A stretch of DNA of 64,000 bases from a phage. Below, piece by piece: positions 1 to 64,000 of the stretch (within the stretch, counting starts at the first letter, position 1; each line of letters opens with the position of its first letter). Location: sequence record NC_135729.1; one strand, written 5' to 3'. The notes beneath the pieces are model-generated. The model made no database searches. It worked only from the letters and a program-made list of their open reading frames with translations, and was not told the origin of the DNA. Made by a program: the position numbers and the translations under genes.

Positions 1-171
1 TAAAGGGCTGTCACCTACTGGACCAAGAGATAACCACCAGGACTCATCCCTCTCATTCCATTGCATACGCATTTCATACGTTTCATTGTCTAAAACAACA
101 CGCATGGTTTGGTCAGGAAAGCCGTCAATGTCCCACACAAAGGTGATTATGCACCAATCTTTAAGCTCCAT
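1..171 (-). CDS. hypothetical virion protein, N-terminal fragment (gene runs off window start)
   Basis: Minus-strand ATG at 171 with GGGGAG SD directly after the stop of the upstream tail gene; frame open to position 1. Confidence 0.4.
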   Translation of the reverse strand, partial: MELKDWCIITFVWDIDGFPDQTMRVVLDNETYEMRMQWNERDESWWLSLGPVGDSPL

Positions 172-183
172 TATACGCTCCCC

Positions 184-1095
184 TTATTTCCCGTTAACTT
201 TGTTGTAGTTTCCCTGCTCAGATGGGACTATGGTAGAAGGTCTTCCATATTCCTGATAATACCAATCCGCAGCCGATTGGGTAACACCGTTTTCATCTGT
301 CCACATCATAGATTTGTATGGCTGCCACTCCTCTGCAGCGTTTGTGGATGCAGTGTCCGCGAATGCTCCTGTGTCCCTCTTGTTACCTACGTTACTACCA
401 TTCTTACAGTCGTTGACAGCGCCTTTTTGTTGGGTCTTGCCTACTTTCTTAGGATTGCTGTATACAGTTGCATTAACAACCTTATTCAAGTAGAATGTGC
501 GGAACTCTGTAAGTTCTACATCAAACACCATTGCAGCGCCTTCACCAACAGACTTGTTGGCAGAAAGACTGGTTATGATGTAGTTCTCAAGAAGTCTCTC
601 CTCGGTAACCAAAGAAACCAACTGTCGCTTATTGATAATCTCAGTCAAAGCCTCCAATGCAGCGCCTGGTCGCATAGATGCTGCAGGGTTTTTAGAGTCA
701 GTATTCCTATCAATGTAGTTTTGCTCATAGATTATGTGTGGGGATGTATTTACCCTACCAGTAAAAGAAAATACACCATCTTTAATTACGGCGTGGTCTG
801 ACAGGGTAGATTTATCTTCCACCGCAAACCCAGTCTTATCAACAGAATGTTTGAAAGAGTAATTCTCAACCTGATCGAAGATAATGGCAAGATCGTTAGT
901 AAAGTTTTTACCCTTCATCTCCGTATTGCGACCGCCATAGTTAAGACCGCTGACAAACATAGTGTACTTTACATCGCTTTCAGTTTGCTGCTCTGCCTTT
1001 TCAGCCTTTGGAGATTTAACCTCTTGAGGCTTGTACAGGTCTTTTTCATCAACTATATTGCTTGGCATAACCTCTCCAGGACACTCCGATACCAT
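184..1095 (-). CDS. putative distal tail/baseplate protein
   Basis: 303-aa ORF immediately downstream of the tape measure gene in the tail operon; no diagnostic motif. Confidence 0.45.
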   Translation of the reverse strand: MVSECPGEVMPSNIVDEKDLYKPQEVKSPKAEKAEQQTESDVKYTMFVSGLNYGGRNTEMKGKNFTNDLAIIFDQVENYSFKHSVDKTGFAVEDKSTLSDHAVIKDGVFSFTGRVNTSPHIIYEQNYIDRNTDSKNPAASMRPGAALEALTEIINKRQLVSLVTEERLLENYIITSLSANKSVGEGAAMVFDVELTEFRTFYLNKVVNATVYSNPKKVGKTQQKGAVNDCKNGSNVGNKRDTGAFADTASTNAAEEWQPYKSMMWTDENGVTQSAADWYYQEYGRPSTIVPSEQGNYNKVNGK

Positions 1096-1133
1096 CTAGA
1101 TATTGTATCATAAAATAGCCGTTTTTACAACAC

Positions 1134-1163
1134 CGATAAAATAAAGGGGGCCGGAGCCCCCCC
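1134..1163 (-). terminator. intrinsic terminator-like hairpin after tape measure gene
   Basis: GC hairpin (GGGGGGCTCCGGCCCCC on minus) followed by TTTATTTT. Confidence 0.45.
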
Positions 1164-1174
1164 TGCACAGTTTA

Positions 1175-3511
1175 TTACCAAAGGTCGGTAGACATGAAGT
1201 TGATATCTTTATTGTTCTCCCACTCAAGTTTTGCATCAAATATTTTGTTAAACTCACCCTCATCTATTGAAATCGTGATTTTCCCATCACTGATCTCTAA
1301 AGGTAGCATTTCCATAGTTCTTAATTGAGAAGCAAAACCAGGGCCACCCGGCAACGGAAGAGTCCCGCCAGGTAAGGTGTCCAAAGGATTAACAAACCCG
1401 TTACCTCCCGATATGATATCTTTGCGAATCATATCGCTGATAGTATCTAGCTGCTGATTTCTTTCACTTAGTGGGTTGTAACGGTCATTAAATAATTCCC
1501 CGGCGCTTAGTATTGTACCGATAATGCCCAGCTTGCCGAGCCGACCAACTTTGCCACCAGGTGTCTTGAGGCCACCCCCACCTTTTCCTGCCGGAGCTCC
1601 ACCACCAGATCCTTCTGTAGTAGCGGCACCCGCTGCTCCAGCTGCACCCCTTAGAGAGTTAAGGAATTTAAAGGTTTTTACAAGCATGGATGCCATGACA
1701 AAACCTTTTGTTAGGGCGTTGACTACCAGCATGATGGCAGCAGCAAACCCTGCCCATTTAGCATAGCTAAAGGTGTCATGAAGCTCTTCAGAATATTCCT
1801 TCGTCTTAGCTGTTATGAATCCCCATTTAATCCCCCATTCAAGGAAAAACATGCGGATCTTGACTATAGTGTTGTTTAGTTCACCAACTACCCAGTTAAG
1901 GCCTCTCACAAACCCGCTAACAAAATCACCAGAGGCATCCCACACAAATTGCAGAGTCTCACCAGTGCGGATTAGTGTATAATAGAACTCTGTTAGTTCG
2001 TCAGACCAACGGGTGAACAGTTTCTGACGAGTCAGTTCGATGAAGGTTTTCAGTCTGTTTTCTGCCAGCACGTTAGACTTCTGCATTCTTTCATAACCAG
2101 CTGCAGATGCCTCGTTCATGTACTTAGCCACATACTTCATGATCTTGGCTGTTTTAACCTCACCTTTCTTCATCATGTCCATGAACTGATCCATGGAGAG
2201 TTCAGAAAGACCAAAAGCCTCTTTGGTGGCCTTGATAAAAGGTTCGTATGCACCAGGCAATGCTTCAGCAAGTTGTTGCTTCAGTTCTTCGGACATTACT
2301 TGTCCCTTGCCAAGCATCTGTTGGATAGCCATAATACCGCGCTGGTATTTTACCTCATCGGCACCATAAGCAGCAGCATACTGTGAGTATGCAGAAAACA
2401 GCTCATGCACTTCCTGATTTGTCATCTGGTTTTTGGCGTTTACCGACATCTGGGCGTAACCTTGAAGACCAGATTTGAGATCAAAACCAAGACGCATAGC
2501 CTCTTGCTGGACAAACGCAACCTCACTGTTGGCTTTGTTTGGATCTCCAGTAACAGCAGTAAGAGCAGCACTTGCCCCCTCCATCATATGACCGGATCTG
2601 TTAACCGCAGCAAATCCAGAAAAAGCCGTATACGCAGCTGTTGCATTAATAACAGATCTACGTAAGTCTCTCATGGCATCGCCTAGTGTAAGCGTTTGGC
2701 TGGTGGCGCTTTTAAACCCAGACTGCAGCGCTGACAGGTGGGCGTTAAAGGTTGACTTCTTCATCTCCCCGCGAGCAAACCTGGACTCTAACTCTGAGTA
2801 TCCTGGCAAGCTTCCACGGAATCCGGCCCCATACTTGGCAGAAAGTCTTATCGCGGAGTTGTAGAGGTGGGTTCTCCTTGCCTCACGATCCGACATAAGC
2901 CTATTATCCATACCAGCTTTACTGTCTCTTCTTAGCTGTCTATGATAACGATTCATAGCGGCTGTCTGAGCTTTTACAAGGTTAGGGTCGGAAGCCACAC
3001 CCCCCATATTAGGGTTACCGGGGATATATTTGAAAGATTTGGCATTAGCCAAAACTCTTGCCTTAGGTGCCTTATAACCACCGTAAGACACTGGTGCAGA
3101 TTTGGCAGCCTTTTTGGCCTCTTTAGCTTGCTGCTGGTAGAACTTACGCATCCTAGCCATTTCTGGATTTTTAGCGGTAAGATTACCTACAGCTTGTTTA
3201 CGTCTCGCATTCTCCCTACGTTCTATTGCAGCCCTTACTGCAGCCTCTTTCTTGGCCTGTGCTACGCTCTCTCTGTGCAGTTTAGCATTTGCCTGAGATT
3301 GCTGTCTGGCAACCCTCTGCATTGTCTGCTGGGTTTTAACAGCTACCGCCTGCCATCTACTCATGGGGTTGGCTGAGTTAAAATCCTCGCCCAGTTTCCT
3401 GAACTCCCTCCCAATACTGCGAATTTTCTCGACAGCTTTTTTGTAGGAGGAGTTCTCTATCTCAAAGCCAATCTTGTTGACTGTTGTGGCAACTATTTTG
3501 TTTGTAGCCAT
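1175..3511 (-). CDS. tail tape measure protein
   Basis: 778 aa, long helical/coiled N-terminal part and Gly/Ala-rich segment; sits after sheath-tube-chaperone genes. Confidence 0.75.
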   Translation of the reverse strand: MATNKIVATTVNKIGFEIENSSYKKAVEKIRSIGREFRKLGEDFNSANPMSRWQAVAVKTQQTMQRVARQQSQANAKLHRESVAQAKKEAAVRAAIERRENARRKQAVGNLTAKNPEMARMRKFYQQQAKEAKKAAKSAPVSYGGYKAPKARVLANAKSFKYIPGNPNMGGVASDPNLVKAQTAAMNRYHRQLRRDSKAGMDNRLMSDREARRTHLYNSAIRLSAKYGAGFRGSLPGYSELESRFARGEMKKSTFNAHLSALQSGFKSATSQTLTLGDAMRDLRRSVINATAAYTAFSGFAAVNRSGHMMEGASAALTAVTGDPNKANSEVAFVQQEAMRLGFDLKSGLQGYAQMSVNAKNQMTNQEVHELFSAYSQYAAAYGADEVKYQRGIMAIQQMLGKGQVMSEELKQQLAEALPGAYEPFIKATKEAFGLSELSMDQFMDMMKKGEVKTAKIMKYVAKYMNEASAAGYERMQKSNVLAENRLKTFIELTRQKLFTRWSDELTEFYYTLIRTGETLQFVWDASGDFVSGFVRGLNWVVGELNNTIVKIRMFFLEWGIKWGFITAKTKEYSEELHDTFSYAKWAGFAAAIMLVVNALTKGFVMASMLVKTFKFLNSLRGAAGAAGAATTEGSGGGAPAGKGGGGLKTPGGKVGRLGKLGIIGTILSAGELFNDRYNPLSERNQQLDTISDMIRKDIISGGNGFVNPLDTLPGGTLPLPGGPGFASQLRTMEMLPLEISDGKITISIDEGEFNKIFDAKLEWENNKDINFMSTDLW

Positions 3512-3520
3512 GGTTTCCTC

Positions 3521-3560
3521 ATAATAAAAAGGGCCAGATCCCAGAAAAGGAATCCGGCCC
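3521..3560 (-). terminator. intrinsic terminator-like hairpin between chaperone and tape measure genes
   Basis: Imperfect GC hairpin followed by TTTTTATT on minus strand. Confidence 0.4.
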
Positions 3561-3565
3561 TTAGA

Positions 3566-3814
3566 TTATCCTCTCCTGCGCTTAGCTTTCGCAGCAGCTG
3601 CGGCAGCCTTCTGCTCCCGCTCCATTTCCCTGTTTTGGACGGTATCTAGGAATTCTTCGATATCAAGATACTCACAGAGCTTCAGGAAATACGCCATATC
3701 TGCAAGATTTAGCGATTCAAAATTTTCCCCTTTGAAATTCTTGAGCACCCTACACCAAAGAAAGTCGAACCAGTTGAGTGAACTGTTCTTGGCTGCCCAC
3801 TCACTGGCCCTCAC
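3566..3814 (-). CDS. tail assembly chaperone, second ORF (gpT-like, possible -1 frameshift extension)
   Basis: 82-aa ORF in -1 frame relative to the upstream chaperone ORF; position between tube and tape measure genes. Confidence 0.4.
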   Translation of the reverse strand: MRASEWAAKNSSLNWFDFLWCRVLKNFKGENFESLNLADMAYFLKLCEYLDIEEFLDTVQNREMEREQKAAAAAAKAKRRRG

Positions 3815-3825
3815 AACAACCTTGC

Positions 3826-4299
3826 TTATTCCTGCTCTTCCGGAGTCTGATCCAGGTTGTTCACCTGCTGAATCATACCCATCTGCTGTAACATCTCCAG
3901 AAGGCTTCCTAAACCGTCTTGTGTGAAAAAACAGCCGTAGTTAACCTCCAGAACCTTACCTGCCAGCTTAATCATCTCCAGCAGATGCCCTGCAAACACA
4001 ACATCTGGGTTAAGCTTATCCACACCATCTACGGTAATATCTTCGAACAAGATTTTAAATAACTCTTCAATAGAGCTATCATCAAGTTCTTGGAACAGGT
4101 AAGCCAGAGCAGTAGGAAGGACCTCTGCCATATTCTGACCACCAGAGATAATAGATCCACCGATAGCACCTAGCGGGACAGCCACAATCTTACCGATTTT
4201 AGGCATGTTTTTCATTGCTTTCATCGGTCCCCAGTGGGTGATCACAAAGTTGTGCCCTGCTAAATCAATCTCTGTTGTAGGTCTAAAGTTTATAGCCAT
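3826..4299 (-). CDS. tail assembly chaperone (gpG-like)
   Basis: 157-aa acidic ORF between tail tube and tape measure genes. Confidence 0.5.
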   Translation of the reverse strand: MAINFRPTTEIDLAGHNFVITHWGPMKAMKNMPKIGKIVAVPLGAIGGSIISGGQNMAEVLPTALAYLFQELDDSSIEELFKILFEDITVDGVDKLNPDVVFAGHLLEMIKLAGKVLEVNYGCFFTQDGLGSLLEMLQQMGMIQQVNNLDQTPEEQE

Positions 4300-4461
4300 T
4301 TTATAGCATCCTTATTAGTCATGTTGTGCACCATATTTGTGTATTTTACCATGATTATGGTGCATTGTCAATTTAACCTTTCAAGCAATTCAAGAACGTG
4401 TGTCAAAACCATAAAAGCAAAAAGCCCCACCCGAAGGTGAGGCTTATGCTAAAGTGTGCCC

Positions 4462-4935
4462 TTAGATAATACCTGCAAGACCTGCGAGGCCAGTAAGAGC
4501 ACCAGTGATGTTATCACGGTTGAGCCATGCATCCAGAATACCGATATCCCAGTCCAGCTGACCTACTTCGGTTCCGTAAGTCAGGTCAGGCTGTTTCTGG
4601 ATCCAACCAATTGTGAAAATACCAGGACCCTGGCTACCTTCCAGCAGAACTGGGAAGAATACCAGACCAGTAATCGATGCCTGTTTCTGCCAGTCAGAAA
4701 GGTAAGCGTTCCATACAGAAGTGTTCTGCAAAGATACAGTCATAACACCAGATTGGTTACGAGACAGGGCCGCAGACATTTCGCCATCCACACCAACGTG
4801 AGGGTAGATGTTGTCTTCGTTTCTTGAAACAACGATCTTGGTGTCAGCAGCGAAGCCAGTGACACGCTGCTGCATCAGGTACAGTTTGACCTTTTTAGGG
4901 TCATACGCATAAGGAGTTAAAATTTGAGTTTCCAT
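4462..4935 (-). CDS. tail tube protein
   Basis: 157-aa ORF directly downstream of the putative sheath gene; size and position typical of contractile-tail tube proteins. Confidence 0.5.
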   Translation of the reverse strand: METQILTPYAYDPKKVKLYLMQQRVTGFAADTKIVVSRNEDNIYPHVGVDGEMSAALSRNQSGVMTVSLQNTSVWNAYLSDWQKQASITGLVFFPVLLEGSQGPGIFTIGWIQKQPDLTYGTEVGQLDWDIGILDAWLNRDNITGALTGLAGLAGII

Positions 4936-4945
4936 CTAGTCTTCC

Positions 4946-6322
4946 TTATTCAGTCATTGCAACAGCATTGGTGGATTTAGAACCAACTTTGTCCAGAAGA
5001 ACGTTGATCCGGATACGAACGAAGTGCAGGGCGTTGTTATACACCAGTTCTACTTTCACACCTTCCAGAACACGAGCAGCCAACTGATTGGTTGGGATTT
5101 CTGCACGTTTAGGAACTGTGATGATCGGGTCGTAGAATACATTATTGTCTTCGTCGAAACCTGTCAGGATCGCACCATTCTTAATGCCAGTGTTGATTGG
5201 GTTGTTCATCAGGACAGACTTGATAACCGGAAGATCATCATCAGACATCTTCATGCTTAAACCCATGTTGGAGCGACGATGCATGTACCCAAACATAGAT
5301 TCTTCAGATCTGAACTTGATCCAGTGTGCAAAACGAATAGCGTCTGCATACTGACCTGAAGCACACTTACCTTCCCAGAAAGCGCCAACACCGTTAATCA
5401 TTCTGTAGAAGTTAACGTGGTTTTCCCAAATAGCCATACGCTGAGTTAAAGTCAGAGACGGTGCAATCACACCTGGCATCTGTTTTAAGTGCAAGCTGTC
5501 GCCGTAAGACGGATCGTTGGATGCCATAGCACCTATGATACCACCCTCCGGGAAGTCCTTATCTGCACGAGGATCGTACATGCCGACACTGTCATATTGT
5601 GCAGCTTTCAGTTTGGTGGCGATGTTATTATCTTTACCAGTCACATCTTCTGCAGTAGAGTAGACATGCAGCTTGTAGTTAGCCTGAGCCCACTTAGCAC
5701 ATGCTTCAATGTCGGTGTGGTCTTCATGGCACAGGAAGTACCAATTGTCACGCTCAGCATTGATCTTATCAACTACTGTAGAAGGTTTTTCAGCATTGGC
5801 GATATTTTTGATTGTATAGTTACCAGTATGGTAACCAACAGTACAGTCACCAGTGATGGTGATAACACCATCAGCAGCCTCTACAGTGATATCGTCCAAG
5901 TTATCATCTGCTTCGATTTTAGTCTTCATTGACTCTGCAATCTGAGTTGCAGCTGTTCCACCAGAGATAGGGACTATCAAAGAGGTATTGTAGCTACCTT
6001 TTGCAATAGTCATTACGACATCGGTATCAGCTGCGGCAGCAATACCTTTAAAATCTACAGTGGTCTTTTCTTTGGCCTGTCTGCCGATCATAACGTATTG
6101 TGGAGGGAATACACCACCAAAAGCTTTTGCTGCAAACTCATACGCTGCAGAGCCTTGTGCGAAACCATCTTCCACCATCTGATCCAGCTCTGCATATACG
6201 CGAGCTCGCTCAGTAAAGTTGTTGTGGATAGCGATGAACAGGGGAGTTTCGAAACCTACAGTGTCAATAGGCTGGGTTCCGAGGTTAACTGTAACATCTA
6301 CCACTTTATCTAAATATGGCAT
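4946..6322 (-). CDS. tail sheath protein
   Basis: 458-aa ORF preceding tube, chaperones and tape measure, the canonical myovirus gene order. Confidence 0.6.
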   Translation of the reverse strand: MPYLDKVVDVTVNLGTQPIDTVGFETPLFIAIHNNFTERARVYAELDQMVEDGFAQGSAAYEFAAKAFGGVFPPQYVMIGRQAKEKTTVDFKGIAAAADTDVVMTIAKGSYNTSLIVPISGGTAATQIAESMKTKIEADDNLDDITVEAADGVITITGDCTVGYHTGNYTIKNIANAEKPSTVVDKINAERDNWYFLCHEDHTDIEACAKWAQANYKLHVYSTAEDVTGKDNNIATKLKAAQYDSVGMYDPRADKDFPEGGIIGAMASNDPSYGDSLHLKQMPGVIAPSLTLTQRMAIWENHVNFYRMINGVGAFWEGKCASGQYADAIRFAHWIKFRSEESMFGYMHRRSNMGLSMKMSDDDLPVIKSVLMNNPINTGIKNGAILTGFDEDNNVFYDPIITVPKRAEIPTNQLAARVLEGVKVELVYNNALHFVRIRINVLLDKVGSKSTNAVAMTE

Positions 6323-6394
6323 TTGTTTCCTCTTAATATCTGTGCACGGATATCAAACACGCAGTGTAATCATTACACTACACAATTATAACGA

Positions 6395-6946
6395 TTACTG
6401 ACCACTGTCTGTAACCGCTTTACCAGAATTGGGTGAAGGGAAGTGTGTGGTTATTTCAGCCTTAATTCCCTGAAGATCCTCAAAAGCCCCAATGTCTGTT
6501 TCAACAAACCTTACGTTAAATGTCAGCATCACAGTGGCTCTATTTTCATACGTCTGTTTATTCAACGGCACTCTTTGAGGTGAGATTGTTGAATTGTTAG
6601 AGTAGGCAAAGCACGATCCCATAGGGAAATACTTGTCATAAAACATTGGAAGATTTATTGCTTGCAATACTCTGCTAAGTGCAGCATGTGCCCTGCCACG
6701 ATAAGCTGTTAACAGATAGGTAACAGTGTAACTGTGTGTTACGTAAGCATTACCCTCCGCATCTTGAAACTCATTATCTTCCCAAGTGGTGGGATTGATC
6801 GCCAAGGTTTGTAAAAGCACAAACTCACCTTCCGGCTTCGGTATGGTAGAGCTTTCTGCCAGAACTACAGTTCTTCCTGTGGCAACCTTGACAAGCTTAG
6901 CAATGGTTGTTTCAAGATCAGAAAAAACTTTTTCGAAAGCTTCCAT
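6395..6946 (-). CDS. hypothetical structural protein (neck/tail completion region)
   Basis: 183-aa ORF between capsid and sheath genes. Confidence 0.4.
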   Translation of the reverse strand: MEAFEKVFSDLETTIAKLVKVATGRTVVLAESSTIPKPEGEFVLLQTLAINPTTWEDNEFQDAEGNAYVTHSYTVTYLLTAYRGRAHAALSRVLQAINLPMFYDKYFPMGSCFAYSNNSTISPQRVPLNKQTYENRATVMLTFNVRFVETDIGAFEDLQGIKAEITTHFPSPNSGKAVTDSGQ

Positions 6947-7371
6947 CAGTCTTCTCCTTCAGGCTCTTCTACCACAAAAAATCTATATCTTCCACCACCA
7001 GACGTGACATATGCATCGCATTTTAAAACGGTAAACCATTTCAAGTCACCACGGATGTCAGGCAGCTGAATTTGATCAGCCATTGCATATGTTCCTTCAT
7101 CTGGACTATACAACTTGGTTGAGGAGTAAACTGTAAAAGCCTCGTACTGTCTGTCACCTTCTGGATTTATTTGAGAGGAGTAATCTTTAGCTGCCCTTCC
7201 TGTCAACGGCTGCACAACACACTCTAAGACATCAAACTCTTCATACTCAAGTTCTAACCCCTCGTTAGCAAAAGGACCACCAACTGTTTTGTTATACACT
7301 CTGTGGCGACCTTTGAATGTTTTACGGGGTATTAGCCTGTTCTTTCCTATCAGCTTATAACCTGCTGCCAC
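6946..7371 (-). CDS. hypothetical structural protein (neck/tail completion region)
   Basis: 141-aa ORF, start overlaps stop of downstream gene (translational coupling). Confidence 0.4.
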   Translation of the reverse strand: MAAGYKLIGKNRLIPRKTFKGRHRVYNKTVGGPFANEGLELEYEEFDVLECVVQPLTGRAAKDYSSQINPEGDRQYEAFTVYSSTKLYSPDEGTYAMADQIQLPDIRGDLKWFTVLKCDAYVTSGGGRYRFFVVEEPEGED

Positions 7372-7380
7372 TCAACCCCC

Positions 7381-7857
7381 TTATTTTTGCTGTCCAATTT
7401 TAAAGGTTGCAGATTCCAGCAGCACATCGTAATGCCGCATAGCCTCGTTGAAGCCCTTCTCTTGTGCCCACTGCTCACTAACAGTAGGGTTACTAAACTG
7501 ACCAGCCTCAATAACAAACTGGATAGCTTTGGCCCCTGTGTCCCCCATCTGCTTAAGAATAGCCTCTGCACTTGATCCTCTAGCCATAGCTCTCAACAAT
7601 TTTTCTGTCAAGGTCTGTAGTTGAGTGCTGTGAAATGCAAAAGCTGTCTCCATGAAATTGCGAACAGGCAGCCCGTTCCAACCGAAGTTGTGAATGGCTG
7701 CCAATGTTGCCATATTTAAGCCTGACGGGTGAGGTTCGTCATAAAAGCCGTAGGTTATTGTTTTACTTTCAAGTCTCACAAGTTCTTTGTAGAAGCGATC
7801 TAAACGCTTTAGGTTGAACTTTGTTTGACATTTAACCTTTAGCATTATATCCCTCAC
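7381..7857 (-). CDS. hypothetical structural protein (head-tail joining region)
   Basis: 158-aa ORF in late operon. Confidence 0.4.
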   Translation of the reverse strand: MRDIMLKVKCQTKFNLKRLDRFYKELVRLESKTITYGFYDEPHPSGLNMATLAAIHNFGWNGLPVRNFMETAFAFHSTQLQTLTEKLLRAMARGSSAEAILKQMGDTGAKAIQFVIEAGQFSNPTVSEQWAQEKGFNEAMRHYDVLLESATFKIGQQK

Positions 7858-7898
7858 TAATGTATTTTACCACAAAGATACATCAAAAGCAACAATTT

Positions 7899-8519
7899 TT
7901 AAAAACTGCGTTTGCGTCTTGGGTGGCGAGGAGGTTGGTTATTTAGACCACTGATAGGTGTAATCCCCTGGACATCGAACGGTCCGTTGCTGTTTTCATT
8001 AAATTTAACCCGAATTCCTTCATCTACACGAACACCACCAATGATAATCATTCTGCTGTAAGCATCTAGCTCAGAATCTACATAGTCTGGGTGTGCCAGC
8101 AGCCAATCAAGGAAATCTTTCCATTGGGCGTAGGAAGATCCACCACGAATCTCTATGGTCTCATCACCTATTTTTTCCAGACGGGAAGTTATACTTGCAT
8201 TACCGCTGGACACTTCCTGCATCATTAGCCACCGCACAAGCTGCACAAGCACATTGTACTTAAGCAGAGGTAGCTTATCAGGGTCTGCCGGATAATTTAG
8301 TTTCAACTTCTCCATGTCAAGGAATGTTTTAATTACCTCATCAGGGAGAGTTTCCTCATCAACATTGCCGAGCAACAACCTCATAATATTAATAAGAGGT
8401 TGGTCTGGATCAGGTTCCGGAAGTACAGGATCTTCTTTTGGTGGTTCTTCTGGGGTATCGACTACACCATCATGGTTAGGCGGTGACGGGATAATCTCTT
8501 CATCTTCATACCATGCCAT
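7899..8519 (-). CDS. hypothetical structural protein
   Basis: Track ORF 7899..8576; start moved to internal Met (MAWYEDEE) because the 5' end overlaps a terminator hairpin; GAGGT SD upstream. Confidence 0.4.
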   Translation of the reverse strand: MAWYEDEEIIPSPPNHDGVVDTPEEPPKEDPVLPEPDPDQPLINIMRLLLGNVDEETLPDEVIKTFLDMEKLKLNYPADPDKLPLLKYNVLVQLVRWLMMQEVSSGNASITSRLEKIGDETIEIRGGSSYAQWKDFLDWLLAHPDYVDSELDAYSRMIIIGGVRVDEGIRVKFNENSNGPFDVQGITPISGLNNQPPRHPRRKRSF

Positions 8520-8534
8520 TTGAAAATACCTCGT

Positions 8535-8569
8535 AAAAATAAAGCCCCATTCCTGATTTGGAAGGGGCC
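8535..8569 (-). terminator. intrinsic terminator-like hairpin
   Basis: GGCCCC...GGGGC hairpin followed by TTTATTTTT on minus strand. Confidence 0.45.
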
Positions 8570-8578
8570 TTAACAAAA

Positions 8579-9424
8579 TTATGCCAGTGCAGCCTCAAAA
8601 TCTTTCATCATATTTTGGAAAGTTTTTGCCTTACTTAAGGTAACACCGTGCTCTTTGGCGAAGGTTTGGAGTGCATCTTTTGAACCACTTTTGTCATCTT
8701 CGTTGTTAAGAGCTGCGGCCTGCTGCAGTATGGCATCAATATCACTGCGAGAAGATCTTGATTCTTGTGCCTGTTCAGGATCCTGCTCAGTGCCTCCCGG
8801 TGCAGCCGGATCTGGGGATTCTTCACCGTCACCACCAGGTTCAGTAGGACCTACAGGCGGCTCCGGTTCTGGTTCAGGCGGTGGAGCTATCGTAGAAACC
8901 AGTCCAAGATTTACAACCTGAGAACGTTTCTTAGGCCACTCAATGGTGAAAGTTTGGGTATCTTCTTCATAAACAATGTTGCATTGCTCATCGTTTATGG
9001 TCACTTTTTTAGGCATCCCTACAGGGTCCCATAGATGCCCCTCTGCCACGGAAACTTGGAAAGCAGCATCTACCTCTTTAAACACTGACGGGGTGAGGGT
9101 GATATTGACATCCCCGCTTTGCAGTGTTAAAGTGCTTTCATCAAGGTTCTCTGTGAAGAACAGAAGAATAACACCCATACGGATAGTTGAAATACCAGTA
9201 TCAATTGGCAGGCCTGTATGTTTTGCAATCTTCTCAAAGAAGTCTACAATCGTTCTACATGGATAGTGAACACTGCCAATAACGAATTCTGTTGGTGGCA
9301 GCAGGGCTGATAAACCAACATTGATTTCTGGGTTATATTGTGCTAAAAATTGATAAAAACTTAACTGATTGTTGAAAACTCTTAATAGCGGATCATACTC
9401 AACTGGATATACGGCTCTCTTCAC
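8579..9424 (-). CDS. hypothetical virion protein with Pro/Glu-rich linker
   Basis: 281 aa; N-terminal domain, PPPEPEPEPP linker, short C-terminal domain; directly downstream of capsid gene. Confidence 0.4.
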   Translation of the reverse strand: MKRAVYPVEYDPLLRVFNNQLSFYQFLAQYNPEINVGLSALLPPTEFVIGSVHYPCRTIVDFFEKIAKHTGLPIDTGISTIRMGVILLFFTENLDESTLTLQSGDVNITLTPSVFKEVDAAFQVSVAEGHLWDPVGMPKKVTINDEQCNIVYEEDTQTFTIEWPKKRSQVVNLGLVSTIAPPPEPEPEPPVGPTEPGGDGEESPDPAAPGGTEQDPEQAQESRSSRSDIDAILQQAAALNNEDDKSGSKDALQTFAKEHGVTLSKAKTFQNMMKDFEAALA

Positions 9425-9444
9425 GGGACACTCCTGTTAAACCC

Positions 9445-9480
9445 TAATAAATAAAAAGGGGAGGGGAGAACCCCCTCCCC
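9445..9480 (-). terminator. intrinsic terminator after major capsid gene
   Basis: Perfect 9-bp GC stem (GGGGAGGGG/CCCCTCCCC) followed by T-rich run on minus strand. Confidence 0.6.
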
Positions 9481-9504
9481 ATATGGGATGAATCACCTTA
9501 GTGA

Positions 9505-10512
9505 TTATTCACCTTTCAGAGTTGCTTTAACAACCAGCTCTGGACGGGTGTTAACTGCCAGCATGGAAGTTTCAGATTCAATCTTCTCTTCACGCAGGTA
9601 TGCAGAGTGTTTATACCACATATACAGTTCCTGTGCTGGGGTATTTGCTTCGTTAACATCATCTGCCGGAGCAAAGTGCAGCTGGAACATCTGATCAATA
9701 CCCATCGGCAGAATGCGAGCTTCTTTCTTAGGAATATTGCCAGAGATATCTTCGATAAAGGTGATACCTTTATGTTCGAACACACGATAAACGCTGTCCT
9801 GACCGCCAGCACCCAGACGACGACGCAGAGGTTCCTGAGCAGAGCCGTAGTAGGTGTATGCCAGTTCTACCAGCGGGTGGTGAGTGATTGCACTGAAGAA
9901 CTCAGGAGAGCACAGAGCCACGATACGGTAGCCAGCAGCGTTGTCACCAGCTTGCAGGGCGATATGCAGACGAGCGTCTTCCAGAACTTCCATCGGGTCC
10001 TGATCTGCTTTCGCTGGATCAATTTCTACAGATTTCTGGGACACACCCCACAGAGTGTAGTAATCATACTGACAGGTGGTGTCACCTGGTGCATAGGATT
10101 TACCCAGAATAGCCTGGAACAGCGCTTTCTCACGCAGTGCTTCATGAGAAACACGGATACGGCGAACAACGCGGGTTACTACGTCCTGAACAGTTTTCGG
10201 AGCATCAGGGGTGAAGTAACGACGGAAGTTCTGAACATCTGCTGCGGTGATGCCTTTGTCCAGAGGGAAGAACGGGATGTTCAGGTTTTTAACCTGAGCA
10301 CGTTCACTACCAACGTAATTACGCTCACCACCACGACGGCGTGCCGGAATGTCGGTTACAACTTCATCAACACGCTCGATCTGAGCAATCGTTGAGGTGC
10401 CGAGACGGGTTTCGAACAGATCCATACCAGTAATCAGTCGGAATTGGCGCGGAACAAGGTCCAGAGTAGCACCTAAATCAACAATGCCAAATTCATCTTT
10501 ACGAGTAATCAT
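9505..10512 (-). CDS. major capsid protein
   Basis: 335 aa; follows scaffold and decoration-like genes and is followed by a strong terminator; size as lambda-E-type capsid proteins. Confidence 0.6.
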   Translation of the reverse strand: MITRKDEFGIVDLGATLDLVPRQFRLITGMDLFETRLGTSTIAQIERVDEVVTDIPARRRGGERNYVGSERAQVKNLNIPFFPLDKGITAADVQNFRRYFTPDAPKTVQDVVTRVVRRIRVSHEALREKALFQAILGKSYAPGDTTCQYDYYTLWGVSQKSVEIDPAKADQDPMEVLEDARLHIALQAGDNAAGYRIVALCSPEFFSAITHHPLVELAYTYYGSAQEPLRRRLGAGGQDSVYRVFEHKGITFIEDISGNIPKKEARILPMGIDQMFQLHFAPADDVNEANTPAQELYMWYKHSAYLREEKIESETSMLAVNTRPELVVKATLKGE

Positions 10513-10560
10513 TTATTTCTCCAAAGTAAAACTTAAATATTTTCCCGAACAATTTAGGGC

Positions 10561-10950
10561 TTACTCTTCACCAAGAGTCTGGACCTGAACCTTGTTACCC
10601 AGAGCCTCAAGCTTGTCTAACACAGCCTGTTCTGCTTTAGCACCACCAGTTGCCAGCAATTTATCCTTGGCAAAAGTAACACCACGCACAGCAACAACCA
10701 GTTTATATTTCTTTGTGCCAAGAGGTTCAGCGATATGTACTTTACCAGCAGCGTCCGGAATTAAAGCACGATCCACCAGAACGCCATAGGCGTCTGAACC
10801 GTCCTGATTGGCAATGCTACCATCTTTGGTCACAACCGTGCCAGCATGATGGTGCTCTGTCAGTGTAATTTCCATCTCTTTAAAATTGTAGCCAGCATCG
10901 CTAGAATCAACTTTGCCGAGCACGATATCAGAATATTGAGCGGTAATCAT
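10561..10950 (-). CDS. putative head decoration protein
   Basis: 129-aa ORF immediately upstream of capsid gene, size and composition like gpD-type decoration proteins. Confidence 0.4.
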   Translation of the reverse strand: MITAQYSDIVLGKVDSSDAGYNFKEMEITLTEHHHAGTVVTKDGSIANQDGSDAYGVLVDRALIPDAAGKVHIAEPLGTKKYKLVVAVRGVTFAKDKLLATGGAKAEQAVLDKLEALGNKVQVQTLGEE

Positions 10951-10970
10951 TTATTTCCCCCGTTAATGTC

Positions 10971-11948
10971 TTATTTGTTAGATTCTGCACGTGCACGAGC
11001 AAGTGCTTTTGCAACGTTTTCAGCAAGAATTTCTTCTGCGGATTTTGCAATATCATCCACAACAGGTTCGCCATCATTACCATGTTCAGTGGTGGCAAAC
11101 TCTTCTTTAGTTTTATGCACCTCTGCTTCCAGCTCTTCAATTTTTGCTTGAGCTTTCTCCAGCATAGCTACGATAGGTTCGTTAGCTTTTTCCAGCATGA
11201 AGTCAACCAGTGTTGCGTGATCTTCTTCACCAACAAAGCTTAAAGCTTGAGCCTTAGTCAGCATTTTAGCTTTTTCAACTTCAACCTGGGCCTTGATGAT
11301 TTCTTCAGCTTTACTCTGGGTTGCTTTCAGCTCTTCTACTTGCTTCAGCAGATCCAGATACTCTTTAGTTTTGGTTACGTCCACCGGATTCTCCTCGGTA
11401 TTTGCGGATTTTGCAACATCATCCACCTCGGTAGTTTTATCCACCTCAGCAGGTTCCTGTACCGCCTTGATCAGGTTCCCTTCTTTATCGAAGAGATCAG
11501 CGGTTACTTGTTCAAAAATCTGTTGTGTTTTTAACAGACTGTACTGATCTACCACACTAAGCTGCTTGCCTTCTTTTGCAGCCTTATGAATGGTCACGTT
11601 ATCACAACGCTCTTCCAGCCATGCAATACAAGACTCTGCGTCAGCTTGCGCCCATTCCCAATCAGGATGCTCTTTAGCCCAAGCCTCCTCTTCAATCTCA
11701 AAACCAAGCATGTGTGCAAGTGCTTTAGCATCATCATACCACATATCGAAGAAACGACGCAGGTATTCTTCAAAACTAAGCTCCACAGTAACTTGGCGAA
11801 GTGCCTTAACAATATCGTCTGTTAACTGCTCAGGCTTAAGATCACTCTTCATCAAAAGAGATACAGGTCTGTTGTTAGCGCTATAGCCTTGCGCCTTGTG
11901 GCACAGGGCAATCCCCTTCTCTTTAATAGTAATCGTTTTTTCAGACAT
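10971..11948 (-). CDS. putative scaffolding protein
   Basis: 325 aa, acidic, long predicted coiled-coil C-terminal half; between portal/protease and capsid genes. Confidence 0.45.
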   Translation of the reverse strand: MSEKTITIKEKGIALCHKAQGYSANNRPVSLLMKSDLKPEQLTDDIVKALRQVTVELSFEEYLRRFFDMWYDDAKALAHMLGFEIEEEAWAKEHPDWEWAQADAESCIAWLEERCDNVTIHKAAKEGKQLSVVDQYSLLKTQQIFEQVTADLFDKEGNLIKAVQEPAEVDKTTEVDDVAKSANTEENPVDVTKTKEYLDLLKQVEELKATQSKAEEIIKAQVEVEKAKMLTKAQALSFVGEEDHATLVDFMLEKANEPIVAMLEKAQAKIEELEAEVHKTKEEFATTEHGNDGEPVVDDIAKSAEEILAENVAKALARARAESNK

Positions 11949-12379
11949 TATTCATTGCCCTCTTCTACAACACTGATCCCGAAGTTTACGTTGGTAATTT
12001 CACCAGTTTCTTCATCAACATTACCTGTTGCCTGAATGCTTAGGCCACCAACAATGCCAGCCTTCTTAGCTTCCCATAGTTCAGGATTATTGTATTTAAC
12101 TTTAGCAACCCAAGAGCCAGCCTTGATGACCTGCTCAGTGCCAATTACTACAACATCAAACTCTTCTTGAATCCACGTCTTTTCAATGGTGAAAGCATCT
12201 GTAGAGGTCAAGTGGAAAAGGTTCTCAGAAACTAGGCCTGCGGCGTATGCTGCGTCCCAGTTATCTTTGGCCTTTTTGATGGTGTCTTTACTCATCCACT
12301 CACCGTGAGCATCTTTAGTGTCAGGTTCGTAGATGATTTCGTAGGAAATCATTTCTTCCTGTGGCATCTTATTCCCCAT
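11948..12379 (-). CDS. putative prohead protease (XkdF-like)
   Basis: Start set at internal Met (MGNKMPQEE); EPDTKDAHGEWMSKDTIKKA resembles the XkdF-family protease N-terminal motif; located after portal gene. Confidence 0.4.
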   Translation of the reverse strand: MGNKMPQEEMISYEIIYEPDTKDAHGEWMSKDTIKKAKDNWDAAYAAGLVSENLFHLTSTDAFTIEKTWIQEEFDVVVIGTEQVIKAGSWVAKVKYNNPELWEAKKAGIVGGLSIQATGNVDEETGEITNVNFGISVVEEGNE

Positions 12380-12434
12380 GTGGATTATTTTATCACGCCA
12401 AAGGAGGTTTTGCAACCCCCTGTGTTGATAATTT

Positions 12435-13991
12435 TTAATTTTCCATGTTGGATATGGAATTATCTCTGGTTGATGACATCTTAGAAGTGCCGTTGCCAGT
12501 GGATCCTGCAGCCATTCCATCACCAGCCCTACTGATGTCCTGGCCCAAGAGCTTCATCAGCTCTTCCTGATCCATGTCCTCGTCAAATCTTTCATCAAAC
12601 CCGCCTACTTCAAGAATCTTATTAATTACTGCAGGAGTTTTTGGCAAGTAACCTACAGCACCGATCCTCTGGACAAACTTGGAGAAGCTCTCCATGTCCA
12701 CCTCTTCAATCAGACCAGGTTTCAGTTTAGGCATATCATCATCTTCAAGGATGATACCATTCAATGCCAGAAGCTGTGGAATAAGATCTTTATTGAAGGC
12801 CTCAGTGATAATATCTATATCACGCTGAACAAAATGACCATGGATAGACTGTTTTGACTCAGACAGAGAGAAGGATCCAACGTTATCGTTACCGAGGTTA
12901 ATAAAGCCAGCACCGAAACGGTCAAGAATCGCCTTCTTACGGGCATCAATCAAATCTTTAGTGGAATACTGCTTACCCATACCGTCAACCCCCTTCAGGG
13001 TCATGGAGTAAAGCTCTTTACCAGACTTATCTCTGTCAGACGGAAGTATAAAGAAACTTTGCTCACCACTATGGGCGTTTGCTGCGTCAAGCATAAGGTC
13101 TGCAACCATTCTCCCTTCCATTGAATTCGGGTCAATGCTGGCCTTGTTCAAAATATTGGAAGGAATTTTCAGCTCAAGCACACCACCAAGGTCTTTGGAA
13201 CAGCCAACAACCTCAAGGTTTTCAATCAGAACTTTCTCACGGAAAGATCTGTAGCAACCTATCATCGGTGACACACCTGCAGGGTTAGATTCTGTTCCTG
13301 ACAGGGTCATGAGCATAAGCTTTTTAGCAGGGATGAAAATTTCAGGCTCATTAAAGCCTTTTGAAGGCATTGCAGCAAGAGGTCCAGCCCAGCGTGCATT
13401 CTGAGTGTTTAGAAATGCATTAGGTGACTGATAAATACCTGTCAGTGTTCTACTATTCTTGTCAAAAACAAACGGCTCTGATCTGGACAAACTAGCCTGA
13501 GGTCGGAATGCAATTTTATCAATAAGAAGCATCCCGGCATATTTACCTTCTCTCTCTCTGCGGTATACTTTCTCAAACAGTGAAAAACCATACTCGTTAA
13601 AGGTAGCTGCGCTTCTTGCAATATCTCGAAGAGTTTGTTGGTTTGCCAAATTACGCAAAGAATACTCTATAAGCTCGGCAGCTTTCTTAGAGTCTTCACT
13701 TTTAACATTATAAAGGATCTTAAAATCATTAAATGCTTTCGTGATGAAAACATATTTTGTATCTAAGGCAGTAGCAACTGTGGAATCACATTTCATAGTC
13801 TCCACTGTAGCAATCAGCTGAGGCCAACGCAATTCCTCAACCATCATAGATTGCGACTCTGCCATAATTTGGGAAAGTGCGCCAGAACCGATCTCACTCA
13901 TACGAACATTATGAGTTGGTGCGCCTGCGTTCCCAGATTTATTCACAGTTTTGGCTGTGGCGTTGTGTTTCCTGCGGTTCTTTTTGGACAC
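12435..13991 (-). CDS. portal protein
   Basis: 518-aa ORF immediately downstream of large terminase. Confidence 0.6.
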   Translation of the reverse strand: MSKKNRRKHNATAKTVNKSGNAGAPTHNVRMSEIGSGALSQIMAESQSMMVEELRWPQLIATVETMKCDSTVATALDTKYVFITKAFNDFKILYNVKSEDSKKAAELIEYSLRNLANQQTLRDIARSAATFNEYGFSLFEKVYRREREGKYAGMLLIDKIAFRPQASLSRSEPFVFDKNSRTLTGIYQSPNAFLNTQNARWAGPLAAMPSKGFNEPEIFIPAKKLMLMTLSGTESNPAGVSPMIGCYRSFREKVLIENLEVVGCSKDLGGVLELKIPSNILNKASIDPNSMEGRMVADLMLDAANAHSGEQSFFILPSDRDKSGKELYSMTLKGVDGMGKQYSTKDLIDARKKAILDRFGAGFINLGNDNVGSFSLSESKQSIHGHFVQRDIDIITEAFNKDLIPQLLALNGIILEDDDMPKLKPGLIEEVDMESFSKFVQRIGAVGYLPKTPAVINKILEVGGFDERFDEDMDQEELMKLLGQDISRAGDGMAAGSTGNGTSKMSSTRDNSISNMEN

Positions 13992-14093
13992 AAGCTTTAC
14001 CCCTCAAAACAGTATAACAAAATAGCCCTCGTGTTAGAGGGCTAGTATCTCCGATTACTCTATTCTACCACATCTAATTAAGATTGGCAACAC

Positions 14094-15641
14094 TTAGATA
14101 AAACGCTTGAACATAGAAGGTGATGAGATTGATGGAATCACACAAGGAAGTGCTACCTCCTCTTTCTCCAGGAAATTAATCGCAGAAGCTACACAGTCGG
14201 CCCAGTCGTCTTTCCTGTTAAATGTTGATCTTTCCCCGTTGAATTTTTCAAGTTCAGTCAGAAATGCTTCCAGAGTATCAGGATGGAAACTGGATTTTAC
14301 AATCCTAACCATTCCTTGTTGGGCAAGATTGGCAAAAGGTGAGAACCTTGTCAGTTTAGATTTGTTGGAAGGCATTGGGTCTTCTTCAACCCTAAACCCT
14401 TCGGCGAGCAAGGATCTGGAGGATGTTAAGAACTCACTCTTACCTGCCTGACCGGGGTCCACAGAGAATACGATTATACAATCATCACCATCAAACTGCG
14501 CCTGTTTCCTGATGATCACATCTCGTTCACCAGCCTTTTTACAGAACTTGCCTTCCAGACCTGTGGAATACCTCCCGTCATCCACGTTCTCAGGACAATA
14601 ATCACCGGACAGGTAATAAAAGCCGTCGCTATCTTTACTTACCTTAACACTGGCGGTAAAGTCAGGAAATTTATTACCGGAAGTTCTCTCGGTTCCTGCC
14701 TTATCCCATGCCCTGCAAGATACTGATCCAAGGGGTACTCTATCGGCATCACGAAGGAAAGATCTTTGAAAATAGTTTGCACCCTCAGGCTTTGCAAACC
14801 AGTTGCCATGAAGAAGCTGGGCTTTTTCAAGCTCGGGCAGACCTTCAAGAAAAGCAAGGTATTCTGGGTTGTCTCTCAAGCAGACAGGATTATCGAAGAT
14901 TGTTGCGCCTATAAACGAGAATGACAACGGTCTTGGCTTGATCTCCACACCCAGTCCGTTAACCGTGGTGTATTTCTCTATCAACTCTTCTTTAGAGTCT
15001 CCCCAGATAAATTCACCGTCGCGTCGGATAAAATATCTTTTCTTACCGCATTTCTCCGGATCTGGATACCCTTCATCGTCCAACCACCATCTAACCAGTT
15101 TGGCAAGCATGTGTTCTGAATCTGGGTTACAGCTGATAACCATTCTTGATGGATACTTTGACTGAGATCGCAGACGAGACATCAGATAGTCTATCTGCTC
15201 CCATTCGAACTGCGTTCCCTCATCGAAGCAAACCATGGTGTACTCAAGCCCTTGATGGTTAAGCTTATCTTGTACATACTCCATGTGGCAGTATTTTACA
15301 ACAGCTCCCTTTTTGCTCCTATCCCACTTGCCAGTGTTCGGATCAAACCGTGGAAAAATGAACTTATGATCCTTCTCTCTGAACTTTGGCTTAATGTTTT
15401 CAGGCAGATCACTATAAATAGCTACTGCTTTAGGCCATAGTCCACCCTCACCTTCCAACTGTGGGGTTGTTCTTCGGAACATAACCACAGAGCTGTGGGG
15501 GTCATCAATAATTTTAAGTGGCATCAACTGCAAGAGGAACGACTTGCCAGACCCTGCGGCACCGCCGATTACCAAAATATCTGCATCGTTTTCTAGGATC
15601 ATCTTCTGCTTTTCAGAACACGGTCCGTAAATCTTAGACAT
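14094..15641 (-). CDS. terminase large subunit
   Basis: Walker A GGAAGSGKS near N-terminus, Walker B-like VCFDEG, 515 aa. Confidence 0.85.
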   Translation of the reverse strand: MSKIYGPCSEKQKMILENDADILVIGGAAGSGKSFLLQLMPLKIIDDPHSSVVMFRRTTPQLEGEGGLWPKAVAIYSDLPENIKPKFREKDHKFIFPRFDPNTGKWDRSKKGAVVKYCHMEYVQDKLNHQGLEYTMVCFDEGTQFEWEQIDYLMSRLRSQSKYPSRMVISCNPDSEHMLAKLVRWWLDDEGYPDPEKCGKKRYFIRRDGEFIWGDSKEELIEKYTTVNGLGVEIKPRPLSFSFIGATIFDNPVCLRDNPEYLAFLEGLPELEKAQLLHGNWFAKPEGANYFQRSFLRDADRVPLGSVSCRAWDKAGTERTSGNKFPDFTASVKVSKDSDGFYYLSGDYCPENVDDGRYSTGLEGKFCKKAGERDVIIRKQAQFDGDDCIIVFSVDPGQAGKSEFLTSSRSLLAEGFRVEEDPMPSNKSKLTRFSPFANLAQQGMVRIVKSSFHPDTLEAFLTELEKFNGERSTFNRKDDWADCVASAINFLEKEEVALPCVIPSISSPSMFKRFI

Positions 15642-15928
15642 TAACCTCTCTCCTTTGGAAACAGTGTTCTAATATAGTCTTGCAAAATGATCAATTTAGC
15701 TCTATCATTGCTACAAGACAGATTATTATCCCTCATAATGCCAGAGTTCACTGCATCTGGCGCACCTTTCTTCAAAGGCATAGCTTTAGCAGGTGGTTTC
15801 ATGGCACCTTCTGGGGGTTTAACAATCAACCTTCCTACATCTGGAGGGTCAATCTTGTATTCTTTCTCAACACTGGTTGCACACCCACATAATAACAAGC
15901 ACGCAATAAACAGTGTGGCAACTCTCAT
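15641..15928 (-). CDS. o-spanin (Rz1-like outer-membrane lipoprotein)
   Basis: Signal peptide with lipobox-like LLLCGC, Pro-rich 95-aa protein; start overlaps stop of i-spanin by 4 nt. Confidence 0.6.
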   Translation of the reverse strand: MRVATLFIACLLLCGCATSVEKEYKIDPPDVGRLIVKPPEGAMKPPAKAMPLKKGAPDAVNSGIMRDNNLSCSNDRAKLIILQDYIRTLFPKERG

Positions 15929-16323
15929 CGATCCTCCTGATTGATACTCTCATTATAAATATCTATAAGCTGATCAGGAAGTGTTGACTTCTTACCTTCA
16001 GGTGATTGGAGGTAGATAATCTGCTTTTCTCTACCTGCCCTCTCAGCTATATTTAATTTATCCTGCAAATCAGAAAGAGATTTTTCAAGGTTTTTAACCT
16101 CCTCTGCGTGGCCCATTTTAATTTTGTCGGCCTGCTTTTGTTGCTGATCAAGGATCCGTTCCCACTTTAACTCTGTTGCTGACACACCCTCTTGGTAGGC
16201 ATCATTAAGCTTAGAGTTAAACCAATACACGGCCCCAAGATAAGCTGCACCTATAGCCGCTGCAAAAACTAAACCTTTTATGATCCCTCTATACCTACTC
16301 AGCCATGTTAAACCTGAAATCAT
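15925..16323 (-). CDS. i-spanin (Rz-like)
   Basis: N-terminal transmembrane helix followed by charged coiled-coil periplasmic domain, 132 aa. Confidence 0.6.
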   Translation of the reverse strand: MISGLTWLSRYRGIIKGLVFAAAIGAAYLGAVYWFNSKLNDAYQEGVSATELKWERILDQQQKQADKIKMGHAEEVKNLEKSLSDLQDKLNIAERAGREKQIIYLQSPEGKKSTLPDQLIDIYNESINQEDR

Positions 16324-16341
16324 TTTAAGGCTCCAGAAACG

Positions 16342-16372
16342 AAAAAACCCCGCAGCTATACAGCTAACGGGG
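16342..16372 (-). terminator. intrinsic terminator ending the tRNA/early transcript
   Basis: CCCCG...CGGGG hairpin followed by TTTTTT on minus strand. Confidence 0.5.
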
Positions 16373-16428
16373 CGGGTTAAAATTGAGTAACCTAAATAGA
16401 TCGAAACTAACTAAAAGGAGACTAATAC

Positions 16429-16698
16429 TTATCGAGGCACTCGGTGGATGATTCTAACAGTAACTGCATTTTCATTCATCAAGTATGCATCTACATCTCT
16501 GTAAATATAAAACTTCTGCTCACTATCAACAACACAAGCTACCGCCCCTTCAGAGTTGTCTTCAAAAAAGACCACCACTGCATCGCAGCTGAGTTCATGA
16601 TATGACTCTCGAAGATTTACAGCCAGAGGATTGAAATCGTCACGAAAATCTACGGTATGGGTTGGATTTACACGCTCTACAATTTTAAGTGTATACAT
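16429..16698 (-). CDS. hypothetical protein
   Basis: Track ORF trimmed to Met (MYTLKIV) with AAGGAA SD so it no longer overlaps tRNA-Pro. Confidence 0.4.
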   Translation of the reverse strand: MYTLKIVERVNPTHTVDFRDDFNPLAVNLRESYHELSCDAVVVFFEDNSEGAVACVVDSEQKFYIYRDVDAYLMNENAVTVRIIHRVPR

Positions 16699-16744
16699 TT
16701 TAAAGGTTCCTTTTGTTTGTATATGTTTAAAGTATAACTGAAAG

Positions 16745-16821
16745 TGGTCTCCACGGAGTGATTCGAACACTCGACCTCCTGATCCCAAATCAGGCGCTCT
16801 ACCAAGCTGAGCTACGCGGAG
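16745..16821 (-). tRNA. tRNA-Pro (anticodon TGG)
   Basis: Hand-folded cloverleaf: C1-G72 acceptor, D-arm GCTC/GAGC, anticodon loop TTTGGGA, T-loop TTCGAAT, encoded CCA. Confidence 0.8.
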
Positions 16822-16832
16822 TATCTACTATT

Positions 16833-16907
16833 TGGTGGCCCTGGGTGGAATTGAACCACCGTCTGGCGATTATGAGTCGCTTGCTTGAACCTTCCAGCTA
16901 CAGGGCC
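16833..16907 (-). tRNA. tRNA-Met (anticodon CAT; initiator, elongator or Ile2 not resolved)
   Basis: Hand-folded cloverleaf, anticodon loop CTCATAA, T-arm GGTGG/CCACC, encoded CCA. Confidence 0.7.
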
Positions 16908-16908
16908 A

Positions 16909-16983
16909 TGGTGCTGATGGCAGGACTTGAACCCGCAACCTATTGATTACAAATCAATTGCACTACCAATTGTGCTACATCAG
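16909..16983 (-). tRNA. tRNA-Thr (anticodon TGT)
   Basis: Hand-folded cloverleaf, D-arm GCAC/GTGC, anticodon loop TTTGTAA, T-loop TTCAAGT, encoded CCA. Confidence 0.8.
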
Positions 16984-16988
16984 CAAAA

Positions 16989-17087
16989 AGGTGCTAGGCG
17001 GTGGAATCGAACCACCTATGTATTCAACGACTACCTCGTCTATTTTCAGGATTAAAAATCCTCGCCCTTGCCAAAGGGCTTACCTAG
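16989..17087 (-). tRNA. aberrant tRNA-like element (about 97 nt; anticodon unresolved)
   Basis: Canonical acceptor stem, D-arm (GCCC/GGGC) and T-arm (GGTGG-TTCGATT-CCACC), but about 30 nt extra between anticodon-like hairpin and T-arm. Confidence 0.35.
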
Positions 17088-17185
17088 CTCAATATGTTGA
17101 CCATGTTGCTAGTCGGCGATGACGACTGTAACATTTGATAATCCGGTTCTGCTTCCGGCTTTCGCTTAATTGCAAGGTCAACAAT

Positions 17186-17276
17186 GTGGCGGAGAGTAAT
17201 GGAATCGAACCATCATCGAGTCATCCTCAACGGGACGGTTTTCAAGACCGCTTGAGCACCATTGCTCCCTACCCTC
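17186..17276 (-). tRNA. tRNA-Ser (anticodon TGA), type II
   Basis: Acceptor GGAGGGT, anticodon loop CTTGAAA, long variable arm, T-loop TTCGATT, encoded CCA. Confidence 0.7.
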
Positions 17277-17392
17277 CTTTATAAATTATACTGATAATGA
17301 CACTGATTTTCGAGCAGTTAGTGACTAGTATAAACGACGATAAATATCAATGCCATTATCTGTATTATTTATGCATCTAAAAAATATAAATT

Positions 17393-17479
17393 TGGTGGGG
17401 AGTGGTGGAGTCGAACCACCCGAGTCGCAATGACAATAGATTTACAGTCTACACCGCTACCTCTACGGGATAACTCCCC
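17393..17479 (-). tRNA. tRNA-Tyr (anticodon GTA), type II
   Basis: Anticodon loop CTGTAAA; variable arm TGTCATTGCGACTCG closely resembles E. coli tRNA-Tyr; T-arm GGTGG/CCACC; CCA encoded. Confidence 0.75.
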
Positions 17480-17483
17480 AATT

Positions 17484-17558
17484 TGGCACCCCGTACTGGA
17501 CTCGAACCAGTGTCAACGGCTTAGAAGGCCGCTGCTTTATCCACTAAGCTAACAGGGC
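17484..17558 (-). tRNA. tRNA-Arg (anticodon TCT)
   Basis: D-arm GCTT/AAGC, anticodon loop CTTCTAA, T-loop TTCGAGT, encoded CCA. Confidence 0.8.
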
Positions 17559-17616
17559 ACTGGGTGGCTTTCTTTTACACCTTAGCCGCCAGAAAAGGTG
17601 GGAGACCATGTTTACA

Positions 17617-17645
17617 ATATTACACTGTTAAGCAAAGTTTGTCAA
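17617..17645 (-). promoter_or_regulatory. sigma70-like promoter upstream of tRNA cluster
   Basis: TTGACA, 17-nt spacer, TAATAT on minus strand, about 55 nt upstream of tRNA-Arg. Confidence 0.55.
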
Positions 17646-17654
17646 GAAAATATT

Positions 17655-17993
17655 TTAGCTATTGCTAACAGGCTGTATTTCTGTAGTAAATGGCATAAAA
17701 GGTGCTGGTTTTTCAGCCTCTTCCACTACCACCTCTTCCTCTTCACCAAACATCTCATCATATTCTTCCTGCATTCGGTCTGCCTTATCAAGAACATACT
17801 CTGCAATGCTTTGACGAATATTTTGTTTGGTTTTCGGGTCCAACATCAGCTCTCTTAAAACTTTGTGAGCTTCTGGAACCATCGCTATAAAAGATTCCTT
17901 CATATCAAGGATGTTCTTCTCTAGCTGAATGGCGTTGGACTCCTCTTTCAGAGGTCTGCCTCTACGGCGACGCTTTTTAGTTGTATCCGCCAT
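17655..17993 (-). CDS. small basic protein, possible DNA-binding
   Basis: Start at Met (MADTTKKRRRRGRP) with GGAGGAAAC SD; basic N-terminus, acidic C-terminus. Confidence 0.45.
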   Translation of the reverse strand: MADTTKKRRRRGRPLKEESNAIQLEKNILDMKESFIAMVPEAHKVLRELMLDPKTKQNIRQSIAEYVLDKADRMQEEYDEMFGEEEEVVVEEAEKPAPFMPFTTEIQPVSNS

Positions 17994-18021
17994 GTTTCCT
18001 CCATTATCACGTGATAGGTGG

Positions 18022-18050
18022 ATTTTATCACAGCAAATACTGATTGTCAA
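18022..18050 (-). promoter_or_regulatory. sigma70-like promoter with overlapping palindromic operator-like site
   Basis: TTGACA, 17-nt spacer, TAAAAT on minus strand; palindrome TTATCACGTGATA (about 18004-18016) at the predicted transcription start. Confidence 0.5.
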
Positions 18051-18327
18051 GTTCGCCGCAGGGTGGTGTTCCCTGCGACTTGTCCAGCGTCCTGGACCAG
18101 CAAGTTTTCCAGCTATACCCATTACCGCGCTCAGGCTCGACCTTATTACAGGTTGGCTGGGGTCACATCGTCATGTGCTGGCTGCCCCTACCATTTTAAG
18201 TGTGGTGCACTATCAAGCCCTCTAAGGGGAACTCAGTCTTCTCCGAACCCTGTTTCAAAGCATCCGGAGATAAAGCCATCAAATTCATCTTTAAATTGGA
18301 TATTCATCATGATACACGAAAACAACC

Positions 18328-18570
18328 TCATTGTAAAGCGCAAATAAATAAAACATACTTAATTTGTTTGTTATCAGGCTCAGGGTAGAAGTAGAAGATC
18401 TTGCTATCACCGATCTGAACACCACCATCCCAACAGCATAGCCCATAACCTGTATTCATACAAGCTAGGTCGTTGGCAAAATCTATTGCATCATCCAGTG
18501 CACGAAATTCACCTTCATCTTCTAAATAATCCTCATTCATGGAACGAAAAACGAGCTTAACCTTAAACAT
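18328..18570 (-). CDS. hypothetical protein
   Basis: 80-aa ORF, no motif. Confidence 0.35.
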   Translation of the reverse strand: MFKVKLVFRSMNEDYLEDEGEFRALDDAIDFANDLACMNTGYGLCCWDGGVQIGDSKIFYFYPEPDNKQIKYVLFICALQ

Positions 18571-18646
18571 AGCATTACCTGTAGACCTCGTAAGTTAAAA
18601 TTGCATCACATCATATTGCAGATCTTATCAGGTAACACTATTTTTG

Positions 18647-18856
18647 TCAACAGATTCCGGCCTTATCCTTCCTGTCTGCGTATTCTTTAATCGCAACCTC
18701 ATCTGCATTAGTGACCAGGTATTCAAAGTAACTCTCAAGCTCCTCGTCAATGTCAGGAGACCAGCTCTTTTTCCTGTCAGTGTGAATTGCAGACTTGTTG
18801 AACTTATTACAGTTCTTTGCTACCGGGTTGTTCATTAAGCGCTCCTCAGCGTTCAT
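18647..18856 (-). CDS. hypothetical protein
   Basis: 69-aa ORF, start overlaps upstream gene end. Confidence 0.35.
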   Translation of the reverse strand: MNAEERLMNNPVAKNCNKFNKSAIHTDRKKSWSPDIDEELESYFEYLVTNADEVAIKEYADRKDKAGIC

Positions 18857-19424
18857 AGTAAATTTTATTTAACATTACCTCATCCTTTGCAGAAAGGATA
18901 TCTAGATATGCATCACCGAATCTACCTGCAACAACCTCTGCATGATACATCACTTCGTTAATATCGTCAAGAGTGATAACTGGATGACCGTATCTCTCTG
19001 AGTATTGTCTCAGAGTGCGATGTAGGGAGTCATCATCATAGGCAGACTTTTTAATATCGCAAACACGACGAATAGCCTTGATGTCGAAAAACCCTGTACG
19101 ATACCAACCAAGAAAAAGGTTTCGTGCAGTGTCAACATCTACATCAATACCATTAAGAACCTTATCTACAAGATAGCTGTCATCCTTTGGACCAGCTTCC
19201 TTAGTGCGAATGTAGTTGCCATCTTTTCCAGGTGACATCTCCTTCTCATCACCAACCTGCATGCCATCATTTGGCGGTGTTAGCCACTTATCCGGATGCT
19301 TACGATCACGAGCGTTAGAATGATTACGCTGGAAACCAGGCTTCCACTTGAAAGTTTTCTCCATCTGTTCTTCATTCTGATAACGTTTTGCAATCTTTTC
19401 ACGGTCATCTTTGCGTGAACCCAT
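18846..19424 (-). CDS. hypothetical protein
   Basis: 192-aa ORF with GAGGAGG SD upstream of ATG. Confidence 0.45.
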   Translation of the reverse strand: MGSRKDDREKIAKRYQNEEQMEKTFKWKPGFQRNHSNARDRKHPDKWLTPPNDGMQVGDEKEMSPGKDGNYIRTKEAGPKDDSYLVDKVLNGIDVDVDTARNLFLGWYRTGFFDIKAIRRVCDIKKSAYDDDSLHRTLRQYSERYGHPVITLDDINEVMYHAEVVAGRFGDAYLDILSAKDEVMLNKIYYER

Positions 19425-19927
19425 AGCTGCCTCCTCTTCAAGTTATAGAAAAACTCACTGTATCACTTTGTAACGAGCTTTTCTATCAAACTGGTGCGAT
19501 TGCATTACCTGGTATAGTTCATATAGCTGTGGAGCGATTTAGGGGCCTTCTTGTCAGTTTCCACACATAAACTTCATCCAAGCTCGCGCGGGAGACTCTC
19601 AACCGACTCCTTACGGCGCTGGCAAGCTTTCGTCGGTGGTCCACATCAGTGCTCGGCCTTTGGCCTGCGCTATCGCTTCGCTCCCACACATGTTAACAGA
19701 CCTGCATGTATGCACTTCTGTTATTGTGTGCACCAAGGAGGCCCGGCATCTCGCCCCTCGTAGGCGAGTGCCAATGAAGGGCCGACACTACCTATAGTAA
19801 GTAATAATTTTAAAACATGGTACTTAGGATCTAGTATATTCTACATAAGTTAAGTATATGTACTTAGTACCATAAGTACTAGATCTTTTATTTTTTATTA
19901 TTTAGTTATTTTAGTTATATTCTTTAT

Positions 19928-20010
19928 GTGTCCGTATCACGGACAGTTAGTGTCCGTATTACGGGCAGATGTGTCCGCGTGACGGACAGTAGTGTCCGTA
20001 TCACGGGCAG
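19928..20010. repeat. array of four tandem 22-bp palindromic repeats (iteron/operator-like)
   Basis: GTGTCCGTATCACGGACAG and three close variants in direct tandem, each with internal dyad TGTCCGT/ACGGACA; adjacent to 120-bp AT-rich tract. Confidence 0.7.
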
Positions 20011-20084
20011 TTACTGACCTCTGTTCCAGAGCGAACATAAAACATACGAATCCTTATAGTACAGATATTTAAGTTTTTACTGGT

Positions 20085-20435
20085 CTAACCAGTTGTTGAC
20101 ATTCGAATAACCTCTTCTGGTGGCAAAACTTTGGAAAATGTACATCTTTTACCTCTCCCTTGTGTGGATATTTCAACCACTCCTGCACATTCTAAAGTTT
20201 TAACGCACGCTGCTGCTTTTGTTTTCTTTATCCCAACATCTGCTGCAATTTTCCTTGTGCTTGGTGTGAAGCGTGAATTTCCTCCAAGCTTATACCAGTT
20301 GTGCAGGTAGCAGTATACGATCTTGTCATATAAGTCAAGAACAACAGCCTCCCCAGTTGTGTCATTCAAAACTTTTGACATAGACAGTATTTCAAGGGGG
20401 ACTTTAAGATATAGCAGCTTATCCCCATCTTTCAT
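20085..20435 (-). CDS. hypothetical protein (possible DNA-binding protein next to repeat array)
   Basis: 116-aa ORF whose stop is about 75 bp from the palindromic repeat array. Confidence 0.4.
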   Translation of the reverse strand: MKDGDKLLYLKVPLEILSMSKVLNDTTGEAVVLDLYDKIVYCYLHNWYKLGGNSRFTPSTRKIAADVGIKKTKAAACVKTLECAGVVEISTQGRGKRCTFSKVLPPEEVIRMSTTG

Positions 20436-20482
20436 ATCTCCTGATTCTCCTTGTGTGGCAATTTTCTTTAAAATAGCAGGGA

Positions 20483-21037
20483 TTACTCCCCGCTGTCAAT
20501 AGCAAGACTCATTGCAATACGGTATGCCTCTTCTAATGGTAAGAGTCTCCCCCACACATCCCAACCGACATCAAACTGCCTGCCAAACAACTGCTGTGTG
20601 GTTCCGTGAGCATGACCGAACAGTTGGACTGATCCGTGAGGCTTTCTGTTCCACTTTGCAAACTGGTAATGGCTCATACAGATCAAATTCTTGTTGTGGC
20701 GAAGCTCGTAATAATCTACAACCTCATGACCGAACTCTTTCATAATTCTGACAGTCGTCCTTGTGTCATGGTTACCACGAACAAGAATAATATGTCCGTT
20801 CAACATATTTAGAACATCTGGGAGCAATTTGTTGATATTCTTATCATTAGTGCACGCAATATCTCCCAAGTGAAACACAGTGTCTGCAGGTGACACAACA
20901 GAGTTCCACTCGGCGATGATTCCCGCATTCATACTGTCAAGATTGTGATCATACTGAGATCTGTGTTTTTGACATGAATCAAACTCCATGACCCGCTGGT
21001 GGAGAAAGTGTGTGTCGCTTGTTACAAAGTATTTCAT
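20483..21037 (-). CDS. calcineurin-like metallophosphoesterase (putative polynucleotide 3'-phosphatase)
   Basis: Start at Met (MKYFVTSDTHF); metallophosphatase motifs D-T-H, GDI, VRGNHD, GHAH. Confidence 0.7.
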   Translation of the reverse strand: MKYFVTSDTHFLHQRVMEFDSCQKHRSQYDHNLDSMNAGIIAEWNSVVSPADTVFHLGDIACTNDKNINKLLPDVLNMLNGHIILVRGNHDTRTTVRIMKEFGHEVVDYYELRHNKNLICMSHYQFAKWNRKPHGSVQLFGHAHGTTQQLFGRQFDVGWDVWGRLLPLEEAYRIAMSLAIDSGE

Positions 21038-21044
21038 ACATTCC

Positions 21045-21455
21045 TCATTTAAGTTTAATGCAGTTTTTAAGCTGGCGTTCCATACGATCCACAACCTTGT
21101 CTGGAACATCATGAATGCTTTTATTACCGTGGCGGTTTTCAACCACGATCACGGTATAACTATACCCGTGACTGATTGCCATGTCAACATATTCCTGCAC
21201 ATGTTTTTCTTTTGTAAACGTATTACTTACCACGATACGGTCGTATCCCGTACGCATCATATCTTCTACGTTATCTTTGCACCATTTTGCTGCGAGTGTT
21301 ACTTTACTTGCATCCCAGTTGTAATTGCCGTCATCGTCATACCAGAACATGTCGTTCTCAAAATGTGGATACAGACCTTCTAAAGATAGCGCATTTGCCA
21401 GTGTTGATTTGCCAGACCCTGGCAGACCACGCACGATATATAGCATTTTAGACAT
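21045..21455 (-). CDS. P-loop kinase (polynucleotide kinase-like)
   Basis: Start at Met (MSKMLYIVRG) with GGAGGG SD; Walker A GLPGSGKST; immediately upstream of the phosphatase gene. Confidence 0.6.
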   Translation of the reverse strand: MSKMLYIVRGLPGSGKSTLANALSLEGLYPHFENDMFWYDDDGNYNWDASKVTLAAKWCKDNVEDMMRTGYDRIVVSNTFTKEKHVQEYVDMAISHGYSYTVIVVENRHGNKSIHDVPDKVVDRMERQLKNCIKLK

Positions 21456-21515
21456 AGCAACCCTCCGTTTTAATTTTAATGATAGTATACCTAACTGTTT
21501 TGTTAATTTCAAGTG

Positions 21516-21545
21516 TTGACACTAGGTTATTTGTGTGGCATGATA
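21516..21545 (+). promoter_or_regulatory. possible promoter for ligase operon
   Basis: TTGACA at 21516 but only a weak -10 candidate. Confidence 0.3.
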
Positions 21546-21573
21546 GACTGACAAAATGACAAATGAGGAACGT

Positions 21574-22491
21574 ATGATGAAGTATTTTAATGCAGATGAC
21601 CTAGTAGACAAAGGTCTTGTAACCAGTCGGTATTATCCAGATCTTGGATTAAAGATCTATAAATATGCCAGAAAAGTATTCTACAACAATCTGTGGCATT
21701 TGTCTCCGCGTTTACTGGAGTGCCGAGGTATTGTTGTTGGCAATGAGGGGAATGTTGTGGCATGGCCTTTCACAAAAGTATTCAACTTAGGAGAAAACTC
21801 CACCAACCTACCGGACAGTAAACTTGTTACTGCGGTAGAGAAAAAGAACGGATTCCTCGGTGTGGTATCATCTCATAAAGGTGAACTATTGTTCTCAACA
21901 ACCGGGTCTCTTGATTCTCCATATTGTAACCTTGCAAAGGAAACCATCCAAGAGCAATGTGGTAATTTAGATCTTATCAAGAAGGTTATGGGCAATGAAA
22001 ACATGACATTCATGTTTGAAATTTGTCACCCTTCAGATCCGCATATTGTTCAGGAAGATCATGGCGCATATTTGATAGGTTGCAGATATAATGATTCTGG
22101 AATAATGCTACCAGAAGCAGCTTTAGATGGGATTGCCAAATACCTTGGTGCAAAACGTCCTCACACTGTGCGTGAAATTCCGTTCAGCTATGCAAAAGAA
22201 TTAGCTGCAGAAACAAGAGGTGAAGGGTATATGATTCGTAAGCCTTACTACCCTTATGATCTGCAGCTGAAGATCAAGTCTCCATACTATCTGGCACGGA
22301 AGGCCGTAATGAGGGGTAAAGCTTGGAAGATTTGGGATGATGATATCTTTAAACGTGTTGACGAAGAGTTTTACGGCATGGTAAACTTCATTCGTAGCAA
22401 TTACACAGAGGATGTGTGGAACTGCCTCCTGGAGCAGGAACGCCGTGAGATACTTGATTACTATTTCCACAACGAGAACTATATGCAATGA
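21574..22491 (+). CDS. nucleotidyltransferase of ligase family, probably RNA ligase
   Basis: Motif I-like EKKNGF, motif III-like FMFEIC, motif V-like EGYMIRK; divergent from kinase/phosphatase pair; start uncertain (track start 21556). Confidence 0.5.
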   Translation: MMKYFNADDLVDKGLVTSRYYPDLGLKIYKYARKVFYNNLWHLSPRLLECRGIVVGNEGNVVAWPFTKVFNLGENSTNLPDSKLVTAVEKKNGFLGVVSSHKGELLFSTTGSLDSPYCNLAKETIQEQCGNLDLIKKVMGNENMTFMFEICHPSDPHIVQEDHGAYLIGCRYNDSGIMLPEAALDGIAKYLGAKRPHTVREIPFSYAKELAAETRGEGYMIRKPYYPYDLQLKIKSPYYLARKAVMRGKAWKIWDDDIFKRVDEEFYGMVNFIRSNYTEDVWNCLLEQERREILDYYFHNENYMQ

Positions 22492-22838
22492 AGAAGTTGA
22501 TTGTGTGGCTAGATGACTTAAGAGATCCGTCAAATTACGGGCTCCCAGACGCTGTTTGGCTGAAGAATTCCTCCGAGTTTATGGATTTTATTAACGATAA
22601 GGGAAAGCTCTACAGACGCGTTTCTGAGTGGCATATGGACAACGACCTAGGAGAAGTATTCGAAGGATACGATTGCCTATCCATGTTGGAGGAAAAATTT
22701 GTATTCGGTAAGCCTCCCGTGGTTGACAACGTGAAGATTTTCGTACATACTTCTAATCCATCAGCGGCTCGTAAATTCATGCTTGCAGCTGACTCGTTTA
22801 AAAAGTTTGGAATAGAGATTAAACAAAACATCTACTGA
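22488..22838 (+). CDS. hypothetical protein coupled to ligase
   Basis: 116-aa ORF overlapping ligase stop by 4 nt; conserved-looking acidic patches (WLDDLRDP, WHMDNDLG). Confidence 0.4.
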   Translation: MKKLIVWLDDLRDPSNYGLPDAVWLKNSSEFMDFINDKGKLYRRVSEWHMDNDLGEVFEGYDCLSMLEEKFVFGKPPVVDNVKIFVHTSNPSAARKFMLAADSFKKFGIEIKQNIY

Positions 22839-22846
22839 GGGCACTT

Positions 22847-23608
22847 ATGCGACGACTGATTATTATCTCCGGTGCTGGTTTGAGCGCTGAATCTGGTATT
22901 CCCACTTTCCGATCTGGTAGTACTGCAATGTGGGAGAATTTCAGCATAGATGAGGTGTGCAACATCCACACCTTCGCCAAGAACTACTATAAGGTGCATG
23001 ACTTTTACAATGCACGTCGTGTAGCTCTGGGCAGTGTTGATCCTAACCTTGCACATCTCCGGATCGCTGAGTGGTATTCCCGCTGGTCTGGTCGTGTGAT
23101 CAACCTGACCACCAATGTAGATGATTTGCTGGAGCGTGCTGGTGTAAAACATGAAGATATTTTACATGTCCACGGGTATTTGCCTGAAATCACCTATGAA
23201 GATACTGAAGGTAATGATGTAATTAAAAATATAGGGTACACGGAGGTAGATACAGGCAAGTATACCTGGGTTAAGCCCAATGTAGTGTTCTTCGGTGAGG
23301 TTGCTCCTAAGTATACAGACATGTATGACCTGTTGACATCTCTTACCAGCAATGATATGGTGATCCTGGTAGGTTGTTCTAACACAGTTATTAATTTTAA
23401 CTGGGAATTGTTTCCTGCTACTTGTAAAGGCACAAAACTGCTGATTGTAAACAAGTATGATTCGCAGAGTGCAGATGGAAGTGGCATTTCACGTAGCGAC
23501 CTTTATCAATATGAGGATCGCGGGATCCCTGTATGGTTTAACGGTGCTGTTGACGCTTTCTCTGATAAAGCATTTATTGAAACTGTAGAAAACTTTATGG
23601 AACTGTAA
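22847..23608 (+). CDS. Sir2-like NAD-dependent enzyme (sirtuin family)
   Basis: GAGLSAESGIPTFRS Rossmann motif, TTNVDDLLERAG and HVHG catalytic-His motif; no CxxC zinc ribbon seen. Confidence 0.7.
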   Translation: MRRLIIISGAGLSAESGIPTFRSGSTAMWENFSIDEVCNIHTFAKNYYKVHDFYNARRVALGSVDPNLAHLRIAEWYSRWSGRVINLTTNVDDLLERAGVKHEDILHVHGYLPEITYEDTEGNDVIKNIGYTEVDTGKYTWVKPNVVFFGEVAPKYTDMYDLLTSLTSNDMVILVGCSNTVINFNWELFPATCKGTKLLIVNKYDSQSADGSGISRSDLYQYEDRGIPVWFNGAVDAFSDKAFIETVENFMEL

Positions 23609-23622
23609 GAGGTGACCTTTTA

Positions 23623-24336
23623 ATGCTAAATACTAAACTGATCGACAACCTGGAAAAACTGTCTCAGCCAGAAAACTACCTTTGGTCTGCCAGTTGGGTG
23701 GAAAATTGGAACCGTGTAGCAGCTAAAGTGAAAAAATCATACACACCATTCGAACTCCAGCTCAGTTTTATTGAAGAAGAGTTTAATGAGGTTCTTGAAG
23801 AGTTGGAGAAAGGTGATGGTGGAGATCACCTGCTAAAAGAGGCCTGTGATCTGCACGTTGTTACAAGTTATGCCGCTTATCTTGTCAACGATAACTACGA
23901 AAAGTGGACAAGTCTGTTTGATAATTCGCGAGATATTAAGTTTAAGATTGGGGAGTTCTATGATACACTGATCGCTGCTAAAAACACACCAAAGCAAAAA
24001 GCGTCTGCTTACCGACTAGCGGAGTTATCAACAGCTTTGCTGTTCCAGCTTAGCGGGGATGTGTGTGGGATGATGCGGAAGGTTCTCAAATCTAATGACA
24101 GTAAGTTTGCGCGGATCAACCATCTACGGCATTCACACGGTGCTAGTGCAGATATGCCTGCTGAACAACTCATAGAGTTGGAGATTAAAGATCTTGAGCG
24201 ACGCTTTGATGGTCGCTACGAAGGTTTTGTTGCTAAGGAAGAGTTCTACAACGGTAATAAAGTTATCATATTCCTTGACAGTAAAGGTAAGATCATGAAG
24301 CCTTCGAGCTTCAAGGATGTAACAGAGTATATTTGA
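23623..24336 (+). CDS. hypothetical protein, possibly MazG-like NTP pyrophosphohydrolase
   Basis: EEEFNEVLEELEKGD ... KEACDLHVV resembles the MazG E-x-x-E ... E-x-x-D pattern; weak. Confidence 0.3.
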   Translation: MLNTKLIDNLEKLSQPENYLWSASWVENWNRVAAKVKKSYTPFELQLSFIEEEFNEVLEELEKGDGGDHLLKEACDLHVVTSYAAYLVNDNYEKWTSLFDNSRDIKFKIGEFYDTLIAAKNTPKQKASAYRLAELSTALLFQLSGDVCGMMRKVLKSNDSKFARINHLRHSHGASADMPAEQLIELEIKDLERRFDGRYEGFVAKEEFYNGNKVIIFLDSKGKIMKPSSFKDVTEYI

Positions 24337-24342
24337 CAACAT

Positions 24343-24369
24343 AGCCGGGTAATCCCGGCTTTACTTATT
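24343..24369 (+). terminator. intrinsic terminator-like hairpin
   Basis: AGCCGGG-taat-CCCGGCT followed by TTACTTATT. Confidence 0.45.
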
Positions 24370-24398
24370 ATGGAAAGTATGCAGCGAGGTAGTTAGTT

Positions 24399-24707
24399 AT
24401 GTACAAGCATTCCAGAGATCTTGAAAAAGATGCTGTGTTTGGCGACCAGATGAAGGAGCTGATCAAACTTATAGGTAGAATGGAAGATAAGTTTGACACT
24501 AAAATCTACATCGATAGCAAGATCTTCAACCACAAAATATGGACAAATGTGTGTGTTGGGCTACATGGTGATAAAGATATTGTAAATTTGGTTGTAATAA
24601 AGTTCATAGTGTGGCAGAATAAGACTATACGTTATTCCGATCCACACTTACTTGTTTATCCTATAAAAGACCTACTACAGAAGGAGGACTGCAATGCCGT
24701 TATTTAA
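24399..24707 (+). CDS. hypothetical protein
   Basis: 102-aa ORF. Confidence 0.35.
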   Translation: MYKHSRDLEKDAVFGDQMKELIKLIGRMEDKFDTKIYIDSKIFNHKIWTNVCVGLHGDKDIVNLVVIKFIVWQNKTIRYSDPHLLVYPIKDLLQKEDCNAVI

Positions 24708-24963
24708 TCTTGCTAAACCTGTAGAAGCCCACCAGTTTGACGGAAGCTCTTCATCAGTATCTGATCTGCAACGGTGGATTGATACAGGTGTGTTTACATC
24801 GTCACCTGTTCGGACCAGAGATCTTCGTCGCATGTGTGAGCTTGTCGAGCCTTTTGGTAACCTTGTCTTGTACCAGGGAGATTGGCTAGTTGACTTTATG
24901 GGAGACTGGTTGGTAATGAGTAAAGAAGAGATGTTTAAAATTTTTAAGGAAGAGGCCGAGTAA
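24694..24963 (+). CDS. hypothetical protein
   Basis: 89-aa ORF overlapping neighbours (coupled). Confidence 0.35.
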   Translation: MPLFNLAKPVEAHQFDGSSSSVSDLQRWIDTGVFTSSPVRTRDLRRMCELVEPFGNLVLYQGDWLVDFMGDWLVMSKEEMFKIFKEEAE

Positions 24964-26246
24964 TGCATCAAATCAAAACAACACTGTACGCACTGAACAA
25001 AGATGGCAGCTACCAACAGTGGAAAGTATTCACTGATGGCGAAAAGGTTATCGTAGAGTTTGGCAAGCTTGACGGTAAATTGCAGTACAAAGAGACGGTA
25101 TGCACACCTAAGAACGTAGGTCGTGCCAATGAGACTACAGCTGAGCAACAGGCCGAGCTTGAGGCTATCAGCAAGTGGGAAAAACAAGTCCGTCTGGGGT
25201 ATGTTGAAAACATGGAAGATTGCGAGCAGGGTGTTGATCTTTTACCCATGCTGGTGCATGACTACCTGAAGCGTGGCAAGGCACTTAAACTACCTTGCTG
25301 GATCTTGCGTAAGTTAGATGGCCTTCGTCTGCTTGTTGTTTTCCAAAATGGTGAGCCTAAATTTATTTCCCGTGGTAATAAGTCCTACCCTATTCAAGGA
25401 AAGCTTTTAGAGCAACTTCGTTCTTTCCATTCTACCACTGGGATTAAACAACTTGATGGGGAACTATACATTCATGGTCTTCCTTTGCAGAAAATAGTGT
25501 CTCTTGCTAAACGGTGGCGCACACAGGAAGAGATTCAGGCCGAGATCGATAAAGACTATGAGGCAGATAAAAAACGCCGTCATGCCGCAATTAAGTCCGG
25601 CTTATCAACATATAAAAACTTCAACAAGGTAGATATTCCTGTCGATGTTGAGCCTGTTCGTGATGATTTGCGTTACGGTGGGTACTGTAGCTACGATCTG
25701 GAGTATCACATTTTTGATATTCCTAGCGACAAGGTGTGGTGGGATCCCGAAACAGAGTCTGGACGCTGCAAGGATCTTATGGATGCAGAGGATACCGTTA
25801 CCACTCTGATGCTTGACCATATCAAGGTTGTTGACGCAGAGCTTGCGTACACAGTTGATCATTGCGAAGAATCTGTTGGTATATTCATGTCCGAAGGATA
25901 TGAAGGTACCATTATGCGTAACTTCTGTGGTAAATATGAGTACGGTCAGAGAACATCTGAAGCATTGAAATGGAAAAAGTTCAACGACGCAGAGGTGAAA
26001 GTTATTGACGTTGAGAAAGATAAGAATGATGAAGGTGTTCTTATCTGTGTTGACAAGGAAGGTATTGTTGTTAAAATGAAGATGAAAGGTACGCACGAGG
26101 AGCGTAGCTATGACAGAATGCAGGAAATGATCGGCAAGTTTGTCACCTTCAAATATCAAGCAAGGACAGAAGACAACAACTACCAATTCCCTGTCGGTAT
26201 CTGCGTCCGAAATGTTAACCCAGACACTTGGGAGGTGCTGGAATAA
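24963..26246 (+). CDS. ATP-dependent DNA ligase
   Basis: Motif I KLDGLR (KxDGxR), motif V-like EGTIMRN; 427 aa. Confidence 0.75.
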   Translation: MHQIKTTLYALNKDGSYQQWKVFTDGEKVIVEFGKLDGKLQYKETVCTPKNVGRANETTAEQQAELEAISKWEKQVRLGYVENMEDCEQGVDLLPMLVHDYLKRGKALKLPCWILRKLDGLRLLVVFQNGEPKFISRGNKSYPIQGKLLEQLRSFHSTTGIKQLDGELYIHGLPLQKIVSLAKRWRTQEEIQAEIDKDYEADKKRRHAAIKSGLSTYKNFNKVDIPVDVEPVRDDLRYGGYCSYDLEYHIFDIPSDKVWWDPETESGRCKDLMDAEDTVTTLMLDHIKVVDAELAYTVDHCEESVGIFMSEGYEGTIMRNFCGKYEYGQRTSEALKWKKFNDAEVKVIDVEKDKNDEGVLICVDKEGIVVKMKMKGTHEERSYDRMQEMIGKFVTFKYQARTEDNNYQFPVGICVRNVNPDTWEVLE

Positions 26247-26388
26247 TTTAGGTATGTTTAGTAGCCAATTGAATAAGTGTTTTCAATTTGCACCTACATA
26301 TGCCCTGATGTATGAACTGTGCAACCTAGCCACACCACACAGTGGTGCTGATCGGGGCTCGTTATGAGTGAACTGGAGAGTATGAAAA

Positions 26389-26859
26389 ATGAAACTTGAT
26401 AAAAATGTTCAACGAAAGGCTTTCTTGGATATGATCGCATATTCGGAAGGCACAGATAATGGTAGACAACCTACCAAGGATCGGGGATACGATGTCATAG
26501 TCGGAGGCAAGCTGTTCAGCGATTACAGCAAGCATCCCGGTGTTTACGTTAAGCTAAATGCTAAACTTACCTCCTCCGCTGCTGGGCGTTACCAGGTTTT
26601 GGAGAAGTTTGCTAAACACTACATGGAACAGTTAGGATTGCCAGATTTTGGCCCTGCCAGTCAGGACAAGATTGCGTTGCAACTGATCCGTGAGTGCAAG
26701 GCTCTCGCCGACATTGACGAAGGGCGTATCCACGAGGCTATCCATAAATGCCGTTCCCGCTGGGCTTCGTTGCCTGGTGCTGGATATGGTCAGCATGAAC
26801 AGAAGATTGAGAAGTTGATCGAGGTGTTTAAAAAGGCAGGCGGTGTTGTCCTTGATTGA
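26389..26859 (+). CDS. endolysin, lambda R-like lytic transglycosylase
   Basis: Near-collinear similarity to phage lambda R recalled from memory (QRKAFLDM..SEGTDNGRQ..GYDVIVGG..AGRYQ..WASLPGAGYGQ). Confidence 0.85.
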   Translation: MKLDKNVQRKAFLDMIAYSEGTDNGRQPTKDRGYDVIVGGKLFSDYSKHPGVYVKLNAKLTSSAAGRYQVLEKFAKHYMEQLGLPDFGPASQDKIALQLIRECKALADIDEGRIHEAIHKCRSRWASLPGAGYGQHEQKIEKLIEVFKKAGGVVLD

Positions 26860-26862
26860 TCA

Positions 26863-26891
26863 TTGACATAACCACACGGACGTGGTATTGT
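26863..26891 (+). promoter_or_regulatory. sigma70-like promoter
   Basis: TTGACA, 17-nt spacer, TATTGT. Confidence 0.45.
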
Positions 26892-26922
26892 TACCTCATA
26901 AAATGTTTAGGAGGGTTTAACC

Positions 26923-27129
26923 ATGAAAGACTTTCTGTTGGCAATTTTGTTCATGGCAGCATGTCTGGCCTGTGGTGTCGTGTTTGCAGGTGAAACAGCG
27001 TATCTTGTCGATGTATATCGGGACAATGGTAAACGTATTTGCCTTTATGAGACAAGTCAAGGTGAGCTCTACGAGCTTGTGAAACAAGGCGAGGCTGGAT
27101 CTTGTCCTCGCACCCATTTCTTTGAGTGA
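26923..27129 (+). CDS. small secreted or membrane-anchored protein
   Basis: 68 aa with N-terminal hydrophobic segment LAILFMAACLACGVVFA; directly downstream of endolysin. Confidence 0.4.
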   Translation: MKDFLLAILFMAACLACGVVFAGETAYLVDVYRDNGKRICLYETSQGELYELVKQGEAGSCPRTHFFE

Positions 27130-27138
27130 GGAGAATAC

Positions 27139-27603
27139 GTGGAAGACGGACGTTTAATGAAGTCTGAACGCAGGCTTATTGTGCAACTGATCCCAGAAAC
27201 AGCTTGGTATAATAACCTCCGAAACGCTGTGAAGAAGAGTGAGTGGGATAAGATCCGCAAGAAGTGCTATAGAGAAGCCAACTACACCTGTGAGGTGTGC
27301 GGCGGTAAAGGCAGCAAACACCCAGTGGAGTGTCATGAACTTTACACTTTCGAAGAGGGAGTGATCCGGCTTGTCGGACTGATAGCGTTGTGCCCAGATT
27401 GTCACACATCAGTGCACCCTGGGTTAGCAAATATCCGTGGAAAGTATGCTCAGGCAGTTAGTCAGTTAGCTAAGGTGAATAAGATCACCAAGGGTATGGC
27501 AGAGGCCTATTACCGAGACTGCTTTGCAGAGTGGCGTGAGCTTAGTAAAGTTCCAGAATGGAAGACTGACTTTTCGTGGATAGAGGGTTACCTTGATGGC
27601 TAA
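27139..27603 (+). CDS. HNH-like zinc-finger nuclease
   Basis: CEVCGG ... ECHE ... CPDCHTSVH arrangement typical of the HNH motif. Confidence 0.45.
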   Translation: MEDGRLMKSERRLIVQLIPETAWYNNLRNAVKKSEWDKIRKKCYREANYTCEVCGGKGSKHPVECHELYTFEEGVIRLVGLIALCPDCHTSVHPGLANIRGKYAQAVSQLAKVNKITKGMAEAYYRDCFAEWRELSKVPEWKTDFSWIEGYLDG

Positions 27604-27886
27604 GAAACCTGTAAAAGAGAAATTCGATAAGACAGCTTTTGTATTCGATACACCTCTGGACGATATCATCAGAGGTATGCAAGCCTTGTATCGGAAGGCT
27701 GAATCTGAGCAGTTGTCTGAATCAGAACTTTACTGGCTTGGTTGGTGGGAGTTAAACCTGCCTAAAGCTGAAAGTTCTTGTCTGAGAACTGTTAAAACGT
27801 GCGCCCAAGAAAACGCTGCACTTGGAATCTACCACAAAAGGAAAAGATCAACAAAAAGCTCTCCAAGAAAGACTAAAAAGTCTTGA
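27593..27886 (+). CDS. hypothetical protein
   Basis: 97-aa ORF with basic C-terminus. Confidence 0.35.
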   Translation: MMAKKPVKEKFDKTAFVFDTPLDDIIRGMQALYRKAESEQLSESELYWLGWWELNLPKAESSCLRTVKTCAQENAALGIYHKRKRSTKSSPRKTKKS

Positions 27887-27912
27887 CAAAAGTGTTATTA
27901 ATCTGATATTAT
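27883..27912 (+). promoter_or_regulatory. sigma70-like promoter
   Basis: TTGACA, 18-nt spacer, TATTAT. Confidence 0.55.
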
Positions 27913-27945
27913 CGGTCAGATATCTATAAACTAGGAGAACTAGAT

Positions 27946-28254
27946 ATGCTTAAAATTTTTATTATTGAAGATAAAGATATTGTCCAGTTGTATGCAAACG
28001 AGAATCATAAAGGTATGATTCTGAAGAAGGCAAGCAACCTTCATGAAAACACAATTCAACCTGGCGATGTAATTAAGATCTGTGGTTATATGATACCAGA
28101 CTCCTTGATGAAAATAACCCACCACTGGGGGTCTAATCCGTTCCTTTTTGAAAAGTATTGGGATGTTGAGTCACTTATTGCAGAGAGTGATGATGCATTC
28201 CATTACAGCATCCAACCATCTTGCAGAATAACTAACAGGAGGGTCTTTGAGTAG
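27946..28254 (+). CDS. hypothetical protein
   Basis: 102-aa ORF with GGAGAA SD. Confidence 0.4.
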   Translation: MLKIFIIEDKDIVQLYANENHKGMILKKASNLHENTIQPGDVIKICGYMIPDSLMKITHHWGSNPFLFEKYWDVESLIAESDDAFHYSIQPSCRITNRRVFE

Positions 28255-29386
28255 AGAATATCCACTTATTGAGTCCATAGATTGTCTGGCTGATCTTCTT
28301 GAACCTGACGCTATAGTTTATTATGACTTCGATCAGGTTGCATATCAAGCTGCAGCAAGTTGTGAAAAAAGGACAATTGAGGTAACACACAAAGCCTCCG
28401 GACGTAAGAAGATGTTTAAAACACGAACAGAGTTCTGGGGGCGGCAGAAGAACACCGTTGGTGGTTGGTTAAAAGCTGAGAATACCAACCGTGAAGCTGC
28501 ATGTAAAAAGGCTGGCAAGGAGTTTATTCCGTGGACACGAGAAGATTTCGATGTCTTGGATATCCAAACCCCAGATCCTGTAGAGAACTGCTTGCACACA
28601 ATTAAGTGTAAAGCTAATGCAGTCCTTAATTATCTCGGTATTCCGGAAGATCGGTGCGTTGGGGTGCTGGGAGGCACAGGTAACTTCAGACTAGATCTCC
28701 CAATGCCGGAAAGATATAAAGCCAACCGTAACAATACTCTTCGACCACTGCTGCTTGGAGATGCAAGACAGTATCTCCAAAAGCAGTATAATGCTCAAGT
28801 GATCAACGGTATCGAGGCTGACGACTGGTTAGCTATCCAGCAATTTGAAGGTTGGAACCACTACCAAAAAACAGGTAAGTTCAACAAGTTTATTATCTCT
28901 ATTGATAAGGACCAAAGAACACTACCGGGGCTTGTGTTCGATCCCATGCGAAACGATAAGGGAGATTTTGTAAGGGAAACCCCTATGCTGATCGATAACG
29001 GTATGGGGAACATCTTCATGAAGCCTAATGGAGAGGTTGGTGGTTACGGAATGCTGTTCTTCGGATACCAAATGCTGTGTGGTGACTCTGCCGACAATAT
29101 TAAGCCGTATCAAGGACTTATCGGTAAGGGTAAGTTCGGGGATGCCTCAGCATTCTACCTACTGTCTCAGTGCAGCACTCCAAAGGAGATGTGGGTGGCT
29201 ATTATTGATCAGTACAAGAAGTGGTTCCCGAAAGGTGTTGTTAAGTATACTGACTTCAACGGTATTGATCGTAGAATTTCCGTAGGTCAGTGGATGAGTA
29301 TAATTTTTGACTGTTTGTATATGAAGCGAACATTCAATGATCAAACAAAACTTGTTAACGTTCTTAGAAATGTTGGAGCAATTTGA
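28247..29386 (+). CDS. 5'-3' exonuclease / flap endonuclease (T4 RNase H-like)
   Basis: YDFDQVAY, GIEADDWLA and GDSADNIKPY motifs parallel to T4 RNase H / FEN family. Confidence 0.7.
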   Translation: MSREYPLIESIDCLADLLEPDAIVYYDFDQVAYQAAASCEKRTIEVTHKASGRKKMFKTRTEFWGRQKNTVGGWLKAENTNREAACKKAGKEFIPWTREDFDVLDIQTPDPVENCLHTIKCKANAVLNYLGIPEDRCVGVLGGTGNFRLDLPMPERYKANRNNTLRPLLLGDARQYLQKQYNAQVINGIEADDWLAIQQFEGWNHYQKTGKFNKFIISIDKDQRTLPGLVFDPMRNDKGDFVRETPMLIDNGMGNIFMKPNGEVGGYGMLFFGYQMLCGDSADNIKPYQGLIGKGKFGDASAFYLLSQCSTPKEMWVAIIDQYKKWFPKGVVKYTDFNGIDRRISVGQWMSIIFDCLYMKRTFNDQTKLVNVLRNVGAI

Positions 29387-29718
29387 TGACTAAAAATTCT
29401 GTAGATAATGCAATTATGGAAGCTGTTTTTGAGGATGATCATACAACAGGGACCATTAAAACAAAAAATACATTTATTGTTGCCACAGGTATGTGGCGGT
29501 TGTATGAAGATGACACTATTTCATACATCCTGTACACAGATGATTACGCAGATGACCGTGTATGGTCTGCTGTTTTAAAAGAGGATTGTGAGTTGATTGA
29601 GGGCGAGCGGTTATGCATGTTCACCAGTGTGGAAACAGATGTTAAGCTTTGCTCTCTCGTCTTGTTCAAAGATAAGGCTTATGCTCCTGATGAAGGAGAG
29701 GAGGATGAGGAAGCATGA
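29383..29718 (+). CDS. hypothetical acidic protein
   Basis: 111-aa ORF with EGEEDEEA tail. Confidence 0.35.
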   Translation: MMTKNSVDNAIMEAVFEDDHTTGTIKTKNTFIVATGMWRLYEDDTISYILYTDDYADDRVWSAVLKEDCELIEGERLCMFTSVETDVKLCSLVLFKDKAYAPDEGEEDEEA

Positions 29719-30344
29719 GAGAGCGTCTATTATCCATAGACCAGTCGTTGACACACACAGCTTGCGTTGTATGGGACGATGGAAAGCCTGTTCATAAGGT
29801 TGTGTTACGAACTCAAAGCTCATCTGCAAAAGAGAAGAAACCAGGGACGGTTTCTTTTGCAACAGCTGCTGAGCGTATTGACTGGATCTGCAAACAGGTC
29901 AGATATTATATCCACACGCATCACGTTGACACCGTGGTTATGGAAGGGCTTTCCTTTGGATCACGCGGGGATGCCACACGTGAACTGGCTGGGTTGTTTT
30001 ACGGTCTTGAAATTATGCTTTGGGATGCCTTAGCTGATTGTGAAAATGACGGCCTGTTTAAGGTCCACACAGTGACACCAACAACTGCCAAAAAGTTTGC
30101 TCGTAGTCATCTTCCTGAAGAACTTGCTTTTGAGGAGAAGAAAAAGCTTGACAAAAAGACAGGTAAAGAGCATACTGTGAAGAAACCTGTTACAATGGAT
30201 AAAAAGTTGATGGTTAAGGCCTGCGAAGTATCTGAACCTGGGTTCCTAGACGGGATCAATTTGGTACAAGGTAAGGCCGATCTCGCAGATGCTTATTGGA
30301 TAGGCAGGGCTCATCTGGAGGGATTATCGCAAAGCGTAAAATAA
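29715..30344 (+). CDS. possible RuvC-like Holliday junction resolvase
   Basis: N-terminal SIDQSLTHTACVVWD and downstream VVMEG/D-rich segments resemble the RuvC fold; weak. Confidence 0.35.
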   Translation: MRERLLSIDQSLTHTACVVWDDGKPVHKVVLRTQSSSAKEKKPGTVSFATAAERIDWICKQVRYYIHTHHVDTVVMEGLSFGSRGDATRELAGLFYGLEIMLWDALADCENDGLFKVHTVTPTTAKKFARSHLPEELAFEEKKKLDKKTGKEHTVKKPVTMDKKLMVKACEVSEPGFLDGINLVQGKADLADAYWIGRAHLEGLSQSVK

Positions 30345-30901
30345 GAAAGAAAGCTGTCAAAGCCCCAGTTCATAACGGGTGGTTAAAAGATTCTAAGGAC
30401 ATAGCCAACTTTCGAAAAGAATTGTCAGAGGAGCAGGATGGTCTTGATCCGATCTTGTGCGAGCCACTTCGTAAGCCTTGTTTAGATCATGATCATCTGA
30501 CTGGTCGTTGCAGGGGTGTTTTGTCTCAATGCACTAATACCTTTGAGGGGTATGTGCTTAAATACTGGATGAAATACTGTAACGAGTATACAGATTGCAG
30601 TTTATCAGAGGCGTTGCGCCGGATGGCTGACTATTTGGAGAAAGACTACAGCGACTTCCCGCTCCACAAAAACTACAGAGATGATATGACAAAGTTCTTG
30701 AGGAGATGCTCTAAAGCTACGATTATTGCACGAGCAGAATCAGATCTCAATCTTGTCATTGATCCGGAGTGCACCAAGCATGAGGCTATTGAGTTCTACA
30801 TGCAAGAGTTTATAAAGAAAACTGAGGAGAGAGATTTCTATGGGGATGAAAAAGGTATTCAATCCTTGCGACTCAGTCCTGATCAGGATGAAATACCGTA
30901 A
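30296..30901 (+). CDS. endonuclease VII-like junction-resolving enzyme
   Basis: LDHDHLTGRCRGVLSQCTNTFEG parallels the T4 endo VII motif; 5' end overlaps upstream ORF, start uncertain. Confidence 0.5.
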   Translation: MDRQGSSGGIIAKRKIRKKAVKAPVHNGWLKDSKDIANFRKELSEEQDGLDPILCEPLRKPCLDHDHLTGRCRGVLSQCTNTFEGYVLKYWMKYCNEYTDCSLSEALRRMADYLEKDYSDFPLHKNYRDDMTKFLRRCSKATIIARAESDLNLVIDPECTKHEAIEFYMQEFIKKTEERDFYGDEKGIQSLRLSPDQDEIP

Positions 30902-31061
30902 CTGGAAAGGTGTTGTTGCAGATCGCTGCGTTACTGAGCCTAATTTATGGTTTGGCTCTACAGAGTATCATAAAGAAGAGCAGTGGTTGATGCGTGCCTT
31001 CGATGTAGACAAGGGCGAATATCGTGACTTCGCTTTAAAAGACATTCTTCAGTTTTACTAA
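30888..31061 (+). CDS. hypothetical protein
   Basis: Short ORF; start chosen at internal Met MKYRNW. Confidence 0.3.
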   Translation: MKYRNWKGVVADRCVTEPNLWFGSTEYHKEEQWLMRAFDVDKGEYRDFALKDILQFY

Positions 31062-31073
31062 GGAATCTTAACG

Positions 31074-32057
31074 ATGATGACAAAGTTAACTCTTGAGCAA
31101 ATTTTAACACTAAAGCAACAAGGATACACTAATAGACAAATTGCTCGTGAATTTTTAGGCCGTGAGTCACGTGAGAGCTGGATCCGACTACAGCTTAAAC
31201 GTGCACAAGAGAATATGTCAGAGATTGTAGGAGAAGCAACGGAGCGCTTCCTTGAAGAGCACAAAGGTGCTAAAGTTTGGGTGTATGATACAGAGACATC
31301 CCCAACAAACGGCTGGTTCTTTGGGCACTATAAGACCAACATTCAAACCTGCGGTATTGAAATTATGCCCTACATGCTAACTTTCGCAGGTAAGTGGTTA
31401 GACAGTCCTAGTGTGGTTGACTGCGCTCTTCCTGATTACAAAATGTGGGATGAGGATATTCACAATGATCTCGAATTGATTCAGGATTTGTGGTATTATC
31501 TGGATAAATGTGATGTCGCAGTAGCCCACAATTCAGGTTTTGACTGTGGGTGGGCCAACCAACGATTTGCATTTCACGGATTGCCTCCAACAAGCCCCTA
31601 CAAAGAGGTTGACACCCTTAAAATGATCAAGAAGGCATTCCGTTTGAATGCAAACACTTTGGAGTATGCATGCAAATACTTCCAACTTGCCCGACAGAAA
31701 CTGATTGACCACACATTTGAAATGTGGATCAAGTGTGTTCACGGTGATCTTGAGGCGTTTAAACAGATGCGGGAGTACAATGTTGGCGATATCCTATCTC
31801 TGGAAGGCCTGTATTTGCTGGCTCGCCCGTTTGCTAAGCAGCACCCCAACATGTCATTGTACTACCAGGATGAGGAGCCAAAAGTTCGTTGCCCACGCTG
31901 TGGTGGAGAACACCTTCACGAGGAAGAAGCTTTGGCGTATACTCAACTGAGTGCATTTAAAACATACCGCTGCGAAGGTTGTGGATCTGTTGTTCGTGAC
32001 CGTAACAACATCCGCACCAGAGAAGAAATGAAAAATACCCTGATTCAGATAATCTAA
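31074..32057 (+). CDS. DEDD-family 3'-5' exonuclease with N-terminal HTH and C-terminal zinc ribbon
   Basis: Exo I YDTETS, Exo II HNSGFDCGW, Exo III-like YNVGD; C-terminal CPRCGG...CEGCGS. Confidence 0.55.
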   Translation: MMTKLTLEQILTLKQQGYTNRQIAREFLGRESRESWIRLQLKRAQENMSEIVGEATERFLEEHKGAKVWVYDTETSPTNGWFFGHYKTNIQTCGIEIMPYMLTFAGKWLDSPSVVDCALPDYKMWDEDIHNDLELIQDLWYYLDKCDVAVAHNSGFDCGWANQRFAFHGLPPTSPYKEVDTLKMIKKAFRLNANTLEYACKYFQLARQKLIDHTFEMWIKCVHGDLEAFKQMREYNVGDILSLEGLYLLARPFAKQHPNMSLYYQDEEPKVRCPRCGGEHLHEEEALAYTQLSAFKTYRCEGCGSVVRDRNNIRTREEMKNTLIQII

Positions 32058-32064
32058 CAATTAT

Positions 32065-32093
32065 AGGGAGGCTTGCGCCTCCCTTTTCCTTTT
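32065..32093 (+). terminator. intrinsic terminator
   Basis: AGGGAGGC-ttgc-GCCTCCCT followed by TTTTCCTTTT. Confidence 0.6.
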
Positions 32094-32921
32094 GGAGGCA
32101 CTTTGAGCAAGAAAGAGTCCAACGACAAATACTACACAAACCCTGAGTATGCAGAATATCTTGTTGGTAAAGTAAAAGATAAGTATGGGAATTGTGCATA
32201 CGTTGAGCCTTCTGCTGGAAGGGGTTCTTTTTCAAAACTATTTTCAGAGATACTGTCGTACGATTTAGTACCAGATCCTGAATTTGAAGGACCAACACCG
32301 TGCATTCAGGCAAACTTCTTGGAGGTGCATCCCAAGGCAGATGTCTTCATAGGTAACCCACCATTTGGCAAGAATTCATCCTTAGCTTGCAAATTCTTTA
32401 ACCATTGTGCATCATTGCTAGAGCTTGGAGGGGCTATAGCCTTCATCTTGCCACGGACATTTGAAAAAATATTTTTTGCAAACAAACTGGACATGTCGAT
32501 GCACCTTGTCTACAGCGAAAGGTGCCCTAAGAATTCGTTTTTACTTAATGGCAAACCTTATGACGTGCCATGTGTTTTCCAAATTTGGGAGAAAAAGGCG
32601 TGCAATAGGGATCCTGTAGAGATTGGAGAGAATAAGTTATTTTCTTTTAGCACACCAGATGACTACGACTTCTGTGTAAGACGTGTTGGGTATAATGCTG
32701 GAAAAGTATTGGGGGATGATGACCCAAAATCTGAAGAATCAACATATTTCATAAAATCTTTAGTTAACGGTGTTGACAGAGTGTTTGCTGAATGCTATTC
32801 TTCTTTTCAAGAAGAAGCAGGTAAGACTGCTGGAATGAAGAGTATAGGTAAGAAAGAACTACAATACATTTTGGAGACCAGGTATGATCAAAAGCATAGA
32901 CTTGACCAAAGAACTTACTGA
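32073..32921 (+). CDS. N6-adenine DNA methyltransferase (gamma class)
   Basis: Motif I VEPSAGRGSF and motif IV GNPPFG; track start lies inside the terminator hairpin, so true start probably TTG near 32103 after GGAGG. Confidence 0.6.
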   Translation: MRLPFPFGGTLSKKESNDKYYTNPEYAEYLVGKVKDKYGNCAYVEPSAGRGSFSKLFSEILSYDLVPDPEFEGPTPCIQANFLEVHPKADVFIGNPPFGKNSSLACKFFNHCASLLELGGAIAFILPRTFEKIFFANKLDMSMHLVYSERCPKNSFLLNGKPYDVPCVFQIWEKKACNRDPVEIGENKLFSFSTPDDYDFCVRRVGYNAGKVLGDDDPKSEESTYFIKSLVNGVDRVFAECYSSFQEEAGKTAGMKSIGKKELQYILETRYDQKHRLDQRTY

Positions 32922-33342
32922 TGCAAAAGCTTTTGGTGAGACAGCGGTACAAAGAGGACAGGCGATGGGACTGGCACTACCTTTCGTCTTAAAAGAGCAC
33001 TTTACAGATTTTCAACTTATCAAAGGTGATAAGGGAATGCTTATCCTGGAGCATAAGTTGAGTAAGAAACGCTATAAAGTCGTTTTTAATTCTAAAGCTC
33101 CAACAAAACTGGGATTCAGAACTTACAATCTTAACCCATCCTACACTAAGGGTGTTGGAAGGGTAGAACAACAGCATTTCAGTGCCAGAGCTTCTTTAGC
33201 CCCTTTGATGCTAAATTTCTCAGGGGTGGCTTTAGGATACCTTGATAAGAAAAGGGTTCTTCATGTTCGTTTCACAGACTTTGTAACGCTTTTAGCTAAC
33301 AACGAGGTTGATGAGAAGGGACGTGTAAAAACAAACTTCTAA
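32884..33342 (+). CDS. hypothetical protein overlapping methyltransferase 3' end
   Basis: 152-aa ORF overlapping the methyltransferase by about 38 nt. Confidence 0.35.
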   Translation: MIKSIDLTKELTDAKAFGETAVQRGQAMGLALPFVLKEHFTDFQLIKGDKGMLILEHKLSKKRYKVVFNSKAPTKLGFRTYNLNPSYTKGVGRVEQQHFSARASLAPLMLNFSGVALGYLDKKRVLHVRFTDFVTLLANNEVDEKGRVKTNF

Positions 33343-33357
33343 TAACGCATAGTATGA

Positions 33358-33561
33358 TTGGAGACCGAAATGACACTAGAGTTAACAATTCCAGACAGCT
33401 TTTCAGAAAACTTTATCCCAGAAATGATGAGTAAGATGCGATCATTGCTTGATCAGATTGAGGAGGCTGTTTGGGAAGACGATGCTGTAGTGGCTAACGA
33501 GCTGGTAGATAAGTGTAAAAGTATTATTGATGCAGTTGAAGAATACCACGGAGGTTTTTAA
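33358..33561 (+). CDS. hypothetical small acidic protein
   Basis: 67-aa ORF. Confidence 0.3.
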   Translation: METEMTLELTIPDSFSENFIPEMMSKMRSLLDQIEEAVWEDDAVVANELVDKCKSIIDAVEEYHGGF

Positions 33562-34175
33562 TGGATATTATTGTTCTTAACGCCCCACCCAGCAGTGGTA
33601 AGGATCACATTGCAGATCTCTTGTTGGAAGCTATTCCTAACTCACACCACCGTGAGGTTAAGGAAATGCTCTTCAGTGTGGCAATTAAGGCAGCTGGTGT
33701 AACTCCTCAACTCTGGAATGCACTTTATGACCGCCACTACAAAGAAGAGCCTTGCCCTTTCTTAATGATAGACGGCAAGCATGTTTCTCCGCGAGAATGG
33801 ATGATCCATTGTAGTGAAAATCTGATTAAACCTATCTTTGGTGAAGATGCTTTCGGTAAAGCCGCAGTCGCATCTTTGAAGAAAGATTTCCCTGAAGGTA
33901 AAGGGGTTATTGTTTACTCCGATGGGGGATTCAAAGAGGAGCTGGCATGCCTTAGCGAGTACGCATACAGCACAGGTGGAGATCTGTTGTTGTTCCGTAT
34001 TCACCGTGTAGGATATGACTGGGGAAATGATTCCAGAACCTATCTAAGTCTGGAAAAGAACGGAATAAAAGGGGTTGAGTTTGATGTTGTAAACCCTGAA
34101 GGTGCACCTTGGGAGTGTGCATCGGAGATTGTGTGCAAGTATATTGATGCTAAAGAGGCCCAAGAAGAATGTTAA
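33561..34175 (+). CDS. deoxynucleoside monophosphate kinase
   Basis: N-terminus IIVLNAPPSSGKDHIADLL parallels T4 gp1 dNMP kinase P-loop region. Confidence 0.6.
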   Translation: MDIIVLNAPPSSGKDHIADLLLEAIPNSHHREVKEMLFSVAIKAAGVTPQLWNALYDRHYKEEPCPFLMIDGKHVSPREWMIHCSENLIKPIFGEDAFGKAAVASLKKDFPEGKGVIVYSDGGFKEELACLSEYAYSTGGDLLLFRIHRVGYDWGNDSRTYLSLEKNGIKGVEFDVVNPEGAPWECASEIVCKYIDAKEAQEEC

Positions 34176-34762
34176 TCGGAATTGATGTAGATCTGACACT
34201 GGTAGATTCAGGAACAGCATGGTGGGAGTGGTTGGAGCGTTTGTATGGTCCAGCCAGTAAGACAGTAGCTAAACCTTCTAATGGGCTAATGTATTACGAT
34301 CTGTCAAAGTATTGGCCTGATCGTCCCAAAGAAAACATCATAGGACCTTTTGATTTCTGGAGTGATCCGTTCCTCTACGACTTCCTTAAGCCTGAAGAGG
34401 GGGCTATTGAGGTTATGAAAGATTTGGTGGCTCGTGGTCACAAGCTTGCATTTATCTCGGTATGCAAGAAAGGTCACCTTGCATCTAAATCAAGGTTCTT
34501 AAAGCGTTGGACCAGTGATTTTATGGATCTGGACGATCACACCCAGGGCCACGGCTTCTACGCCACACATTTCAAAGGTAATGTGGCTGTAGATGTTATA
34601 ATTGACGACAGGCATGAATACCTGAACCAATTCGCTTCACGACCTGAAGTTATTAAAATCCTAAAAGACACACCTTATGAGCAATTCGAGGAGTTAAAGG
34701 TCAGTGTTGACTATACCACTAATAGCTGGTATAAAATAGGAAAGTTTTTAGAAGGTATTTGA
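34169..34762 (+). CDS. HAD-family phosphatase (possible 5'-deoxyribonucleotidase)
   Basis: N-terminal HAD motif I GIDVDLTLVDS. Confidence 0.5.
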   Translation: MLIGIDVDLTLVDSGTAWWEWLERLYGPASKTVAKPSNGLMYYDLSKYWPDRPKENIIGPFDFWSDPFLYDFLKPEEGAIEVMKDLVARGHKLAFISVCKKGHLASKSRFLKRWTSDFMDLDDHTQGHGFYATHFKGNVAVDVIIDDRHEYLNQFASRPEVIKILKDTPYEQFEELKVSVDYTTNSWYKIGKFLEGI

Positions 34763-34763
34763 A

Positions 34764-34964
34764 ATGGGCAGATGTTCTAAAGGTGGCGATCCTGTAGTCA
34801 GATACGGTGACTGGCTGGAGGTATATGATCTGGGTGGCAAGCTGGTGTATGCCTCCAGGATCACCCAAGACATGTGCTCCGATATGTTCAACAGATACCT
34901 TGCATTTAAGGCTAACATAAGCCCAGACGAAATTTCCAAAATTAAAACAAGGAGAGCTAAATAA
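34764..34964 (+). CDS. hypothetical protein
   Basis: 66-aa ORF. Confidence 0.3.
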   Translation: MGRCSKGGDPVVRYGDWLEVYDLGGKLVYASRITQDMCSDMFNRYLAFKANISPDEISKIKTRRAK

Positions 34965-35947
34965 TGCTAAAACTGTGCACTGCAAAGATCATTGCTGACA
35001 GCATTTCCGAGAAAGGTAAGCGTATCACCACTTTTGAGCTAGAGTATCCTCGAATTATTCACTCAGAGCTTATGACACATCGAGTGTTCAGCCGAAACGC
35101 CATGTCTTCCCGTGCAGTGCCTGTCGGCAAGATGCTGCAACAGATTGTGGAGAATCCGGCAATGCCAGTTCGCTTCGGTGTAAATAAGCGAGGGATGGAA
35201 GATGGTGGAGAACACGATCAAAAGATCCGTGTAGAGTACACTGACATGGAGTTAACTCCTGAAGAATTTTGGAAAGAAGCTGCAAAAAACGCCGCTTGGC
35301 ATGCAGAGAAGTTCGCCCTTGCTGGTTACCATAAGCAAGTATGTAACCGCTTAGTGGAGCCTTTTCAACGCATGAAAACAGTTGTAACAAGCACCGAGTG
35401 GAATAATTTTTTCCACCTCCGTTGCTGGCACGATGCGGATCCTACGATTCAGATGTTGGCTAATTGCATGTGGGAAGCTCTTGTGAATAGCACCCCTGAG
35501 ATCCTTAAACCGGGTCAATGGCACACCCCATATGTAGAGCACGTTTATTTGGACGGAGAGTTTAACTACGCTGTACGTGACACAGAAGGAAAGCTCTGCA
35601 TCCTCGATACTAAAGAAGCTCTGTCTATCAGTGCTAGTTGCTGTGCACAAGTATCTTATCGAAATATTGACAGCACGTTTGAAAAGGCAGACAGTGTGGC
35701 TAAAAAATTGATTGGTGGGGATCGTATTCATGCAAGCCCTTACGAGCACCAGGCAACACCTATGGATCACGATAACGCAATGGAACGTTTAAACTACTAC
35801 CTGTCTTCATGTGAAATCACACAAGACATCAGTACTTGGCAGGAAGGTGTAACCCATCAAGATCGTGATGGTAAATTCTGGTCTGCCAACTTTTGTGGGT
35901 GGATTCAGCACAGACAACTGCTTAATAACCACTTCGTGAAAGGTTAA
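34964..35947 (+). CDS. thyX: ThyX-like flavin-dependent thymidylate synthase
   Basis: ELMTHRVFSRNAMSSRA fits the ThyX RHR-x7-S signature except the first R is T; sits in nucleotide-metabolism cluster. Confidence 0.6.
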   Translation: MLKLCTAKIIADSISEKGKRITTFELEYPRIIHSELMTHRVFSRNAMSSRAVPVGKMLQQIVENPAMPVRFGVNKRGMEDGGEHDQKIRVEYTDMELTPEEFWKEAAKNAAWHAEKFALAGYHKQVCNRLVEPFQRMKTVVTSTEWNNFFHLRCWHDADPTIQMLANCMWEALVNSTPEILKPGQWHTPYVEHVYLDGEFNYAVRDTEGKLCILDTKEALSISASCCAQVSYRNIDSTFEKADSVAKKLIGGDRIHASPYEHQATPMDHDNAMERLNYYLSSCEITQDISTWQEGVTHQDRDGKFWSANFCGWIQHRQLLNNHFVKG

Positions 35948-35976
35948 TCCTATCACAGCGATAGGTAATTTTTGTG

Positions 35977-36005
35977 TTGACTAATAGTATTAGATAATCT
36001 ATAAT
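35977..36005 (+). promoter_or_regulatory. sigma70-like consensus promoter
   Basis: TTGACT, 17-nt spacer, TATAAT; preceded by palindrome CCTATCACAGCGATAGG. Confidence 0.6.
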
Positions 36006-36045
36006 AATGGCTCACTTTGTTAGTGAGCCAGAAATGGAGACAGAT

Positions 36046-36507
36046 ATGAGTAATGTTATGATTCCTAAAAAGACATTTATTTCAGTTACTTTGGATTTCC
36101 TATCTACTGTTCCCGGGTTTAACGTTCGCACACGAAACGGTCTCCGAGCTGCACTCTTTGCCGTAGGGTTTGATTTAAAAAGTATTGATGTTCTTCGTGG
36201 AAAAAACGTTCGATGCAGAAATAAGCCAACACATTATCGAAAGGCAGATGTATTTGCTGGTGTTATGCGTGCAGACTTTAGATACCCGCAAATGTATAAC
36301 GGTGTAGATATTTTAGATGTGGATAAAGCACCCGGTGAGGCAATGCTTGTTCAAGATCTTCCGTATGATATCCCTGTAGAGGATCGTGTTAATGTAAGAA
36401 AGTATACAAAACAATCTGAAAAGGCTGAAGATATTCATATTGTTGATGAACCTTTCAATTTTGAAGATCTGCATCGCCTGGAAAAATTATTCGGTATTGA
36501 AAGCTAA
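36046..36507 (+). CDS. hypothetical protein
   Basis: Track ORF starts at 36007, next to the -10 box; start moved to Met at 36046 (GGAGA SD). Confidence 0.4.
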   Translation: MSNVMIPKKTFISVTLDFLSTVPGFNVRTRNGLRAALFAVGFDLKSIDVLRGKNVRCRNKPTHYRKADVFAGVMRADFRYPQMYNGVDILDVDKAPGEAMLVQDLPYDIPVEDRVNVRKYTKQSEKAEDIHIVDEPFNFEDLHRLEKLFGIES

Positions 36508-36517
36508 GGTGGTGAAG

Positions 36518-36748
36518 ATGAGCCATAACTCCAAGTGGAAGGATCTTGGTTTTGCAAGTCGGGCAGAATATGTTGGTTGGCTTTGGTTCAACGGCCTGAC
36601 AAACGATATTAAAATGTATGATGATGTTTATTATGACGAGTATACAGGTAAAATTATAAATATCTCTGTAGAAGAGGATACTTTTATCCAGCAAGATACT
36701 GATACCTGCCTTGATAAATACGTTAGTGAAGTGGAGGAAGCAAATTGA
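36518..36748 (+). CDS. hypothetical protein
   Basis: Start at Met MSHNSKW with GGTGGTGAAG SD; stop overlaps nrdA start. Confidence 0.35.
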   Translation: MSHNSKWKDLGFASRAEYVGWLWFNGLTNDIKMYDDVYYDEYTGKIINISVEEDTFIQQDTDTCLDKYVSEVEEAN

Positions 36749-39060
36749 TCACCAAGGTAATTAAAAGCAACGGATGTGAAGTGGCATTCGATCCAGAACG
36801 TTTAAATAAGGCAGCTATTTTCGGTGACGACGGTAACGGCAATTGGTCACACATTGCACTGGATGCATACAAACGACTGTATGATGGATGTACAACCAAA
36901 GAAGTTAACCAAGCTATCATAGACTCCTGTGTTAGCCGTAAAGACGAAGAACATTCCCGTATGGCTGGTCGTGTTCTTATTGGTCAGATTTATAAAGAGG
37001 CTTTTGGAGGGTTTACAAAGATCCCTTCCTTACCATCATTTTACAATACCATGGTTGAGAAATGGTATTGGGAGGATATGGGCTATAGCTTTACCGAGCT
37101 AAACACTTTAGACGCTGTTATTGACCACAGTAAAGATCTCGGTTATGGCTATGCAGTCCTTAAACAGTTTCGCGACAAATACGGGATCAAGGATACTCTT
37201 AAAGACACCTTGTTTGAATCTCCCCAGATGATGTTTATGGGGATAGCAATGGCTGTCATGAAGAATATGCCGAAAGAACGTCGTATCAACGATGTTGTAA
37301 AATTATACACTTATCTGTCCGACTTAAAGATCAATGCCCCGACACCGTACTTAAACGGGCTGCGCACAGGTAAGACAGGGTATGCATCTTGTTGTGTAAT
37401 AAAAGCTGATGATACAGCAAAATCTATTGGTGTGGCACGTGAAGTTGCGTACACAATGACGGTTAACCAAGCAGGTATCGGCTACTATTTATCATCAAGA
37501 TCTGCAGGCGATGGTGTTCGTGGTAACACTATTAAACACATGGGTAAGATTCCATATTATCGAGGTATTGATGCTGGGGTTAAGGAGAACAGACAACAAT
37601 CACGTGGCGGTTCTGCAACAGTATCATTCCTTGCACTAGACCCGCAGATTGATGAGCTAATCCGTTTGAGAAACCCTATGACTGTTGCTTCAAAAAGAAT
37701 CAACACCATGGACTACTCTATAGGTATTAATAGGTCGTTTATCAACCGTGTGGCTAAGAATTTAGATTGGATGCTTGTTTCTTATAAGCACGCGCCTCAA
37801 CTGCATGAAGGTATCTTCACCATGCCTATGGAGGAGTTTGATGCAGAGGTTGATCGTATCGCTAAAGATGACAGTATTCCTAAAACATGGATCCGAGCTA
37901 GAGATCTTGCTGTTGAACTGCTCACGCAGCGTATTGAGGTTGGAAGGCTGTTCGTATACTGGACAGACGAGATGAATAGACATACACCTTTTAAAGATGT
38001 GATCTATTCAAGTAACCTGTGTGCAGAAATAGCCCTCCCGACAAAAGGCTATTCAGATATGCGTAATATCTTCAAGCACGATGTTGATGATGGCGAAGTT
38101 GCATTGTGCTTCCTGTCATCACTTGTAGCTGGAAGGGTTACCCCAGAGGAGTATGAGGATGTTGCATATTACACGGTGCTTATGATTGACAATGTTATGG
38201 AAATCATGACATATCCGTATGAAAATATGGAGAGCACTGTTAAAAAACGCAGATCCATCGGAGTTGGCCTTACCAATGTTGCACATTTTATTGCCAGCCA
38301 CAAGGTTACTTACGGATCTCCTGAAAGTAAACAGCTTGTTCACGATCTTGCAGAACTTCACAGCTACAGCTTGCATAAGGCAAGTTTACGGTTGGCAAAA
38401 GAGCGTGGTGTCTGCGAGTGGATGCATAAAACAAAATATCCAGAAGGTTGGTTACCAATCGACACCTATAACAAAGAGGTCGATAGCGTGGTGAAAGATC
38501 CTTCTCTTAAACAGGATTGGGAAGGGTTACGTAAAGAAATCATTGAAAATGGTGGGCTACGTAATAGCGTTCTTGAAGCATATATGCCTAATGAAAGCTC
38601 TTCGCTGGCAACAAACACCACTAATGGGGTTTATCCTGTCCGTGAGCACATTATCTTTAAAAAATCGCCACAAGGGCAGGTGCTGTTTATCGTTCCTGAC
38701 TATGATGAGTTGAAAGAGTATTACACCTCGGCTTGGGACGTTGATACTAACGACATGATCGATATGTATGCTGTGATTCAAAAATTCACAGGTCAGGCAA
38801 TCAGCGCGGATTTATACATAGACTACACCAAGTTGAAAGATGGTAAAATTTCAATGAAGGAGCAGCTAGGGTACCTTATCCGTGCCACTAAATTCGGGAT
38901 GAAGACATGGTATTATTTAAACTCCAGGGTTGGTGCTGGTGACTCCTTGGCAGAGGAACTTCATGCCAAGAAACAGGCTGAAGATGAAACCAGAAAGAAC
39001 TATCCTTTGATTGCAGATAGTTCAGTTGAAGATCCGTATTGCGAAAGCTGTGCACTATAA
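36745..39060 (+). CDS. nrdA: ribonucleotide reductase class Ia large subunit
   Basis: N-terminal ATP-cone (VIKSNGCEVAFDPERLNKA) and catalytic-site motif SNLCAEIALP; 771 aa. Confidence 0.9.
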   Translation: MITKVIKSNGCEVAFDPERLNKAAIFGDDGNGNWSHIALDAYKRLYDGCTTKEVNQAIIDSCVSRKDEEHSRMAGRVLIGQIYKEAFGGFTKIPSLPSFYNTMVEKWYWEDMGYSFTELNTLDAVIDHSKDLGYGYAVLKQFRDKYGIKDTLKDTLFESPQMMFMGIAMAVMKNMPKERRINDVVKLYTYLSDLKINAPTPYLNGLRTGKTGYASCCVIKADDTAKSIGVAREVAYTMTVNQAGIGYYLSSRSAGDGVRGNTIKHMGKIPYYRGIDAGVKENRQQSRGGSATVSFLALDPQIDELIRLRNPMTVASKRINTMDYSIGINRSFINRVAKNLDWMLVSYKHAPQLHEGIFTMPMEEFDAEVDRIAKDDSIPKTWIRARDLAVELLTQRIEVGRLFVYWTDEMNRHTPFKDVIYSSNLCAEIALPTKGYSDMRNIFKHDVDDGEVALCFLSSLVAGRVTPEEYEDVAYYTVLMIDNVMEIMTYPYENMESTVKKRRSIGVGLTNVAHFIASHKVTYGSPESKQLVHDLAELHSYSLHKASLRLAKERGVCEWMHKTKYPEGWLPIDTYNKEVDSVVKDPSLKQDWEGLRKEIIENGGLRNSVLEAYMPNESSSLATNTTNGVYPVREHIIFKKSPQGQVLFIVPDYDELKEYYTSAWDVDTNDMIDMYAVIQKFTGQAISADLYIDYTKLKDGKISMKEQLGYLIRATKFGMKTWYYLNSRVGAGDSLAEELHAKKQAEDETRKNYPLIADSSVEDPYCESCAL

Positions 39061-39064
39061 TTTT

Positions 39065-39088
39065 AAAGGGGCTTCGGCCCCATTTTAG
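39065..39088 (+). terminator. intrinsic terminator-like hairpin after nrdA
   Basis: GGGGC-ttcg-GCCCC followed by ATTTTAG. Confidence 0.45.
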
Positions 39089-39099
39089 AGGTTAGAATA

Positions 39100-40188
39100 A
39101 TGGCTGTATTTAATGCTGAGAACACCGCTCATAAAACTGGTGACTATCCGCTGTTTCTGGGACAGCAAATGGGTATGTACGACTCTATCAACAAAAAATA
39201 TCCACAACTGTTTGAACTATACAAAAAACAAAAAGAACAAGACTGGGCAGAGGATGAAGTGGATTTGTCGCAATCTATTTCAGATTTTGTAACATGCTCA
39301 AAGTCAACTTATGACGTGATGGTGCAGACCTTGATGTGGCAATGGGAGGCTGATAGCGTTGCGGCAAGATCTATCATTTGTCTGTTTTCACCATTTATCA
39401 CCAATAGTGAGCTTTTCACTCTATTGATGAAACAGTCAGAGATTGAAGTTCTTCACGCACTAACTTACTCAGAGATTGTTAGACAATGCCTCCCCAATGC
39501 CCGTGAGATTATAGAAGAGATTCAGGAAAACCAAAACGTTCTGAGCAGATCCGGCGTTATTGTCAAATATATGCAAGAGCTTGAGGTTATTGGTGCAAAA
39601 TACCGACTGGATCCTTCTAGTGTTGAAGAAGATGTTGTGCGGAAATGCATTCTTAGAGCGCTTTTTGCACTTTTAGCTCTGGAGAGTATTGAGTTTATTG
39701 CAAGTTTTGCATGCACTTTCGCAGTAGCTGAACAGGGTATCTTTGTTCAGGTGGCGCAGCTTGTTCAAAAAATCATGCTTGACGAAATGCTACATTCGAA
39801 AGGTGATTTTGCCATCATTGATATCCTGCTTAATGATCCCGCATGGGAGAAAAGCTTCCTTGAGATAAAAGGGGAGTTAAAAGAGATTCTTGATGAAGTA
39901 CGAACCAAAGAGTACGGTTGGAGTGACTATATTTTCAGCGAAGGAAGAGCGATTATAGGTCTTAACTCACCGTTGCTTAAAGAATGGGTTGACTATAACT
40001 GCTCACCGATTTATGATTACTACGACATCGACAAAGACTTTGTGCCGCCAACAAAGGACCCTCTACCGTTTATGCAGGTGTGGATGAAACCTTCATTGCA
40101 ACAGACGGCTAACCAGGAAATGTCGAACACTGACTACCGAGTCAACACAACTGTTAACGACGCTGAAGAAGAAATTTGGGAGTTTTAA
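39100..40188 (+). CDS. nrdB: ribonucleotide reductase class Ia small subunit
   Basis: 362-aa ORF directly after nrdA; size and helical composition consistent with the small subunit. Confidence 0.75.
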   Translation: MAVFNAENTAHKTGDYPLFLGQQMGMYDSINKKYPQLFELYKKQKEQDWAEDEVDLSQSISDFVTCSKSTYDVMVQTLMWQWEADSVAARSIICLFSPFITNSELFTLLMKQSEIEVLHALTYSEIVRQCLPNAREIIEEIQENQNVLSRSGVIVKYMQELEVIGAKYRLDPSSVEEDVVRKCILRALFALLALESIEFIASFACTFAVAEQGIFVQVAQLVQKIMLDEMLHSKGDFAIIDILLNDPAWEKSFLEIKGELKEILDEVRTKEYGWSDYIFSEGRAIIGLNSPLLKEWVDYNCSPIYDYYDIDKDFVPPTKDPLPFMQVWMKPSLQQTANQEMSNTDYRVNTTVNDAEEEIWEF

Positions 40189-40191
40189 TAC

Positions 40192-40470
40192 ATGAGCTGT
40201 GAAAAATCTTTTTTCTTTATTATTTACGGTAAAGATAACTGCCCACATTGTGTAAGAGCAAAAGAATTTGCAGTCAGTAAAGGTCTGCCTTTTGTATATA
40301 AGACACTTGGAGAGGGATACACAAAAGAAGAGCTTATTGAGAAGTGTAGTCCAATCGTCCCAAGAACGTTACCGCAGATCTTCTTAGAAAGCGATCTTGA
40401 TAGTGTCCATGTAGGTGGTGCCGACGATTTCATCTCTTTTGTTAAGAATGATTTTGGAGAGAAAAAGTGA
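40192..40470 (+). CDS. glutaredoxin/thioredoxin-like protein
   Basis: CPHC redox motif near N-terminus, 92 aa, between nrdB and nrdD. Confidence 0.6.
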   Translation: MSCEKSFFFIIYGKDNCPHCVRAKEFAVSKGLPFVYKTLGEGYTKEELIEKCSPIVPRTLPQIFLESDLDSVHVGGADDFISFVKNDFGEKK

Positions 40471-42590
40471 AAGTTGTAAAACGGGACGGCAGAGAAGAGG
40501 TCTATAACGGAATTAAGGTGATCAAGGCGGCAGAGTCCGCCTTACTTGAGTCTGGACATACTGAAGAAGAAGCTTACCGGATCTCCTGTGCGGTTAATGA
40601 AGTTGTTGCTAACAATCTACCAACCGATCAGTGCACGATCTCTGTAAAAAATATCCATATCCTTGTTGAAGATGCTCTTATGGATATGGGTTTAAAATGT
40701 GCAGCCAGAGAATACATCCAGTATAGGCAGACAAGAGATAATAACAGAGAGGCAGGTGGAAAACTGCTTGCAGATATTAGTGGCTTCTTGGATCGCACTT
40801 GTGATGAATTTACAAAAGAAAACGCAAATAAGCCTACCAATCATGTACACACTCATCGTGACCTGCTTGCAGGCATCCTTAGCAAACACCTTGCATCAAC
40901 ACAGATCCTGCCAGACCGTGTCTCAGAAGAGCACAATAAAGGCTTCATCCATGTGCATGATCTTGACTACTTGATCAGTCCGTTAACAAACTGTTGTTTG
41001 GTAAATTATCCAGATATGTTGGAAAACGGATTCAACATTGGCAACGCCCATGTCAGTAAGCCGAAGTCAATAGGGGTTGCAACAACAATCCTTAGCCAAA
41101 TCTCTAGTGCAGTAGCTAGTGCTCAATATGGAGGTCAGACTATGAGCCATATTGATCATTATCTGGCACAGTATGCTGAGGCGACCTATGAGAAGAATCT
41201 TAAATTTTGCCAGGAACACTGGTTGCCAGATGCTGAGACTGTTGCAATGCAAATGACAGATAAAGACGTATTTGACAGCATGCAGACTTTGCTCTATCAA
41301 ATCAATACGTTAACCTCTGTCAACGGGCAAACTCCATTCATCACATTAAGTTTAGGACTGGATACCTCGGTCTTTGGTAGAATGATTACCAAAAACTACT
41401 TGAAAGTCCACAAAATGGGTCTTGGTGAAGAACGTATCACACCTGTGTTCCCTAAAGTGCTGTTCTTCCTAGAAGAGGGTGTCAACATGAGCCCTGGAGA
41501 TCCCAACTATGATTTGAAACGATTAGCTCTGGAATGCTCTGCAGAGCGGATTTATCCTGACTTTGTTTCTGTTCCACTAAATCGTAAAGTGACAGGCTCG
41601 ACAGATGGCAAAGTAACGAGCATGGGTTGCCGGAGTTTTCTTAGCAAATACAATGACTTGGAAACAGGCGAGGAGAAATACCTTGGTAGATTTAACTTAG
41701 GCGTTGTTAGCCTTAACCTGCCAATGATTGCGGCAAAAGCTAAAACGGAAGGTGTTGATTTCTTTGCAGTTCTTGACGAATACCTGGATCTTGCATACGA
41801 GGCTCACCTTGTAAGGGTTAACCGTCTAAAAGGAACAAAGGCAGGGCAGAACCCTATCATGTGGTGTGAAGGCGCTCTTGCTCGCCTGGATCCTGAAGAG
41901 AGTATTGATAAACTCTTCTATGACGGGTACGCTTCCATCAGTATTGGGTATATTGGTGTGTATGAAACCTGTCAGATTTTGGGCAGAGAGGGTGACAAGG
42001 CTTTAGCTCTTGGAATCCTTCAGCACATGAAAGATGCTTGTGAGAGATATAAGAAGGAAAGTGGACTAGCATTTAGCTTGTACGGCACCCCTTCTGAGAG
42101 TTTATGCTATAAAGCTGCAACCTGTCTGGATCGTGAATATCCAGAAGTGTTGAAGCACGAGCATGAATACCTCACCAACAGTTTCCATCAGCCAGTATGG
42201 ATCAATAGTTCACCTTTTGATAAGTGGAAGTATGAAGAAGGTTTTGCTATGATCTCTTCTGGTGGCAACATTGGATATATAGAGACACCTAACCTGAAAA
42301 ACAACCTGGATGCTTTAGAGGCTCTTGTTGACTTCGGGTATAAACACATTATGTATTTTGGTATTAACCAACCTGTGGATAAATGTCTCAAGTGTGGTTT
42401 CTCTGGTGAGTTCAGTGCAACAGCTAAAGGCTTTGTATGCCCAGAGTGTGGAAACCATGAGGAGGGAACGATCAGTGTAATTAGACGTGTGTCTGGATAC
42501 CTTTCCAGTCCTAACTCCCGTCCTTACAATAAAGGTAAGCAAGCGGAAGTTATAGAACGGGTTAAGCACTATGGAAGTTGTAGTTGCTGA
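40467..42590 (+). CDS. nrdD: anaerobic ribonucleoside-triphosphate reductase
   Basis: N-terminal ATP-cone, C-terminal Cys cluster and glycyl-radical motif RVSGYL. Confidence 0.85.
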   Translation: MKVVKRDGREEVYNGIKVIKAAESALLESGHTEEEAYRISCAVNEVVANNLPTDQCTISVKNIHILVEDALMDMGLKCAAREYIQYRQTRDNNREAGGKLLADISGFLDRTCDEFTKENANKPTNHVHTHRDLLAGILSKHLASTQILPDRVSEEHNKGFIHVHDLDYLISPLTNCCLVNYPDMLENGFNIGNAHVSKPKSIGVATTILSQISSAVASAQYGGQTMSHIDHYLAQYAEATYEKNLKFCQEHWLPDAETVAMQMTDKDVFDSMQTLLYQINTLTSVNGQTPFITLSLGLDTSVFGRMITKNYLKVHKMGLGEERITPVFPKVLFFLEEGVNMSPGDPNYDLKRLALECSAERIYPDFVSVPLNRKVTGSTDGKVTSMGCRSFLSKYNDLETGEEKYLGRFNLGVVSLNLPMIAAKAKTEGVDFFAVLDEYLDLAYEAHLVRVNRLKGTKAGQNPIMWCEGALARLDPEESIDKLFYDGYASISIGYIGVYETCQILGREGDKALALGILQHMKDACERYKKESGLAFSLYGTPSESLCYKAATCLDREYPEVLKHEHEYLTNSFHQPVWINSSPFDKWKYEEGFAMISSGGNIGYIETPNLKNNLDALEALVDFGYKHIMYFGINQPVDKCLKCGFSGEFSATAKGFVCPECGNHEEGTISVIRRVSGYLSSPNSRPYNKGKQAEVIERVKHYGSCSC

Positions 42591-42656
42591 TACTTGACAG
42601 AAGCCACAAGGATGTGGCATACTTGGCTAATCTATGAGAACCAAGAGGGATCAAAG

Positions 42657-43613
42657 ATGCCTAGAGGAAAACAACTTACAACTGAAGAATTTACAAAAAG
42701 AGCTAGAGAAGTACATGGCGATAAATATGACTATTCAAAAACCGTATATAAAACTGCTAAAAGTAAGGTTGTAATTGTATGCCCTGTTCATGGTGAGTTT
42801 ACGCAGATCGCTGGACATCATATCCTTGACGGTAGTGGGTGTCCTAAGTGTGGTAGAGTGCCAGTAGGCAATAAGCTTAGAAACGATTCTAGTGATATTA
42901 TCAAAAAATTTGTAAAAATCCACGGTGACACCTATGATTATTCTAAGGTTGAATATGTTAACTATAAAACTCCTGTAAAAATTGTATGCCCTGAGCACGG
43001 AGTGTTCTTGCAATCCCCATCTAACCATTTGAAAGGCCAAGGGTGCCCTGAGTGTAGTAAACTCATTAGCGCAGCAAAAAGGAATAAAGGCCCTGAATTC
43101 ATAGAAAGAGCCAAAGAAATCCATGGCGATAAATATGACTACTCTTTTGTAGATTATATGACTTGCGAAGATAAGGTAGAGATAATCTGCAACACTTGTG
43201 GAAATCACTTCACCCAGACACCTTCTTGCCACCTGTCTGGTCGTGGATGCCCTAAATGTGCCAAAAACGGTTTCTTATCTCACAACTATGGGAAGCTTTA
43301 CCTCATGGTTGATAACTTAGAAGCGCCAACACTTATGAAGATCGGTGTGAGCGTCAATGTAGAAGCGAGGAAGGGAAGGATATTAAGAGCATCCAAGAAG
43401 GCTGGTGCAGGTATTTATGATCTCCACATAGTAAAAACATGGGGCGGATCGACTGAAAACATGCTGAGTGTAGAAAAATCTGTGCATGAAGCCTTCAATA
43501 AGTATAAAATAAACTTCTCTAAAGTATTTAGTGGAAGCACTGAATTCTTTCACTACAGACCTGAAGTGTTTAGCATAGTGGAAGCAGTATACAAAGAGAT
43601 CTGTGGTAAATGA
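42657..43613 (+). CDS. homing-endonuclease-like protein (zinc-binding repeats plus GIY-YIG-like T5orf172-type domain)
   Basis: Four repeats of KYDYSK...CP.HG...GCPKCG then C-terminal GKLYLMVD...KIGVS...GSTEFFH; start at Met MPRGKQL (AAGAGGGA SD). Confidence 0.5.
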   Translation: MPRGKQLTTEEFTKRAREVHGDKYDYSKTVYKTAKSKVVIVCPVHGEFTQIAGHHILDGSGCPKCGRVPVGNKLRNDSSDIIKKFVKIHGDTYDYSKVEYVNYKTPVKIVCPEHGVFLQSPSNHLKGQGCPECSKLISAAKRNKGPEFIERAKEIHGDKYDYSFVDYMTCEDKVEIICNTCGNHFTQTPSCHLSGRGCPKCAKNGFLSHNYGKLYLMVDNLEAPTLMKIGVSVNVEARKGRILRASKKAGAGIYDLHIVKTWGGSTENMLSVEKSVHEAFNKYKINFSKVFSGSTEFFHYRPEVFSIVEAVYKEICGK

Positions 43614-43665
43614 TCGTAGAAAGATACACATGTCTTAAATATGCTATTAACTAAGGAGGTGCAGT

Positions 43666-43782
43666 ATGTCATCGGGTATCTATAAAATCTGCAAGTGCGG
43701 TTGTCATTGTAATCTTCGTTGGTGCAAGGCACTGGACGATTTTATTTGGCATTGCCCTAAATGTGATGCGGAGTATCTATGA
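43666..43782 (+). CDS. small zinc-ribbon protein (38 aa, below ORF-track cutoff)
   Basis: AAGGAGGTG SD 6 nt before ATG; MSSGIYKICKCGCHCNLRWCKALDDFIWHCPKCDAEYL; stop overlaps nrdG start. Confidence 0.35.
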   Translation: MSSGIYKICKCGCHCNLRWCKALDDFIWHCPKCDAEYL

Positions 43783-44252
43783 ATATTGCCGGATACACAG
43801 AAATATCTTACACCGAAGGGCCAGGTATTAGAACTGCCTTATGGGTATCTGGGTGCCCACACGCTTGCCCTGGTTGCTTTAATCAGGCATTTTGGTCAAA
43901 AGATAAGGGGAGAGAGTTTACTGAAGAAGACTTGCAAAAAATCTTGTCAGATTTAGATAACCCGTCTGTGTGCGGTATCTCTCTGCTGGGTGGAGAACCC
44001 TTAGCATACTATAATGAGCCAGATATTATTAGCCTGATGGAGAAAATTAAGGAAAAATTTGGTGACAAGAAAACTATTCTTGTATATACTGGGTTCACAT
44101 TTGACCATATCTCTAGTGATGTTCTTAAACTGGCTGATATCATCATTGACGGTAAGTATGTAAAAGATTTACCAACCAAGAAACCGTTCCGAGGTAGCGA
44201 TAACCAAAGAATGTTTAAAAAAGTAGCAGGCGGTTGGGTCCAGGTAGACTAG
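43779..44252 (+). CDS. nrdG: anaerobic RNR activating enzyme (radical SAM)
   Basis: CPHACPGC radical-SAM cysteine motif in GPGIRTALWVSGCPHACPGCFN. Confidence 0.8.
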   Translation: MNIAGYTEISYTEGPGIRTALWVSGCPHACPGCFNQAFWSKDKGREFTEEDLQKILSDLDNPSVCGISLLGGEPLAYYNEPDIISLMEKIKEKFGDKKTILVYTGFTFDHISSDVLKLADIIIDGKYVKDLPTKKPFRGSDNQRMFKKVAGGWVQVD

Positions 44253-44255
44253 TTG

Positions 44256-44285
44256 TTGACAAAGCTTTGTTTAGATAGGTATAAT
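44256..44285 (+). promoter_or_regulatory. sigma70-like consensus promoter
   Basis: TTGACA, 18-nt spacer, TATAAT. Confidence 0.6.
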
Positions 44286-44316
44286 TATCGTAAAATGAAA
44301 GCAGAGGAGGTGCCAA

Positions 44317-44430
44317 ATGGCTAAAAAAGCCTTGAAGAAGGCGTACAAGAAAGAGATTGCGCTTGAGCTTAAGAAAAAACACAAGCGTGAAAAGAAACAT
44401 CATGAGGATGAAGAGGGGGTGCAACAGTGA
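44317..44430 (+). CDS. small lysine-rich protein (37 aa, below ORF-track cutoff)
   Basis: GAGGAGGTG SD; MAKKALKKAYKKEIALELKKKHKREKKHHEDEEGVQQ; stop overlaps next start. Confidence 0.4.
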   Translation: MAKKALKKAYKKEIALELKKKHKREKKHHEDEEGVQQ

Positions 44431-44777
44431 CACAAGAACGTATCGATTTGGCTAATAAGTTTGTAGATCTCATTTTGCCACGGTTAGTTACTCAACATGC
44501 AGATGCTATTTCTACTAATCTTGATGGCTTACGCCTAATGCTGAATCGCACAGATGACCCTCGTATTCGGGCTGATTTAGAAGCCTCTGCCAACAAACTG
44601 GAAAAGTTCTTGCAAGTAGACACGCAAGAAGCCTTGCACAAGATTATGGTGGAAGGTTTCTCTAAAGAATTTACCATTAAAGAGCTTAAGGAGCTGATCC
44701 ACCAAGAAGAGATGAATATCCGAGTTCAGGCTGTTGCAAGCAGCATGGAAGCGGCTATTGAAAAACTGTTGCAGTAA
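44427..44777 (+). CDS. hypothetical protein
   Basis: 116-aa helical ORF, GTG start overlapping upstream stop. Confidence 0.4.
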   Translation: MTQERIDLANKFVDLILPRLVTQHADAISTNLDGLRLMLNRTDDPRIRADLEASANKLEKFLQVDTQEALHKIMVEGFSKEFTIKELKELIHQEEMNIRVQAVASSMEAAIEKLLQ

Positions 44778-44815
44778 AAGTACTTGGCACATCTCAATCT
44801 GAAAGGAGTCCCAAC

Positions 44816-45604
44816 ATGGGTCGAGCTAAAGAAACAAAACGCATGCGTGATGAAGCTAGAGAGGCTCGCAAATCTGATCGCCTGCGTAAGGCTGCTGAGA
44901 AATTTGCTGACGAAAGAGAGCACACCGCTCCAGCTCTCCGACCAATGAATAAGAAGCAGCAAAAGTATCTTGATTATCTAGGGTCACGTAAGATTATTAT
45001 TGTAAACGGTGTGTTTGGATCCGGTAAGACATTCATGGCATCTGCATATGCAGGTGATCTTCTGCGTAAGAACGAGATTGATAAGATTATTGTTGCACGT
45101 CCTTACGTTCAGACAGGAAAGACTTCAGGATTTAAACCTGGAAATGCAATGCAGAAACTGTGGCCCTATCTTCGAAGCATGATGGACACGATTTGTCGTC
45201 GTGTTGGCAAAGGTGCTTTTGCCGCAATGCTGGGAGACGGTCAGAACAGCCGTATCGAGATTTGTGAAGTTGAAAGCATTCGTGGTCGTAGTTTCGATGA
45301 GCGATGCTTTGTCCTGATTGACGAGGCACAGCAAACTAACCCTGAAGAAATGTTGTCAATTATCACAAGGATCTCTGATCAAGCCACCCTTGTAATTATG
45401 GGTGATAATAGCCAACGTGACATCCCTGGTAAATCTGGCCTTGCATGGGTGACGGATTTCTTTACTCGTCATCCAGATCCTGAGGTTGGAATGATCAGCT
45501 TTGATAGTCCAGACGATGTCGTTCGTTCTGGGTTGGGTCGTCAGATCGCACTCAATCTTATTGAGGATCGTGCAAATCATATTTGGACCCCTGTTTCCGA
45601 GTAA
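44816..45604 (+). CDS. phoH: PhoH-like ATPase
   Basis: Walker A GVFGSGKTFMA and overall PhoH-like layout, 262 aa. Confidence 0.75.
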   Translation: MGRAKETKRMRDEAREARKSDRLRKAAEKFADEREHTAPALRPMNKKQQKYLDYLGSRKIIIVNGVFGSGKTFMASAYAGDLLRKNEIDKIIVARPYVQTGKTSGFKPGNAMQKLWPYLRSMMDTICRRVGKGAFAAMLGDGQNSRIEICEVESIRGRSFDERCFVLIDEAQQTNPEEMLSIITRISDQATLVIMGDNSQRDIPGKSGLAWVTDFFTRHPDPEVGMISFDSPDDVVRSGLGRQIALNLIEDRANHIWTPVSE

Positions 45605-45648
45605 TACAGAAGGGTGGTTATTCCACCCTTAAATATCTAAAACAGTTG

Positions 45649-45677
45649 TTGACAAATAGGTAAGCTTTAGATATTAT
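45649..45677 (+). promoter_or_regulatory. sigma70-like promoter
   Basis: TTGACA, 17-nt spacer, TATTAT; preceded by hairpin AAGGGTGG-ttatt-CCACCCTT. Confidence 0.55.
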
Positions 45678-45705
45678 TATCGGACAAAACAGAGAGAAGG
45701 ACAGT

Positions 45706-46017
45706 ATGGCTACAATACAAGAGAAACTGAATAAAATATACTGCCTGTTTGTCTATAACGGCGAGACAATTTTGGCAAATAAGGGATCCAAGAATGTGTG
45801 GACCAAGGACAGCGGTGGTAATATAATTAACTTAGCGTTGCTACGTGAGCGCCGACACAGATTCTTTATCGAGTCTCGAATTATTGAAAGCAGCACTTGC
45901 TACAGAACAGGCGATAAAGTAATTGTTGACAATGATACGTGGTATGTGGTAGACTGGCAATCATTGAGCTGTGATGCTTCTGACAATCGTAAGTATTCCA
46001 TAGTGATTGCTAAATAA
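45706..46017 (+). CDS. hypothetical protein
   Basis: 103-aa ORF downstream of promoter. Confidence 0.4.
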   Translation: MATIQEKLNKIYCLFVYNGETILANKGSKNVWTKDSGGNIINLALLRERRHRFFIESRIIESSTCYRTGDKVIVDNDTWYVVDWQSLSCDASDNRKYSIVIAK

Positions 46018-46077
46018 AGGTAAATGTGAATCAGGTTTAAATAAATAGCTTTCAACTTCCAATATTAAGGATTTCTC

Positions 46078-47127
46078 ATGAATTTAACACCTCGCAGCAC
46101 CATGGTACACGGCATGAAAGAAAAACAGAACGGTTTCGAACCTATGAGTAATAAAATGTTTGGTATGCCGGGTGGTATTATGGAAACATACAGCTACCCA
46201 ACACCTGTTGTTGACCACGTTCTTTATATCGACGATTTGGAAGACTTACAAGATCATATGTCTCGTCTGCAGACGATCCGTATGGCTCAGCCGGAAGAAA
46301 GCATTCGGGTGATCATCAATAGCCCTGGGGGTTGCGTGCACATTGCAATGGCCTATCTGCAGGCATTCCGCGAGTCTCAGGCAAGCGTTGTTGCACATGC
46401 TGAAGGGATGTGCTGCTCTGCTGGAACAATCTTATGGCTTGGTTGTAAAGAACGTACTGTGGCTCCGGACACAGAGTTTATGTTCCACTACTATCAAGGT
46501 GGCACTTATGGTAACGGTGTGAACATGAATACTCAGGTCAGCTACTGGAAAAAACGTTTTGAACGCCTGATCGAAAAATACTACGGTGGGGTGCTAACAG
46601 AAGATGAGATCGCATCCATCACAGCTGGTGGCGAAGTGTGGTTGGACGGAGAAGAGCTGGCAGCACGCACTGGAGCTATTATTCTGGATGAAGGCAACAT
46701 ACAACGCATCCAGAACGGACAAAAACCGAAAAAGCTTCTGGCAAAAGGTGATGAAGAAGGCGTGTTAGGTGAAGCAGGTCTTCCGGAGATTCACCAGTGC
46801 ACATCTTTAGATGAGTTAGTTCATGCTGTTGAATCTGCAAAAGCGGGTGGTTCGAAAGGTGATGTTCACACTGTGCTCCTGAATCTGCAGATGGAGAGTG
46901 GCGAGACCGTCAGAATTGCCCTGGGTGAGATTACTTCAGAAGATCTGCAGAGATTCTCTGTCGTTGAACTTCAGGATATTCTGTCTCAATTGAAGACTAC
47001 TCTGAACGGCGGTGAAGAGGTTAAGGTGAAAGATAAGACGCGCAAGCGTCTGGTGGACAATATTATTAAAACAGCAAAAGAGCTCAATGAAAAAATCCTG
47101 GGTGCAGGAATTGTCGAAGAAGCTTAA
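46078..47127 (+). CDS. ClpP-like serine peptidase with C-terminal extension
   Basis: INSPGG motif, catalytic-Ser context GMCCSAGT, His in EFMFHYY; about 150-aa acidic C-terminal extension. Confidence 0.6.
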   Translation: MNLTPRSTMVHGMKEKQNGFEPMSNKMFGMPGGIMETYSYPTPVVDHVLYIDDLEDLQDHMSRLQTIRMAQPEESIRVIINSPGGCVHIAMAYLQAFRESQASVVAHAEGMCCSAGTILWLGCKERTVAPDTEFMFHYYQGGTYGNGVNMNTQVSYWKKRFERLIEKYYGGVLTEDEIASITAGGEVWLDGEELAARTGAIILDEGNIQRIQNGQKPKKLLAKGDEEGVLGEAGLPEIHQCTSLDELVHAVESAKAGGSKGDVHTVLLNLQMESGETVRIALGEITSEDLQRFSVVELQDILSQLKTTLNGGEEVKVKDKTRKRLVDNIIKTAKELNEKILGAGIVEEA

Positions 47128-47138
47128 ACATTAATTCT

Positions 47139-47162
47139 AAAGCCCTCTTCGGAGGGCTTTTA
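47139..47162 (+). terminator. intrinsic terminator
   Basis: AGCCCTC-ttcg-GAGGGCT followed by TTTT. Confidence 0.6.
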
Positions 47163-47178
47163 CGATCTGGAGATTTGC

Positions 47179-47712
47179 ATGACTTGTGCTAGAAAACCTG
47201 ATGAACAACGTAACGCCTACGATGAGTATGTGACACCGGAGTGGTGTGCAGAAGGGCTGTATGACCTTATTCCGTTCCCAGAAGACTGGACCTACTTAGA
47301 GCCTTGCAGGAATAGTGCCTCAGGTGTGTTCTACTCCCGTATGCCGTTAGGATCTGCATGGGGAGAAATACAAGAAGGTGTTGACTATCTGAATACAGAA
47401 TACAACCATGTTGACTGTATTATCACCAACCCACCATACAGCCTGGCTCGTGAGTTTGTAGACAAGGCGTTGAAAGATGCTGACGTAGTTATTATGCTTT
47501 TGCGTCTTAATTTTCTGGAAAGCAAAGCCAGATTTGAATGGTGGCTTGATAATGCACCTACTACTGTGATCACAATATCTAAGCGTCCATCATTTCAATC
47601 AAACGGCAGAACTGACGGGCAAGCATATGCATATTTTGTGTGGGATAAGAAAAACCGTTTAGACTTGCCGCCGTTTATGTGGTTGGCACCCCCAGAGGTA
47701 GACCTGAAATGA
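47179..47712 (+). CDS. small N6-adenine DNA methyltransferase-like protein
   Basis: Motif I-like EPCRNSASGVF and motif IV DCIITNPPYS; 177 aa. Confidence 0.5.
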   Translation: MTCARKPDEQRNAYDEYVTPEWCAEGLYDLIPFPEDWTYLEPCRNSASGVFYSRMPLGSAWGEIQEGVDYLNTEYNHVDCIITNPPYSLAREFVDKALKDADVVIMLLRLNFLESKARFEWWLDNAPTTVITISKRPSFQSNGRTDGQAYAYFVWDKKNRLDLPPFMWLAPPEVDLK

Positions 47713-47993
47713 AAATGAGTGCTAAGGACAAATTACACCAGCTGGCGCTAAAACGCCCTGTAACGCTCCCTGACGAGCTTAACTCCATTTATGATGCGAT
47801 TGTAGGGGAGATACAAAATAAAGCGTTAGCAGGCTTTCTGGGGTGCGGATTTTCGATAAATCTACCCTCGCATTTCTCAGATTACTTCCCGCACATTGTT
47901 GGAGATTTAAGGGCAGGAGGTCTGCAGGTAGATGTTGTTGGCATCTCCCCAGAGAAAAATAATACGGTTGCCTACTTGACAGTAACCTGGTAG
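47709..47993 (+). CDS. hypothetical protein
   Basis: Start at internal Met MKMSAKDK. Confidence 0.3.
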   Translation: MKMSAKDKLHQLALKRPVTLPDELNSIYDAIVGEIQNKALAGFLGCGFSINLPSHFSDYFPHIVGDLRAGGLQVDVVGISPEKNNTVAYLTVTW

Positions 47994-48029
47994 TTGTGTA
48001 TTGTTGTTTTCAACAAGAGGGGGTCATTT

Positions 48030-48269
48030 ATGTACAAGTCATTTTCAATCTACTCAAGACAGGCGAAACACTACACAGAGATCCTGATCACTCAGAAAAA
48101 ATCTGTAGAAGGTGAGTGGGAATATCACCATAAAATGTTGCGTCCAGACTGGGTTTTTGATAGACTTATTGCTATGATCCCTCTCGGAGAAGTATACCCT
48201 CTGACAGCCCATCGCGATGCTTGGGATTTAATTGATTACATAGATTCATTTAAGGAGCCTAGATTATGA
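48030..48269 (+). CDS. hypothetical protein
   Basis: Start at Met MYKSFS with AGAGGGGG SD. Confidence 0.35.
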   Translation: MYKSFSIYSRQAKHYTEILITQKKSVEGEWEYHHKMLRPDWVFDRLIAMIPLGEVYPLTAHRDAWDLIDYIDSFKEPRL

Positions 48270-48664
48270 AGATTGAGATTACTAAAGAAGGTAAGAAAGT
48301 GTCCGGCAACTATGCAACAGTAATTCGGGATTTAATGTTTGAAGCCACCAAGATCGGTACATCTAAAGTTGGTCAAACTGTTAGTGTGAAAAGTAATATC
48401 TCCACAGGAGAGAAGGTATTCATTGTGGTCAAAGGGCAGGATCCCGTGGAAGGAACAGTGGGCCGAGGTGGCTACCTGTGCATTTCTGAAGAGCCGCGTA
48501 TGTTAGTGGCTGACGCTACTATGGGTGGGAAACGTGTGTGCGAGGCGGATGAGGTAATGATTATCCAACCTGTTGATCCAGATGACCCAGCAACTTGGGT
48601 GGTAGGAAATGAAATCTTCTCTTTAGAAGAGTTATCCTTCCCAGCACCGCGCTCTGTTCAGTAA
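48266..48664 (+). CDS. hypothetical protein
   Basis: 132-aa ORF, coupled start. Confidence 0.4.
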   Translation: MKIEITKEGKKVSGNYATVIRDLMFEATKIGTSKVGQTVSVKSNISTGEKVFIVVKGQDPVEGTVGRGGYLCISEEPRMLVADATMGGKRVCEADEVMIIQPVDPDDPATWVVGNEIFSLEELSFPAPRSVQ

Positions 48665-48701
48665 TAATTTATCTTACCAGGGACGGTAGGTAGGAGGTAG
48701 C

Positions 48702-48935
48702 ATGAAAGTTAAATTTCTTACAGATTTAGGGTACCCTTCCTTGGTTGACTGTGTTGGTAAAATTGTGGAAGCAAAACGGCTATCTGCAAACGAGAATGTT
48801 GTCCTGGTTAAAGGGAAGGATTTACTAGCTGCAGGTGCAGAGTCTGGCAGGATCTCTCCTGATTATATGTATTACCTATCTTTAAGTAATCTGCCAGAGC
48901 GAGGCGGTAAAGGCCTTGAAGTTGTGGAGGAGTGA
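48702..48935 (+). CDS. small acidic protein, paralog family member
   Basis: MKVKFL N-terminus and KGKDLLAAGA motif shared with ORFs at 52261 and 52478. Confidence 0.45.
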   Translation: MKVKFLTDLGYPSLVDCVGKIVEAKRLSANENVVLVKGKDLLAAGAESGRISPDYMYYLSLSNLPERGGKGLEVVEE

Positions 48936-49465
48936 CAGGTATGCTTCTGATTAACTGGGAAGACCTCTATGGGGACAAAGACCCTGTTGCGTTTGTTGAT
49001 CGTAGGTGGAGATACACTGAAGAACAACTGGCGGCAAAAAATTTAACTGCAAAACGCAGAAAGATCATCCAGTGCAAGTACAAATACGCACAGTTTGCTG
49101 CAAAAGTGTCTCCACAAATCGAGAGCTTTGTGCTTAAATTGTATGACGAGTACCTCAAATTCAAATTGGATTTTGTGCAGGTGTACCGTGCACAGGTACG
49201 ACCAGATACCAACATATGTAGATGGAAGGTTGTTTGTGAAGGTAAAGATTTGCCGCTCAGCTTGACAATTGAGTGGCGTTATGGGTATCATGAGTGTGGT
49301 CTGTATGATATTTGGGATGTCATTGTAGATCCTGCTAAGCATCTGAACACAGAGGAGCTGGAATATATCAATAAGGTTATTCTCGATATGTTTTTCAGCT
49401 ACACACATGAAAACTCTGAGAAAGAACGGGATAATTTTCTTGACACCCTCAGCGACCATTTGTAG
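48932..49465 (+). CDS. hypothetical protein
   Basis: 177-aa ORF. Confidence 0.4.
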   Translation: MTGMLLINWEDLYGDKDPVAFVDRRWRYTEEQLAAKNLTAKRRKIIQCKYKYAQFAAKVSPQIESFVLKLYDEYLKFKLDFVQVYRAQVRPDTNICRWKVVCEGKDLPLSLTIEWRYGYHECGLYDIWDVIVDPAKHLNTEELEYINKVILDMFFSYTHENSEKERDNFLDTLSDHL

Positions 49466-49467
49466 TA
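49439..49467 (+). promoter_or_regulatory. sigma70-like promoter
   Basis: TTGACA, 17-nt spacer, TAGTAT. Confidence 0.5.
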
Positions 49468-49495
49468 TACAATTTAACCTACAAAGGGAGGACCA

Positions 49496-49723
49496 ATGAG
49501 TATAAATGTTGTGCTAATAGGTTACCTGGTAATGTCCGTTATAACAGCGGTATTCTTGACAGGTGTATGCATCGTGTCCAGACGAAGGGTGAAGTTTGAT
49601 GATTTTATCACCATCATCACTGCTGCACCTTTTTGGCCTGTTGTTATCTTCATCGTAATAATGTGCCTAGTTGATTACTACAAGAATATCAGGAAGGAGA
49701 GTAGGGATGGAGACCGCACCTAA
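49496..49723 (+). CDS. small two-helix membrane protein (holin-like topology)
   Basis: Two hydrophobic helices and charged C-terminus KNIRKESRDGDRT; 75 aa. Confidence 0.35.
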   Translation: MSINVVLIGYLVMSVITAVFLTGVCIVSRRRVKFDDFITIITAAPFWPVVIFIVIMCLVDYYKNIRKESRDGDRT

Positions 49724-49924
49724 AACTATCTATACTGTTCTTAAAGAGATTGCGTTCTACGCAGATCTTAGCCAGGCACCTTTATGGGAAAAGAGCATGT
49801 ATTTAAAATGGTGCGTTAATTTAGGGAGACCTTCCAGTGTTTCAAGCCATGTTTATTGAGATGCTATCTGGGATATTGTTACTGGTAGCCATCTTAGGTG
49901 GTGCAGTTCTGATGTATAACTATC

Positions 49925-50128
49925 TTGAAAAAGGAGACAGCAATGGTAAAAAATAAATCTTTAGAGCAGGCTGAAAACCTTCTCCACGAGCTGGTAAAGG
50001 AGTGGAAAGTTGAATACTCAGATTTTAATGCACGAGAGGGTGAAGATTATTGGCCTACGGAGCGCTCAGAGGGCGAATGGTATCAAGATTTTATAGAGTG
50101 GTTATATCAGACGTGCGATGAGGGGTGA
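49925..50128 (+). CDS. hypothetical protein
   Basis: 67-aa acidic ORF. Confidence 0.35.
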   Translation: MKKETAMVKNKSLEQAENLLHELVKEWKVEYSDFNAREGEDYWPTERSEGEWYQDFIEWLYQTCDEG

Positions 50129-50595
50129 CGATGTTTGTTAAATATGTAAAAACGTGCCTCAACAGTCTTGGCAGAGAGCATTGGTACACCTTGCTTGAAA
50201 AAGGGGAAATTTTAACAAAATCTGGAAAGATAACTTTGATACCTCTTGATAGTAAAGGTAAAGACCCGTCACGACTTGTTATAGATGATTACGTTACAGG
50301 TGTGACGTTCGAGGTCTCTGTGGATAGGTTAATACGCAGAGCTGGCGGCCCTTATGACCGAAGAGAGTATGTTTTCGATTCCGTTACAGAGATGGGGGAG
50401 CCTCCGTCTTTAATGTTCAGGATGGTAATCAGAGATATGAGGTCATCTATAGATAGGATCGTAAAGGACATTAAGGAACCTTTTAGAGTAAAAGTTAAGA
50501 AGTTTTTCGATTCTAAGATTAACATACTCGCCGTTGCACTAGGTGTAGTTCAACTTCTGTTAATTTTGCACTATTTTGAACTACTATTTAAGTAG
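50125..50595 (+). CDS. hypothetical protein
   Basis: 156-aa ORF. Confidence 0.4.
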   Translation: MTMFVKYVKTCLNSLGREHWYTLLEKGEILTKSGKITLIPLDSKGKDPSRLVIDDYVTGVTFEVSVDRLIRRAGGPYDRREYVFDSVTEMGEPPSLMFRMVIRDMRSSIDRIVKDIKEPFRVKVKKFFDSKINILAVALGVVQLLLILHYFELLFK

Positions 50596-50657
50596 TAGTT
50601 GAGATATGGCACAAAGGATGTGCCATAGTGAAATAAACTAAGAAAGAGGTAGAGAGA

Positions 50658-51005
50658 ATGCCAAAGATTAAAACGTTATTACTGTGGGTAGCTGTTTTAG
50701 CTTTTATAGGGTACTGGACTTGGGAAACTGAATTAAAAGATATCGGATATACCAGTCTTGAGAGCAAGGCGTGCATTGGCATAACCGATGCGTTCAGGCA
50801 AAATGCTATGGATCACGAATGTGTTGATGCAGATATAGATGAGAAACTGTCTAAGGACAAAGATTTTTACCATGGGCATGCTTTACTTGATAGTGGTGAC
50901 ACTGTAGAGTTCTGGTCGTGGTTTCGTGAAGATGGAACAATAAAAACAGCAGTAAAGATCTCTAACAAAGAGTTAATGCTGTTGCAGCAAAAGGAGGCTC
51001 AATGA
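50658..51005 (+). CDS. hypothetical membrane-anchored protein
   Basis: N-terminal hydrophobic helix LLLWVAVLAFIGYW. Confidence 0.4.
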   Translation: MPKIKTLLLWVAVLAFIGYWTWETELKDIGYTSLESKACIGITDAFRQNAMDHECVDADIDEKLSKDKDFYHGHALLDSGDTVEFWSWFREDGTIKTAVKISNKELMLLQQKEAQ

Positions 51006-51289
51006 TCTGGATATCCTATGCTGATGGCACCATGCTGTATACTGCAGGTACCAGATATGAAGTTCAGGAGAACGATAAAAAATTTATCGTAAAAACATTT
51101 GACAAGGACGACAACCTTTTGCTAGAATTGACTTACAAAGTTGGAGAGGTATCCAATATCCAGTTGGATTGTGGTCATAAAGATAATCCACTCAAAAAAC
51201 CTGGAGTAGGTAAGGCTTCAGAAGAACGTCTGTCTCGTATTGCAGAAAGCGTTTCTCCCCAAAAATCTAAGAAGAGGACTAGAAAATGA
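51002..51289 (+). CDS. hypothetical protein
   Basis: 95-aa ORF, coupled. Confidence 0.35.
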   Translation: MIWISYADGTMLYTAGTRYEVQENDKKFIVKTFDKDDNLLLELTYKVGEVSNIQLDCGHKDNPLKKPGVGKASEERLSRIAESVSPQKSKKRTRK

Positions 51290-51480
51290 AAAACTTACGT
51301 TTTAACACTTATTACTACAACACATTGAATGATTTGTATTATATTGTTCGAAGTAAAAGTCCTGAAACAGTCCTATTCTGCCGCGAACCTTTCAAAGGGG
51401 AGGAAGTAGAGTCTGAGATGAATGTTAGCCAGATCACCTCTTTGTTGCTCTCAGGCGCAATGGAAGAAGCAATATTCTAA
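51286..51480 (+). CDS. hypothetical protein
   Basis: 64-aa ORF, coupled. Confidence 0.3.
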   Translation: MKNLRFNTYYYNTLNDLYYIVRSKSPETVLFCREPFKGEEVESEMNVSQITSLLLSGAMEEAIF

Positions 51481-51498
51481 ACCAGGCAGGAGGGTTTT

Positions 51499-51687
51499 AT
51501 GAAGCACTATTGCCTGTCTGGTAGAATGGGTGCAGATTGTGATTGGGTTTTCTTAAAACTTGTCAGCATTCGAGAGTTCATCCCAGAGGAAGAGCAAGAA
51601 AGCGAGCTGATGTCATGGATCAACCATTACGGTAACACTTTTCGGCATGTTAAGGTAGAAGAGTTGCCAAGCGAGGCTGAATTATGA
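51499..51687 (+). CDS. hypothetical protein
   Basis: 62-aa ORF. Confidence 0.3.
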   Translation: MKHYCLSGRMGADCDWVFLKLVSIREFIPEEEQESELMSWINHYGNTFRHVKVEELPSEAEL

Positions 51688-51980
51688 AACTTTTTGAGTG
51701 GTTTAAAAAGTTTAAATATAAAGCTGTAGCCATCGTGCCGTGGTCCATTCAGTGGGTTGATGAAGGTGGTCTACCGATACCTGGTGACAAAGATACTGGG
51801 TACTGGATTATGATGGAGAACGGGTTTGGAAAGCGAAAGTATACGTGCACAAACTCTACTCGATCTGCACTTAATAGAGTGCCTGGTTACAAACTTATGG
51901 TTGTGTGGAAAATGTCAGGCGTGCCTCCAGCCAATGCTCAATTTCTTACTGACAATCCGACCACGGTAGAGGGAGATTGA
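51684..51980 (+). CDS. hypothetical protein
   Basis: 98-aa ORF, coupled. Confidence 0.35.
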   Translation: MKLFEWFKKFKYKAVAIVPWSIQWVDEGGLPIPGDKDTGYWIMMENGFGKRKYTCTNSTRSALNRVPGYKLMVVWKMSGVPPANAQFLTDNPTTVEGD

Positions 51981-52264
51981 TAATGAAAAAGATTAACAGT
52001 AGTGAAGTAGAGTTTAAACTTGTCGGAAAAGGCACTTACTGGGAAGTTCGTCAAAAGGTATATTTGTTCGGTCTTATTCCCTACTGGTCTAAATTCTACT
52101 GGGGAGCTAACGAGTTGGGAAGATACGCCACCAAATCAATGGCACTTATTGGTATAGCAGAGTACATTGCAGCCCGAGACAGGGTTGGAACCACTTATTA
52201 CTACACTGCTGACGATATTCGTAACAGTGTTTACGTCCCACAACCACCTGATGGAGACCGTTGA
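51977..52264 (+). CDS. hypothetical protein
   Basis: 95-aa ORF, coupled. Confidence 0.35.
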   Translation: MIMKKINSSEVEFKLVGKGTYWEVRQKVYLFGLIPYWSKFYWGANELGRYATKSMALIGIAEYIAARDRVGTTYYYTADDIRNSVYVPQPPDGDR

Positions 52265-52488
52265 TGAAAGTTAAAGTTTTAGATTCAAGCTTCTATATTG
52301 GTCAGGAGCCTTTAGTAGGAAAAGTGTTTACTGCTGTCCCTAACGAAGATTACCCTGACCTTTTAAAAATAAAAGGAGCAGATCTTATTGCCGCTGGTGC
52401 ATCTCAGGAATGCTTTGACAGTCAGTGGACCTATAACTTTGCCCTAGGTGAGGATGTAGAGGTAGTGGAGGACGATCATGAAGGTTAA
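52261..52488 (+). CDS. small acidic protein, paralog family member
   Basis: MMKVKVLDSSFYIGQEPLVGKV and KGADLIAAGA; close paralog of next ORF. Confidence 0.45.
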   Translation: MMKVKVLDSSFYIGQEPLVGKVFTAVPNEDYPDLLKIKGADLIAAGASQECFDSQWTYNFALGEDVEVVEDDHEG

Positions 52489-52732
52489 AATTCTTGATTC
52501 TAACGTCTACTTGGGACAATCCTTCCTGAATGGAAAGGTCGTTCCTGCGGTATACTTTGAAGGGTTGCCGTGGGATGATCCTGTGCGGCAACATCACAGT
52601 TATGTAGGCCACAACGTGGTGTTTATCTTGGGATCAGACCTGATCACCGCTGGTGCACCTGAATATTATTTCGGGGAAGAGTCCTACTATGCCTTTGGGG
52701 TAGGGTCAGATGCAGATATTGTAGAGCTGTGA
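52478..52732 (+). CDS. small acidic protein, paralog family member
   Basis: MKVKILDSNVYLGQSFLNGKV and GSDLITAGA; overlaps previous paralog. Confidence 0.45.
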   Translation: MKVKILDSNVYLGQSFLNGKVVPAVYFEGLPWDDPVRQHHSYVGHNVVFILGSDLITAGAPEYYFGEESYYAFGVGSDADIVEL

Positions 52733-52744
52733 TGGGTAACCGTT

Positions 52745-53143
52745 GTGAAAAATAAACTGTTCAAAGTTACAATGAAAATTCGCGGAGCTTGGAGCGTAAA
52801 GCAAGGGCGTATCCCAGAATTTGAGAAAGACTTCTACGTAGTCTCCACCTCGGAGGAGGCTGCATGCTGGCAGGCTGGCTATGCCTATGCAAGAACCTGG
52901 TACGAAGGATACCAGACTGGGGGCTATGACGGAGAAATTGTCAGCAAGGGTGTAGAAGAAATTAATGTGTTGACAAGTGAAAAAGTTTTTGTTATAGTGC
53001 ATCCAGATTCCAGAGTGAAGCATTACTGGAATGCCAGAACAAAAACTTGGACACCGTTTGCAGATTCTGCTACTCCACTTTTAAACCAGAAAGCTCTTGA
53101 CTCTGCCCCAAGTTATGGGGTTGTTGAAGAAAAGCTAAACTGA
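52745..53143 (+). CDS. hypothetical protein, paralog of ORF 54958..55353
   Basis: Shared block VFVIVHPDSRVKHYWNARTKTWTP versus KFVMRHPHSNIAYYWDVLNNEWTP. Confidence 0.45.
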   Translation: MKNKLFKVTMKIRGAWSVKQGRIPEFEKDFYVVSTSEEAACWQAGYAYARTWYEGYQTGGYDGEIVSKGVEEINVLTSEKVFVIVHPDSRVKHYWNARTKTWTPFADSATPLLNQKALDSAPSYGVVEEKLN

Positions 53144-53160
53144 AACAGTGAGGTGTCACC

Positions 53161-53451
53161 ATGATGGATTTAATTCTAAATATTGATAACGCAGGAGAGT
53201 TTAAAGACGATGGTGTAACAAGCATGGACAAACCCTGCTCTGCTAAGGTTGACTCAAAATGGACCTATAAGTTTGATGGAGAGATCTTCGCAAATGATGA
53301 GAAGGTTGTAGATGCTGCAGCCATTTTGAACGCTCTAGGTTACGACCCTGTGAATTCTTTGATCAAGGATCCTGTTGAGTTTGCGGAGTATGTTCGAAAA
53401 ATGGCAGATCTTGCTGTAGATATTTTAAAAACTATCGACAACAAGCTATAA
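53161..53451 (+). CDS. hypothetical protein
   Basis: 96-aa acidic ORF. Confidence 0.35.
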   Translation: MMDLILNIDNAGEFKDDGVTSMDKPCSAKVDSKWTYKFDGEIFANDEKVVDAAAILNALGYDPVNSLIKDPVEFAEYVRKMADLAVDILKTIDNKL

Positions 53452-53456
53452 AACTG

Positions 53457-53485
53457 TTGACACAATGCTTCAGCTATAGTATTAT
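53457..53485 (+). promoter_or_regulatory. sigma70-like promoter upstream of HPF homologue
   Basis: TTGACA, 17-nt spacer, TATTAT; followed by leader hairpin AAGAGAGA...TCTCTCTT. Confidence 0.55.
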
Positions 53486-53537
53486 TGTTTTCAAAGAGAG
53501 ATGGTTGTTACTCTCTCTTCCTTAAAAGGAGCACGTT

Positions 53538-53855
53538 ATGCAAATTGAAATCACTGGCAACGTAGAAATCACTGAAGGTATGGTGTCTTTCATTTCCCAC
53601 AAAATGTCTAAGCTGGAGCGTTTGCACCCATCTGCCAACTATGCACGTGTGAGTGTAAAAGTTGAAAATGATCACCAGGAAGTCATGGCGTTCATTTTTG
53701 ACACTTCCGGAAAAGAAGTTATTGCCAAAGCTAAAGGTAGTGACGCTTACGAGGCAACTGACCGTATGGTAGATGTTGCAGCACGTCAGCTGGCTAAATG
53801 CGGTGGAAAGAAAGGTAAGGGGAAAGGCAAAGTAAAGATTGACTTTGGAGAATGA
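53538..53855 (+). CDS. ribosome hibernation promoting factor homologue (HPF/RaiA/YfiA family)
   Basis: MQIEITGNVEITEG...KLE...VSVKVEN...KAKGSDAYEATDRMVDVAARQL aligns with E. coli HPF as recalled from memory. Confidence 0.7.
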   Translation: MQIEITGNVEITEGMVSFISHKMSKLERLHPSANYARVSVKVENDHQEVMAFIFDTSGKEVIAKAKGSDAYEATDRMVDVAARQLAKCGGKKGKGKGKVKIDFGE

Positions 53856-53864
53856 GGTGCTACA

Positions 53865-53966
53865 ATGGGCGTGATTAAGAAATTAGTCCCAAATGTAGAG
53901 ATTGCATGCTTTGAAATTATGTTTGCAATCGCAGTTGTAGTTAATGTGTTAGGTTACGGCTATTAA
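53865..53966 (+). CDS. small hydrophobic peptide (33 aa, below ORF-track cutoff)
   Basis: GAGGTG SD; MGVIKKLVPNVEIACFEIMFAIAVVVNVLGYGY. Confidence 0.3.
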   Translation: MGVIKKLVPNVEIACFEIMFAIAVVVNVLGYGY

Positions 53967-53992
53967 TATCAAATAATTGAGGAGACCTCTAA

Positions 53993-54262
53993 ATGAAAAT
54001 TAAATTATTCAAAACTGAGCTGGCAGACAAAAACTGTGGACTGGTTGAAGGCATGATCGTTGAAGCACAACCAGTGGACTACATGAAGGTAGTTCGTGAT
54101 GCACTGGGTGAAGGCTTTGATCTGATGGAGCCAGCTCTGCGAGAAGATGTTATCGAGATGGCTAAAAAGCACACACCTGAAGGCTTGGTGGTGTTTGTTG
54201 CACCGGGTAACGGAGAAGAGTTGATTGTAACTCCTGATGTGTATGAGATTGTAGAAGAGTAA
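53993..54262 (+). CDS. small acidic protein
   Basis: 89-aa ORF, MKIKLF N-terminus, acidic IVEE C-terminus. Confidence 0.4.
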   Translation: MKIKLFKTELADKNCGLVEGMIVEAQPVDYMKVVRDALGEGFDLMEPALREDVIEMAKKHTPEGLVVFVAPGNGEELIVTPDVYEIVEE

Positions 54263-54357
54263 TCCTGCTTGGATTAGCATACTTCTCTCAATAAAAAGAA
54301 AAGTTTGTAATTATTTGTGGGAAAGGAATCCCCATCTCTTGCCAGAGGTGATACTAT

Positions 54358-54621
54358 ATGATTGTTTATTTTAAAACTTCAGGTGGATACCCTGATTCTC
54401 AAAGCTTGATCGGAAAAACGTGCACAGCATACTCACCTTTTGATGAGGAGGTAAGCGATATCCTACGAGATATGTATCGGATTGATCCCCAAGAAGCTTT
54501 TGATCAAAACCTTGTATTTGTCAAGGGCTCAGACATGAAGTCTTTGGGAGCATTCCCTGAAGCAGATGATGATGCTGTTTATTCGTTCATGACTCCTTTT
54601 GAAGCTATGGTTGTTGGGTGA
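54358..54621 (+). CDS. small acidic protein
   Basis: 87-aa ORF. Confidence 0.4.
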   Translation: MIVYFKTSGGYPDSQSLIGKTCTAYSPFDEEVSDILRDMYRIDPQEAFDQNLVFVKGSDMKSLGAFPEADDDAVYSFMTPFEAMVVG

Positions 54622-54625
54622 GAAT

Positions 54626-54958
54626 ATGAAAGTACGATTTATTGGTGAAACAATTCCTGTGCATCTCCGGTCGCCTGAAGATTCTGCAGATCTTGCATCT
54701 CAGAAGGCGAGAGGTTATGATAAGAAAGTAATCTCAACCGATGTAGAGCTTGAGGCTACCAGTCTACCTGACCCTGCTGCATTCTTTAATCATTATGGGT
54801 ACTATTTCAGCAATCTGATGAATATAGGGGAGCTTGTGTTTATTAGTGGTGGAGAAATTGTTAGCAAGCTTGGCGGCGATCCGGATGTCTTTCATGAAAC
54901 CTGTCCTTTTGCATTTGTGGTTGGTTCAGATGTGGAAGTTATTGAGGAGGTGCGGTAA
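54626..54958 (+). CDS. small acidic protein, probable paralog family member
   Basis: Start at Met MKVRFIGET; C-terminal VVGSDVEVIEE resembles family C-termini. Confidence 0.4.
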   Translation: MKVRFIGETIPVHLRSPEDSADLASQKARGYDKKVISTDVELEATSLPDPAAFFNHYGYYFSNLMNIGELVFISGGEIVSKLGGDPDVFHETCPFAFVVGSDVEVIEEVR

Positions 54959-55353
54959 TGGTAAGCCTATACCGTGTTGAGTATAGCTCAGATACTGTGT
55001 ACAACGTAAGAAGTAAAGATCGCAGCGACAGAGTGCAAGAAATGTATGTTCTTGCCGACAGTCCGTTATCTGCAGCGTTCAAGGCAGGGGCTCTTGCATC
55101 TCGTTGGAAATTTGAAGGCGGATCTTTCTATGAAGAAACCCTTGAAGATTCTGTTGTTATTTCTTCTGTAGAGGTTTCAGATGACTACGAAGGGAAAAAG
55201 TTCGTAATGCGGCACCCACACAGCAACATTGCGTACTACTGGGATGTTCTGAACAACGAGTGGACCCCAGATCTTCAGAAGGCTACTGTGCTAACACCGT
55301 TTTTGGCAGATAAGTTCCCACCAGAAGGTAATTTATCCGCATTGTTTCAGTGA
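54958..55353 (+). CDS. hypothetical protein, paralog of ORF 52745..53143
   Basis: Shared HP(D/H)S..YW...WTP block. Confidence 0.45.
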   Translation: MVSLYRVEYSSDTVYNVRSKDRSDRVQEMYVLADSPLSAAFKAGALASRWKFEGGSFYEETLEDSVVISSVEVSDDYEGKKFVMRHPHSNIAYYWDVLNNEWTPDLQKATVLTPFLADKFPPEGNLSALFQ

Positions 55354-55433
55354 TTTTCTTGCACACAGGTATTGACAACGCCAACCCTGTGTGCAATAAT
55401 ACACCCATCTTAACAAAACAGGAGATTTTAATA

Positions 55434-55682
55434 ATGAAAATTAAACTTAAGAATATTGATGAGGCCGCTTTAGAAGGTATCGATTTCGATTTCCCATTTA
55501 AAAACGGGGATATCATTGAAGCACAAATTCCTACCCGAGAAATGGTAAATAGTTTTGCAGAAGATGGTGCGGCAACAATGATTATGCTAATTATGGACGG
55601 CACTCTCTTCATTGGGGAAGAGGACGATCCAATCATGATTCCTGGTCATTTTTATGAATTAGTTGACGAAGAGGTGCTGTAA
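55434..55682 (+). CDS. small acidic protein
   Basis: Start at Met MKIKLKNID with AGGAGA SD. Confidence 0.4.
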   Translation: MKIKLKNIDEAALEGIDFDFPFKNGDIIEAQIPTREMVNSFAEDGAATMIMLIMDGTLFIGEEDDPIMIPGHFYELVDEEVL

Positions 55683-56033
55683 ATGAAAGTAGAAATTACC
55701 GGTTTTGATGTGAATGTGGTTCCGGAAGATATTTTAGCTAAACTTCCGGAAGGTTTTGGTAACGGCGTTGTGGTGGATGCTGTTCCTCCTACCAAAGACA
55801 TTCTGCTGCAGTATGGTGTAGCAGAGGAAGATGTCGATAAAGTTCTTACAATGATGGCAATCGATCGTGTTGTCGTTGTTAAGGGTCTCGATAATTTTGA
55901 GAGTGATCCCCTGATTATTCGTGGAGATGACTACAAAATCATCGATAATGAAGGCCAAGAGTTCTATGAACCTTGTGCAGAAGATATTCTTAACTTATTA
56001 CTGGAAGCAGGCACCGAAGAGGAGGACGAATAA
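55683..56033 (+). CDS. small acidic protein
   Basis: 116-aa ORF, start abuts previous stop. Confidence 0.4.
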   Translation: MKVEITGFDVNVVPEDILAKLPEGFGNGVVVDAVPPTKDILLQYGVAEEDVDKVLTMMAIDRVVVVKGLDNFESDPLIIRGDDYKIIDNEGQEFYEPCAEDILNLLLEAGTEEEDE

Positions 56034-56362
56034 TGAAGATTGACCCGTTACTGAAGGCTCGTGCAGAAAAAGCGTACACCATTAAGCTGACCAACCTGGT
56101 TCCTACTTGTCATCCGGATGTAGGTTGGCCCGAAGGTTTGGTGGAGGGAACTGTAACAGCTGCATACCTTCCTAACATCAAATACCTTATGGAAATCTTA
56201 GAGATGGATGAGGAAACTGCAGAACAGTTCCAGTTGGATATGAAACAGAGTGGAACTCTGGTTATTCACGGGTGGTATAATACTAAAGATGCAGAAGACC
56301 CTCTGGTAACTTCTAATCTGGCATATGAAATCTTAGGGCCTTTGAACCTGGAGGAAGACTAA
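56033..56362 (+). CDS. small acidic protein
   Basis: 109-aa ORF, coupled. Confidence 0.4.
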   Translation: MKIDPLLKARAEKAYTIKLTNLVPTCHPDVGWPEGLVEGTVTAAYLPNIKYLMEILEMDEETAEQFQLDMKQSGTLVIHGWYNTKDAEDPLVTSNLAYEILGPLNLEED

Positions 56363-56649
56363 TGAAAGATCTGGTTAAGATTAAGATTAAAGATACCAAT
56401 GGGGAGCTCAGCCATTTTGGAATTAATGATGGTGACGAGCTGATCGCACACCTGCCTACCAAGGAGGTTGTAAGCAAAGCAGTTGCCGGAGAAGAAGCTG
56501 CAATGCAGGCTGCAGGTGTGGATGAAAACTATGTAGCTATGTGCATGTGCCGAGATCAGGTTGTTCTGTATAAAGCGTATCGACCAAACGGAGCCACGGA
56601 GTGGCTTGTATTCCGACCCGAAGGATATGAAATCTTAGAGGCAATATGA
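56362..56649 (+). CDS. small acidic protein
   Basis: 95-aa ORF, coupled. Confidence 0.4.
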   Translation: MKDLVKIKIKDTNGELSHFGINDGDELIAHLPTKEVVSKAVAGEEAAMQAAGVDENYVAMCMCRDQVVLYKAYRPNGATEWLVFRPEGYEILEAI

Positions 56650-56738
56650 TAAATATTGCCAAGGTTGCAACGGCACTGTTAATTATTTGCTGGTCAGTAA
56701 CCTTAACACTGTGTCTTGTATTTCAGTGAGGTGCTTGT

Positions 56739-57002
56739 ATGAACATCCTGATGTGGGTTATAGCAGTGGCGTTTGTTGCATGTTTTTGCTGCTGGGTTGC
56801 GGTGAGGATTTCTGTAGCTACCCTTCGGAAGTTGGGGTTCTCAGAATGGGATATTAATATCCTTTCTTTTCGCAATGAGACAATATCAGCCGCCCTGCTT
56901 TGTAAGAAATTCAAGTGGGAACCTTGTGAGGTCATGAACTATCTAAGAACGGGAGATATCCCTGAAAGATTTAAAAAAGTTCTTGACGGTAAGGATAAAT
57001 GA
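56739..57002 (+). CDS. hypothetical membrane-anchored protein
   Basis: N-terminal hydrophobic helix MNILMWVIAVAFVACFCCWVAV. Confidence 0.4.
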   Translation: MNILMWVIAVAFVACFCCWVAVRISVATLRKLGFSEWDINILSFRNETISAALLCKKFKWEPCEVMNYLRTGDIPERFKKVLDGKDK

Positions 57003-57030
57003 TAGTATAGTGACTAACAAGAGGTGAGGA

Positions 57031-57171
57031 ATGACCGATTTTACTGAAGCTTTAATGATGGCCTTGTCTGTTTTAGCGCTATCGGTGTGTTTTGGGGCGT
57101 TATTCACATCTCTGGTTAAAGTTTTACATACAGTATTATTACCCAAGGAGCGCAGTAATGACGAAGATTGA
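57031..57171 (+). CDS. small hydrophobic peptide (46 aa, below ORF-track cutoff)
   Basis: AAGAGGTGAGGA SD; single predicted transmembrane helix; overlaps next start. Confidence 0.3.
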   Translation: MTDFTEALMMALSVLALSVCFGALFTSLVKVLHTVLLPKERSNDED

Positions 57172-57409
57172 CTTGAATGCTGGCGACCATGTTGTTGTCA
57201 AATGCATCGGAGATTATCTTGGATTCACAATCGGCAATACTTACGAGGCGGTAGTGGCGAAGGTTTATCATGATAAAGTCCTCAGTCTTGTATTTGACTG
57301 TGATGATGACGGAGATGACCGTTACGTCTGTGAGGTGCTGGCTCGTGACGATAGTGAAGACCAGAAATTCCTGGTTATTGAACTGAACGGTATTTTTGTA
57401 GAACGTTAA
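57158..57409 (+). CDS. hypothetical protein
   Basis: Start at Met MTKIDLNAGD with AAGGAG SD. Confidence 0.4.
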   Translation: MTKIDLNAGDHVVVKCIGDYLGFTIGNTYEAVVAKVYHDKVLSLVFDCDDDGDDRYVCEVLARDDSEDQKFLVIELNGIFVER

Positions 57410-57437
57410 TTTAAAACAACATAAGGAGACTCTTACT

Positions 57438-57743
57438 ATGGCTAAATCTAAAGTTGAACTGTTCACCTCTCTTCCTTCTGACACTGCAGAGCGTGATCGC
57501 CTTCGCAAAACAATCGAAGAACTGGTGGAACTCCAACTTCAGATTAAAGATCTGAAAGATGCCATTAAGGATATCATTCTCGTTGAGAAGCAGGATCACC
57601 TGTATTCTCCTAAATTCATCAAATCTCTGGTTGCTACCGAGTTTGATATTCGCTATGAGGCTGAAAAGCGTCGAGCTAAAATCGAAGAAGAGGTTGAGCA
57701 CATGTCCGAGGCAGACATTCTGTTCAAACGCTCTGTAGAATAA
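57438..57743 (+). CDS. hypothetical coiled-coil protein
   Basis: 101-aa charged helical ORF. Confidence 0.4.
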   Translation: MAKSKVELFTSLPSDTAERDRLRKTIEELVELQLQIKDLKDAIKDIILVEKQDHLYSPKFIKSLVATEFDIRYEAEKRRAKIEEEVEHMSEADILFKRSVE

Positions 57744-57750
57744 TGACAAA

Positions 57751-57779
57751 GAGGGGGGGCTTGGGCCCCTCTTTTTACT
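57751..57779 (+). terminator. intrinsic terminator
   Basis: AGAGGGGGGGC-ttg-GGCCCCTCT followed by TTTTT. Confidence 0.6.
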
Positions 57780-57799
57780 ATCTATGGAGGAGATTTGAG

Positions 57800-58132
57800 A
57801 TGGGTATACCGATCACTGTAAAAGAATTGAATGAACGTGATGCAGGTGGTCTATGGCCTGCACGAAAAATACGCTGCATCCGTATGAAAGAGAACCTTGA
57901 GCATCTTGAGCAACAGAAACGGATTGAGGTTGGCGATATTTTCGAAGTATTTTATTCTGATCGCCGTAACTGGGAAACCATTCAACCTTCCGGTTTTGTT
58001 CTTGCTAAGCTTGACACTGGAGAAGCGATTGTTCCTGGGTTGGATATTGTCTTCGAAATTATACAGGAGTGGGATCCGGACAAGATTAGATACGAAGAGC
58101 TATTCGGTGAAGGTATTATCAAACCTGTGTGA
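57800..58132 (+). CDS. hypothetical protein
   Basis: Track ORF start lies in terminator; start moved to Met MGIPITV with GGAGGAG SD. Confidence 0.4.
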   Translation: MGIPITVKELNERDAGGLWPARKIRCIRMKENLEHLEQQKRIEVGDIFEVFYSDRRNWETIQPSGFVLAKLDTGEAIVPGLDIVFEIIQEWDPDKIRYEELFGEGIIKPV

Positions 58133-58140
58133 GGTGGATT

Positions 58141-58440
58141 ATGTCTACAAAGGCGGCTAAATACTCCTATATGCCATCAACCTCTGCAGAGGTAGACTTT
58201 AGTTTCGATGTGTTTCCACTGTTTGAGGTGGTTCTGGCATACCCAACAATACTATCTACTCCTGAATCACTTGTGCCTGTTAAGTTGCAGAACGCTATGC
58301 ATTCCATGCACTACAACAACAAATGTAGGCACAGATGGTGTCAGGACGAGGAAAAAGATTTGGATAGTTTGAGAGATTTTGACAGTCACCTTTTGACACC
58401 TTTCAGCTACTCCAACCTTGATAAGCCCTCGTGGGTATAG
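58141..58440 (+). CDS. hypothetical protein
   Basis: Start at Met MSTKAAK with GAGGTGG SD. Confidence 0.35.
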   Translation: MSTKAAKYSYMPSTSAEVDFSFDVFPLFEVVLAYPTILSTPESLVPVKLQNAMHSMHYNNKCRHRWCQDEEKDLDSLRDFDSHLLTPFSYSNLDKPSWV

Positions 58441-59133
58441 CAAAATATCAAATTTAAGACACCTAGGACGCTCTGTGGCGTCCTTTTCTTTATCTGGTGC
58501 ACGATTGCATACCTTGGGTAGTTAATCTCATTACAGAGCGTTTAAGAGCTCCCTACAAACAACTCCATATTTCGAGCGTAGCGAGAACGCACGTCCGTTT
58601 TGACCCAAATCACCATACGCTCGGATTTTAACCAAACCCTCGCGGCGTTTCTGTTGACACATTGCCGCTCCAGTGATAGTATCCACACATCGTTTGGAGA
58701 ATATGGAATACACAATGAAAACATTGTCAGAGGTTTTGGTGGTGATCCTGATGATCATTACGTCCATAGTGGCTGTTGCCGGAATACTCACGGGTGGAAC
58801 ATGATAAACACACATGCATCTGAAGAGACATCCAAAGGAGTGACTATATGTCCCTTGACTGAGCCAGTGCAAGAGGAAAACTTCGATTCTGAAGATTCTC
58901 CATCTTCGCTCCAGGTAGACCCTGAGGCTGATGACCTAACGTGGGAAGACATCGTAGATATCTGGTTCTCTATTATGCCTGAGCACGAAGAGTTCAGAGG
59001 TGGTAGACTATGAAGCACCGAGCCCACACAGGTTCCTCATGCTAAAGCATGGCCTGAAGAGGCAAACGTGCATAATTCCAGTGCATTGGAACATATAAAC
59101 CCTGTTCACATTCTCATTTCCAGAGGAGATTTC

Positions 59134-59349
59134 ATGAAGATAGAAATATTTGGTGGAGCTGACAACACTCGTGGCCTGATTTACCTTGAATTCGATGAAT
59201 CATACCTGCCAGAGGTGTTAAATATAGACTCTGTTGCTGAGGCTTTGGGAGTAAGTCCTAAAGATCTCTACTCTGGTGCTGAGATTGATGGTTGGGAGGA
59301 GACCATGAACATTGATTTCAGTGAAGTAGGTGATGAACCACTGGACTGA
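59134..59349 (+). CDS. hypothetical small acidic protein
   Basis: Start at Met MKIEIFGG with AGAGGAGA SD. Confidence 0.35.
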   Translation: MKIEIFGGADNTRGLIYLEFDESYLPEVLNIDSVAEALGVSPKDLYSGAEIDGWEETMNIDFSEVGDEPLD

Positions 59350-60192
59350 CACACAATTAGCTACCCGGCTAAAGTGCTGGGAGCACCTATAACACATCTT
59401 TCAACTAAATTTCCTACCACCACAATCACTTACCTCCCACACATGACTGTTTGCTTGTTTAGTGAGCAGTCATGCCTTGACATTCTTGCCTATCCTGATA
59501 AAATTAAGTTCTTCTCTTTTCTTTTACCGAGTAATTCGGGTTTTCTGTTCTCTTCGGTTTGAAGGGGTATAGAGATACACCTGAGTGAACAGGGTGAACA
59601 ACCGAACCATTAGCTATGGCATTAGCATGGCGAAGCGGACGGGTGACGAAAGAGGGGCCGGAGGACACCAGTCACTGCCATATGATATATGGGTGATAAC
59701 CTGAAGAGTCTGAATAAGTGTTTAAGTACCAGTCAGAGGAAAAGGTGAATGGTAGCCGAAGGGGGGAGGGGGGTTTCTTGTATCTTTAATTTGTATATTA
59801 TGTATACACTTGTAAACCAATCTAATCTGAATCTGTTTACCACGCAAAGCGGATAGAGACAAATATTGCCTATTAAACTTGAATTATTTATAGAAAATAC
59901 CACAACACCCCTTAAGTCTTTGATTTTACACACAAATCCTACAGATATTCAACCTCCATATTTAACATACTTGTAACATATTCCATACTCTACCTGTCTG
60001 ATCAACTCACCCAACTACATCCTCCATATTTCCCCTGTCTGTACTACCCCTGCCCCGCCTGGAGTCCCGTCATATCTGGCTTTCCAGCAAATATCCCACC
60101 CACAAATATCATTGCCTGAAGAGGGTTTCCTCCCATAATACATGCCTTACCTGAAGAGCGCTTCATATACCCCGTAAATTTTTTAATTGACA

Positions 60193-60225
60193 CCCTCCCC
60201 GCCGCCGGAGGGGGTTGGCTTTTCC
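60193..60225 (+). terminator. GC-rich hairpin, terminator-like
   Basis: CCCTCCCCGCCGCCGGAGGGGG followed by TTGGCTTTTCC. Confidence 0.35.
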
Positions 60226-60882
60226 CACACAGACCTGAAGAGCCAGCCAGAAATATCTGAACAGGTCCAGTTATACCACGATTTTGACCTGACCGACAGG
60301 AGTGCTGCCAGGCGGACGAAATGGGAATACTTCTCATTCTTATAACAATTCTCAAATATCGAGGCAGTGAGGCAAATTAATAGGTGAGGCCGTTCACATA
60401 GTGGCACAACATTTGCAATCTATTTTGTGTGGGGAATGAGAATACATATCATTGTGAGAACCATTATCATTACGGGCAATTTAACATAATACCCATTATG
60501 CGCACCACTGGCGATCCATACAGGGATTGATAACATGAGTTACTGTTTACACACATAACAATTATATTTCTTACTATTTGTGTGGGATATAGTTAGCAGC
60601 CGATAGATTAGATATTGACCTGTGGACTTCCAACAGTCTAGACGTCTAAGCGCCCACACAACAAGGCTTATACATACACAACTGAATGTAAACAGGGCCG
60701 CAAAAATGCTACCATACCAGCTTGTAAATTTTTCATACAGCACTTGACAAAGAGGAGAAAAACTTGTCTGACACTTTAGACACCTTTGACACACTGGGCA
60801 TACTAAACACTGGATATAATAACAATTGTTACTATTGCATGCCTCACTGTTCACGTATAGACTATTTGCTCAAAAATTATAA

Positions 60883-61171
60883 GCCATGCCATTCGTTTGC
60901 ATGATAACGATTAGCAAGTTAATAATCTTTCACTGGCTATGCCAGGTGACCTTTGGTCACCCCTTCGGGTGTTTCTATGACATAATATAAAAGCAGGGCA
61001 ACTATTAGAAGATCTATAGTTGCCTTGCTTGTTATGTCATGATTAACTAAATACAAGGCAACTATGATCTGATTAATAGTTTGCAGGCAAACTATCACGG
61101 GGGTGATGGTTACTGCTTTTATATTATGTCGCGACTCCGTCGCGCCATGCCATTCGTTTGCATAGTTGCCT
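60883..61171. repeat. repeat cluster: 20-bp direct repeats flanking nested inverted repeats and multiple GGCAACTAT/ATAGTTGCC 9-mers
   Basis: GCCATGCCATTCGTTTGCAT at about 60883 and 61144; palindromes GGTGACC-TTT-GGTCACC and GGCAACTAT...ATAGTTGCC; 9-mer in both orientations at least five times. Confidence 0.6.
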
Positions 61172-61779
61172 TATTGTTACAGGTAAAATAATCACATTAT
61201 TAATTATTTCTTATCTTTCTCTTAGTCATCTAATGATTCCAGTCAGTATAGTAATGTACAGTAGACATTAGACGACTAAAGATTTCTCTGTTTATGATAA
61301 CTCATCGTGATAATTTCGGACTGTTTACGAAAAATGTTGACACCTGAGCTGATTTATGTTATGCAGTTTACACGAATAATTATTTTATGCAGGTATTGAC
61401 TATTCCGTTATTCTGTGGTTGGAATAAATACTTTGCAGGCTATAGAATGGCGTGCGTACGTGAATTCTTAGATCTGGCGGCTATAGTTATACTCGATTTT
61501 TCGCGTAGGACACGCTTTCTATGTTGTGTAAGTGTATGACTTATAAAGATTTTTAGTTGTTGACAAGATATTGGAGATGTGCATCAGGTTAAAATTTGTG
61601 CAATAGCGGCATTACGTGCACTTTTGGGAGAGAAAACGGGTAAAAATGGCCCTGCTACCACACAGTGAAAGATTATGCAATAGTTATTTTATATGTATAT
61701 TTGTACAGTGTGTGGGATTAATGGCTAGTCAATTATTCCACTTGCCGGGTAGGGCCGTTTATGGTAGGAGAAGAGCAGA

Positions 61780-61806
61780 CAAAAAGAAAGGGGCCTTTAA
61801 GCCCCT
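61780..61806 (-). terminator. intrinsic terminator for leftward genes
   Basis: GGGGC-ttaaag-GCCCC followed by TTTCTTTTTG on minus strand. Confidence 0.5.
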
Positions 61807-61825
61807 TGATAATTCAGTTAAGAAA

Positions 61826-62245
61826 TTATAATGATTCGTATATTTCAAAAATCCGATTTGCCAGGTCGTTACGGTAGCGGAATTTTTCATCACGTTTGAT
61901 CATCAGATCTTTAAAGCCGTATTCTTTAAGCACTTCATTAACTTTATGGCGGCACACCTTCATATTGTCCTGAGCGTCACCAATAAACCTGTTGCTATGG
62001 TGCATGGCTTTAATTTCTTCTTCCAGGACCAGGGCAACTATGCGGACCGGATCAAGCTGATAGGCGGTAACATCAATGCGGCATTGTAAACGGCTTTTTA
62101 CGTCTGCCACCGGATATACTGCAACCTCTTCCCCGTCAACATTGACAATAATTAGTTTACCATCGATTTCGAATCCTTTCGCCGCCGGACCGTGACAAAA
62201 AGCGTTATCAAAGCTATATGCCGGATTATCAGATTTAATGTTCAT
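61826..62245 (-). CDS. hypothetical protein
   Basis: 139-aa ORF with AAGAGGT SD. Confidence 0.45.
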   Translation of the reverse strand: MNIKSDNPAYSFDNAFCHGPAAKGFEIDGKLIIVNVDGEEVAVYPVADVKSRLQCRIDVTAYQLDPVRIVALVLEEEIKAMHHSNRFIGDAQDNMKVCRHKVNEVLKEYGFKDLMIKRDEKFRYRNDLANRIFEIYESL

Positions 62246-62389
62246 GGTGTTTTTACCTCTTAGTTAATTTTCTTACAACTTCCCTTCAAAAAAGAATATA
62301 GCAAAACTGCCGATCCCTGTCAACAAGGGATAGCATAATTTTTATGTGATCAAGGGGCTTTATTGCCCCTGACCATGTAACTTGTTGTA

Positions 62390-62653
62390 TTATTTGTTGC
62401 TCATCCAGTTTTCCCAAGCTGCCTGATAATCTGCCTCACTACGGCGGATCTCTTCTTGTTCTTCAAGCCGGATCTCTTCTTCCAGGTACCCCAAGATGTC
62501 AGCCTTTTTAGTCTGGCGTAACATCCAATCGTCTTTTTTGCGAGTAAAGATCTTGTACGCTTTCTCGCAAACTTCTTTTTTGCTACCTTTTTGGACTTCA
62601 AGAATTCTGTAAGCCATGTACTGAACTAGTTTGAGCTGGTCAAGACGTTTCAT
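62390..62653 (-). CDS. hypothetical protein
   Basis: Start at internal Met MKRLDQL with AGAGGA SD. Confidence 0.4.
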   Translation of the reverse strand: MKRLDQLKLVQYMAYRILEVQKGSKKEVCEKAYKIFTRKKDDWMLRQTKKADILGYLEEEIRLEEQEEIRRSEADYQAAWENWMSNK

Positions 62654-62714
62654 GATGTTTTCCTCTTTATGTGGTCCTGGTTTAGTGGGCCTTTTGGCCC
62701 GTGTCATTATCTTA

Positions 62715-62987
62715 TTACTTACGGCGGCAGAATTCAAGCGTTTTTAATTGATAATCTTCCTCAGCCTGGAGTACAACCGCCTCGATCATTTCGTTGGCAT
62801 TGTTGAAGCCATACCCTTTAGCGAACTCGTCCGCACCACCTTCGTGATCATGTTCTGCGTTCATCGCTTCCACAAAATGGAATTCAAGATTATTGAGGTA
62901 AGGGCTTGATGTTCCGTCCTCTTTTTCGATGAGATCCCATATAGCATTAAAACGTGATTCGACCTCTTGATTAATCCAGCTTGACAT
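62715..62987 (-). CDS. hypothetical acidic protein
   Basis: Start at internal Met MSSWINQ with GAGGAA SD. Confidence 0.4.
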   Translation of the reverse strand: MSSWINQEVESRFNAIWDLIEKEDGTSSPYLNNLEFHFVEAMNAEHDHEGGADEFAKGYGFNNANEMIEAVVLQAEEDYQLKTLEFCRRK

Positions 62988-63202
62988 GATGTTTTCCTCT
63001 CTTCTGGTTGTTGTGTGGGGCAAACGTCTTGCCCCTTCAAGATAAATGTTACCCCACCCCATGGCAGATGTCAACGGTTTTTATAGTTCTTATATGACAG
63101 GCAGGCCCGGTGATTGTCTCCCCCCGTCGCCAGGTGCCTGCCGTGGAATAAGTATAACAAAAAACAGGACCATTGCAAGCCCTGTTTTGTAGTTTATAAA
63201 TA

Positions 63203-63394
63203 TTATATTTTTTCGCCTATGTAGTCCGGTCGGTTTTTCTCTGTCATGCGCTTTAGCAATTCTTGCATGTTACTTATGGCTTGTAGTGTATCCTCTTCCA
63301 GGCTTGAATCAACATAATCAGGATCGTCTATGACCTTTCTATGATTATGATAACGCAGTACCGCTAATACCTTTCTAACTTGTTCGATATTCAT
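63203..63394 (-). CDS. hypothetical protein
   Basis: 63-aa ORF. Confidence 0.3.
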   Translation of the reverse strand: MNIEQVRKVLAVLRYHNHRKVIDDPDYVDSSLEEDTLQAISNMQELLKRMTEKNRPDYIGEKI

Positions 63395-63543
63395 TTTTAT
63401 CGCTCTTTAAAACAAGGTGCCAACCGTTTCCAATAGATCACTGACTATCAGGACAACACTGATCAGCACATACCTAACCATAAGGGGAAAGAGCGCCAGT
63501 ATTGCTACCACAATCCCCAAGGTGATGGTTATCTTTCTCATGG

Positions 63544-63828
63544 TTAACGGTTTACGTAAGCTTTACCGTTTACGGTGATGGGTAGATCTTCCAGATCTGG
63601 ATCTTCCTTAAGGTCGCGAGCAAGCTCACCGCACCGGATACCCTCGAATCCGTAGTACTCTGTCGTGCCGTCCTGGAAAGTTTTAGCGGCAAGGCATAAG
63701 CGATAAGTAACCCCGATTTGATTGACGGCATGAATATCCGTTAGATTAACCTCTTTTGCCAGCTCTTTAGCCATTACAGGCGCATTAAGTCCAACAACCA
63801 GGGCAACCACTGCGATCATCTTTTTCAT
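63544..63828 (-). CDS. hypothetical secreted protein
   Basis: N-terminal signal-peptide-like MKKMIAVVALVVGLNAPVMA; AGAGGA SD. Confidence 0.45.
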   Translation of the reverse strand: MKKMIAVVALVVGLNAPVMAKELAKEVNLTDIHAVNQIGVTYRLCLAAKTFQDGTTEYYGFEGIRCGELARDLKEDPDLEDLPITVNGKAYVNR

Positions 63829-64000
63829 TGTGTCTATCCTCTTTCTGCTACGTTTAAGGCGGCGGTAACCGCCTGTTTATGCTTTGTTGGTTAATTTTCG
63901 GGTATCGGTATAAATTAAACTATGCTGTACGCTCAACTATAACAACGGTTTGGGGGATCTCACCTTCCACCACTAATAAGGCCTTTTTCTGCGTGATGGA

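What the first reader, a model, noticed from the sequence alone, without database searches (positions are those of the whole stretch)
16989..17087. Aberrant 97-nt tRNA-like element inside the tRNA cluster
Between tRNA-Thr and tRNA-Ser lies a sequence with a well-paired acceptor stem, a canonical D-arm and a canonical T-arm (GGTGG-TTCGATT-CCACC). However, the anticodon region forms a 6-bp hairpin with a short loop (AGGATT-TTT-AATCCT), and about 30 extra nucleotides precede the T-arm. It could be a pseudo-tRNA, a tRNA with an insertion, or a tRNA-derived stable RNA with a non-decoding role.
Basis: seen in the sequence. Interest (0 to 1): 0.5.

Follow-up and report, generated by a model that had tools for sequence, protein, structure and literature searches.

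The report
Conserved five-armed tRNA-like RNA of rV5-type phages
The odd "tRNA" in this phage's tRNA operon is a real gene kept under selection in a whole subfamily of phages: it folds like a tRNA with an extra arm. In E. coli phages its anticodon arm copies the host lysine tRNA, which several bacterial defence nucleases cut, but its function has not been tested.

Summary
On the minus strand, 17088 to 16992 (97 nt, plus CC at 16991-16990), lies a tRNA-shaped sequence. It has a 7-bp acceptor stem, a D arm, a canonical T arm, an anticodon-position hairpin and a 31-nt variable region.

The window is an rV5-like phage (Vequintavirus). The element is not a decaying pseudogene. Single-copy homologs occur across the Vequintavirinae but not in bacterial genomes. 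In 28 distinct copies all 616 stem cells pair, and 11 of 22 pairs show compensatory changes. These include the D-loop/T-loop elbow pair (G:C versus U:A). A family model scores members at 86-118 bits and ordinary tRNAs at 27 bits or less.

It is not a standard tRNA. It has a 6-bp D stem with a 4-nt loop, A8, a 4-bp anticodon stem, and invariant A-rich linkers around a variable hairpin. The anticodon loop differs by lineage:
- UCA with A33
- 8-nt NNCC loops
- UUUUUAA in this window

Only Vequintavirus combines a UUU loop, near-identical to the host tRNALys anticodon arm, with discriminator A73. Those are the LysRS identity elements. This genus has no canonical tRNALys, and RNA-repair genes lie 3.5-5 kb away.

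Best guess (about 0.45): a tRNALys surrogate or mimic. Main rival: a non-decoding stable RNA.

The parts
16990..17088 (-). The whole tRNA-like gene. G1 is 17088, discriminator A73 is 16992, and C74 C75 are 16991-16990.
   Evidence: ARAGORN gives 16990-17088. Rfam tRNA gives 16992-17088 at 31.0 bits. Family model R1 gives 101.9 bits for 16989-17088.
17082..17088 (-). Acceptor stem, 5' strand GCUAGGU. It pairs with 16993-16999.
   Evidence: All 7 pairs are kept in all 28 copies, and 5 of the 7 carry changes on both sides.
17064..17079 (-). D arm GCCCUU-UGGC-AAGGGC: a 6-bp stem and a 4-nt loop. It is preceded by A8 A9 (17080-17081).
   Evidence: 6 pairs are kept and 3 covary. The second G of the loop pairs with T-loop C56, and this pair covaries (G:C in 18 copies, U:A in 10).
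17048..17062 (-). Anticodon-position hairpin AGGA-UUUUUAA-UCCU. It is either a 4-bp stem with a 7-nt loop or a 6-bp stem with a 3-nt loop. It is flanked by G (17063) and G (17047).
   Evidence: The closed form is only 2.0 kcal/mol better than the open 7-nt loop, and the innermost pair has probability 0.67. Positions 30-40 match E. coli tRNALys at 10 of 11 bases.
17041..17047 (-). 5' linker GAAAAUA. It is single-stranded and nearly invariant across the family.
   Evidence: Alignments A1 and A3.
17026..17040 (-). Variable-region hairpin GACGA-GGUAG-UCGUU.
   Evidence: A hairpin at this place appears in the MFE fold of 20 of the 22 copies folded. Sequence and length vary, and the stem changes are compensatory.
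17017..17025 (-). 3' linker GAAUACAUA. AUACAUA is invariant in all copies.
   Evidence: Alignments A1 and A3.
17000..17016 (-). T arm GGUGG-UUCGAUU-CCACC.
16992..16999 (-). Acceptor stem, 3' strand GCCUAGC (16993-16999), and discriminator A73 (16992).
   Evidence: A73 occurs only in the Vequintavirus copies. It is U73 in all 25 copies outside Vequintavirus and Avunavirus.
16745..17558 (-). The tRNA operon that holds the element: Arg(UCU), Tyr(GUA), Ser(UGA), element, Thr(UGU), Met/Ile(CAU), Pro(UGG).
   Evidence: ARAGORN. Same order in the rV5, EdH4 and AlexBoehm records.
17617..17645 (-). Sigma-70-like promoter TTGACA-17-TAATAT upstream of tRNA-Arg.
   Evidence: Consensus scan. The rV5 record annotates a Sigma70-type promoter P(tRNA) just upstream of tRNA-Arg, in the corresponding place.
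21556..22491 (+). T4 Rnl1-family RNA ligase gene. This is context, not part of the RNA.
   Evidence: Pfam PF09511, E = 9.2e-15. Annotated 'RNA ligase' in AlexBoehm.
21045..21512 (-). P-loop kinase, annotated as polynucleotide kinase in a relative. Context.
   Evidence: Pfam AAA_33, E = 2.4e-10. Annotation.
20483..21142 (-). Calcineurin-like metallophosphoesterase. Context.
   Evidence: Pfam Metallophos and Metallophos_2. Annotation.

Best explanation
Shown: this is a functional gene for a structured, L-shaped tRNA-like RNA. It belongs to a family found in every Vequintavirinae genus sampled and only in those phages. It sits inside the phage tRNA operon.

Inferred: it is probably excised from the polycistronic precursor like its neighbours. 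That would mean RNase P at the 5' end, then 3' trimming and CCA completion.

The family scaffold has these features:
- a 7-bp acceptor stem
- a 6-bp D stem with a 4-nt D loop
- a G19:C56-type elbow contact
- a 4-bp anticodon-position stem
- a hairpin in the variable region, framed by invariant A-rich linkers
- a canonical T arm

Inferred mechanism for this window: in the E. coli-infecting genus Vequintavirus the anticodon arm has become a near-copy of the host tRNALys(UUU) anticodon stem-loop, and the discriminator has become A73. Together these are the bacterial LysRS identity set. The RNA therefore most likely acts as a tRNALys surrogate or mimic, in one of two ways. It may be a Lys-accepting tRNA of unusual build that host tRNALys-directed nucleases handle poorly. 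Or it may be a decoy or spare substrate for those nucleases. In either case it would work alongside the phage's RNA ligase, kinase and phosphoesterase genes nearby.

That it is a real, constrained RNA gene is close to certain. The Lys-related role is an inference.
For: Structure and selection:
- 28 distinct copies from six named genera plus metagenomes. 616 of 616 stem cells pair, and 11 of 22 pairs change on both sides. No shuffle reaches the observed values, and slid controls pair only 34-50% of cells (22-copy version).
- The tertiary D-loop/T-loop pair switches G:C to U:A.
- All 22 copies tested fold by MFE with the same acceptor, D, anticodon-position and T arms. 20 of them also show a single hairpin in the variable region.
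- Family model R1 scores members at 86-118 bits (window 101.9). Every ordinary tRNA, including the class II Ser and Tyr tRNAs, scores 27 bits or less. There is one copy per genome.

Phage-specific:
- None in 185,579 bacterial species genomes.
- None in 5,426 E. coli genomes.

Lysine link:
- Anticodon-arm positions 30-40 are GAUUUUUAAUC here and GACUUUUAAUC in E. coli tRNALys.
- A73 occurs only in Vequintavirus copies. All 25 copies outside Vequintavirus and Avunavirus have U73-CCA.
- The bacterial Lys identity set is A73 plus U34, U35, U36 (PMC9976931).
- Other genera carry canonical tRNALys(UUU) next to the element. Vequintavirus has only six canonical tRNAs and no tRNALys (PMC3606486).
- The PARIS-resistant T5 tRNALys also has a mismatched 27:43 pair and G29-C41 at the AriB cut site (40/41), as this element does.
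- The open 7-nt loop costs only 2.0 kcal/mol.

Context:
- Genes for an Rnl1-family RNA ligase, a kinase and a phosphoesterase lie 3.5-5 kb from the operon.
- Host tRNALys is a reported target of PrrC, PARIS and a Schlafen nuclease (PMC10264068, PMC11464382, PMC13056530).
Against: - One base is missing at the 26/27 junction. The anticodon stem has 4 pairs plus a G.G mismatch. Position 8 is A, not U. The variable region has 7- and 9-nt linkers, unlike any known decoder.
- The unmodified RNA prefers the closed 3-nt loop.
- The sister genus Avunavirus has UAU with U73 or C73, which fits no aminoacyl-tRNA synthetase identity set.
- The 3' end is not conserved in this clade (ACCU, ACAU, UACA, CACA) and CCA is not encoded.
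- Phage V18 has lost the 5' two-thirds of the element by a deletion, so it is dispensable in culture.
- The most conserved features of the family, the linkers, are not explained by Lys decoding.
- There are no expression, charging or cleavage data.
- The match to the host anticodon arm was noticed after the fact. My estimate of chance is about 0.004-0.01.
Confidence: 0.45

Rival explanations
1. It is a non-decoding stable tRNA-like RNA. Its function lies in the invariant linkers and the variable-region hairpin, for example binding a phage or host protein. The tRNA shape would serve only for processing and stability. The Lys-like loop of Vequintavirus would be incidental.
For: - The anticodon loop is the least conserved part across genera: 7-nt YAUCAAA with A33, an 8-nt loop CC-N-N-CC-AG, GUGAUA, UUUUUAA and UUUAUAA.
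- U33 is absent in most lineages.
- The linkers GAAAAUA and AAUACAUA are invariant.
- Other genera keep canonical Lys and Gly tRNAs as well as the element.
- There are precedents. The T5 record annotates 'stable RNA with unknown functions' genes inside its tRNA region. B. cereus tRNAOther is a pseudo-tRNA that acts outside translation (PMC3399842).
Against: - G1:C72, C2:G71 and U73-CCA are almost invariant while positions 3-6 covary, as expected if the acceptor end is read by an enzyme.
- Discriminator and loop change together in Vequintavirus (A73 with UUU).
- The 8-nt-loop lineages carry U73, G1:C72, C2:G71, C35 and C36. That is most of the bacterial GlyRS identity set.
- No partner is known.
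- No excess of sequences complementary to the linkers in the window.
Confidence: 0.35
2. It is a processing or stability module. A tRNA-shaped punctuation mark would direct RNase P and 3' processing, or protect neighbouring RNAs in the polycistronic transcript, with no role for the released RNA.
For: It lies 5 nt upstream of tRNA-Thr and follows a structured 98-nt spacer. It is always embedded in the tRNA operon.
Against: - Punctuation needs only an acceptor/T minihelix. It does not explain invariant linkers, a maintained elbow pair, the anticodon-position hairpin or an encoded U73-CCA.
- Neighbouring tRNAs are themselves RNase P substrates.
- Its neighbours differ between genera.
Confidence: 0.08
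3. It is a recoding tRNA lineage: an opal suppressor (UCA) in some genera, a quadruplet or frameshift reader (8-nt loop) in others, and in this window a mis-charging AAA reader.
For: - Seven distinct copies (Hena1, SNUABM56 and five uncultured contigs, L026, L046, L047, L054, L057) have UCA at the anticodon position. Hena1's copy is annotated tRNA-sup(tca).
- Two such contigs also carry a CUA-anticodon tRNA.
- The D arm resembles that of tRNASec.
Against: - A33 replaces the near-universal U33 in the UCA copies.
- tRNA-Sec model scores are 23-39 bits against a gathering score of 47, no better than ordinary class II tRNAs.
- The acceptor/T helix is 7/5, not 8/5.
- The window copy has UUU, not a stop anticodon.
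- No recoding sites were sought or found.
Confidence: 0.07
4. It is a dying tRNA gene, or a tRNA that picked up a neutral insertion, retained only by linkage.
For: V18 lost it by deletion. The 3' end is variable in Vequintavirus and Avunavirus.
Against: 100% pairing with 11 covarying pairs across genera. All stem differences between rV5 and Av-05 are compensatory or G.U-neutral. It is retained in a genus that shed most of its tRNAs.
Confidence: 0.03

Closest known systems
Canonical bacterial/phage tRNA, in particular tRNALys(UUU) (Rfam RF00005)
   Same: It shares a 7-bp acceptor stem, a T arm with UUCGAUU and a G19:C56 elbow. In this window it also has a 7-nt-capable loop UU-UUU-AA with U33 and A37, and A73. 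It lies in a tRNA operon. It reaches 31.0 bits against a gathering score of 29.
   Different: It has A8 instead of U8, and a 6-bp D stem with a 4-nt loop. One base is missing at 26/27, leaving 4 anticodon-stem pairs. The variable region is 31 nt with long conserved linkers. The anticodon is not conserved among homologs. No long-arm tRNALys is known (own knowledge).
Class II tRNAs (Ser, Leu, Tyr) and tRNASec (RF01852)
   Same: It has an extra arm between the anticodon and T arms. The 6-bp D stem with a 4-nt D loop, and the loss of U8, are tRNASec-like. Some relatives have UCA.
   Different: The extra hairpin is held by 7- and 9-nt single-stranded linkers rather than 0-2 nt. The acceptor/T helix is 7/5, not 8/5. 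Scores are below the tRNA-Sec gathering score (23-39 against 47). The family model gives class II tRNAs 27 bits or less.
Stable RNAs of unknown function encoded in phage tRNA clusters: T5 rna2H and rnaIV; T4 RNA C and D (own knowledge)
   Same: They are non-tRNA stable RNA genes embedded among phage tRNA genes, presumably matured by the same enzymes, with unknown function.
   Different: No sequence relationship was found. The 63 nt of T5 rnaIV that I read shows no T arm. Those RNAs are defined only operationally.
Phage tRNAs that evade or replace targets of host tRNases, such as the PARIS-resistant T5 tRNALys (PMC11464382), the phage tRNATyr that counters retron-Eco7 (PMC11555353), and the anticodon-loop variant hypothesis (PMC10264068)
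   Same: It has a Lys-type anticodon loop on an altered anticodon stem: a mismatched 27:43 pair and G29-C41 at the AriB cut site, as in T5 tRNALys. The phage also encodes RNA-repair enzymes.
   Different: Those are otherwise canonical 76-78-nt tRNAs with shown function. Nothing has been tested for this one, and its body is non-canonical.
Non-decoding pseudo-tRNAs such as B. cereus tRNAOther (PMC3399842)
   Same: Gene finders call it 'tRNA-Other', the anticodon arm is aberrant, and a role outside translation is possible.
   Different: tRNAOther is chromosomal, about 74 nt, part of a longer regulatory transcript and unrelated in sequence.

Membership tests
Canonical tRNA (RF00005) | Score at or above the curated gathering score | tested here: inconclusive
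   31.0 bits against 29 in the sensitive run. Not listed in the default gathering run. Homologs in other genera score best against tRNA-Sec, below its threshold.
Canonical tRNA (RF00005) | 5-bp anticodon stem and a 7-nt loop with U33 and purine 37, conserved among orthologs | tested here: not met
   The stem has 4 pairs plus a G.G mismatch. The window copy can form UU-UUU-AA, but relatives have A33, 8-nt or 6-nt loops.
Canonical tRNA (RF00005) | Acceptor stem, T arm and D-loop/T-loop elbow (G19:C56) | tested here: met
   All pairs are kept. The 19:56 pair covaries G:C with U:A.
Canonical tRNA (RF00005) | U8 and a 4-bp D stem with a 7-11-nt loop | tested here: not met
   A8 is invariant. The 6-bp stem and 4-nt loop are kept in all copies.
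tRNALys (functional identity) | A73 and U34 U35 U36 (bacterial LysRS determinants, PMC9976931) | tested here: met
   Present in all six Vequintavirus copies. Absent from all other lineages.
tRNALys (functional identity) | Lysylation and decoding of AAA/AAG | not testable with these tools
   This needs charging assays, tRNA sequencing or suppression tests.
Class II tRNA (Ser/Leu/Tyr) | Variable arm joined by 0-2 unpaired bases, with the matching identity set (G73 for Ser; A73 with GUA for Tyr; A73 with a core of A15:U48 and G18 G19 for Leu) | tested here: not met
   The linkers are 7 and 9 nt. The anticodon is UUU. The family model scores the Ser and Tyr tRNAs at 26.6 and 24.8 bits, against 101.9 for the element.
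tRNASec (RF01852) | 8/5 acceptor/T helix, UCA anticodon, score at or above 47 bits | tested here: not met
   The helix is 7/5. The window copy has UUU. Relatives score 23-39 bits, a range that ordinary class II tRNAs also reach.
tRNASec (RF01852) | 6-bp D stem with a 4-nt D loop | tested here: met
   GCCCUU-UGGC-AAGGGC, with all six pairs kept and three covarying.
tmRNA | tRNA-like domain with G3.U70, a tag reading frame and pseudoknots | tested here: not met
   ARAGORN finds no tmRNA. Rfam gives only 11-16-bit matches to permuted tmRNA, and elsewhere in the cluster. Pair 3:70 is U-A.
Y RNA-like (YrlA, RF02553) | Score at or above 69 bits; a Ro-binding stem plus a tRNA-like module | tested here: not met
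   17-25 bits, and the matches span neighbouring tRNAs.
allo-tRNA (8/4 or 9/3; PMC5389517) | 12-bp acceptor branch built as 8/4 or 9/3 | tested here: not met
   The branch is 7/5 in all 28 copies.
Vequintavirinae five-armed tRNA-like RNA (family defined here, model R1) | 7/5 branch, 6-bp/4-nt D arm, G + 4-bp stem + G, linkers GAAAA..UA and AUACAUA around a hairpin, one copy inside the tRNA operon | tested here: met
   101.9 bits, E = 1e-24. The next non-member scores 27 bits or less. All features are present.

The most novel reading that the evidence does not exclude
The family is a new architectural class of chargeable tRNA. It would be a five-armed scaffold with its own conserved extra domain, whose anticodon and discriminator switch together between phage lineages: UCA/U73, NCC/U73 with the GlyRS acceptor signature, and UUU/A73. 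The scaffold would then be re-targeted to whichever host tRNA is under attack or needs to be mimicked. The window copy would be the first long-arm tRNALys, built so that host anticodon nucleases cut it poorly, or so that the phage RNA ligase can repair it.
Probability: 0.2. Interest if true: 0.85.

Novelty: new variant of a known kind. Interest (0 to 1): 0.6.

Why it matters
Phage tRNAs are now seen as counter-measures against bacterial tRNA-cutting defence systems. Here, a well-studied group of therapeutic coliphages, together with their Salmonella, Klebsiella, Cronobacter and Erwinia relatives, all keep a tRNA-shaped RNA that no gene finder names consistently.

GenBank records call it tRNA-OTHER, tRNA-Lys or plain tRNA. 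The relative Hena1's copy is called tRNA-TERM. Other records overlay it with hypothetical proteins, and many leave it unannotated.

Its structure is under strong selection. It has a conserved extra domain. Its anticodon arm changes with the phage genus and its hosts.

If it is charged, it would extend the known range of tRNA architecture. If it is a mimic or decoy, it would be an RNA-based anti-defence tool. Either outcome can be tested directly with phages and strains already in collections, namely BASEL Vequintavirus phages and PrrC+ or PARIS+ hosts. At the least, the family model allows consistent annotation.

Tried and rejected
1. Rfam search of the window and of 11 related loci. It gave only weak tRNA and tRNA-Sec matches, and no tmRNA, YrlA or other family.
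2. tRNASec membership. Rejected because of the 7/5 helix and sub-threshold scores that ordinary class II tRNAs also reach.
3. ARAGORN's 4-base anticodon 'atcc' (stem AUUUU/AAAAU). Rejected because those bases lie in the covarying 3' strand of the hairpin, and that stem is not conserved in relatives.
4. A bacterial origin. Two pattern scans of 185,579 species genomes gave 0 hits and 72 hits. None of the 72 had the rest of the element; those I read were an 11-copy repeat in Rodentibacter (probably an insertion sequence) and one spurious T-arm-like match. BLAST against 5,426 E. coli genomes found nothing.
5. Gene conversion from the subfamily's own tRNALys. The anticodon stems of the canonical tRNALys of BIS47 and L026 do not match AGGA/UCCU.
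6. An antisense role for the conserved linkers. Complementary sites in the window are at chance level. The host genome was not tested.
7. Protein coding. Only short ORFs of 28-59 aa overlap the element. Family members differ in length by steps that are not multiples of 3 (100, 104, 107-110 nt), and substitutions are compensatory for RNA pairing.
8. Literature. The rV5 genome paper counts six tRNAs and does not mention the element. Searches on rV5/Vequintavirinae tRNAs, tRNA-like RNAs in phage clusters, frameshift-suppressor tRNAs and phage tRNA versus anticodon nucleases found no description of it.
9. Covariation between the anticodon-position loop and the variable region, as a sign of a pseudoknot. 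None was seen by eye, and there is too little variation to test it.

Full report
**What is there**

The seven ARAGORN calls at 16745-17558 all lie on the minus strand. In order they are Arg(UCU), Tyr(GUA), Ser(UGA), an odd call 'tRNA-???(atcc)' at 16990-17088, Thr(UGU), Met/Ile(CAU) and Pro(UGG).

Read 5' to 3', the odd RNA is GCUAGGU-AA-GCCCUUUGGCAAGGGC-G-AGGAUUUUUAAUCCU-GAAAAUA-GACGAGGUAGUCGUU-GAAUACAUA-GGUGGUUCGAUUCCACC-GCCUAGC-A-CC. G1 is base 17088 and the discriminator is 16992. Everything else in the description holds.

The minimum-energy fold is a five-armed cloverleaf at -37.0 kcal/mol, z = -3.8 against shuffles. Rfam's tRNA model reaches 31.0 bits against a gathering score of 29, only in the sensitive run. 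It aligns a UUU anticodon, a missing base at 26/27 and a 26-nt insertion.

**Where the window comes from, and how databases treat the element**

The region is 99% identical to Escherichia phages EdH4, HdK5, nomo and rV5, which belong to the genus Vequintavirus. Annotation of the element is inconsistent:
- The rV5 record and the rV5 genome paper list six tRNAs and omit it (PMC3606486).
- ARAGORN-based records call it tRNA-OTHER.
- BASEL-collection records call it tRNA-Lys recognising AAA, 97 nt.
- Other records overlay it with hypothetical proteins.

**It is a conserved family**

BLAST and pattern scans found homologs in Vequintavirus, Avunavirus, Seunavirus, Mydovirus, Henunavirus and uncultured contigs. 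This gave 32 distinct sequences.

There is always one copy, and it always lies inside the tRNA operon.

Nothing was found in 185,579 bacterial species genomes or in 5,426 E. coli genomes.

**Covariation**

On 28 distinct copies, 616 of 616 stem cells form standard pairs. Eleven of 22 pairs carry changes on both sides. No shuffle reaches the observed covariation, and sliding the partners drops pairing to 34-50% (22-copy version).

The single tertiary pair I added links the second G of the D loop to the C of the T loop UUCGAUU. It switches cleanly to U:A (UGUC with UUAGAUU) in 10 copies. So the elbow of an L-shaped fold is also under selection.

All 22 copies that I folded give the same acceptor, D, anticodon-position and T arms by MFE. 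Twenty of them also place a single hairpin in the variable region. That hairpin varies in length and sequence, with compensatory stem changes.

Within the rV5/Av-05 clade, each of the few stem differences either is compensated or swaps U-A for U.G.

A covariance model of the family scores members at 86-118 bits (window 101.9). Every ordinary tRNA, including the long-arm Ser and Tyr tRNAs, scores 27 bits or less.

A decaying pseudogene is excluded.

**How it differs from a tRNA**

- A8 is invariant where tRNAs have U8.
- The D arm is a 6-bp stem with a 4-nt loop, as in tRNASec.
- The anticodon-position stem has four pairs bracketed by G and G, which is one layer short of a tRNA.
- The extra hairpin is held by single-stranded linkers, GAAAA(A)UA and (G)AAUACAUA. 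These are among the most conserved bases of the molecule.

The element is not tRNASec. The acceptor/T helix is 7/5, and scores are 23-39 bits against 47, a range that ordinary class II tRNAs also reach. It is also not tmRNA, YrlA or an allo-tRNA.

**The anticodon position changes by lineage**

| Lineage | Loop | Discriminator and 3' end |
|---|---|---|
| Henunavirus and five uncultured contigs | 7 nt, [C/U/A]AUCAA[A/G]: UCA preceded by A33 | U73-CCA |
| Seunavirus and Mydovirus | 8 nt, CC-N-N-CC-AG (or 6 nt closed by C:G) | U73-CCA |
| One contig (L044) | GUGAUA | U73-CCA |
| Vequintavirus | UUUUUAA | A73 |
| Avunavirus | UUUAUAA | U73 or C73 |

All 25 copies outside Vequintavirus and Avunavirus have U73-CCA, and 23 of them also have G1:C72 and C2:G71. 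L054 has A1:U72 and L044 has G1.U72. With the CC of the 8-nt loops taken as C35 C36, this is most of the bacterial GlyRS identity set (PMC9976931). However, U33 is not conserved in those copies.

Only Vequintavirus has A73, and only Vequintavirus has UUU. Together these are the bacterial LysRS set.

Positions 30-40 of the window copy (GAUUUUUAAUC) differ at one base from E. coli tRNALys (GACUUUUAAUC; that sequence comes from PMC11464382). My rough arithmetic puts such a match to any host tRNA at about 0.004-0.01 by chance. I noticed the match after the fact.

From established knowledge of tRNALys, a t6A37 modification would be expected to open the loop, and the U36-A37-A38 context for that modification is present.

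**Context**

The other genera carry 17-24 tRNAs, including canonical Lys(UUU), Lys(CUU) and Gly(UCC), besides the element. Vequintavirus has shrunk to six canonical tRNAs, has no tRNALys, and has kept the element.

A sigma-70-like promoter upstream of tRNA-Arg lies where the rV5 record annotates its tRNA promoter.

Between 3.5 and 5 kb from the operon lie three genes:
- a T4 Rnl1-family RNA ligase (PF09511)
- a P-loop kinase, annotated as polynucleotide kinase in a relative
- a metallophosphoesterase

By established knowledge of T4, this is the kind of enzyme set that repairs tRNALys after PrrC cleavage.

Host tRNALys(UUU) is a reported target of PrrC, of PARIS AriB and of a bacterial Schlafen (PMC10264068, PMC11464382, PMC13056530).

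The PARIS-resistant T5 tRNALys has a mismatched 27:43 pair and G29-C41 at the AriB cut site. So does this element.

**Most likely reading**

Shown:
- It is a real RNA gene under strong structural selection.
- It belongs to a phage-only family.
- It is tRNA-shaped and carries an extra domain.

Inferred:
- It is excised with the tRNAs.
- In Vequintavirus it acts as a tRNALys surrogate or mimic. It would either be chargeable and poorly cut by host nucleases, or be a decoy or spare substrate, acting together with the repair enzymes. I give this about 0.45.

Points against:
- The body is non-canonical.
- Avunavirus has the UAU/U73 state.
- The 3' end is unconserved in this clade.
- V18 has a natural deletion that fuses the 5' half of tRNA-Tyr to the 3' third of the element.
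- The family-wide invariants, the linkers, are not explained by Lys decoding.

The main rival, at about 0.35, is a non-decoding stable RNA that works through those linkers. There are precedents in the 'stable RNA with unknown functions' genes of the T5 tRNA region and in B. cereus tRNAOther (PMC3399842).

Lesser rivals are a processing module, a recoding tRNA lineage and a dying gene.

**Novelty and score**

The existence of the call is visible in GenBank. I found no description of the family, its covariation, its extra domain or its lineage-specific anticodon arm in the papers searched.

I class it as a new variant of a known kind, meaning tRNA-like RNAs or atypical phage tRNAs. Interest is 0.6.

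Noticed in passing
window 17104-17171 (minus strand), within the 98-nt spacer 17089-17186: A core of about 70 nt (AATTAAGCGAA..CCGGAAGCAGAACCGGAT..CGTCATCGCCG) is 87% identical to phage lambda 44866-44934, between orf-64 and S. It is also 87% identical to phage P7 72368-72432. It is unannotated in all three. In P7, as here, it directly follows a tRNA-Ser(UGA) gene. P7's copy of that gene is unannotated but is called by ARAGORN. The spacer folds better than shuffles (z = -3.2). It could be a shared tRNA-cassette flank or a small RNA.
   Followed up: partly
window 17278-17392 (minus strand): The 115-nt gap between tRNA-Tyr and tRNA-Ser folds into a long hairpin (z = -4.3, 0 of 200 shuffles as good). 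Its downstream end is overlapped by a promoter-like site, TCGAAA-17-TATAAT (17313-17285).
   Followed up: partly
window 20483-23608: There is an RNA-repair-like gene set: a metallophosphoesterase (20483-21142, minus), a P-loop kinase (21045-21512, minus) and a T4 Rnl1-family RNA ligase (21556-22491, plus). Next to it lies a Sir2-family protein (22847-23608, plus).
   Followed up: partly
L023 (Escherichia phage V18, NC_041937) 446-540: A deletion has fused the 5' half of tRNA-Tyr to the last third of the element. It removes tRNA-Ser and the spacers. This is a natural knockout of the element.
   Followed up: partly
window 16833-16907 (minus strand): The CAU-anticodon tRNA is called Met by ARAGORN and in the rV5 record. 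BASEL-collection records call it tRNA-Ile reading ATA, that is, a lysidine-type tRNAIle2. Its identity is unresolved.
   Followed up: no
L024 2598-2672 and 928-997; L032 5383-5457; L053 3313-3387; L042 4166-4240: Mydovirus tRNA clusters hold further aberrant calls: 'tRNA-???(ga)' directly upstream of the element, and 'tRNA-???(gt)'. GenBank labels the first tRNA-Ser. In GAP31 and L043 the same slot holds tRNA-Arg(gcg), and in Seunavirus it holds tRNA-Ile(gat).
   Followed up: no
L047 7862-7934 and L057 2791-2865: Two uncultured relatives whose element has UCA at the anticodon position also carry a canonical-size tRNA with a CUA (amber-reading) anticodon. ARAGORN calls it tRNA-Pyl. This may hint at stop-codon read-through in that lineage.
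   Followed up: no
L004 (Av-05) 1498-1580: An 83-nt stretch scores 29.6 bits against the tRNA-Sec model but is not called by ARAGORN. It may be another long-arm tRNA-like gene.
   Followed up: no
L005 1606-1796, L016 522-703 and the equivalent regions of other Seunavirus, Mydovirus and Henunavirus loci: The 180-190 nt between the element and tRNA-Leu(UAA) is partly conserved between genera (for example GTGCATTAGCTCAGATTATTTGA in Seunavirus, with a similar stretch in Av-05). It begins like the 5' part of a tRNA. It is unannotated, or covered by short hypothetical ORFs.
   Followed up: no
L063 13141-13458 (AlexBoehm bas56_0150): This Vequintavirus relative is annotated with a ribosome hibernation factor gene. 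That is another translation-directed function in these phages. I did not locate its counterpart in the window.
   Followed up: no

Follow-up and report, generated by a model that had tools for sequence, protein, structure and literature searches.

What lies between two minus-strand genes at positions 18051-18327 of this phage genome: regulatory DNA belonging to the promoter beside it, or a gene of its own whose product is not a protein? The DNA analyzed (the window; the whole stretch of 64,000 nucleotides from NC_135729.1) derives from an rV5-like (Vequintavirus) coliphage and shares 97-98% identity with Vequintavirus genomes. A preliminary description had portrayed the gap as a GC-rich, hairpin-forming island lacking a minus-strand reading frame, situated upstream of a repressor-controlled promoter and possibly containing a structured RNA. 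All of the features that it listed were found where it had placed them; of its overall interpretation, the structured RNA and the sigma-70 promoter stood, and the repressor-controlled operator was not supported. By comparative analysis, the island is shown to be the gene for a predicted structured non-coding RNA, of a family undescribed in the resources searched.

Composition of the island and parts of the predicted RNA

The GC content of the island amounts to 56.0% at 18051-18234 and 49.8% over 18051-18327 as a whole, compared with a background of 42.9% for the window, in agreement with its description as GC-rich. Among 184-nt windows the standard deviation of GC was 4.0, and only 0.25% of them attained the level of the island; this excess, like the promoter match presented below, is beyond chance. 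The proposed lack of a minus-strand gene was likewise borne out, the gap holding just 30- and 36-amino acid reading frames together with a frame that prolongs the downstream gene on its 5' side. The hairpin-forming segments are reflected in the fold of the minus strand, which is more stable than those of shuffled sequences (z = -2.2), whereas that of the plus strand is not distinguished in this way (z = -0.3).

The conserved body of the RNA, like all of the parts named here, is on the minus strand, and it spans 18051-18234; it measures 184 nt in the window and 188-197 nt in most relatives. Its 5' 119 nt (18116-18234) are scored at 155 bits by covariance model R1, which was built from six rV5-type sequences only. 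The body is preceded by a leader hairpin (CUCCGGAUGC...GGGUUCGGAG; 18241-18269) confined to the window/rV5 type and missing in the sister lineage (L031 type), where a promoter directly precedes the RNA body. Within the body, invariant block 1 (18199-18231), which is specific to the rV5-type lineages, comprises hairpins H1 (CCCU-UAG-AGGG; 18218-18228) and H2 (AGUG-CACCA-CACU; 18199-18211); in alignment A1 the window type of this block is identical to most L031-type sequences, two others of that type differing at the first two bases. A 5' domain follows (18159-18188), in which stem P1, formed by GGGG (18185-18188) and CCCC (18159-18162), encloses hairpin P2 (CACAU-GACG-AUGUG; 18164-18177).

The 38-nt core (18119-18156) is predicted to form a three-way junction, closed by the 3-bp helix A (CCA/UGG). 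It contains hairpin B (ACCU-GUAAUA-AGGU; 18140-18153), followed by the junction strand CGA, and the short, GC-clamped hairpin C (GC-CUGAGC-GC; 18127-18136), followed by the junction strand GGUAA, such that the junction strands are 0, 3, and 5 nt in length. The variable 3' domain (18057-18097) consists of two hairpins, GUCCAG-GACG-CUGGAC (18082-18097) and CGCAGGG-AACACCA-CCCUGCG (18057-18077), without a U-tract. This domain is only 46% identical between the window and the L031 type, and a hairpin that is present in rV5, Murica, and L106 (ACCCA-CUUG-UGGGU) is absent from that of the window. No minus-strand terminator was found between 18337 and 17500.

Base pairing and distribution among phages

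The closing pair of the core (N:N') is A:U in 20 of the 32 variants, U:G in six, U:A in three, and C:G in three, and is unpaired in none; its covariation score of 0.124 compares with 0.038 for shuffles, none of 500 of which reached the observed value. Locus L135 carries the element in two tandem copies, and in the first of these helix A appears, when read by eye, to be flipped, the two pairs beside N:N' having changed from C:G to G:C (GG:CC). P1 and P2 have been rebuilt through compensatory changes among the window, L031, T4, L027, and L117 types, and equivalents of their stems were seen in the T4, RB69, and PsgM04F types. In the L031 type, compensatory changes replace P1 by GGAAC/GUUCC and P2 by CUACG-GACG-CGUAG; the RB69 type has 94% of its cells paired compared with 17-46% in slid controls, with exchange among GC, CG, and AU in P1; and L018 exhibits a paired double deletion. 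In the alignment of largest pair count, which was fitted to the model and hence is biased towards structure, 95% of cells are paired (75% when shuffled), with P1 97% and P2 95% paired and double changes at each of their pairs. Overall, double changes occur in 19 of the 26 pairs of this fitted alignment, giving a covariation score of 0.28 compared with at most 0.08 in the shuffled and slid controls. The sequences are kin, and the independent changes are thus far fewer than the number of sequences; the compensatory substitutions found are in excess of those in both shuffled and slid controls.

The U:G pairs, taken together with the asymmetry of the fold between the two strands, indicate the minus strand as the one transcribed. 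Hairpins B and C have stems without any variation among the variants, and their pairing is therefore a prediction; ACC pairing with the GGU in GGUAA is an equally good alternative. Of the 23 further family loci to which model R1 was applied, each gave one match, with a second, partial match in L135, and there was no further match in either the whole rV5-type genome or the T4 tRNA region. Between the window and the L031 type, the 5' two-thirds of the RNA is 78% identical and the DNA of the flanking genes 66-69%. Where differences between these two types were noted, they fall mainly within P1 and P2, and for the most part they compensate each other.

Approximately 1000 phage records contain the core at 90-98% identity, those of T4, RB69, and phages of Klebsiella, Erwinia, and Pseudomonas among them (679 records were retrieved with the window as query and 997 with a T4-type query), and a broad set of rV5-like relatives also carries it. 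With the T4-like phages, it occurs once per genome between differently built stems, its flanks cannot be aligned with those of the window, and the element is intergenic in T4, CrRp10, RB69, and JD18. The earlier suggestion of a possible structured RNA upstream of the promoter is thereby strongly supported, and extended to a conserved family common to T4-like phages. The presence of a nearly unchanged 38-nt core in groups with unalignable flanks implies a strong shared constraint, most likely arising from a specific interaction partner within infected cells. The window and the T4-like phage CrRp10 also share the variable loop of hairpin C (CTGAGC) within a stretch that is 97.8% identical over 45 nt, and the closest relatives of each differ from them in this loop, which suggests a recent exchange between the two phage groups.

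Outside of phages, no match to the element was obtained among 5,426 Escherichia coli genomes, and the sole match in a search of plasmids was to a mis-filed rV5-like phage genome and not a true plasmid. A 16-mer query gave 66 matches in 185,579 bacterial genomes, which is below chance expectation; these show no similarity in their flanks and were rejected as homologs, being chance hits in coding DNA. Likewise, a series of loci from pattern scans (L109, L131, L132, L134, L137, L138, L140-L142, L146, L148, and L150-L154) were judged to be chance matches because flanking similarity was absent.

A scan of the whole window against Rfam 15 at gathering thresholds recognized tRNAs only, leaving the island without a matching family; a permissive scan of 17900-20200 (E up to 10) returned nothing inside 18051-18330, and no match was obtained at the element in the T4-type, PsgM04F-type, or other loci, even with E values as lax as 5-10. 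ARAGORN identified no tRNA in the island, nor was a weak tRNA match seen at E up to 10, and when rnaC and rnaD were compared by blastn-short with the window and the family loci, no match fell at the element. Positions 2-4 of the hairpin-B loop read UAA, UAG, or UGA in every variant. A tmRNA-like or stop-codon reading of this loop was rejected, no reading frame, start codon, or tag frame leading into it in 24 representatives. A mimic of the tRNA-Tyr anticodon loop (CUGUAA) was also set aside and is a weak lead only, as on inspection the flanks offer no 5-bp stem that would enclose a 7-nt loop. Antisense action on stable RNAs was tried with E. coli 16S, 23S, and 5S rRNA, three host tRNAs, the seven tRNAs of the window, and the eight T4 tRNAs as targets; the duplex energies of the core were no better than those of shuffled cores (z of -1.5 or weaker), and same-sense matches, such as one of 9 nt with the 530 loop of 16S rRNA, were at chance level. 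An Hfq-type sRNA ending in a terminator was similarly rejected, given the lack of both a minus-strand terminator and significant complementarity to rRNA or tRNA.

Searches of the literature, some of them with the core sequence itself as query, yielded no account of the RNA; matches for denV concern RegB sites, and that for vs.8 covers the protein only. The element is unannotated in every record inspected, including that of T4 despite the intensive study of this phage; there, a vs.8 reading frame annotated as too long conceals it. The covariance model and coordinates can serve for the annotation of approximately 1000 genomes and for the correction of gene starts, such as that of T4 vs.8.

Promoters, palindrome and genomic surroundings

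A sigma-70-like promoter, TTTACA-17-TATCAT (18309-18337, minus strand), matches the consensus at 10 of 12 positions and overlaps the end of an 80-amino acid reading frame; rV5, Murica, and L024 carry it unchanged. With a predicted start near 18302, the island would constitute the first part of its transcript. The element of L031 has a promoter of its own, TTGACA-17-TATACT (11/12), only a few nucleotides upstream of the conserved body; with the T4-like phages, there is no dedicated promoter at the element.

The promoter recognized in the preliminary description, TTGACA-17-TAAAAT, is that of the 112-amino acid downstream gene and lies at 18022-18050 on the minus strand (TTGACA at 18050-18045, a spacer of 17 nt, and TAAAAT at 18027-18022). 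It was confirmed to match 11 of 12 consensus positions, with a TG extended -10, and the rV5 record carries the same site as "Sigma70-type promoter P74"; its start site is predicted, and its counterpart in L031 is TTGACA-17-TAAACT. Between the -10 and the GGAGG/ATG of the gene (ATG at 17993) is a perfect 12-bp palindrome, TATCACGTGATA (18005-18016), beginning 5 nt downstream of the -10 and covering the predicted +1 region, where a dyad would be expected of an operator. The palindrome had been described as a 13-mer, one flanking T of which falls outside of the symmetry. The related half-site that had been noted nearby, TTATCACAG, does exist (18026-18034), but it is the extended -10 itself (cTGTGATAAAAT on the minus strand) and not a separate site.

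Recurrence of the palindrome was sought in a complete rV5-type genome (the window combined with 1-50 kb and 100-137 kb of JES2013), which contained the one perfect copy and no other at one mismatch or fewer. Sites at two mismatches or fewer numbered two, where 2.7 were expected. P74 is the only one of 54 TTGACA-type promoters to possess it. The L031 type retains only the left half (TATCA), L029 and L031 reading TTATCATATACTC and TTATCATATGTTC at this position. The heptamer TATCACG is found in two of four iteron-like repeats beside the gene of a 116-amino acid helix-turn-helix "replication initiation protein" (20085-20435), and its nine occurrences are not significantly above the 4.9 expected. 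The gene product of 17655-17993, proposed earlier as a candidate binding protein, has no recognizable DNA-binding domain. P74 is probably a separate strong early promoter and the palindrome a one-off feature of it, which may serve as a single autoregulatory site. That the palindrome provides a 5' hairpin following an early promoter was also considered and rejected; eight of the 54 promoters have such a hairpin, and P74 is not among them.

The downstream gene (17655-17993, minus strand) is the homolog of rV5 ORF74 (PHROG 3330), and beyond it ARAGORN located an array of seven tRNA genes (16745-17558) on the same strand as the RNA, with no terminator between the two. In rV5-type relatives, the element is on the tRNA strand and within approximately 0.5 kb of tRNA genes or inside of their arrays: it lies inside the tRNA array of PsgM04F, and in or beside arrays, on the tRNA strand, at L128, L113, L133, L136, L139, L144, and L149. 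Because the window has the terminase and the next gene in common with L136 and L144, this association may reflect inherited synteny within one broad rV5-like lineage. At L128, the element ends the tRNA unit and is followed some 300 nt on by an 11-bp stem and then UUUUUCUUU, with no gene between.

With the T4-like phages, the element lies between the denV/internal-protein genes and vs.8 without tRNA association, approximately 6 kb from the tRNA cluster in T4 itself. It is located there at module boundaries of a variable region, with an upstream gene that varies, and in most of those examined it directly precedes the weak ribosome-binding site of vs.8; JD18-type loci have another gene downstream. 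The genes downstream of the element are unrelated between lineages (vs.8, ORF74, tRNAs, or none), and ORF74 has no similarity to T4-type vs.8. The only neighboring protein families found in common were the terminase and next gene for the rV5 type and the vs genes for the T4-like phages. The orientation of the element always matches that of transcription, and it is positioned upstream of or inside longer transcription units.

Proposed function, alternatives and precedents

We favor, with a probability of roughly 0.55, a stable, structured RNA that acts in trans by binding a conserved host or phage partner. The RNA would be transcribed early by the host RNA polymerase from TTTACA-17-TATCAT (18337-18309), the transcript would continue through the ORF74-tRNA unit, and excision along with the tRNAs would release the RNA as a stable species; the transcript, its ends, and its stability we infer from the sequence. 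Acting in trans, its invariant junction and loops would provide a sequence-specific binding platform, decoy, or hijacking handle for a macromolecule that does not differ from one infected cell to another, be it a host factor or a protein common to both phage groups. Only the neighboring genes suggest that the RNA is connected with the metabolism of tRNA or translation, or with anti-defense. The L128 element without a downstream gene, the variety of downstream genes elsewhere, and the promoter belonging to the L031 element itself argue for action in trans over cis. T4 and the rV5-type phages are easy to manipulate, which makes direct testing feasible.

The lack of a terminator and, in the T4-like phages, of a dedicated promoter fits a cis-acting leader equally well. 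Such a leader would, in the manner of HK022 put RNA, render RNA polymerase resistant to Rho-dependent or intrinsic termination over long early or tRNA units with little translation, or direct the processing or stabilization of the RNA downstream, and the constancy of its orientation and its position ahead of or within longer units are as expected of one, as is the L031-type element beginning right at a strong promoter. RNA polymerase, Rho, or an RNase would serve as its partner, each conserved among hosts, which would explain the invariant core, and tRNA arrays are untranslated and so exposed to Rho. However, P74 lies just downstream of the element in the window and in L031, such that most downstream transcripts would not include it, the L128 element is followed by only about 300 nt and a terminator-like hairpin, and 38 invariant bases are more than stabilizing hairpins need; we regard a cis-acting leader as unlikely, if worth retaining. 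A trans-acting role could also take the form of an RNA-based device for counter-defense or host takeover, which two unrelated groups of virulent coliphages would have in common and appear to have exchanged. The invariant junction would then trap a host factor, such as a tRNA-targeting or RNA-sensing immune nuclease or an enzyme of tRNA processing or modification, or alternatively sequester an immune signaling molecule, thereby protecting the tRNA-dependent translation of the phage. This proposal, which we consider doubtful, draws on the restriction to phages, the tRNA-array context, the one tandem duplication, and the T4 site among internal-protein and vs genes, several of which are anti-defense genes (IPI*; Vs.4/Acb2). 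An orphan riboswitch (a ligand-sensing aptamer) or a small self-cleaving ribozyme, in which the invariant junction would supply the binding or catalytic pocket and the 3' domain the expression platform, would be consistent with a layout typical of such RNAs: the compact junction, its invariant unpaired bases, the covarying or length-variable stems, and the variable downstream domain. The siting at the vs.8 ribosome-binding site in most T4-like phages examined, possible alternative pairings among ACCU, AGGU, and GGU (by eye), and the tandem copies of L135, which recall some riboswitches, point in the same direction. Yet no riboswitch or ribozyme model of Rfam matched even at permissive thresholds, the conserved bases form one contiguous block instead of distant strands brought together, and the downstream genes, which for a riboswitch should be related, are vs.8, ORF74 behind its own promoter, tRNAs, or a terminator, with the promoter intervening before the next gene in the rV5 types; an aptamer or ribozyme is accordingly improbable.

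The remaining explanations dispense with a functional RNA. The model of the preliminary description, in which the palindrome is the operator of a repressor-controlled P74 and the island its upstream regulatory DNA or spacer, has in its favor the near-consensus promoter, the perfect dyad over its start region, and the TATCACG of the iteron-like repeats. It is rendered quite improbable by the uniqueness of the palindrome, the loss of its right half in the sister lineage, the identity of the half-site with the extended -10, and the absence of a DNA-binding domain in ORF74, and it offers no explanation for the conservation of the core in T4-like phages, where P74 is absent. An element acting as DNA, whether a recombination patch of about 40 bp, a homing-endonuclease target, or a protein-binding site, passed between phages during co-infection, would account for the hairpin-C loop common to the window and CrRp10, as a trace of recent exchange, and for the module-boundary position in the T4-like phages. 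The covariation, though, includes U:G pairs, which are A/C mismatches on the opposite strand, and the strand-specific flanking stems have been rebuilt by compensatory changes in an element always co-oriented with transcription, making a role in DNA alone very improbable. A protein-coding origin, as an N-terminal extension of the downstream gene or as a small reading frame, is scarcely credible. The frame is indeed open from ATG 18122, in phase with ATG 17993, into 17655-17993, and the T4 record similarly extends vs.8 over the element. This extension is not conserved, as an indel in rV5 and Murica shifts the frame and brings a stop, and CrRp10 has a TAG; moreover, P74 and the GGAGG site lie within it, no codon position of the core varies, compared with an identity of approximately 67% for the flanking proteins, and 24 representatives share neither a start codon nor a reading frame across the element.

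Among known systems, the operators of lambda also present a dyad over the start region of a promoter, as at P74. Their consensus is TATCACCGC, which the TATCAC half-site resembles; P74 differs in having one site without repeated operators or a cognate repressor found, in a phage that is virulent. The put RNA of HK022, which forms two or three stem-loops in the early phage transcripts and has the conserved RNA polymerase as partner, is confined to action in cis, immediately downstream of PL and PR; the present element can precede another promoter, or a terminator without a gene. Purine riboswitches and the hammerhead ribozyme likewise combine a compact junction and invariant unpaired nucleotides with covarying peripheral stems, but the element has no Rfam match and no consistent regulated gene, and its junction lengths (0, 3, and 5 nt) and sequences are unlike those of either core.

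A similar setting is that of T4 rnaC and rnaD (species 1 and 2 RNAs), which are also small structured phage RNAs and, by annotation, lie on the tRNA strand and are co-transcribed with the tRNAs; in PsgM04F, an rnaD-like segment and the element occupy one tRNA array. There is, however, no sequence similarity between them, the T4 element is outside of the tRNA cluster, and a tRNA-like T-arm with acceptor forms the end of rnaC, whereas the element has no tRNA-like part. GOLLD and ROOL are reportedly structured RNAs of phages and prophages that often adjoin tRNA genes. They are several hundred nt long, form multimeric cages, and belong to other bacterial groups, in contrast to an element of approximately 100-190 nt with a 38-nt core that Rfam scans did not match to them. 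The element could bear on the old puzzle of stable non-tRNA RNAs beside phage tRNA genes, of which rnaC/rnaD, GOLLD, and ROOL are examples.

PhiTE is a large virulent myovirus related to rV5. Its pseudo-ToxI is described as a non-coding RNA that mimics a type III antitoxin and serves the phage as a decoy against host defense (PMC3475682). A mimic of this kind was rejected for the element, which is single-copy (in tandem at L135 only), non-repetitive, and without a homolog found in bacterial genomes, E. coli, or plasmids; ToxI-type RNAs are arrays of repeats of approximately 36 nt copied from a bacterial locus. The copy number of pseudo-ToxI can expand, and the tandem duplication at L135 is similar in this respect.

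An RNA element within the GC-rich island

Over 1.1 kb, the region around the island (18051-18327) shows 97-98% identity with genomes of Vequintavirus, among them JES2013, Murica and rV5. On the minus strand, an 80-aa ORF (18328-18570) precedes the island in gene order, and it is followed by a 112-aa ORF homologous to rV5 ORF74 (17655-17993), seven tRNA genes (16745-17558), the spanins and the large terminase. The preliminary description of the island as GC-rich and non-coding was confirmed: 18051-18234 has 56% GC and the window as a whole 42.9%, a GC content this high is reached by just 0.25% of 184-nt windows, and the minus strand holds short ORFs only, the in-frame extension from ATG 18122 being broken in rV5 and Murica. 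Folding is better than in shuffled sequence for the minus strand (z = -2.2) but not for the plus strand (z = -0.3). A promoter-like site (TTTACA-17-TATCAT, 18337-18309, minus) precedes the island; no terminator was found after the RNA on the gene strand. The conserved RNA body of an uncultured sister lineage (L029/L031/L036) has TTGACA-17-TATACT (11/12) a few nucleotides ahead of it and, right behind it, the equivalent of P74, the promoter downstream of the island. Other GC-high stretches (54-59% in 184-nt windows) occur at 1461-1680, 8701-8940 and 9781-10000. A 21-nt block, AAAGATGAATTTGATGGCTTT (peptide KDEFDGF), is common to the window and L031 types; at L031 ~8398-8427, immediately ahead of the promoter of the RNA, it makes up a mini-ORF of eight codons (MKDEFDGF) that follows a strong AAGGAGAGG site, and in the window (18272-18292) it sits in the RNA leader without a ribosome-binding site.

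Five architectural types of the element were distinguished (window/rV5; the sister lineage; T4 proper; RB69/JD18; PsgM04F/L128/L139), all having in common a core, 38 nt in the window (18119-18156), of the form 5'-CC N, ACCU-GUAAUA-AGGU, CGA, GC-(3-6 nt)-GC, GGUAA, N' GG-3'. RNAalifold applied to the T4-like sequences, together with inspection, yielded a miniature three-way junction of a closing helix A (CCN/N'GG) and hairpins B and C. Among 32 distinct core variants, the N:N' pair is A:U in 20, U:G in 6, U:A in 3 and C:G in 3, and it is never unpaired; the stems of hairpins B and C are invariant, and variation in the hairpin-B loop is confined to R-U-R-R-N-A. In a T4-like contig of 172 kb (L135), the element is present twice in tandem (8967-9177) and the copies have diverged; in the first of them, by our own reading, the other two helix A pairs are flipped from C:G to G:C (GG:CC) and the hairpin-B loop is GUGAAA.

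Directly 5' of the core, a stem is present in every type, built from different sequence each time. The outer stem P1 and its inner hairpin are GGGG/CCCC and CACAU-GACG-AUGUG in the window type, GGAAC/GUUCC and CUACG-GACG-CGUAG in the L031 type, and GGGAA/UUCCC and CCUCAU/AUGAGG in the T4 type, within which L027 has P1 GGGAG/CUCCC and L117 the inner hairpin CCUUAU/AUAAGG. P1 is AAAGG/CCUUU in the RB69 type, AAAGCUA/UAGCUUU in JD18 and AAAGA/UCUUU in L034; L018 has a paired double deletion in the next helix. Comparison of the window with L031 gave 66-69% DNA identity (~67% in protein) for the flanking genes and 78% for the 5' two-thirds of the RNA, with an identical core and a nearly identical block at 18199-18231; most of the differences recorded, which are largely compensatory, fall in P1 and its enclosed hairpin P2. 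Identity is only 46% in the 3' domain, where whole hairpins are lost or gained.

The earlier suggestion of a possible structured RNA upstream of the promoter was strongly supported by compensatory 5' stems and by covariation above shuffled and slid controls. In an alignment of the RB69 type, 94% of cells are paired versus 17-46% with slid partners, and the covariation score is 0.077 versus 0.030 for shuffles (0/500); the core alignment scores 0.124 versus 0.038 (0/500). A covariance model of 119 nt, trained on six window-type sequences only, gave exactly one match in each of 23 other family loci searched, together with the second L135 copy, and nothing further in the window, the rest of an rV5-type genome or the T4 tRNA region. 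In the model-fitted alignment, 95% of cells are paired versus 75% when shuffled, with double changes in 19/26 pairs, a count biased toward the model by construction and made on related sequences; its score is 0.28, with shuffled and slid controls reaching at most 0.08. At the level of sequence comparison, the element was shown to be conserved, structured, non-coding and read from the gene strand.

Distribution among phages

With the island alone as query, BLAST returned 679 phage records. All 118 full-length matches are to Vequintavirus; the remainder, mostly T4-like, have the match in unannotated DNA and over 45 nt only (window 18116-18160; 84-98% identity). In T4-like phages, the block lies on the gene strand of a ~150-nt intergenic spacer just upstream of vs.8. 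The preceding gene differs: it is denV in T4 and encodes an internal protein in CrRp10, and RB69 and JD18 have other ORFs there. The T4-type spacer as query returned 997 records, including phages of Klebsiella, Yersinia, Salmonella and Erwinia and one of Pseudomonas. In Pseudomonas phage PsgM04F, the block lies mid-way in an 11-tRNA array on the tRNA strand. A further ~55 loci, judged to contain the element, came from pattern scans of viral and metagenome contigs. The extension of vs.8 across the element in the T4 record is an annotation artefact, because the same extension is stopped in CrRp10 and absent elsewhere. The annotated T4 start (MT984581.1, 64242-64892) is ~110 nt too far upstream and covers the RNA; the start in CrRp10 and RB69 is MRTFLTG, a TAG closing the T4-type extension in CrRp10.

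Window 18119-18160 and the T4-like Citrobacter phage CrRp10 (L003, 2501-2545) are 97.8% identical over 45 nt and have the same hairpin-C loop, CUGAGC, a loop that otherwise varies and that sets each apart from its own close relatives; this hints that rV5-like and T4-like phages recently exchanged the core. Outside the T4 group, the element lies within ~0.5 kb of same-strand tRNA genes in the window, L031/L143, PsgM04F/L113, L128, L133, L136, L139/L149 and L144; this association may be partly inherited gene order, since the terminase and a neighbouring gene are common to the window and some of these contigs. In L128, the element begins 20 nt after four tRNAs, and ~300 nt past it, with no gene between, an 11-bp stem followed by UUUUUCUUU was found by reading, having been overlooked by the terminator scan owing to its long loop.

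The element was unmatched in 5,426 complete E. coli genomes, and the sole plasmid match (CP057073.1, 137.6 kb, E. coli) is the genome of an rV5-like phage deposited under that label. This record is probably mislabelled or a contaminant, as are 18 'Campylobacter phage' records (MG0656xx) with 93-99% identity to E. coli rV5-like phages over the island region. A 16-mer scan of bacteria (one genome per species) gave 66 matches, below chance expectation and none with flanking similarity. No Rfam 15 family fits the window element or its T4-type, PsgM04F-type and other relatives, even at E = 5-10, and no description was found in the literature, literal sequence strings included. In five viral contigs of 20-52 kb (L131, L132, L134, L137 and L138; e.g., L131 1364-1392, minus), CCUGUAAUAAGG followed by 10 nt and GCGGUAA recurs within a short sequence that has a strong intrinsic terminator at its end; this is probably an unrelated small RNA matching the scan pattern by chance.

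Promoter P74 and its palindrome

The promoter reported downstream of the island, TTGACA-17-TAAAAT (18050-18022), was confirmed; it matches 11/12 consensus positions with an extended -10, corresponds to P74 in the rV5 record and, as predicted from these features, stands as a strong early promoter. The perfect 12-mer palindrome TATCACGTGATA said to overlap its start is present at 18005-18016, but its recurrence failed: no copy with one mismatch or less exists elsewhere in the complete genome (the window plus JES2013 1-50 kb and 100-137 kb), and it is found at 1/54 TTGACA-type promoters. The heptamer TATCACG, also present in two of the four iteron-like repeats at 19928-20010, is not enriched (9 copies versus 4.9 expected), and the supposed half-site TTATCACAG is the extended -10 itself. 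A stable 5' hairpin of the kind following some early promoters of this phage was ruled out for the palindrome, P74 not being among them. Several early TTGACA promoters in JES2013 (~105-115 kb) and at window 62300-63100 have GC-rich hairpins of a common type at ~+10 (e.g., GGCGGGAAAACUUCCCGCC, GGGGCAAGACGUUUGCCCC); 8/54 promoters have folding energy below the 5% background level, versus ~3 expected.

A second GC-rich, ORF-poor island (19519-19800; 54.6% GC), confined to Vequintavirus (118 records), folds better than its shuffles on both strands (z ~-2.5). Beside it lie a very AT-rich stretch (19800-19930) and four iteron-like repeats (GTGTCCGTATCACGGACAG and variants; 19928-20010), and all three lie just downstream of a gene for an HTH 'replication initiation protein' (20085-20435); 19519-20010 looks like a replication origin region.

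Proposed role and alternatives

We infer that the RNA would be transcribed early by the host polymerase, freed in the manner of tRNAs from a longer precursor, and act in trans; a partner present in every one of these infections would recognize its invariant junction and loops in a sequence-specific way. Action in trans is favoured because the downstream genes are unrelated, a promoter or terminator can directly follow the element, one lineage provides its own promoter and one phage has duplicated it; set against these observations, a cis-acting leader serving antitermination or processing, as its place ahead of genes on their strand would allow, is unlikely. A ligand-sensing or self-cleaving RNA, to which a compact invariant junction might also be suited, is a distinctly less probable reading. 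The repressor-controlled operator of the preliminary description fares poorly: P74 is real, but the palindrome is unique, its right half is missing in the sister lineage, and the ORF74 homologue (17655-17993), offered as a candidate DNA-binding protein, has no DNA-binding signature.

Without selection on RNA pairing, the several independent replacements of stems would be difficult to account for, and the U:G pairs and strand asymmetry of folding place this selection on the transcribed strand. A patch for DNA-level recombination, with which the apparent exchange between phage groups would agree, is accordingly very improbable, and a coding sequence, for all that vs.8 was annotated across the element, is scarcely credible. 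Concerning the partner of the proposed trans-acting RNA, core complementarity to E. coli rRNAs, three host tRNAs and phage tRNAs was not beyond chance, and no neighbouring protein family common across the lineages was found. The neighbourhood is suggestive only: one group has tRNA arrays there, and T4 has internal-protein and vs genes, of which several are anti-defence genes.

The closest analogues are T4 rnaC and rnaD, and GOLLD and ROOL are looser ones; the element is a member of none of them. All four are stable, structured, phage-associated RNAs often found near tRNA genes, and we know of no function for any. The element is filed as a new family among such stable structured phage RNAs of unexplained role; its interest lies in its presence in T4 itself, its extreme conservation, its apparent exchange between two phage groups and its immediate testability. 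In the tRNA array of the window, an odd 99-nt tRNA-like gene (16990-17088) with a 4-base anticodon (atcc) was detected by ARAGORN and is annotated in Murica as tRNA-OTHER (Asp|Gly); a similar odd tRNA (ctgg) immediately precedes the element in L128. The tRNA array that contains the element in PsgM04F also has a 29-nt segment (L007, ~2829-2857) with 90% identity to the 5' part of T4 rnaD (E = 5e-4), which suggests that several stable-RNA modules may travel with phage tRNA arrays.

Follow-up and report, generated by a model that had tools for sequence, protein, structure and literature searches.

A four-repeat dyad array beside an AT-rich tract in rV5-like phages as a candidate iteron-type replication origin

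A 64,000-nucleotide stretch of phage DNA (NC_135729.1, analysed at its full length and hereafter called the window) carries four tandem palindromic repeats next to an AT-rich tract, and the question raised by this locus is whether the repeats mark an origin of replication or form a multi-site operator for the gene beside them. A sequence-only reading of the window had offered both interpretations; the evidence assembled here leans to an origin, on account of the architecture, the AT-richest window of the genome, and an initiator-like neighbour, while the operator is retained as a rival. Judged by its sequence, the window is from an rV5-like phage (Vequintavirus, E. coli myoviruses of ~137 kb), the region 19300–20600 being 98–99.6% identical to 118 Vequintavirus phage records. 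No replication origin has been defined for Vequintavirus, and phages of the rV5 type are often put forward for use in phage therapy and biocontrol. In the rV5 genome paper, a skew analysis carried out in search of an origin revealed transcription switches only, and the origin was not definable. Whole-genome counts in the present analysis are based on MG065646.1, the complete, assembled 137-kb genome of a 99.6%-identical relative. This record is one of 18 labelled UNVERIFIED "Campylobacter phage" (MG0656xx), all of which are rV5-like Vequintavirus sequences 98–99.6% identical to E. coli phages; their Campylobacter host label is doubtful.

The array occupies 19928–20010 (no strand assigned) and comprises four dyads of the form TGTCCG-N5-CGGACA with a 21–22-bp period. 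The individual copies lie at 19929–19945 (TGTCCGTATCACGGACA), 19951–19967, 19972–19988, and 19993–20009, with start-to-start distances of 22, 21, and 21 bp, in agreement with the four tandem palindromic units of about 22 bp described earlier. That description had given the internal dyad as TGTCCGT/ACGGACA; the dyad is indeed present, but comparison across phages shows that its conserved part is 6 + 6 bp (TGTCCG-N5-CGGACA) rather than 7 + 7. The pattern TGTCCGT-N3-ACGGACA, with up to two mismatches allowed, matches four times in the 64-kb window against an expectation of 0.11, and no shuffled sequence reached four. A search for the motif elsewhere gave an equally clear result: in the complete MG065646.1 genome, dyad sites with at most one mismatch are confined to the array. 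Tandem Repeats Finder scores the array at 110–126 and every other repeat of this 137-kb genome at 46 or below; the array is the only such dyad cluster, and the only substantial tandem repeat, in MG065646.1. Iteron arrays contain at least three tandem 17–22-bp sites in helical register, and the array presents four.

Matches to the dyad outside Vequintavirus were treated separately. An exact-dyad scan of viral contigs yielded ~100 single matches, which were taken as chance. One unrelated 46.6-kb viral contig (IMGVR_UViG_3300042691_021677) contains TGTCCG-N5-CGGACA six times at 1798–4426, with a chance expectation of 0.03; these dyads are 350–750 bp apart, mostly between small genes, and may represent a dispersed operator set or intergenic hairpins. 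We rejected this contig as informative for the array locus, its dyads being dispersed and without a homologue of the 116-aa protein encoded beside the array. A scan of genome contigs with the 18-mer GAAAGCTTGCCAGCGCCG returned 95 matches, which were also treated as chance because most fell in GC-rich genomes and both of those inspected were in coding sequence.

The AT-rich tract that had been noted beside the repeats spans 19796–19927 (132 bp, 80.3% AT). Its last 42 bp (19886–19927, no strand assigned) are 92.9% AT and directly abut the array, which is the placement of an AT-rich element in an origin, and we propose this stretch as a DNA-unwinding element. In MG065646.1, the adjoining tract is the AT-richest window of the entire genome at 60, 100, and 130 bp (83%, 81%, and 80% AT, respectively). 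The rest of the tract (19796–19885, no strand assigned) holds interleaved inverted repeats, two GATC sites, four GTAC sites, and two copies of GTACTTAG, a sequence that occurs four times in the genome of the near-identical relative, twice within the AT tract. The inverted repeat reported earlier, GATCTAGTA...TACTAGATC, is found at 19829–19837 / 19877–19885 and interleaves with a second pair, ATGGTACTTAG / CTTAGTACCAT; folded as single-stranded DNA, the 19796–19885 part gives z = -6.25. Inspection by eye of the tract and of the GC-rich block beyond it for DnaA boxes and IHF sites revealed only DnaA-like sequences with one or two mismatches. We also observed that three of the nine metagenomic contigs carrying the 116-aa gene stop inside or at the array (L117 at 1839, L121 at 2505, and L122 at 2519), and that position 1 of the GenBank assembly MG065672.1 falls at the array. 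These ends could result from a drop in coverage in the 80–93% AT tract, or from a physical DNA end or nick.

Genes at the locus lie on the minus strand throughout. Along the direction of transcription, a polynucleotide-kinase-like ATPase and a metallophosphoesterase are followed by the 116-aa protein, a 660-bp non-coding region, a 192-aa ORF (gp073 homologue), small ORFs, and a cluster of seven tRNAs. Gene direction switches at 21512/21556, where the oppositely oriented genes encode an RNA ligase, a cREC_REC protein, and Sir2. The cumulative GC skew, analysed for the MG065646.1 genome and the window, reaches its global minimum at about 21497 (window position), 1.5 kb from the array; this position is also that of the divergent gene switch, so transcription may account for the minimum. 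The same switch is straddled by an RNA-repair-like gene set (20483–23608), located beside the tRNA cluster and consisting of the metallophosphoesterase, an AAA_33 kinase-like ATPase, a T4 Rnl1-type RNA ligase, the cREC_REC (cyclic-phosphate processing receiver) protein, and Sir2. Within the tRNA cluster, ARAGORN assigns a four-base anticodon (atcc) and no amino acid to a 99-nt tRNA-like gene at 16990–17088 (minus strand), which is labelled tRNA-OTHER or tRNA-Lys-TTT in other records and is not reported by Rfam; this gene may be intron-bearing or otherwise aberrant.

The adjacent 116-aa ORF noted from the letters of the window is present at 20085–20435 on the minus strand and encodes a winged-helix protein, homologous to rV5 gp075, that is our candidate array-binding protein. 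Its gene is preceded by a sigma-70-like promoter at 20470–20499 (minus strand; TTGACA-18-TATTTT, extended TG), and the annotation of rV5 places a sigma-70 promoter, P76, at the corresponding position. The protein scores 24.5 bits against Pfam HTH_36 (PF13730), for which the gathering cut-off is 25, and also matches DUF6945; PF13730 is listed in precomputed Pfam data for two cluster representatives of the protein (P0001 and P0003), and for its remote relatives membership in HTH_36 is clear. The protein matches PHROG 12838 ("replication initiation protein", by annotation label only) at 1e-79 and, more weakly, PHROGs 8102, 428, and 270, all labelled replication initiation; no match was obtained to Pfam Phage_rep_O at E values up to 0.1. 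The protein is a single winged-helix domain and lacks a C-terminal domain for recruiting a helicase or helicase loader. By sequence, its sole relative in the PDB is 4ro3, an uncharacterised Vibrio N-terminal domain. An AF2 model has a winged-helix core and a mean pLDDT of 57 (low confidence). Searched with this low-confidence model, Foldseek places 4ro3 first and then the RepA_N staphylococcal plasmid initiators 4pql, 4pt7, and 5kbj, the latter being weak matches (E 1e-3 to 1e-2, TM about 0.55), with LexA, CodY, and the DnaD N-terminal domain among further matches. Taken together, the profile and fold matches weakly suggest that the protein is distantly related to initiators of the O-like and RepA_N-like types, through their N-terminal domains.

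Two very large protein searches confined the family to Vequintavirus, plus distant HTH_36 / DUF6945 winged helices; three matches to long repetitive proteins (P0007, P0010, and P0012) were discarded as spurious. The protein search and the DNA search with the array each returned 118 phage records with the same organism breakdown, and the 116-aa protein and the array appear to co-occur in the same 118 records. Outside the genus, Proteus phage Mydo encodes a distant homologue of 105 aa (L115 2489–2764; PHROG 8102) at a divergent gene switch. The intergenic DNA beside this homologue includes an AT-rich tract, two AGATCT sites, and a short GCTCAATTTGAGC palindrome, and the locus yielded no tandem array. 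In phi92, the equivalent place is an AT-rich divergent intergenic region that has neither the array nor the winged-helix gene.

The reading that we prefer, and whose chances we judge to be about even, is that the array forms the initiator-binding part of an iteron-type, ori-lambda-like origin, with the 116-aa protein as candidate origin-binding protein. We infer that the repeats are bound by protein, that DNA melts, and that replication starts at this locus, as follows. The early 116-aa protein, whose gene lies 75 bp upstream of the array, would bind the four in-phase dyads as dimers, the four sites being placed on one helix face, two turns apart. The resulting nucleoprotein complex would stress the adjoining 42-bp, 93% AT stretch and cause it to melt, and a T7-gp4-like primase-helicase and a PolA-type polymerase, both of which have been reported for rV5, would be loaded at the melted stretch. 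The structured block beyond the AT tract may contribute an RNA with a priming or regulatory role, or else a signal for single-strand initiation.

The unique array, the AT-richest window, the match to ori-lambda, the initiator-like neighbour, the skew minimum 1.5 kb away, and a parallel in related plasmids (described below) together lean towards this origin. Several points stand against it. The skew minimum is confounded with gene orientation; the candidate initiator is small, has no helicase-recruiting domain and no Phage_rep_O match, and resembles RepA_N proteins only weakly and through a low-confidence model (mean pLDDT 57); and the name "replication initiation protein" comes from database annotation. 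Furthermore, the array lies outside any gene, whereas ori-lambda is inside gene O, the AT tract is conserved base by base in a manner suggesting specific sites, and large virulent phages may depend mainly on recombination-dependent replication.

We quantified conservation as the mean pairwise difference per site among 14 Vequintavirus sequences. This measure is 0.020 for the repeat array and 0.024 for the AT tract, compared with 0.047–0.049 for the coding flanks, 0.049 for the GC-rich block, and 0.128 for the 74-bp spacer that separates the stop codon from the array. The array and the AT tract are the most conserved parts of the locus, ~2.4-fold more conserved than the flanking genes. Because the AT tract is conserved base by base, it probably does more than melt easily and suggests specific sites, such as promoters or sites for a second protein.

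Conservation of this kind is expected of promoters and UP elements, and it favours the best-placed alternative, which we nevertheless consider rather unlikely: that the array is a multi-site operator or enhancer at which the 116-aa protein, acting as a transcription factor on four cooperative dimer sites, would control a promoter in the AT tract driving the structured RNA and the downstream genes from gp073 to the tRNA cluster. In a variant of this proposal, the bound dimers would be a roadblock to read-through from the winged-helix gene. The sites are dyad-symmetric, as in classical operators, and the 116-aa protein, which the submitters first annotated as a transcriptional regulator by similarity to GntR N-termini, has weak matches to winged helices of the LexA, CodY, TrmB, and MarR types. 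Moreover, the structured block needs a promoter if it is an RNA, and the local genes are co-directional, the winged-helix gene and the block not being separated by a terminator. However, a scan for sigma-70-like promoters, which is blind to promoter types specific to the phage, found none in 19796–20084 on either strand; that no such promoter overlaps or adjoins the array weighs slightly against a simple operator. The sites are also situated downstream of the regulator's own gene and not over its promoter, and a single target cluster in 137 kb would be unusual for a regulator. Finally, four in-phase sites abutting a 93% AT stretch are the standard layout of an origin, and the related plasmids have iterons, not operators, at the equivalent position.

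The repeats themselves vary in an informative way. In the 14 phages compared, the half-sites TGTCCG/CGGACA are invariant except at position 3 (T/C), the variation otherwise falling in the central 5 bp. At the variable position we observed T-A, C.A, and T.G, and never the compensated C-G, indicating that conservation of the array is not about hairpin pairing. As far as the aligned sequences go, this pattern fits a dimeric (helix-turn-helix) protein that would recognise a pair of half-sites separated by one helical turn. In phage A135 the array has three copies, exactly one 21-bp unit being absent (alignment A4 columns 74–94).

These data bear on a further alternative, in which the repeats would be four RNA hairpins in the 3' untranslated region of the winged-helix mRNA, serving to stabilise it, to mark it for processing, to bind an RNA-binding protein, or to cause pausing or termination. 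Each unit can form a stem of 6–7 bp with a loop of 3–5 nt, the variation is concentrated in the would-be loop, and the six dispersed intergenic dyads of the unrelated 46.6-kb contig (L087) follow a pattern seen for intergenic hairpins. We nonetheless regard this explanation as improbable. An intrinsic terminator requires a GC-rich hairpin followed by a T-run; no repeat is followed by a T-run on either strand, there is no U-tract, and no terminator-like site was detected in 18800–20600. In addition, repeat 3 of almost all the phages contains an uncompensated C.A (on the transcribed-sense strand), and the strict 21–22-bp phasing and the adjoining AT tract would be left without a role.

Following the AT tract is a conserved, non-coding, GC-rich (56%) block at 19535–19795 (minus strand) that is common to a group of 13-kb E. 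coli plasmids. Rfam returned no family at the gathering threshold, and only chance-level matches at E values up to 10, for the block in phage and plasmids. The block is partly homologous to unannotated DNA of these circular plasmids (L127 985–1330; L130 14940–15070), and comparison of the two versions reveals paired changes. The helix at 19603–19636 has three pairs with compensatory double changes and no broken pair between phage and plasmids, together with a G-U intermediate that pairs on the gene-sense strand only, and the hairpin at 19740–19783 has two compensatory pairs between phage and plasmid. Covariation among the phages alone is uninformative because their sequences are ~92% identical. 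An 18-bp deletion in rV5, A135, Pr121LW, and A6-1 (A4 columns 362–379; window ~19706–19723) shortens another hairpin of the block and keeps its base. The compensatory changes between phage and plasmids point to a structured RNA or a single-stranded DNA element; on this comparative evidence, the block probably represents a structured RNA not described before, or a single-strand initiation signal.

The plasmids are circular, ~13.2–13.7 kb in length, and occur in 7 of 5426 complete genomes, in none of them on a chromosome. The family includes NZ_CP020521.1 (L128), NZ_CP043822.1 (L130), and two further members (L228 and L229), and one record is a head-to-tail trimer. MOB-suite assigned no replicon type to these plasmids, and we found no published description of the family. 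They encode homologues of Vequintavirus proteins, namely a tail-tube-initiator/"baseplate" protein with ~50% identity, whose best matches are in Vequintavirus, a 152-aa protein (45%), a tape measure protein (26%), and a major capsid protein (24%), and the plasmids may represent satellites of rV5-like phages or miniature versions related to them. The plasmid iterons are 6–7 dyads of the form ACCCCGGTAAATATTTCCG with a 23-bp period. In both plasmid variants examined, the homologue of the structured block follows the iterons, and one variant has three AT-rich 36-bp palindromic units after them; a 303-aa protein encoded downstream has weak matches to O-like initiator PHROGs. Neither the phage nor the plasmid type of iteron was found in the other element. 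Because an autonomous plasmid must have an origin, its iteron array is the obvious candidate, and the order of iterons and then block, which plasmids and phage have in common, supports an origin role for the phage locus. We also considered gp073 (192 aa) as the split-off C-terminal half of an O-like initiator and rejected it, as it resembles neither any relative nor the plasmid 303-aa protein and matches no Pfam family.

A last alternative is that the array or the adjoining block is the pac region recognised by terminase for headful packaging, with the 13-kb plasmids as phage-packaged satellites that have the block in common; we think this very improbable, for although Vequintaviruses have been reported to be circularly permuted, headful (pac-type) packagers with no pac site located, a shared pac site would be expected to appear as a non-coding element present both in a phage and in satellite-like plasmids, and the ends of the three metagenomic contigs and the GenBank record noted above fall within the array or at its edge, the large terminase gene (15641..14094) is 4.3 kb away with genes and the tRNA cluster between, the compensatory stem changes of the block argue for an RNA or single-stranded function and not a duplex protein site, the array sequence is not common to the plasmids, and the contig breaks are equally explained by poor coverage of the 80–93% AT tract.

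Returning to the origin, we put forward a wider proposal in a tentative spirit and expect that it may well fail: the array, AT tract, and block would constitute one origin module common to Vequintaviruses and to the satellite or miniature-relative plasmids, the latter having their own initiator and iterons, and the block would belong to a new origin-associated non-coding class for priming or replication control. The structured block and the phage-related plasmids are a more novel lead than an ori-lambda-like origin, and the block shared with the plasmids may reveal a satellite system for rV5-like phages. If the origin reading is true, it would provide a concrete origin and a candidate initiator, leading to replication mapping, phage-dependent replicons, and engineering tools, and it would offer a way to study how replication starts in a large virulent phage with a T7-like replisome.

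Defined origins have precedents in other virulent phages. T4 oriE consists of an iteron cluster whose use requires adjacent early genes (RepEA/RepEB), and at T4 oriF and oriG and the T7 primary origin a promoter is followed downstream by an AT-rich unwinding element. The locus described here differs from these origins in that we found no sequence or protein homology to them, and the sigma-70 scan detected no promoter in the phage tract.

Plasmid iteron origins (RepA_N staphylococcal, Rep_3/pi-type, and RSF1010 oriV) resemble the phage locus in having helically phased tandem sites beside an AT-rich unwinding element, and RepA_N N-terminal domains are the nearest to the protein model after 4ro3 (weak Foldseek matches with a low-confidence model). 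In RSF1010 oriV, the iterons are followed by an AT-rich stretch and then by structured single-strand initiation sites, an order that would parallel the iterons, AT tract, and structured block of the phage. Plasmid iterons, however, tend to be asymmetric direct repeats to which monomers bind; the phage repeats, by contrast, are dyads, and a copy-control role is not expected in a lytic phage. The 13-kb plasmids (NZ_CP020521.1, for example) have dyad iterons followed by a homologous block with covarying helices and, in one variant, an AT-rich palindromic tract between them. They differ in the sequence, number, and period of their iterons (ACCCCGGTAAATATTTCCG, 6–7 copies, 23 bp) and in their putative initiator of 303 aa, which has weak O-like matches, and their own origin is likewise a candidate predicted from sequence.

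The origin of phage lambda provides the fullest comparison. Ori-lambda lies within gene O, whereas the array is outside genes, 75 bp past the winged-helix gene. Unlike lambda O, the candidate initiator has only 116 aa, with no C-terminal domain for P or a helicase loader and no Phage_rep_O match, and the array resides in a virulent myovirus of 137 kb that has a replisome of its own. At 132 bp, the phage AT tract is also longer, and it contains conserved palindromes. Lambda O binds as dimers through an N-terminal DNA-binding domain, and the candidate here is a winged helix. In ori-lambda, O dimers bind four imperfect inverted repeats of 18–19 bp with a total span of ~87 bp, and the 38-bp AT-rich tract joined to them melts; the phage locus likewise presents four tandem imperfect inverted repeats of 17–19 bp, with a period of ~21–22 bp and a span of ~85 bp, adjoined by an AT-rich tract of ~40 bp.
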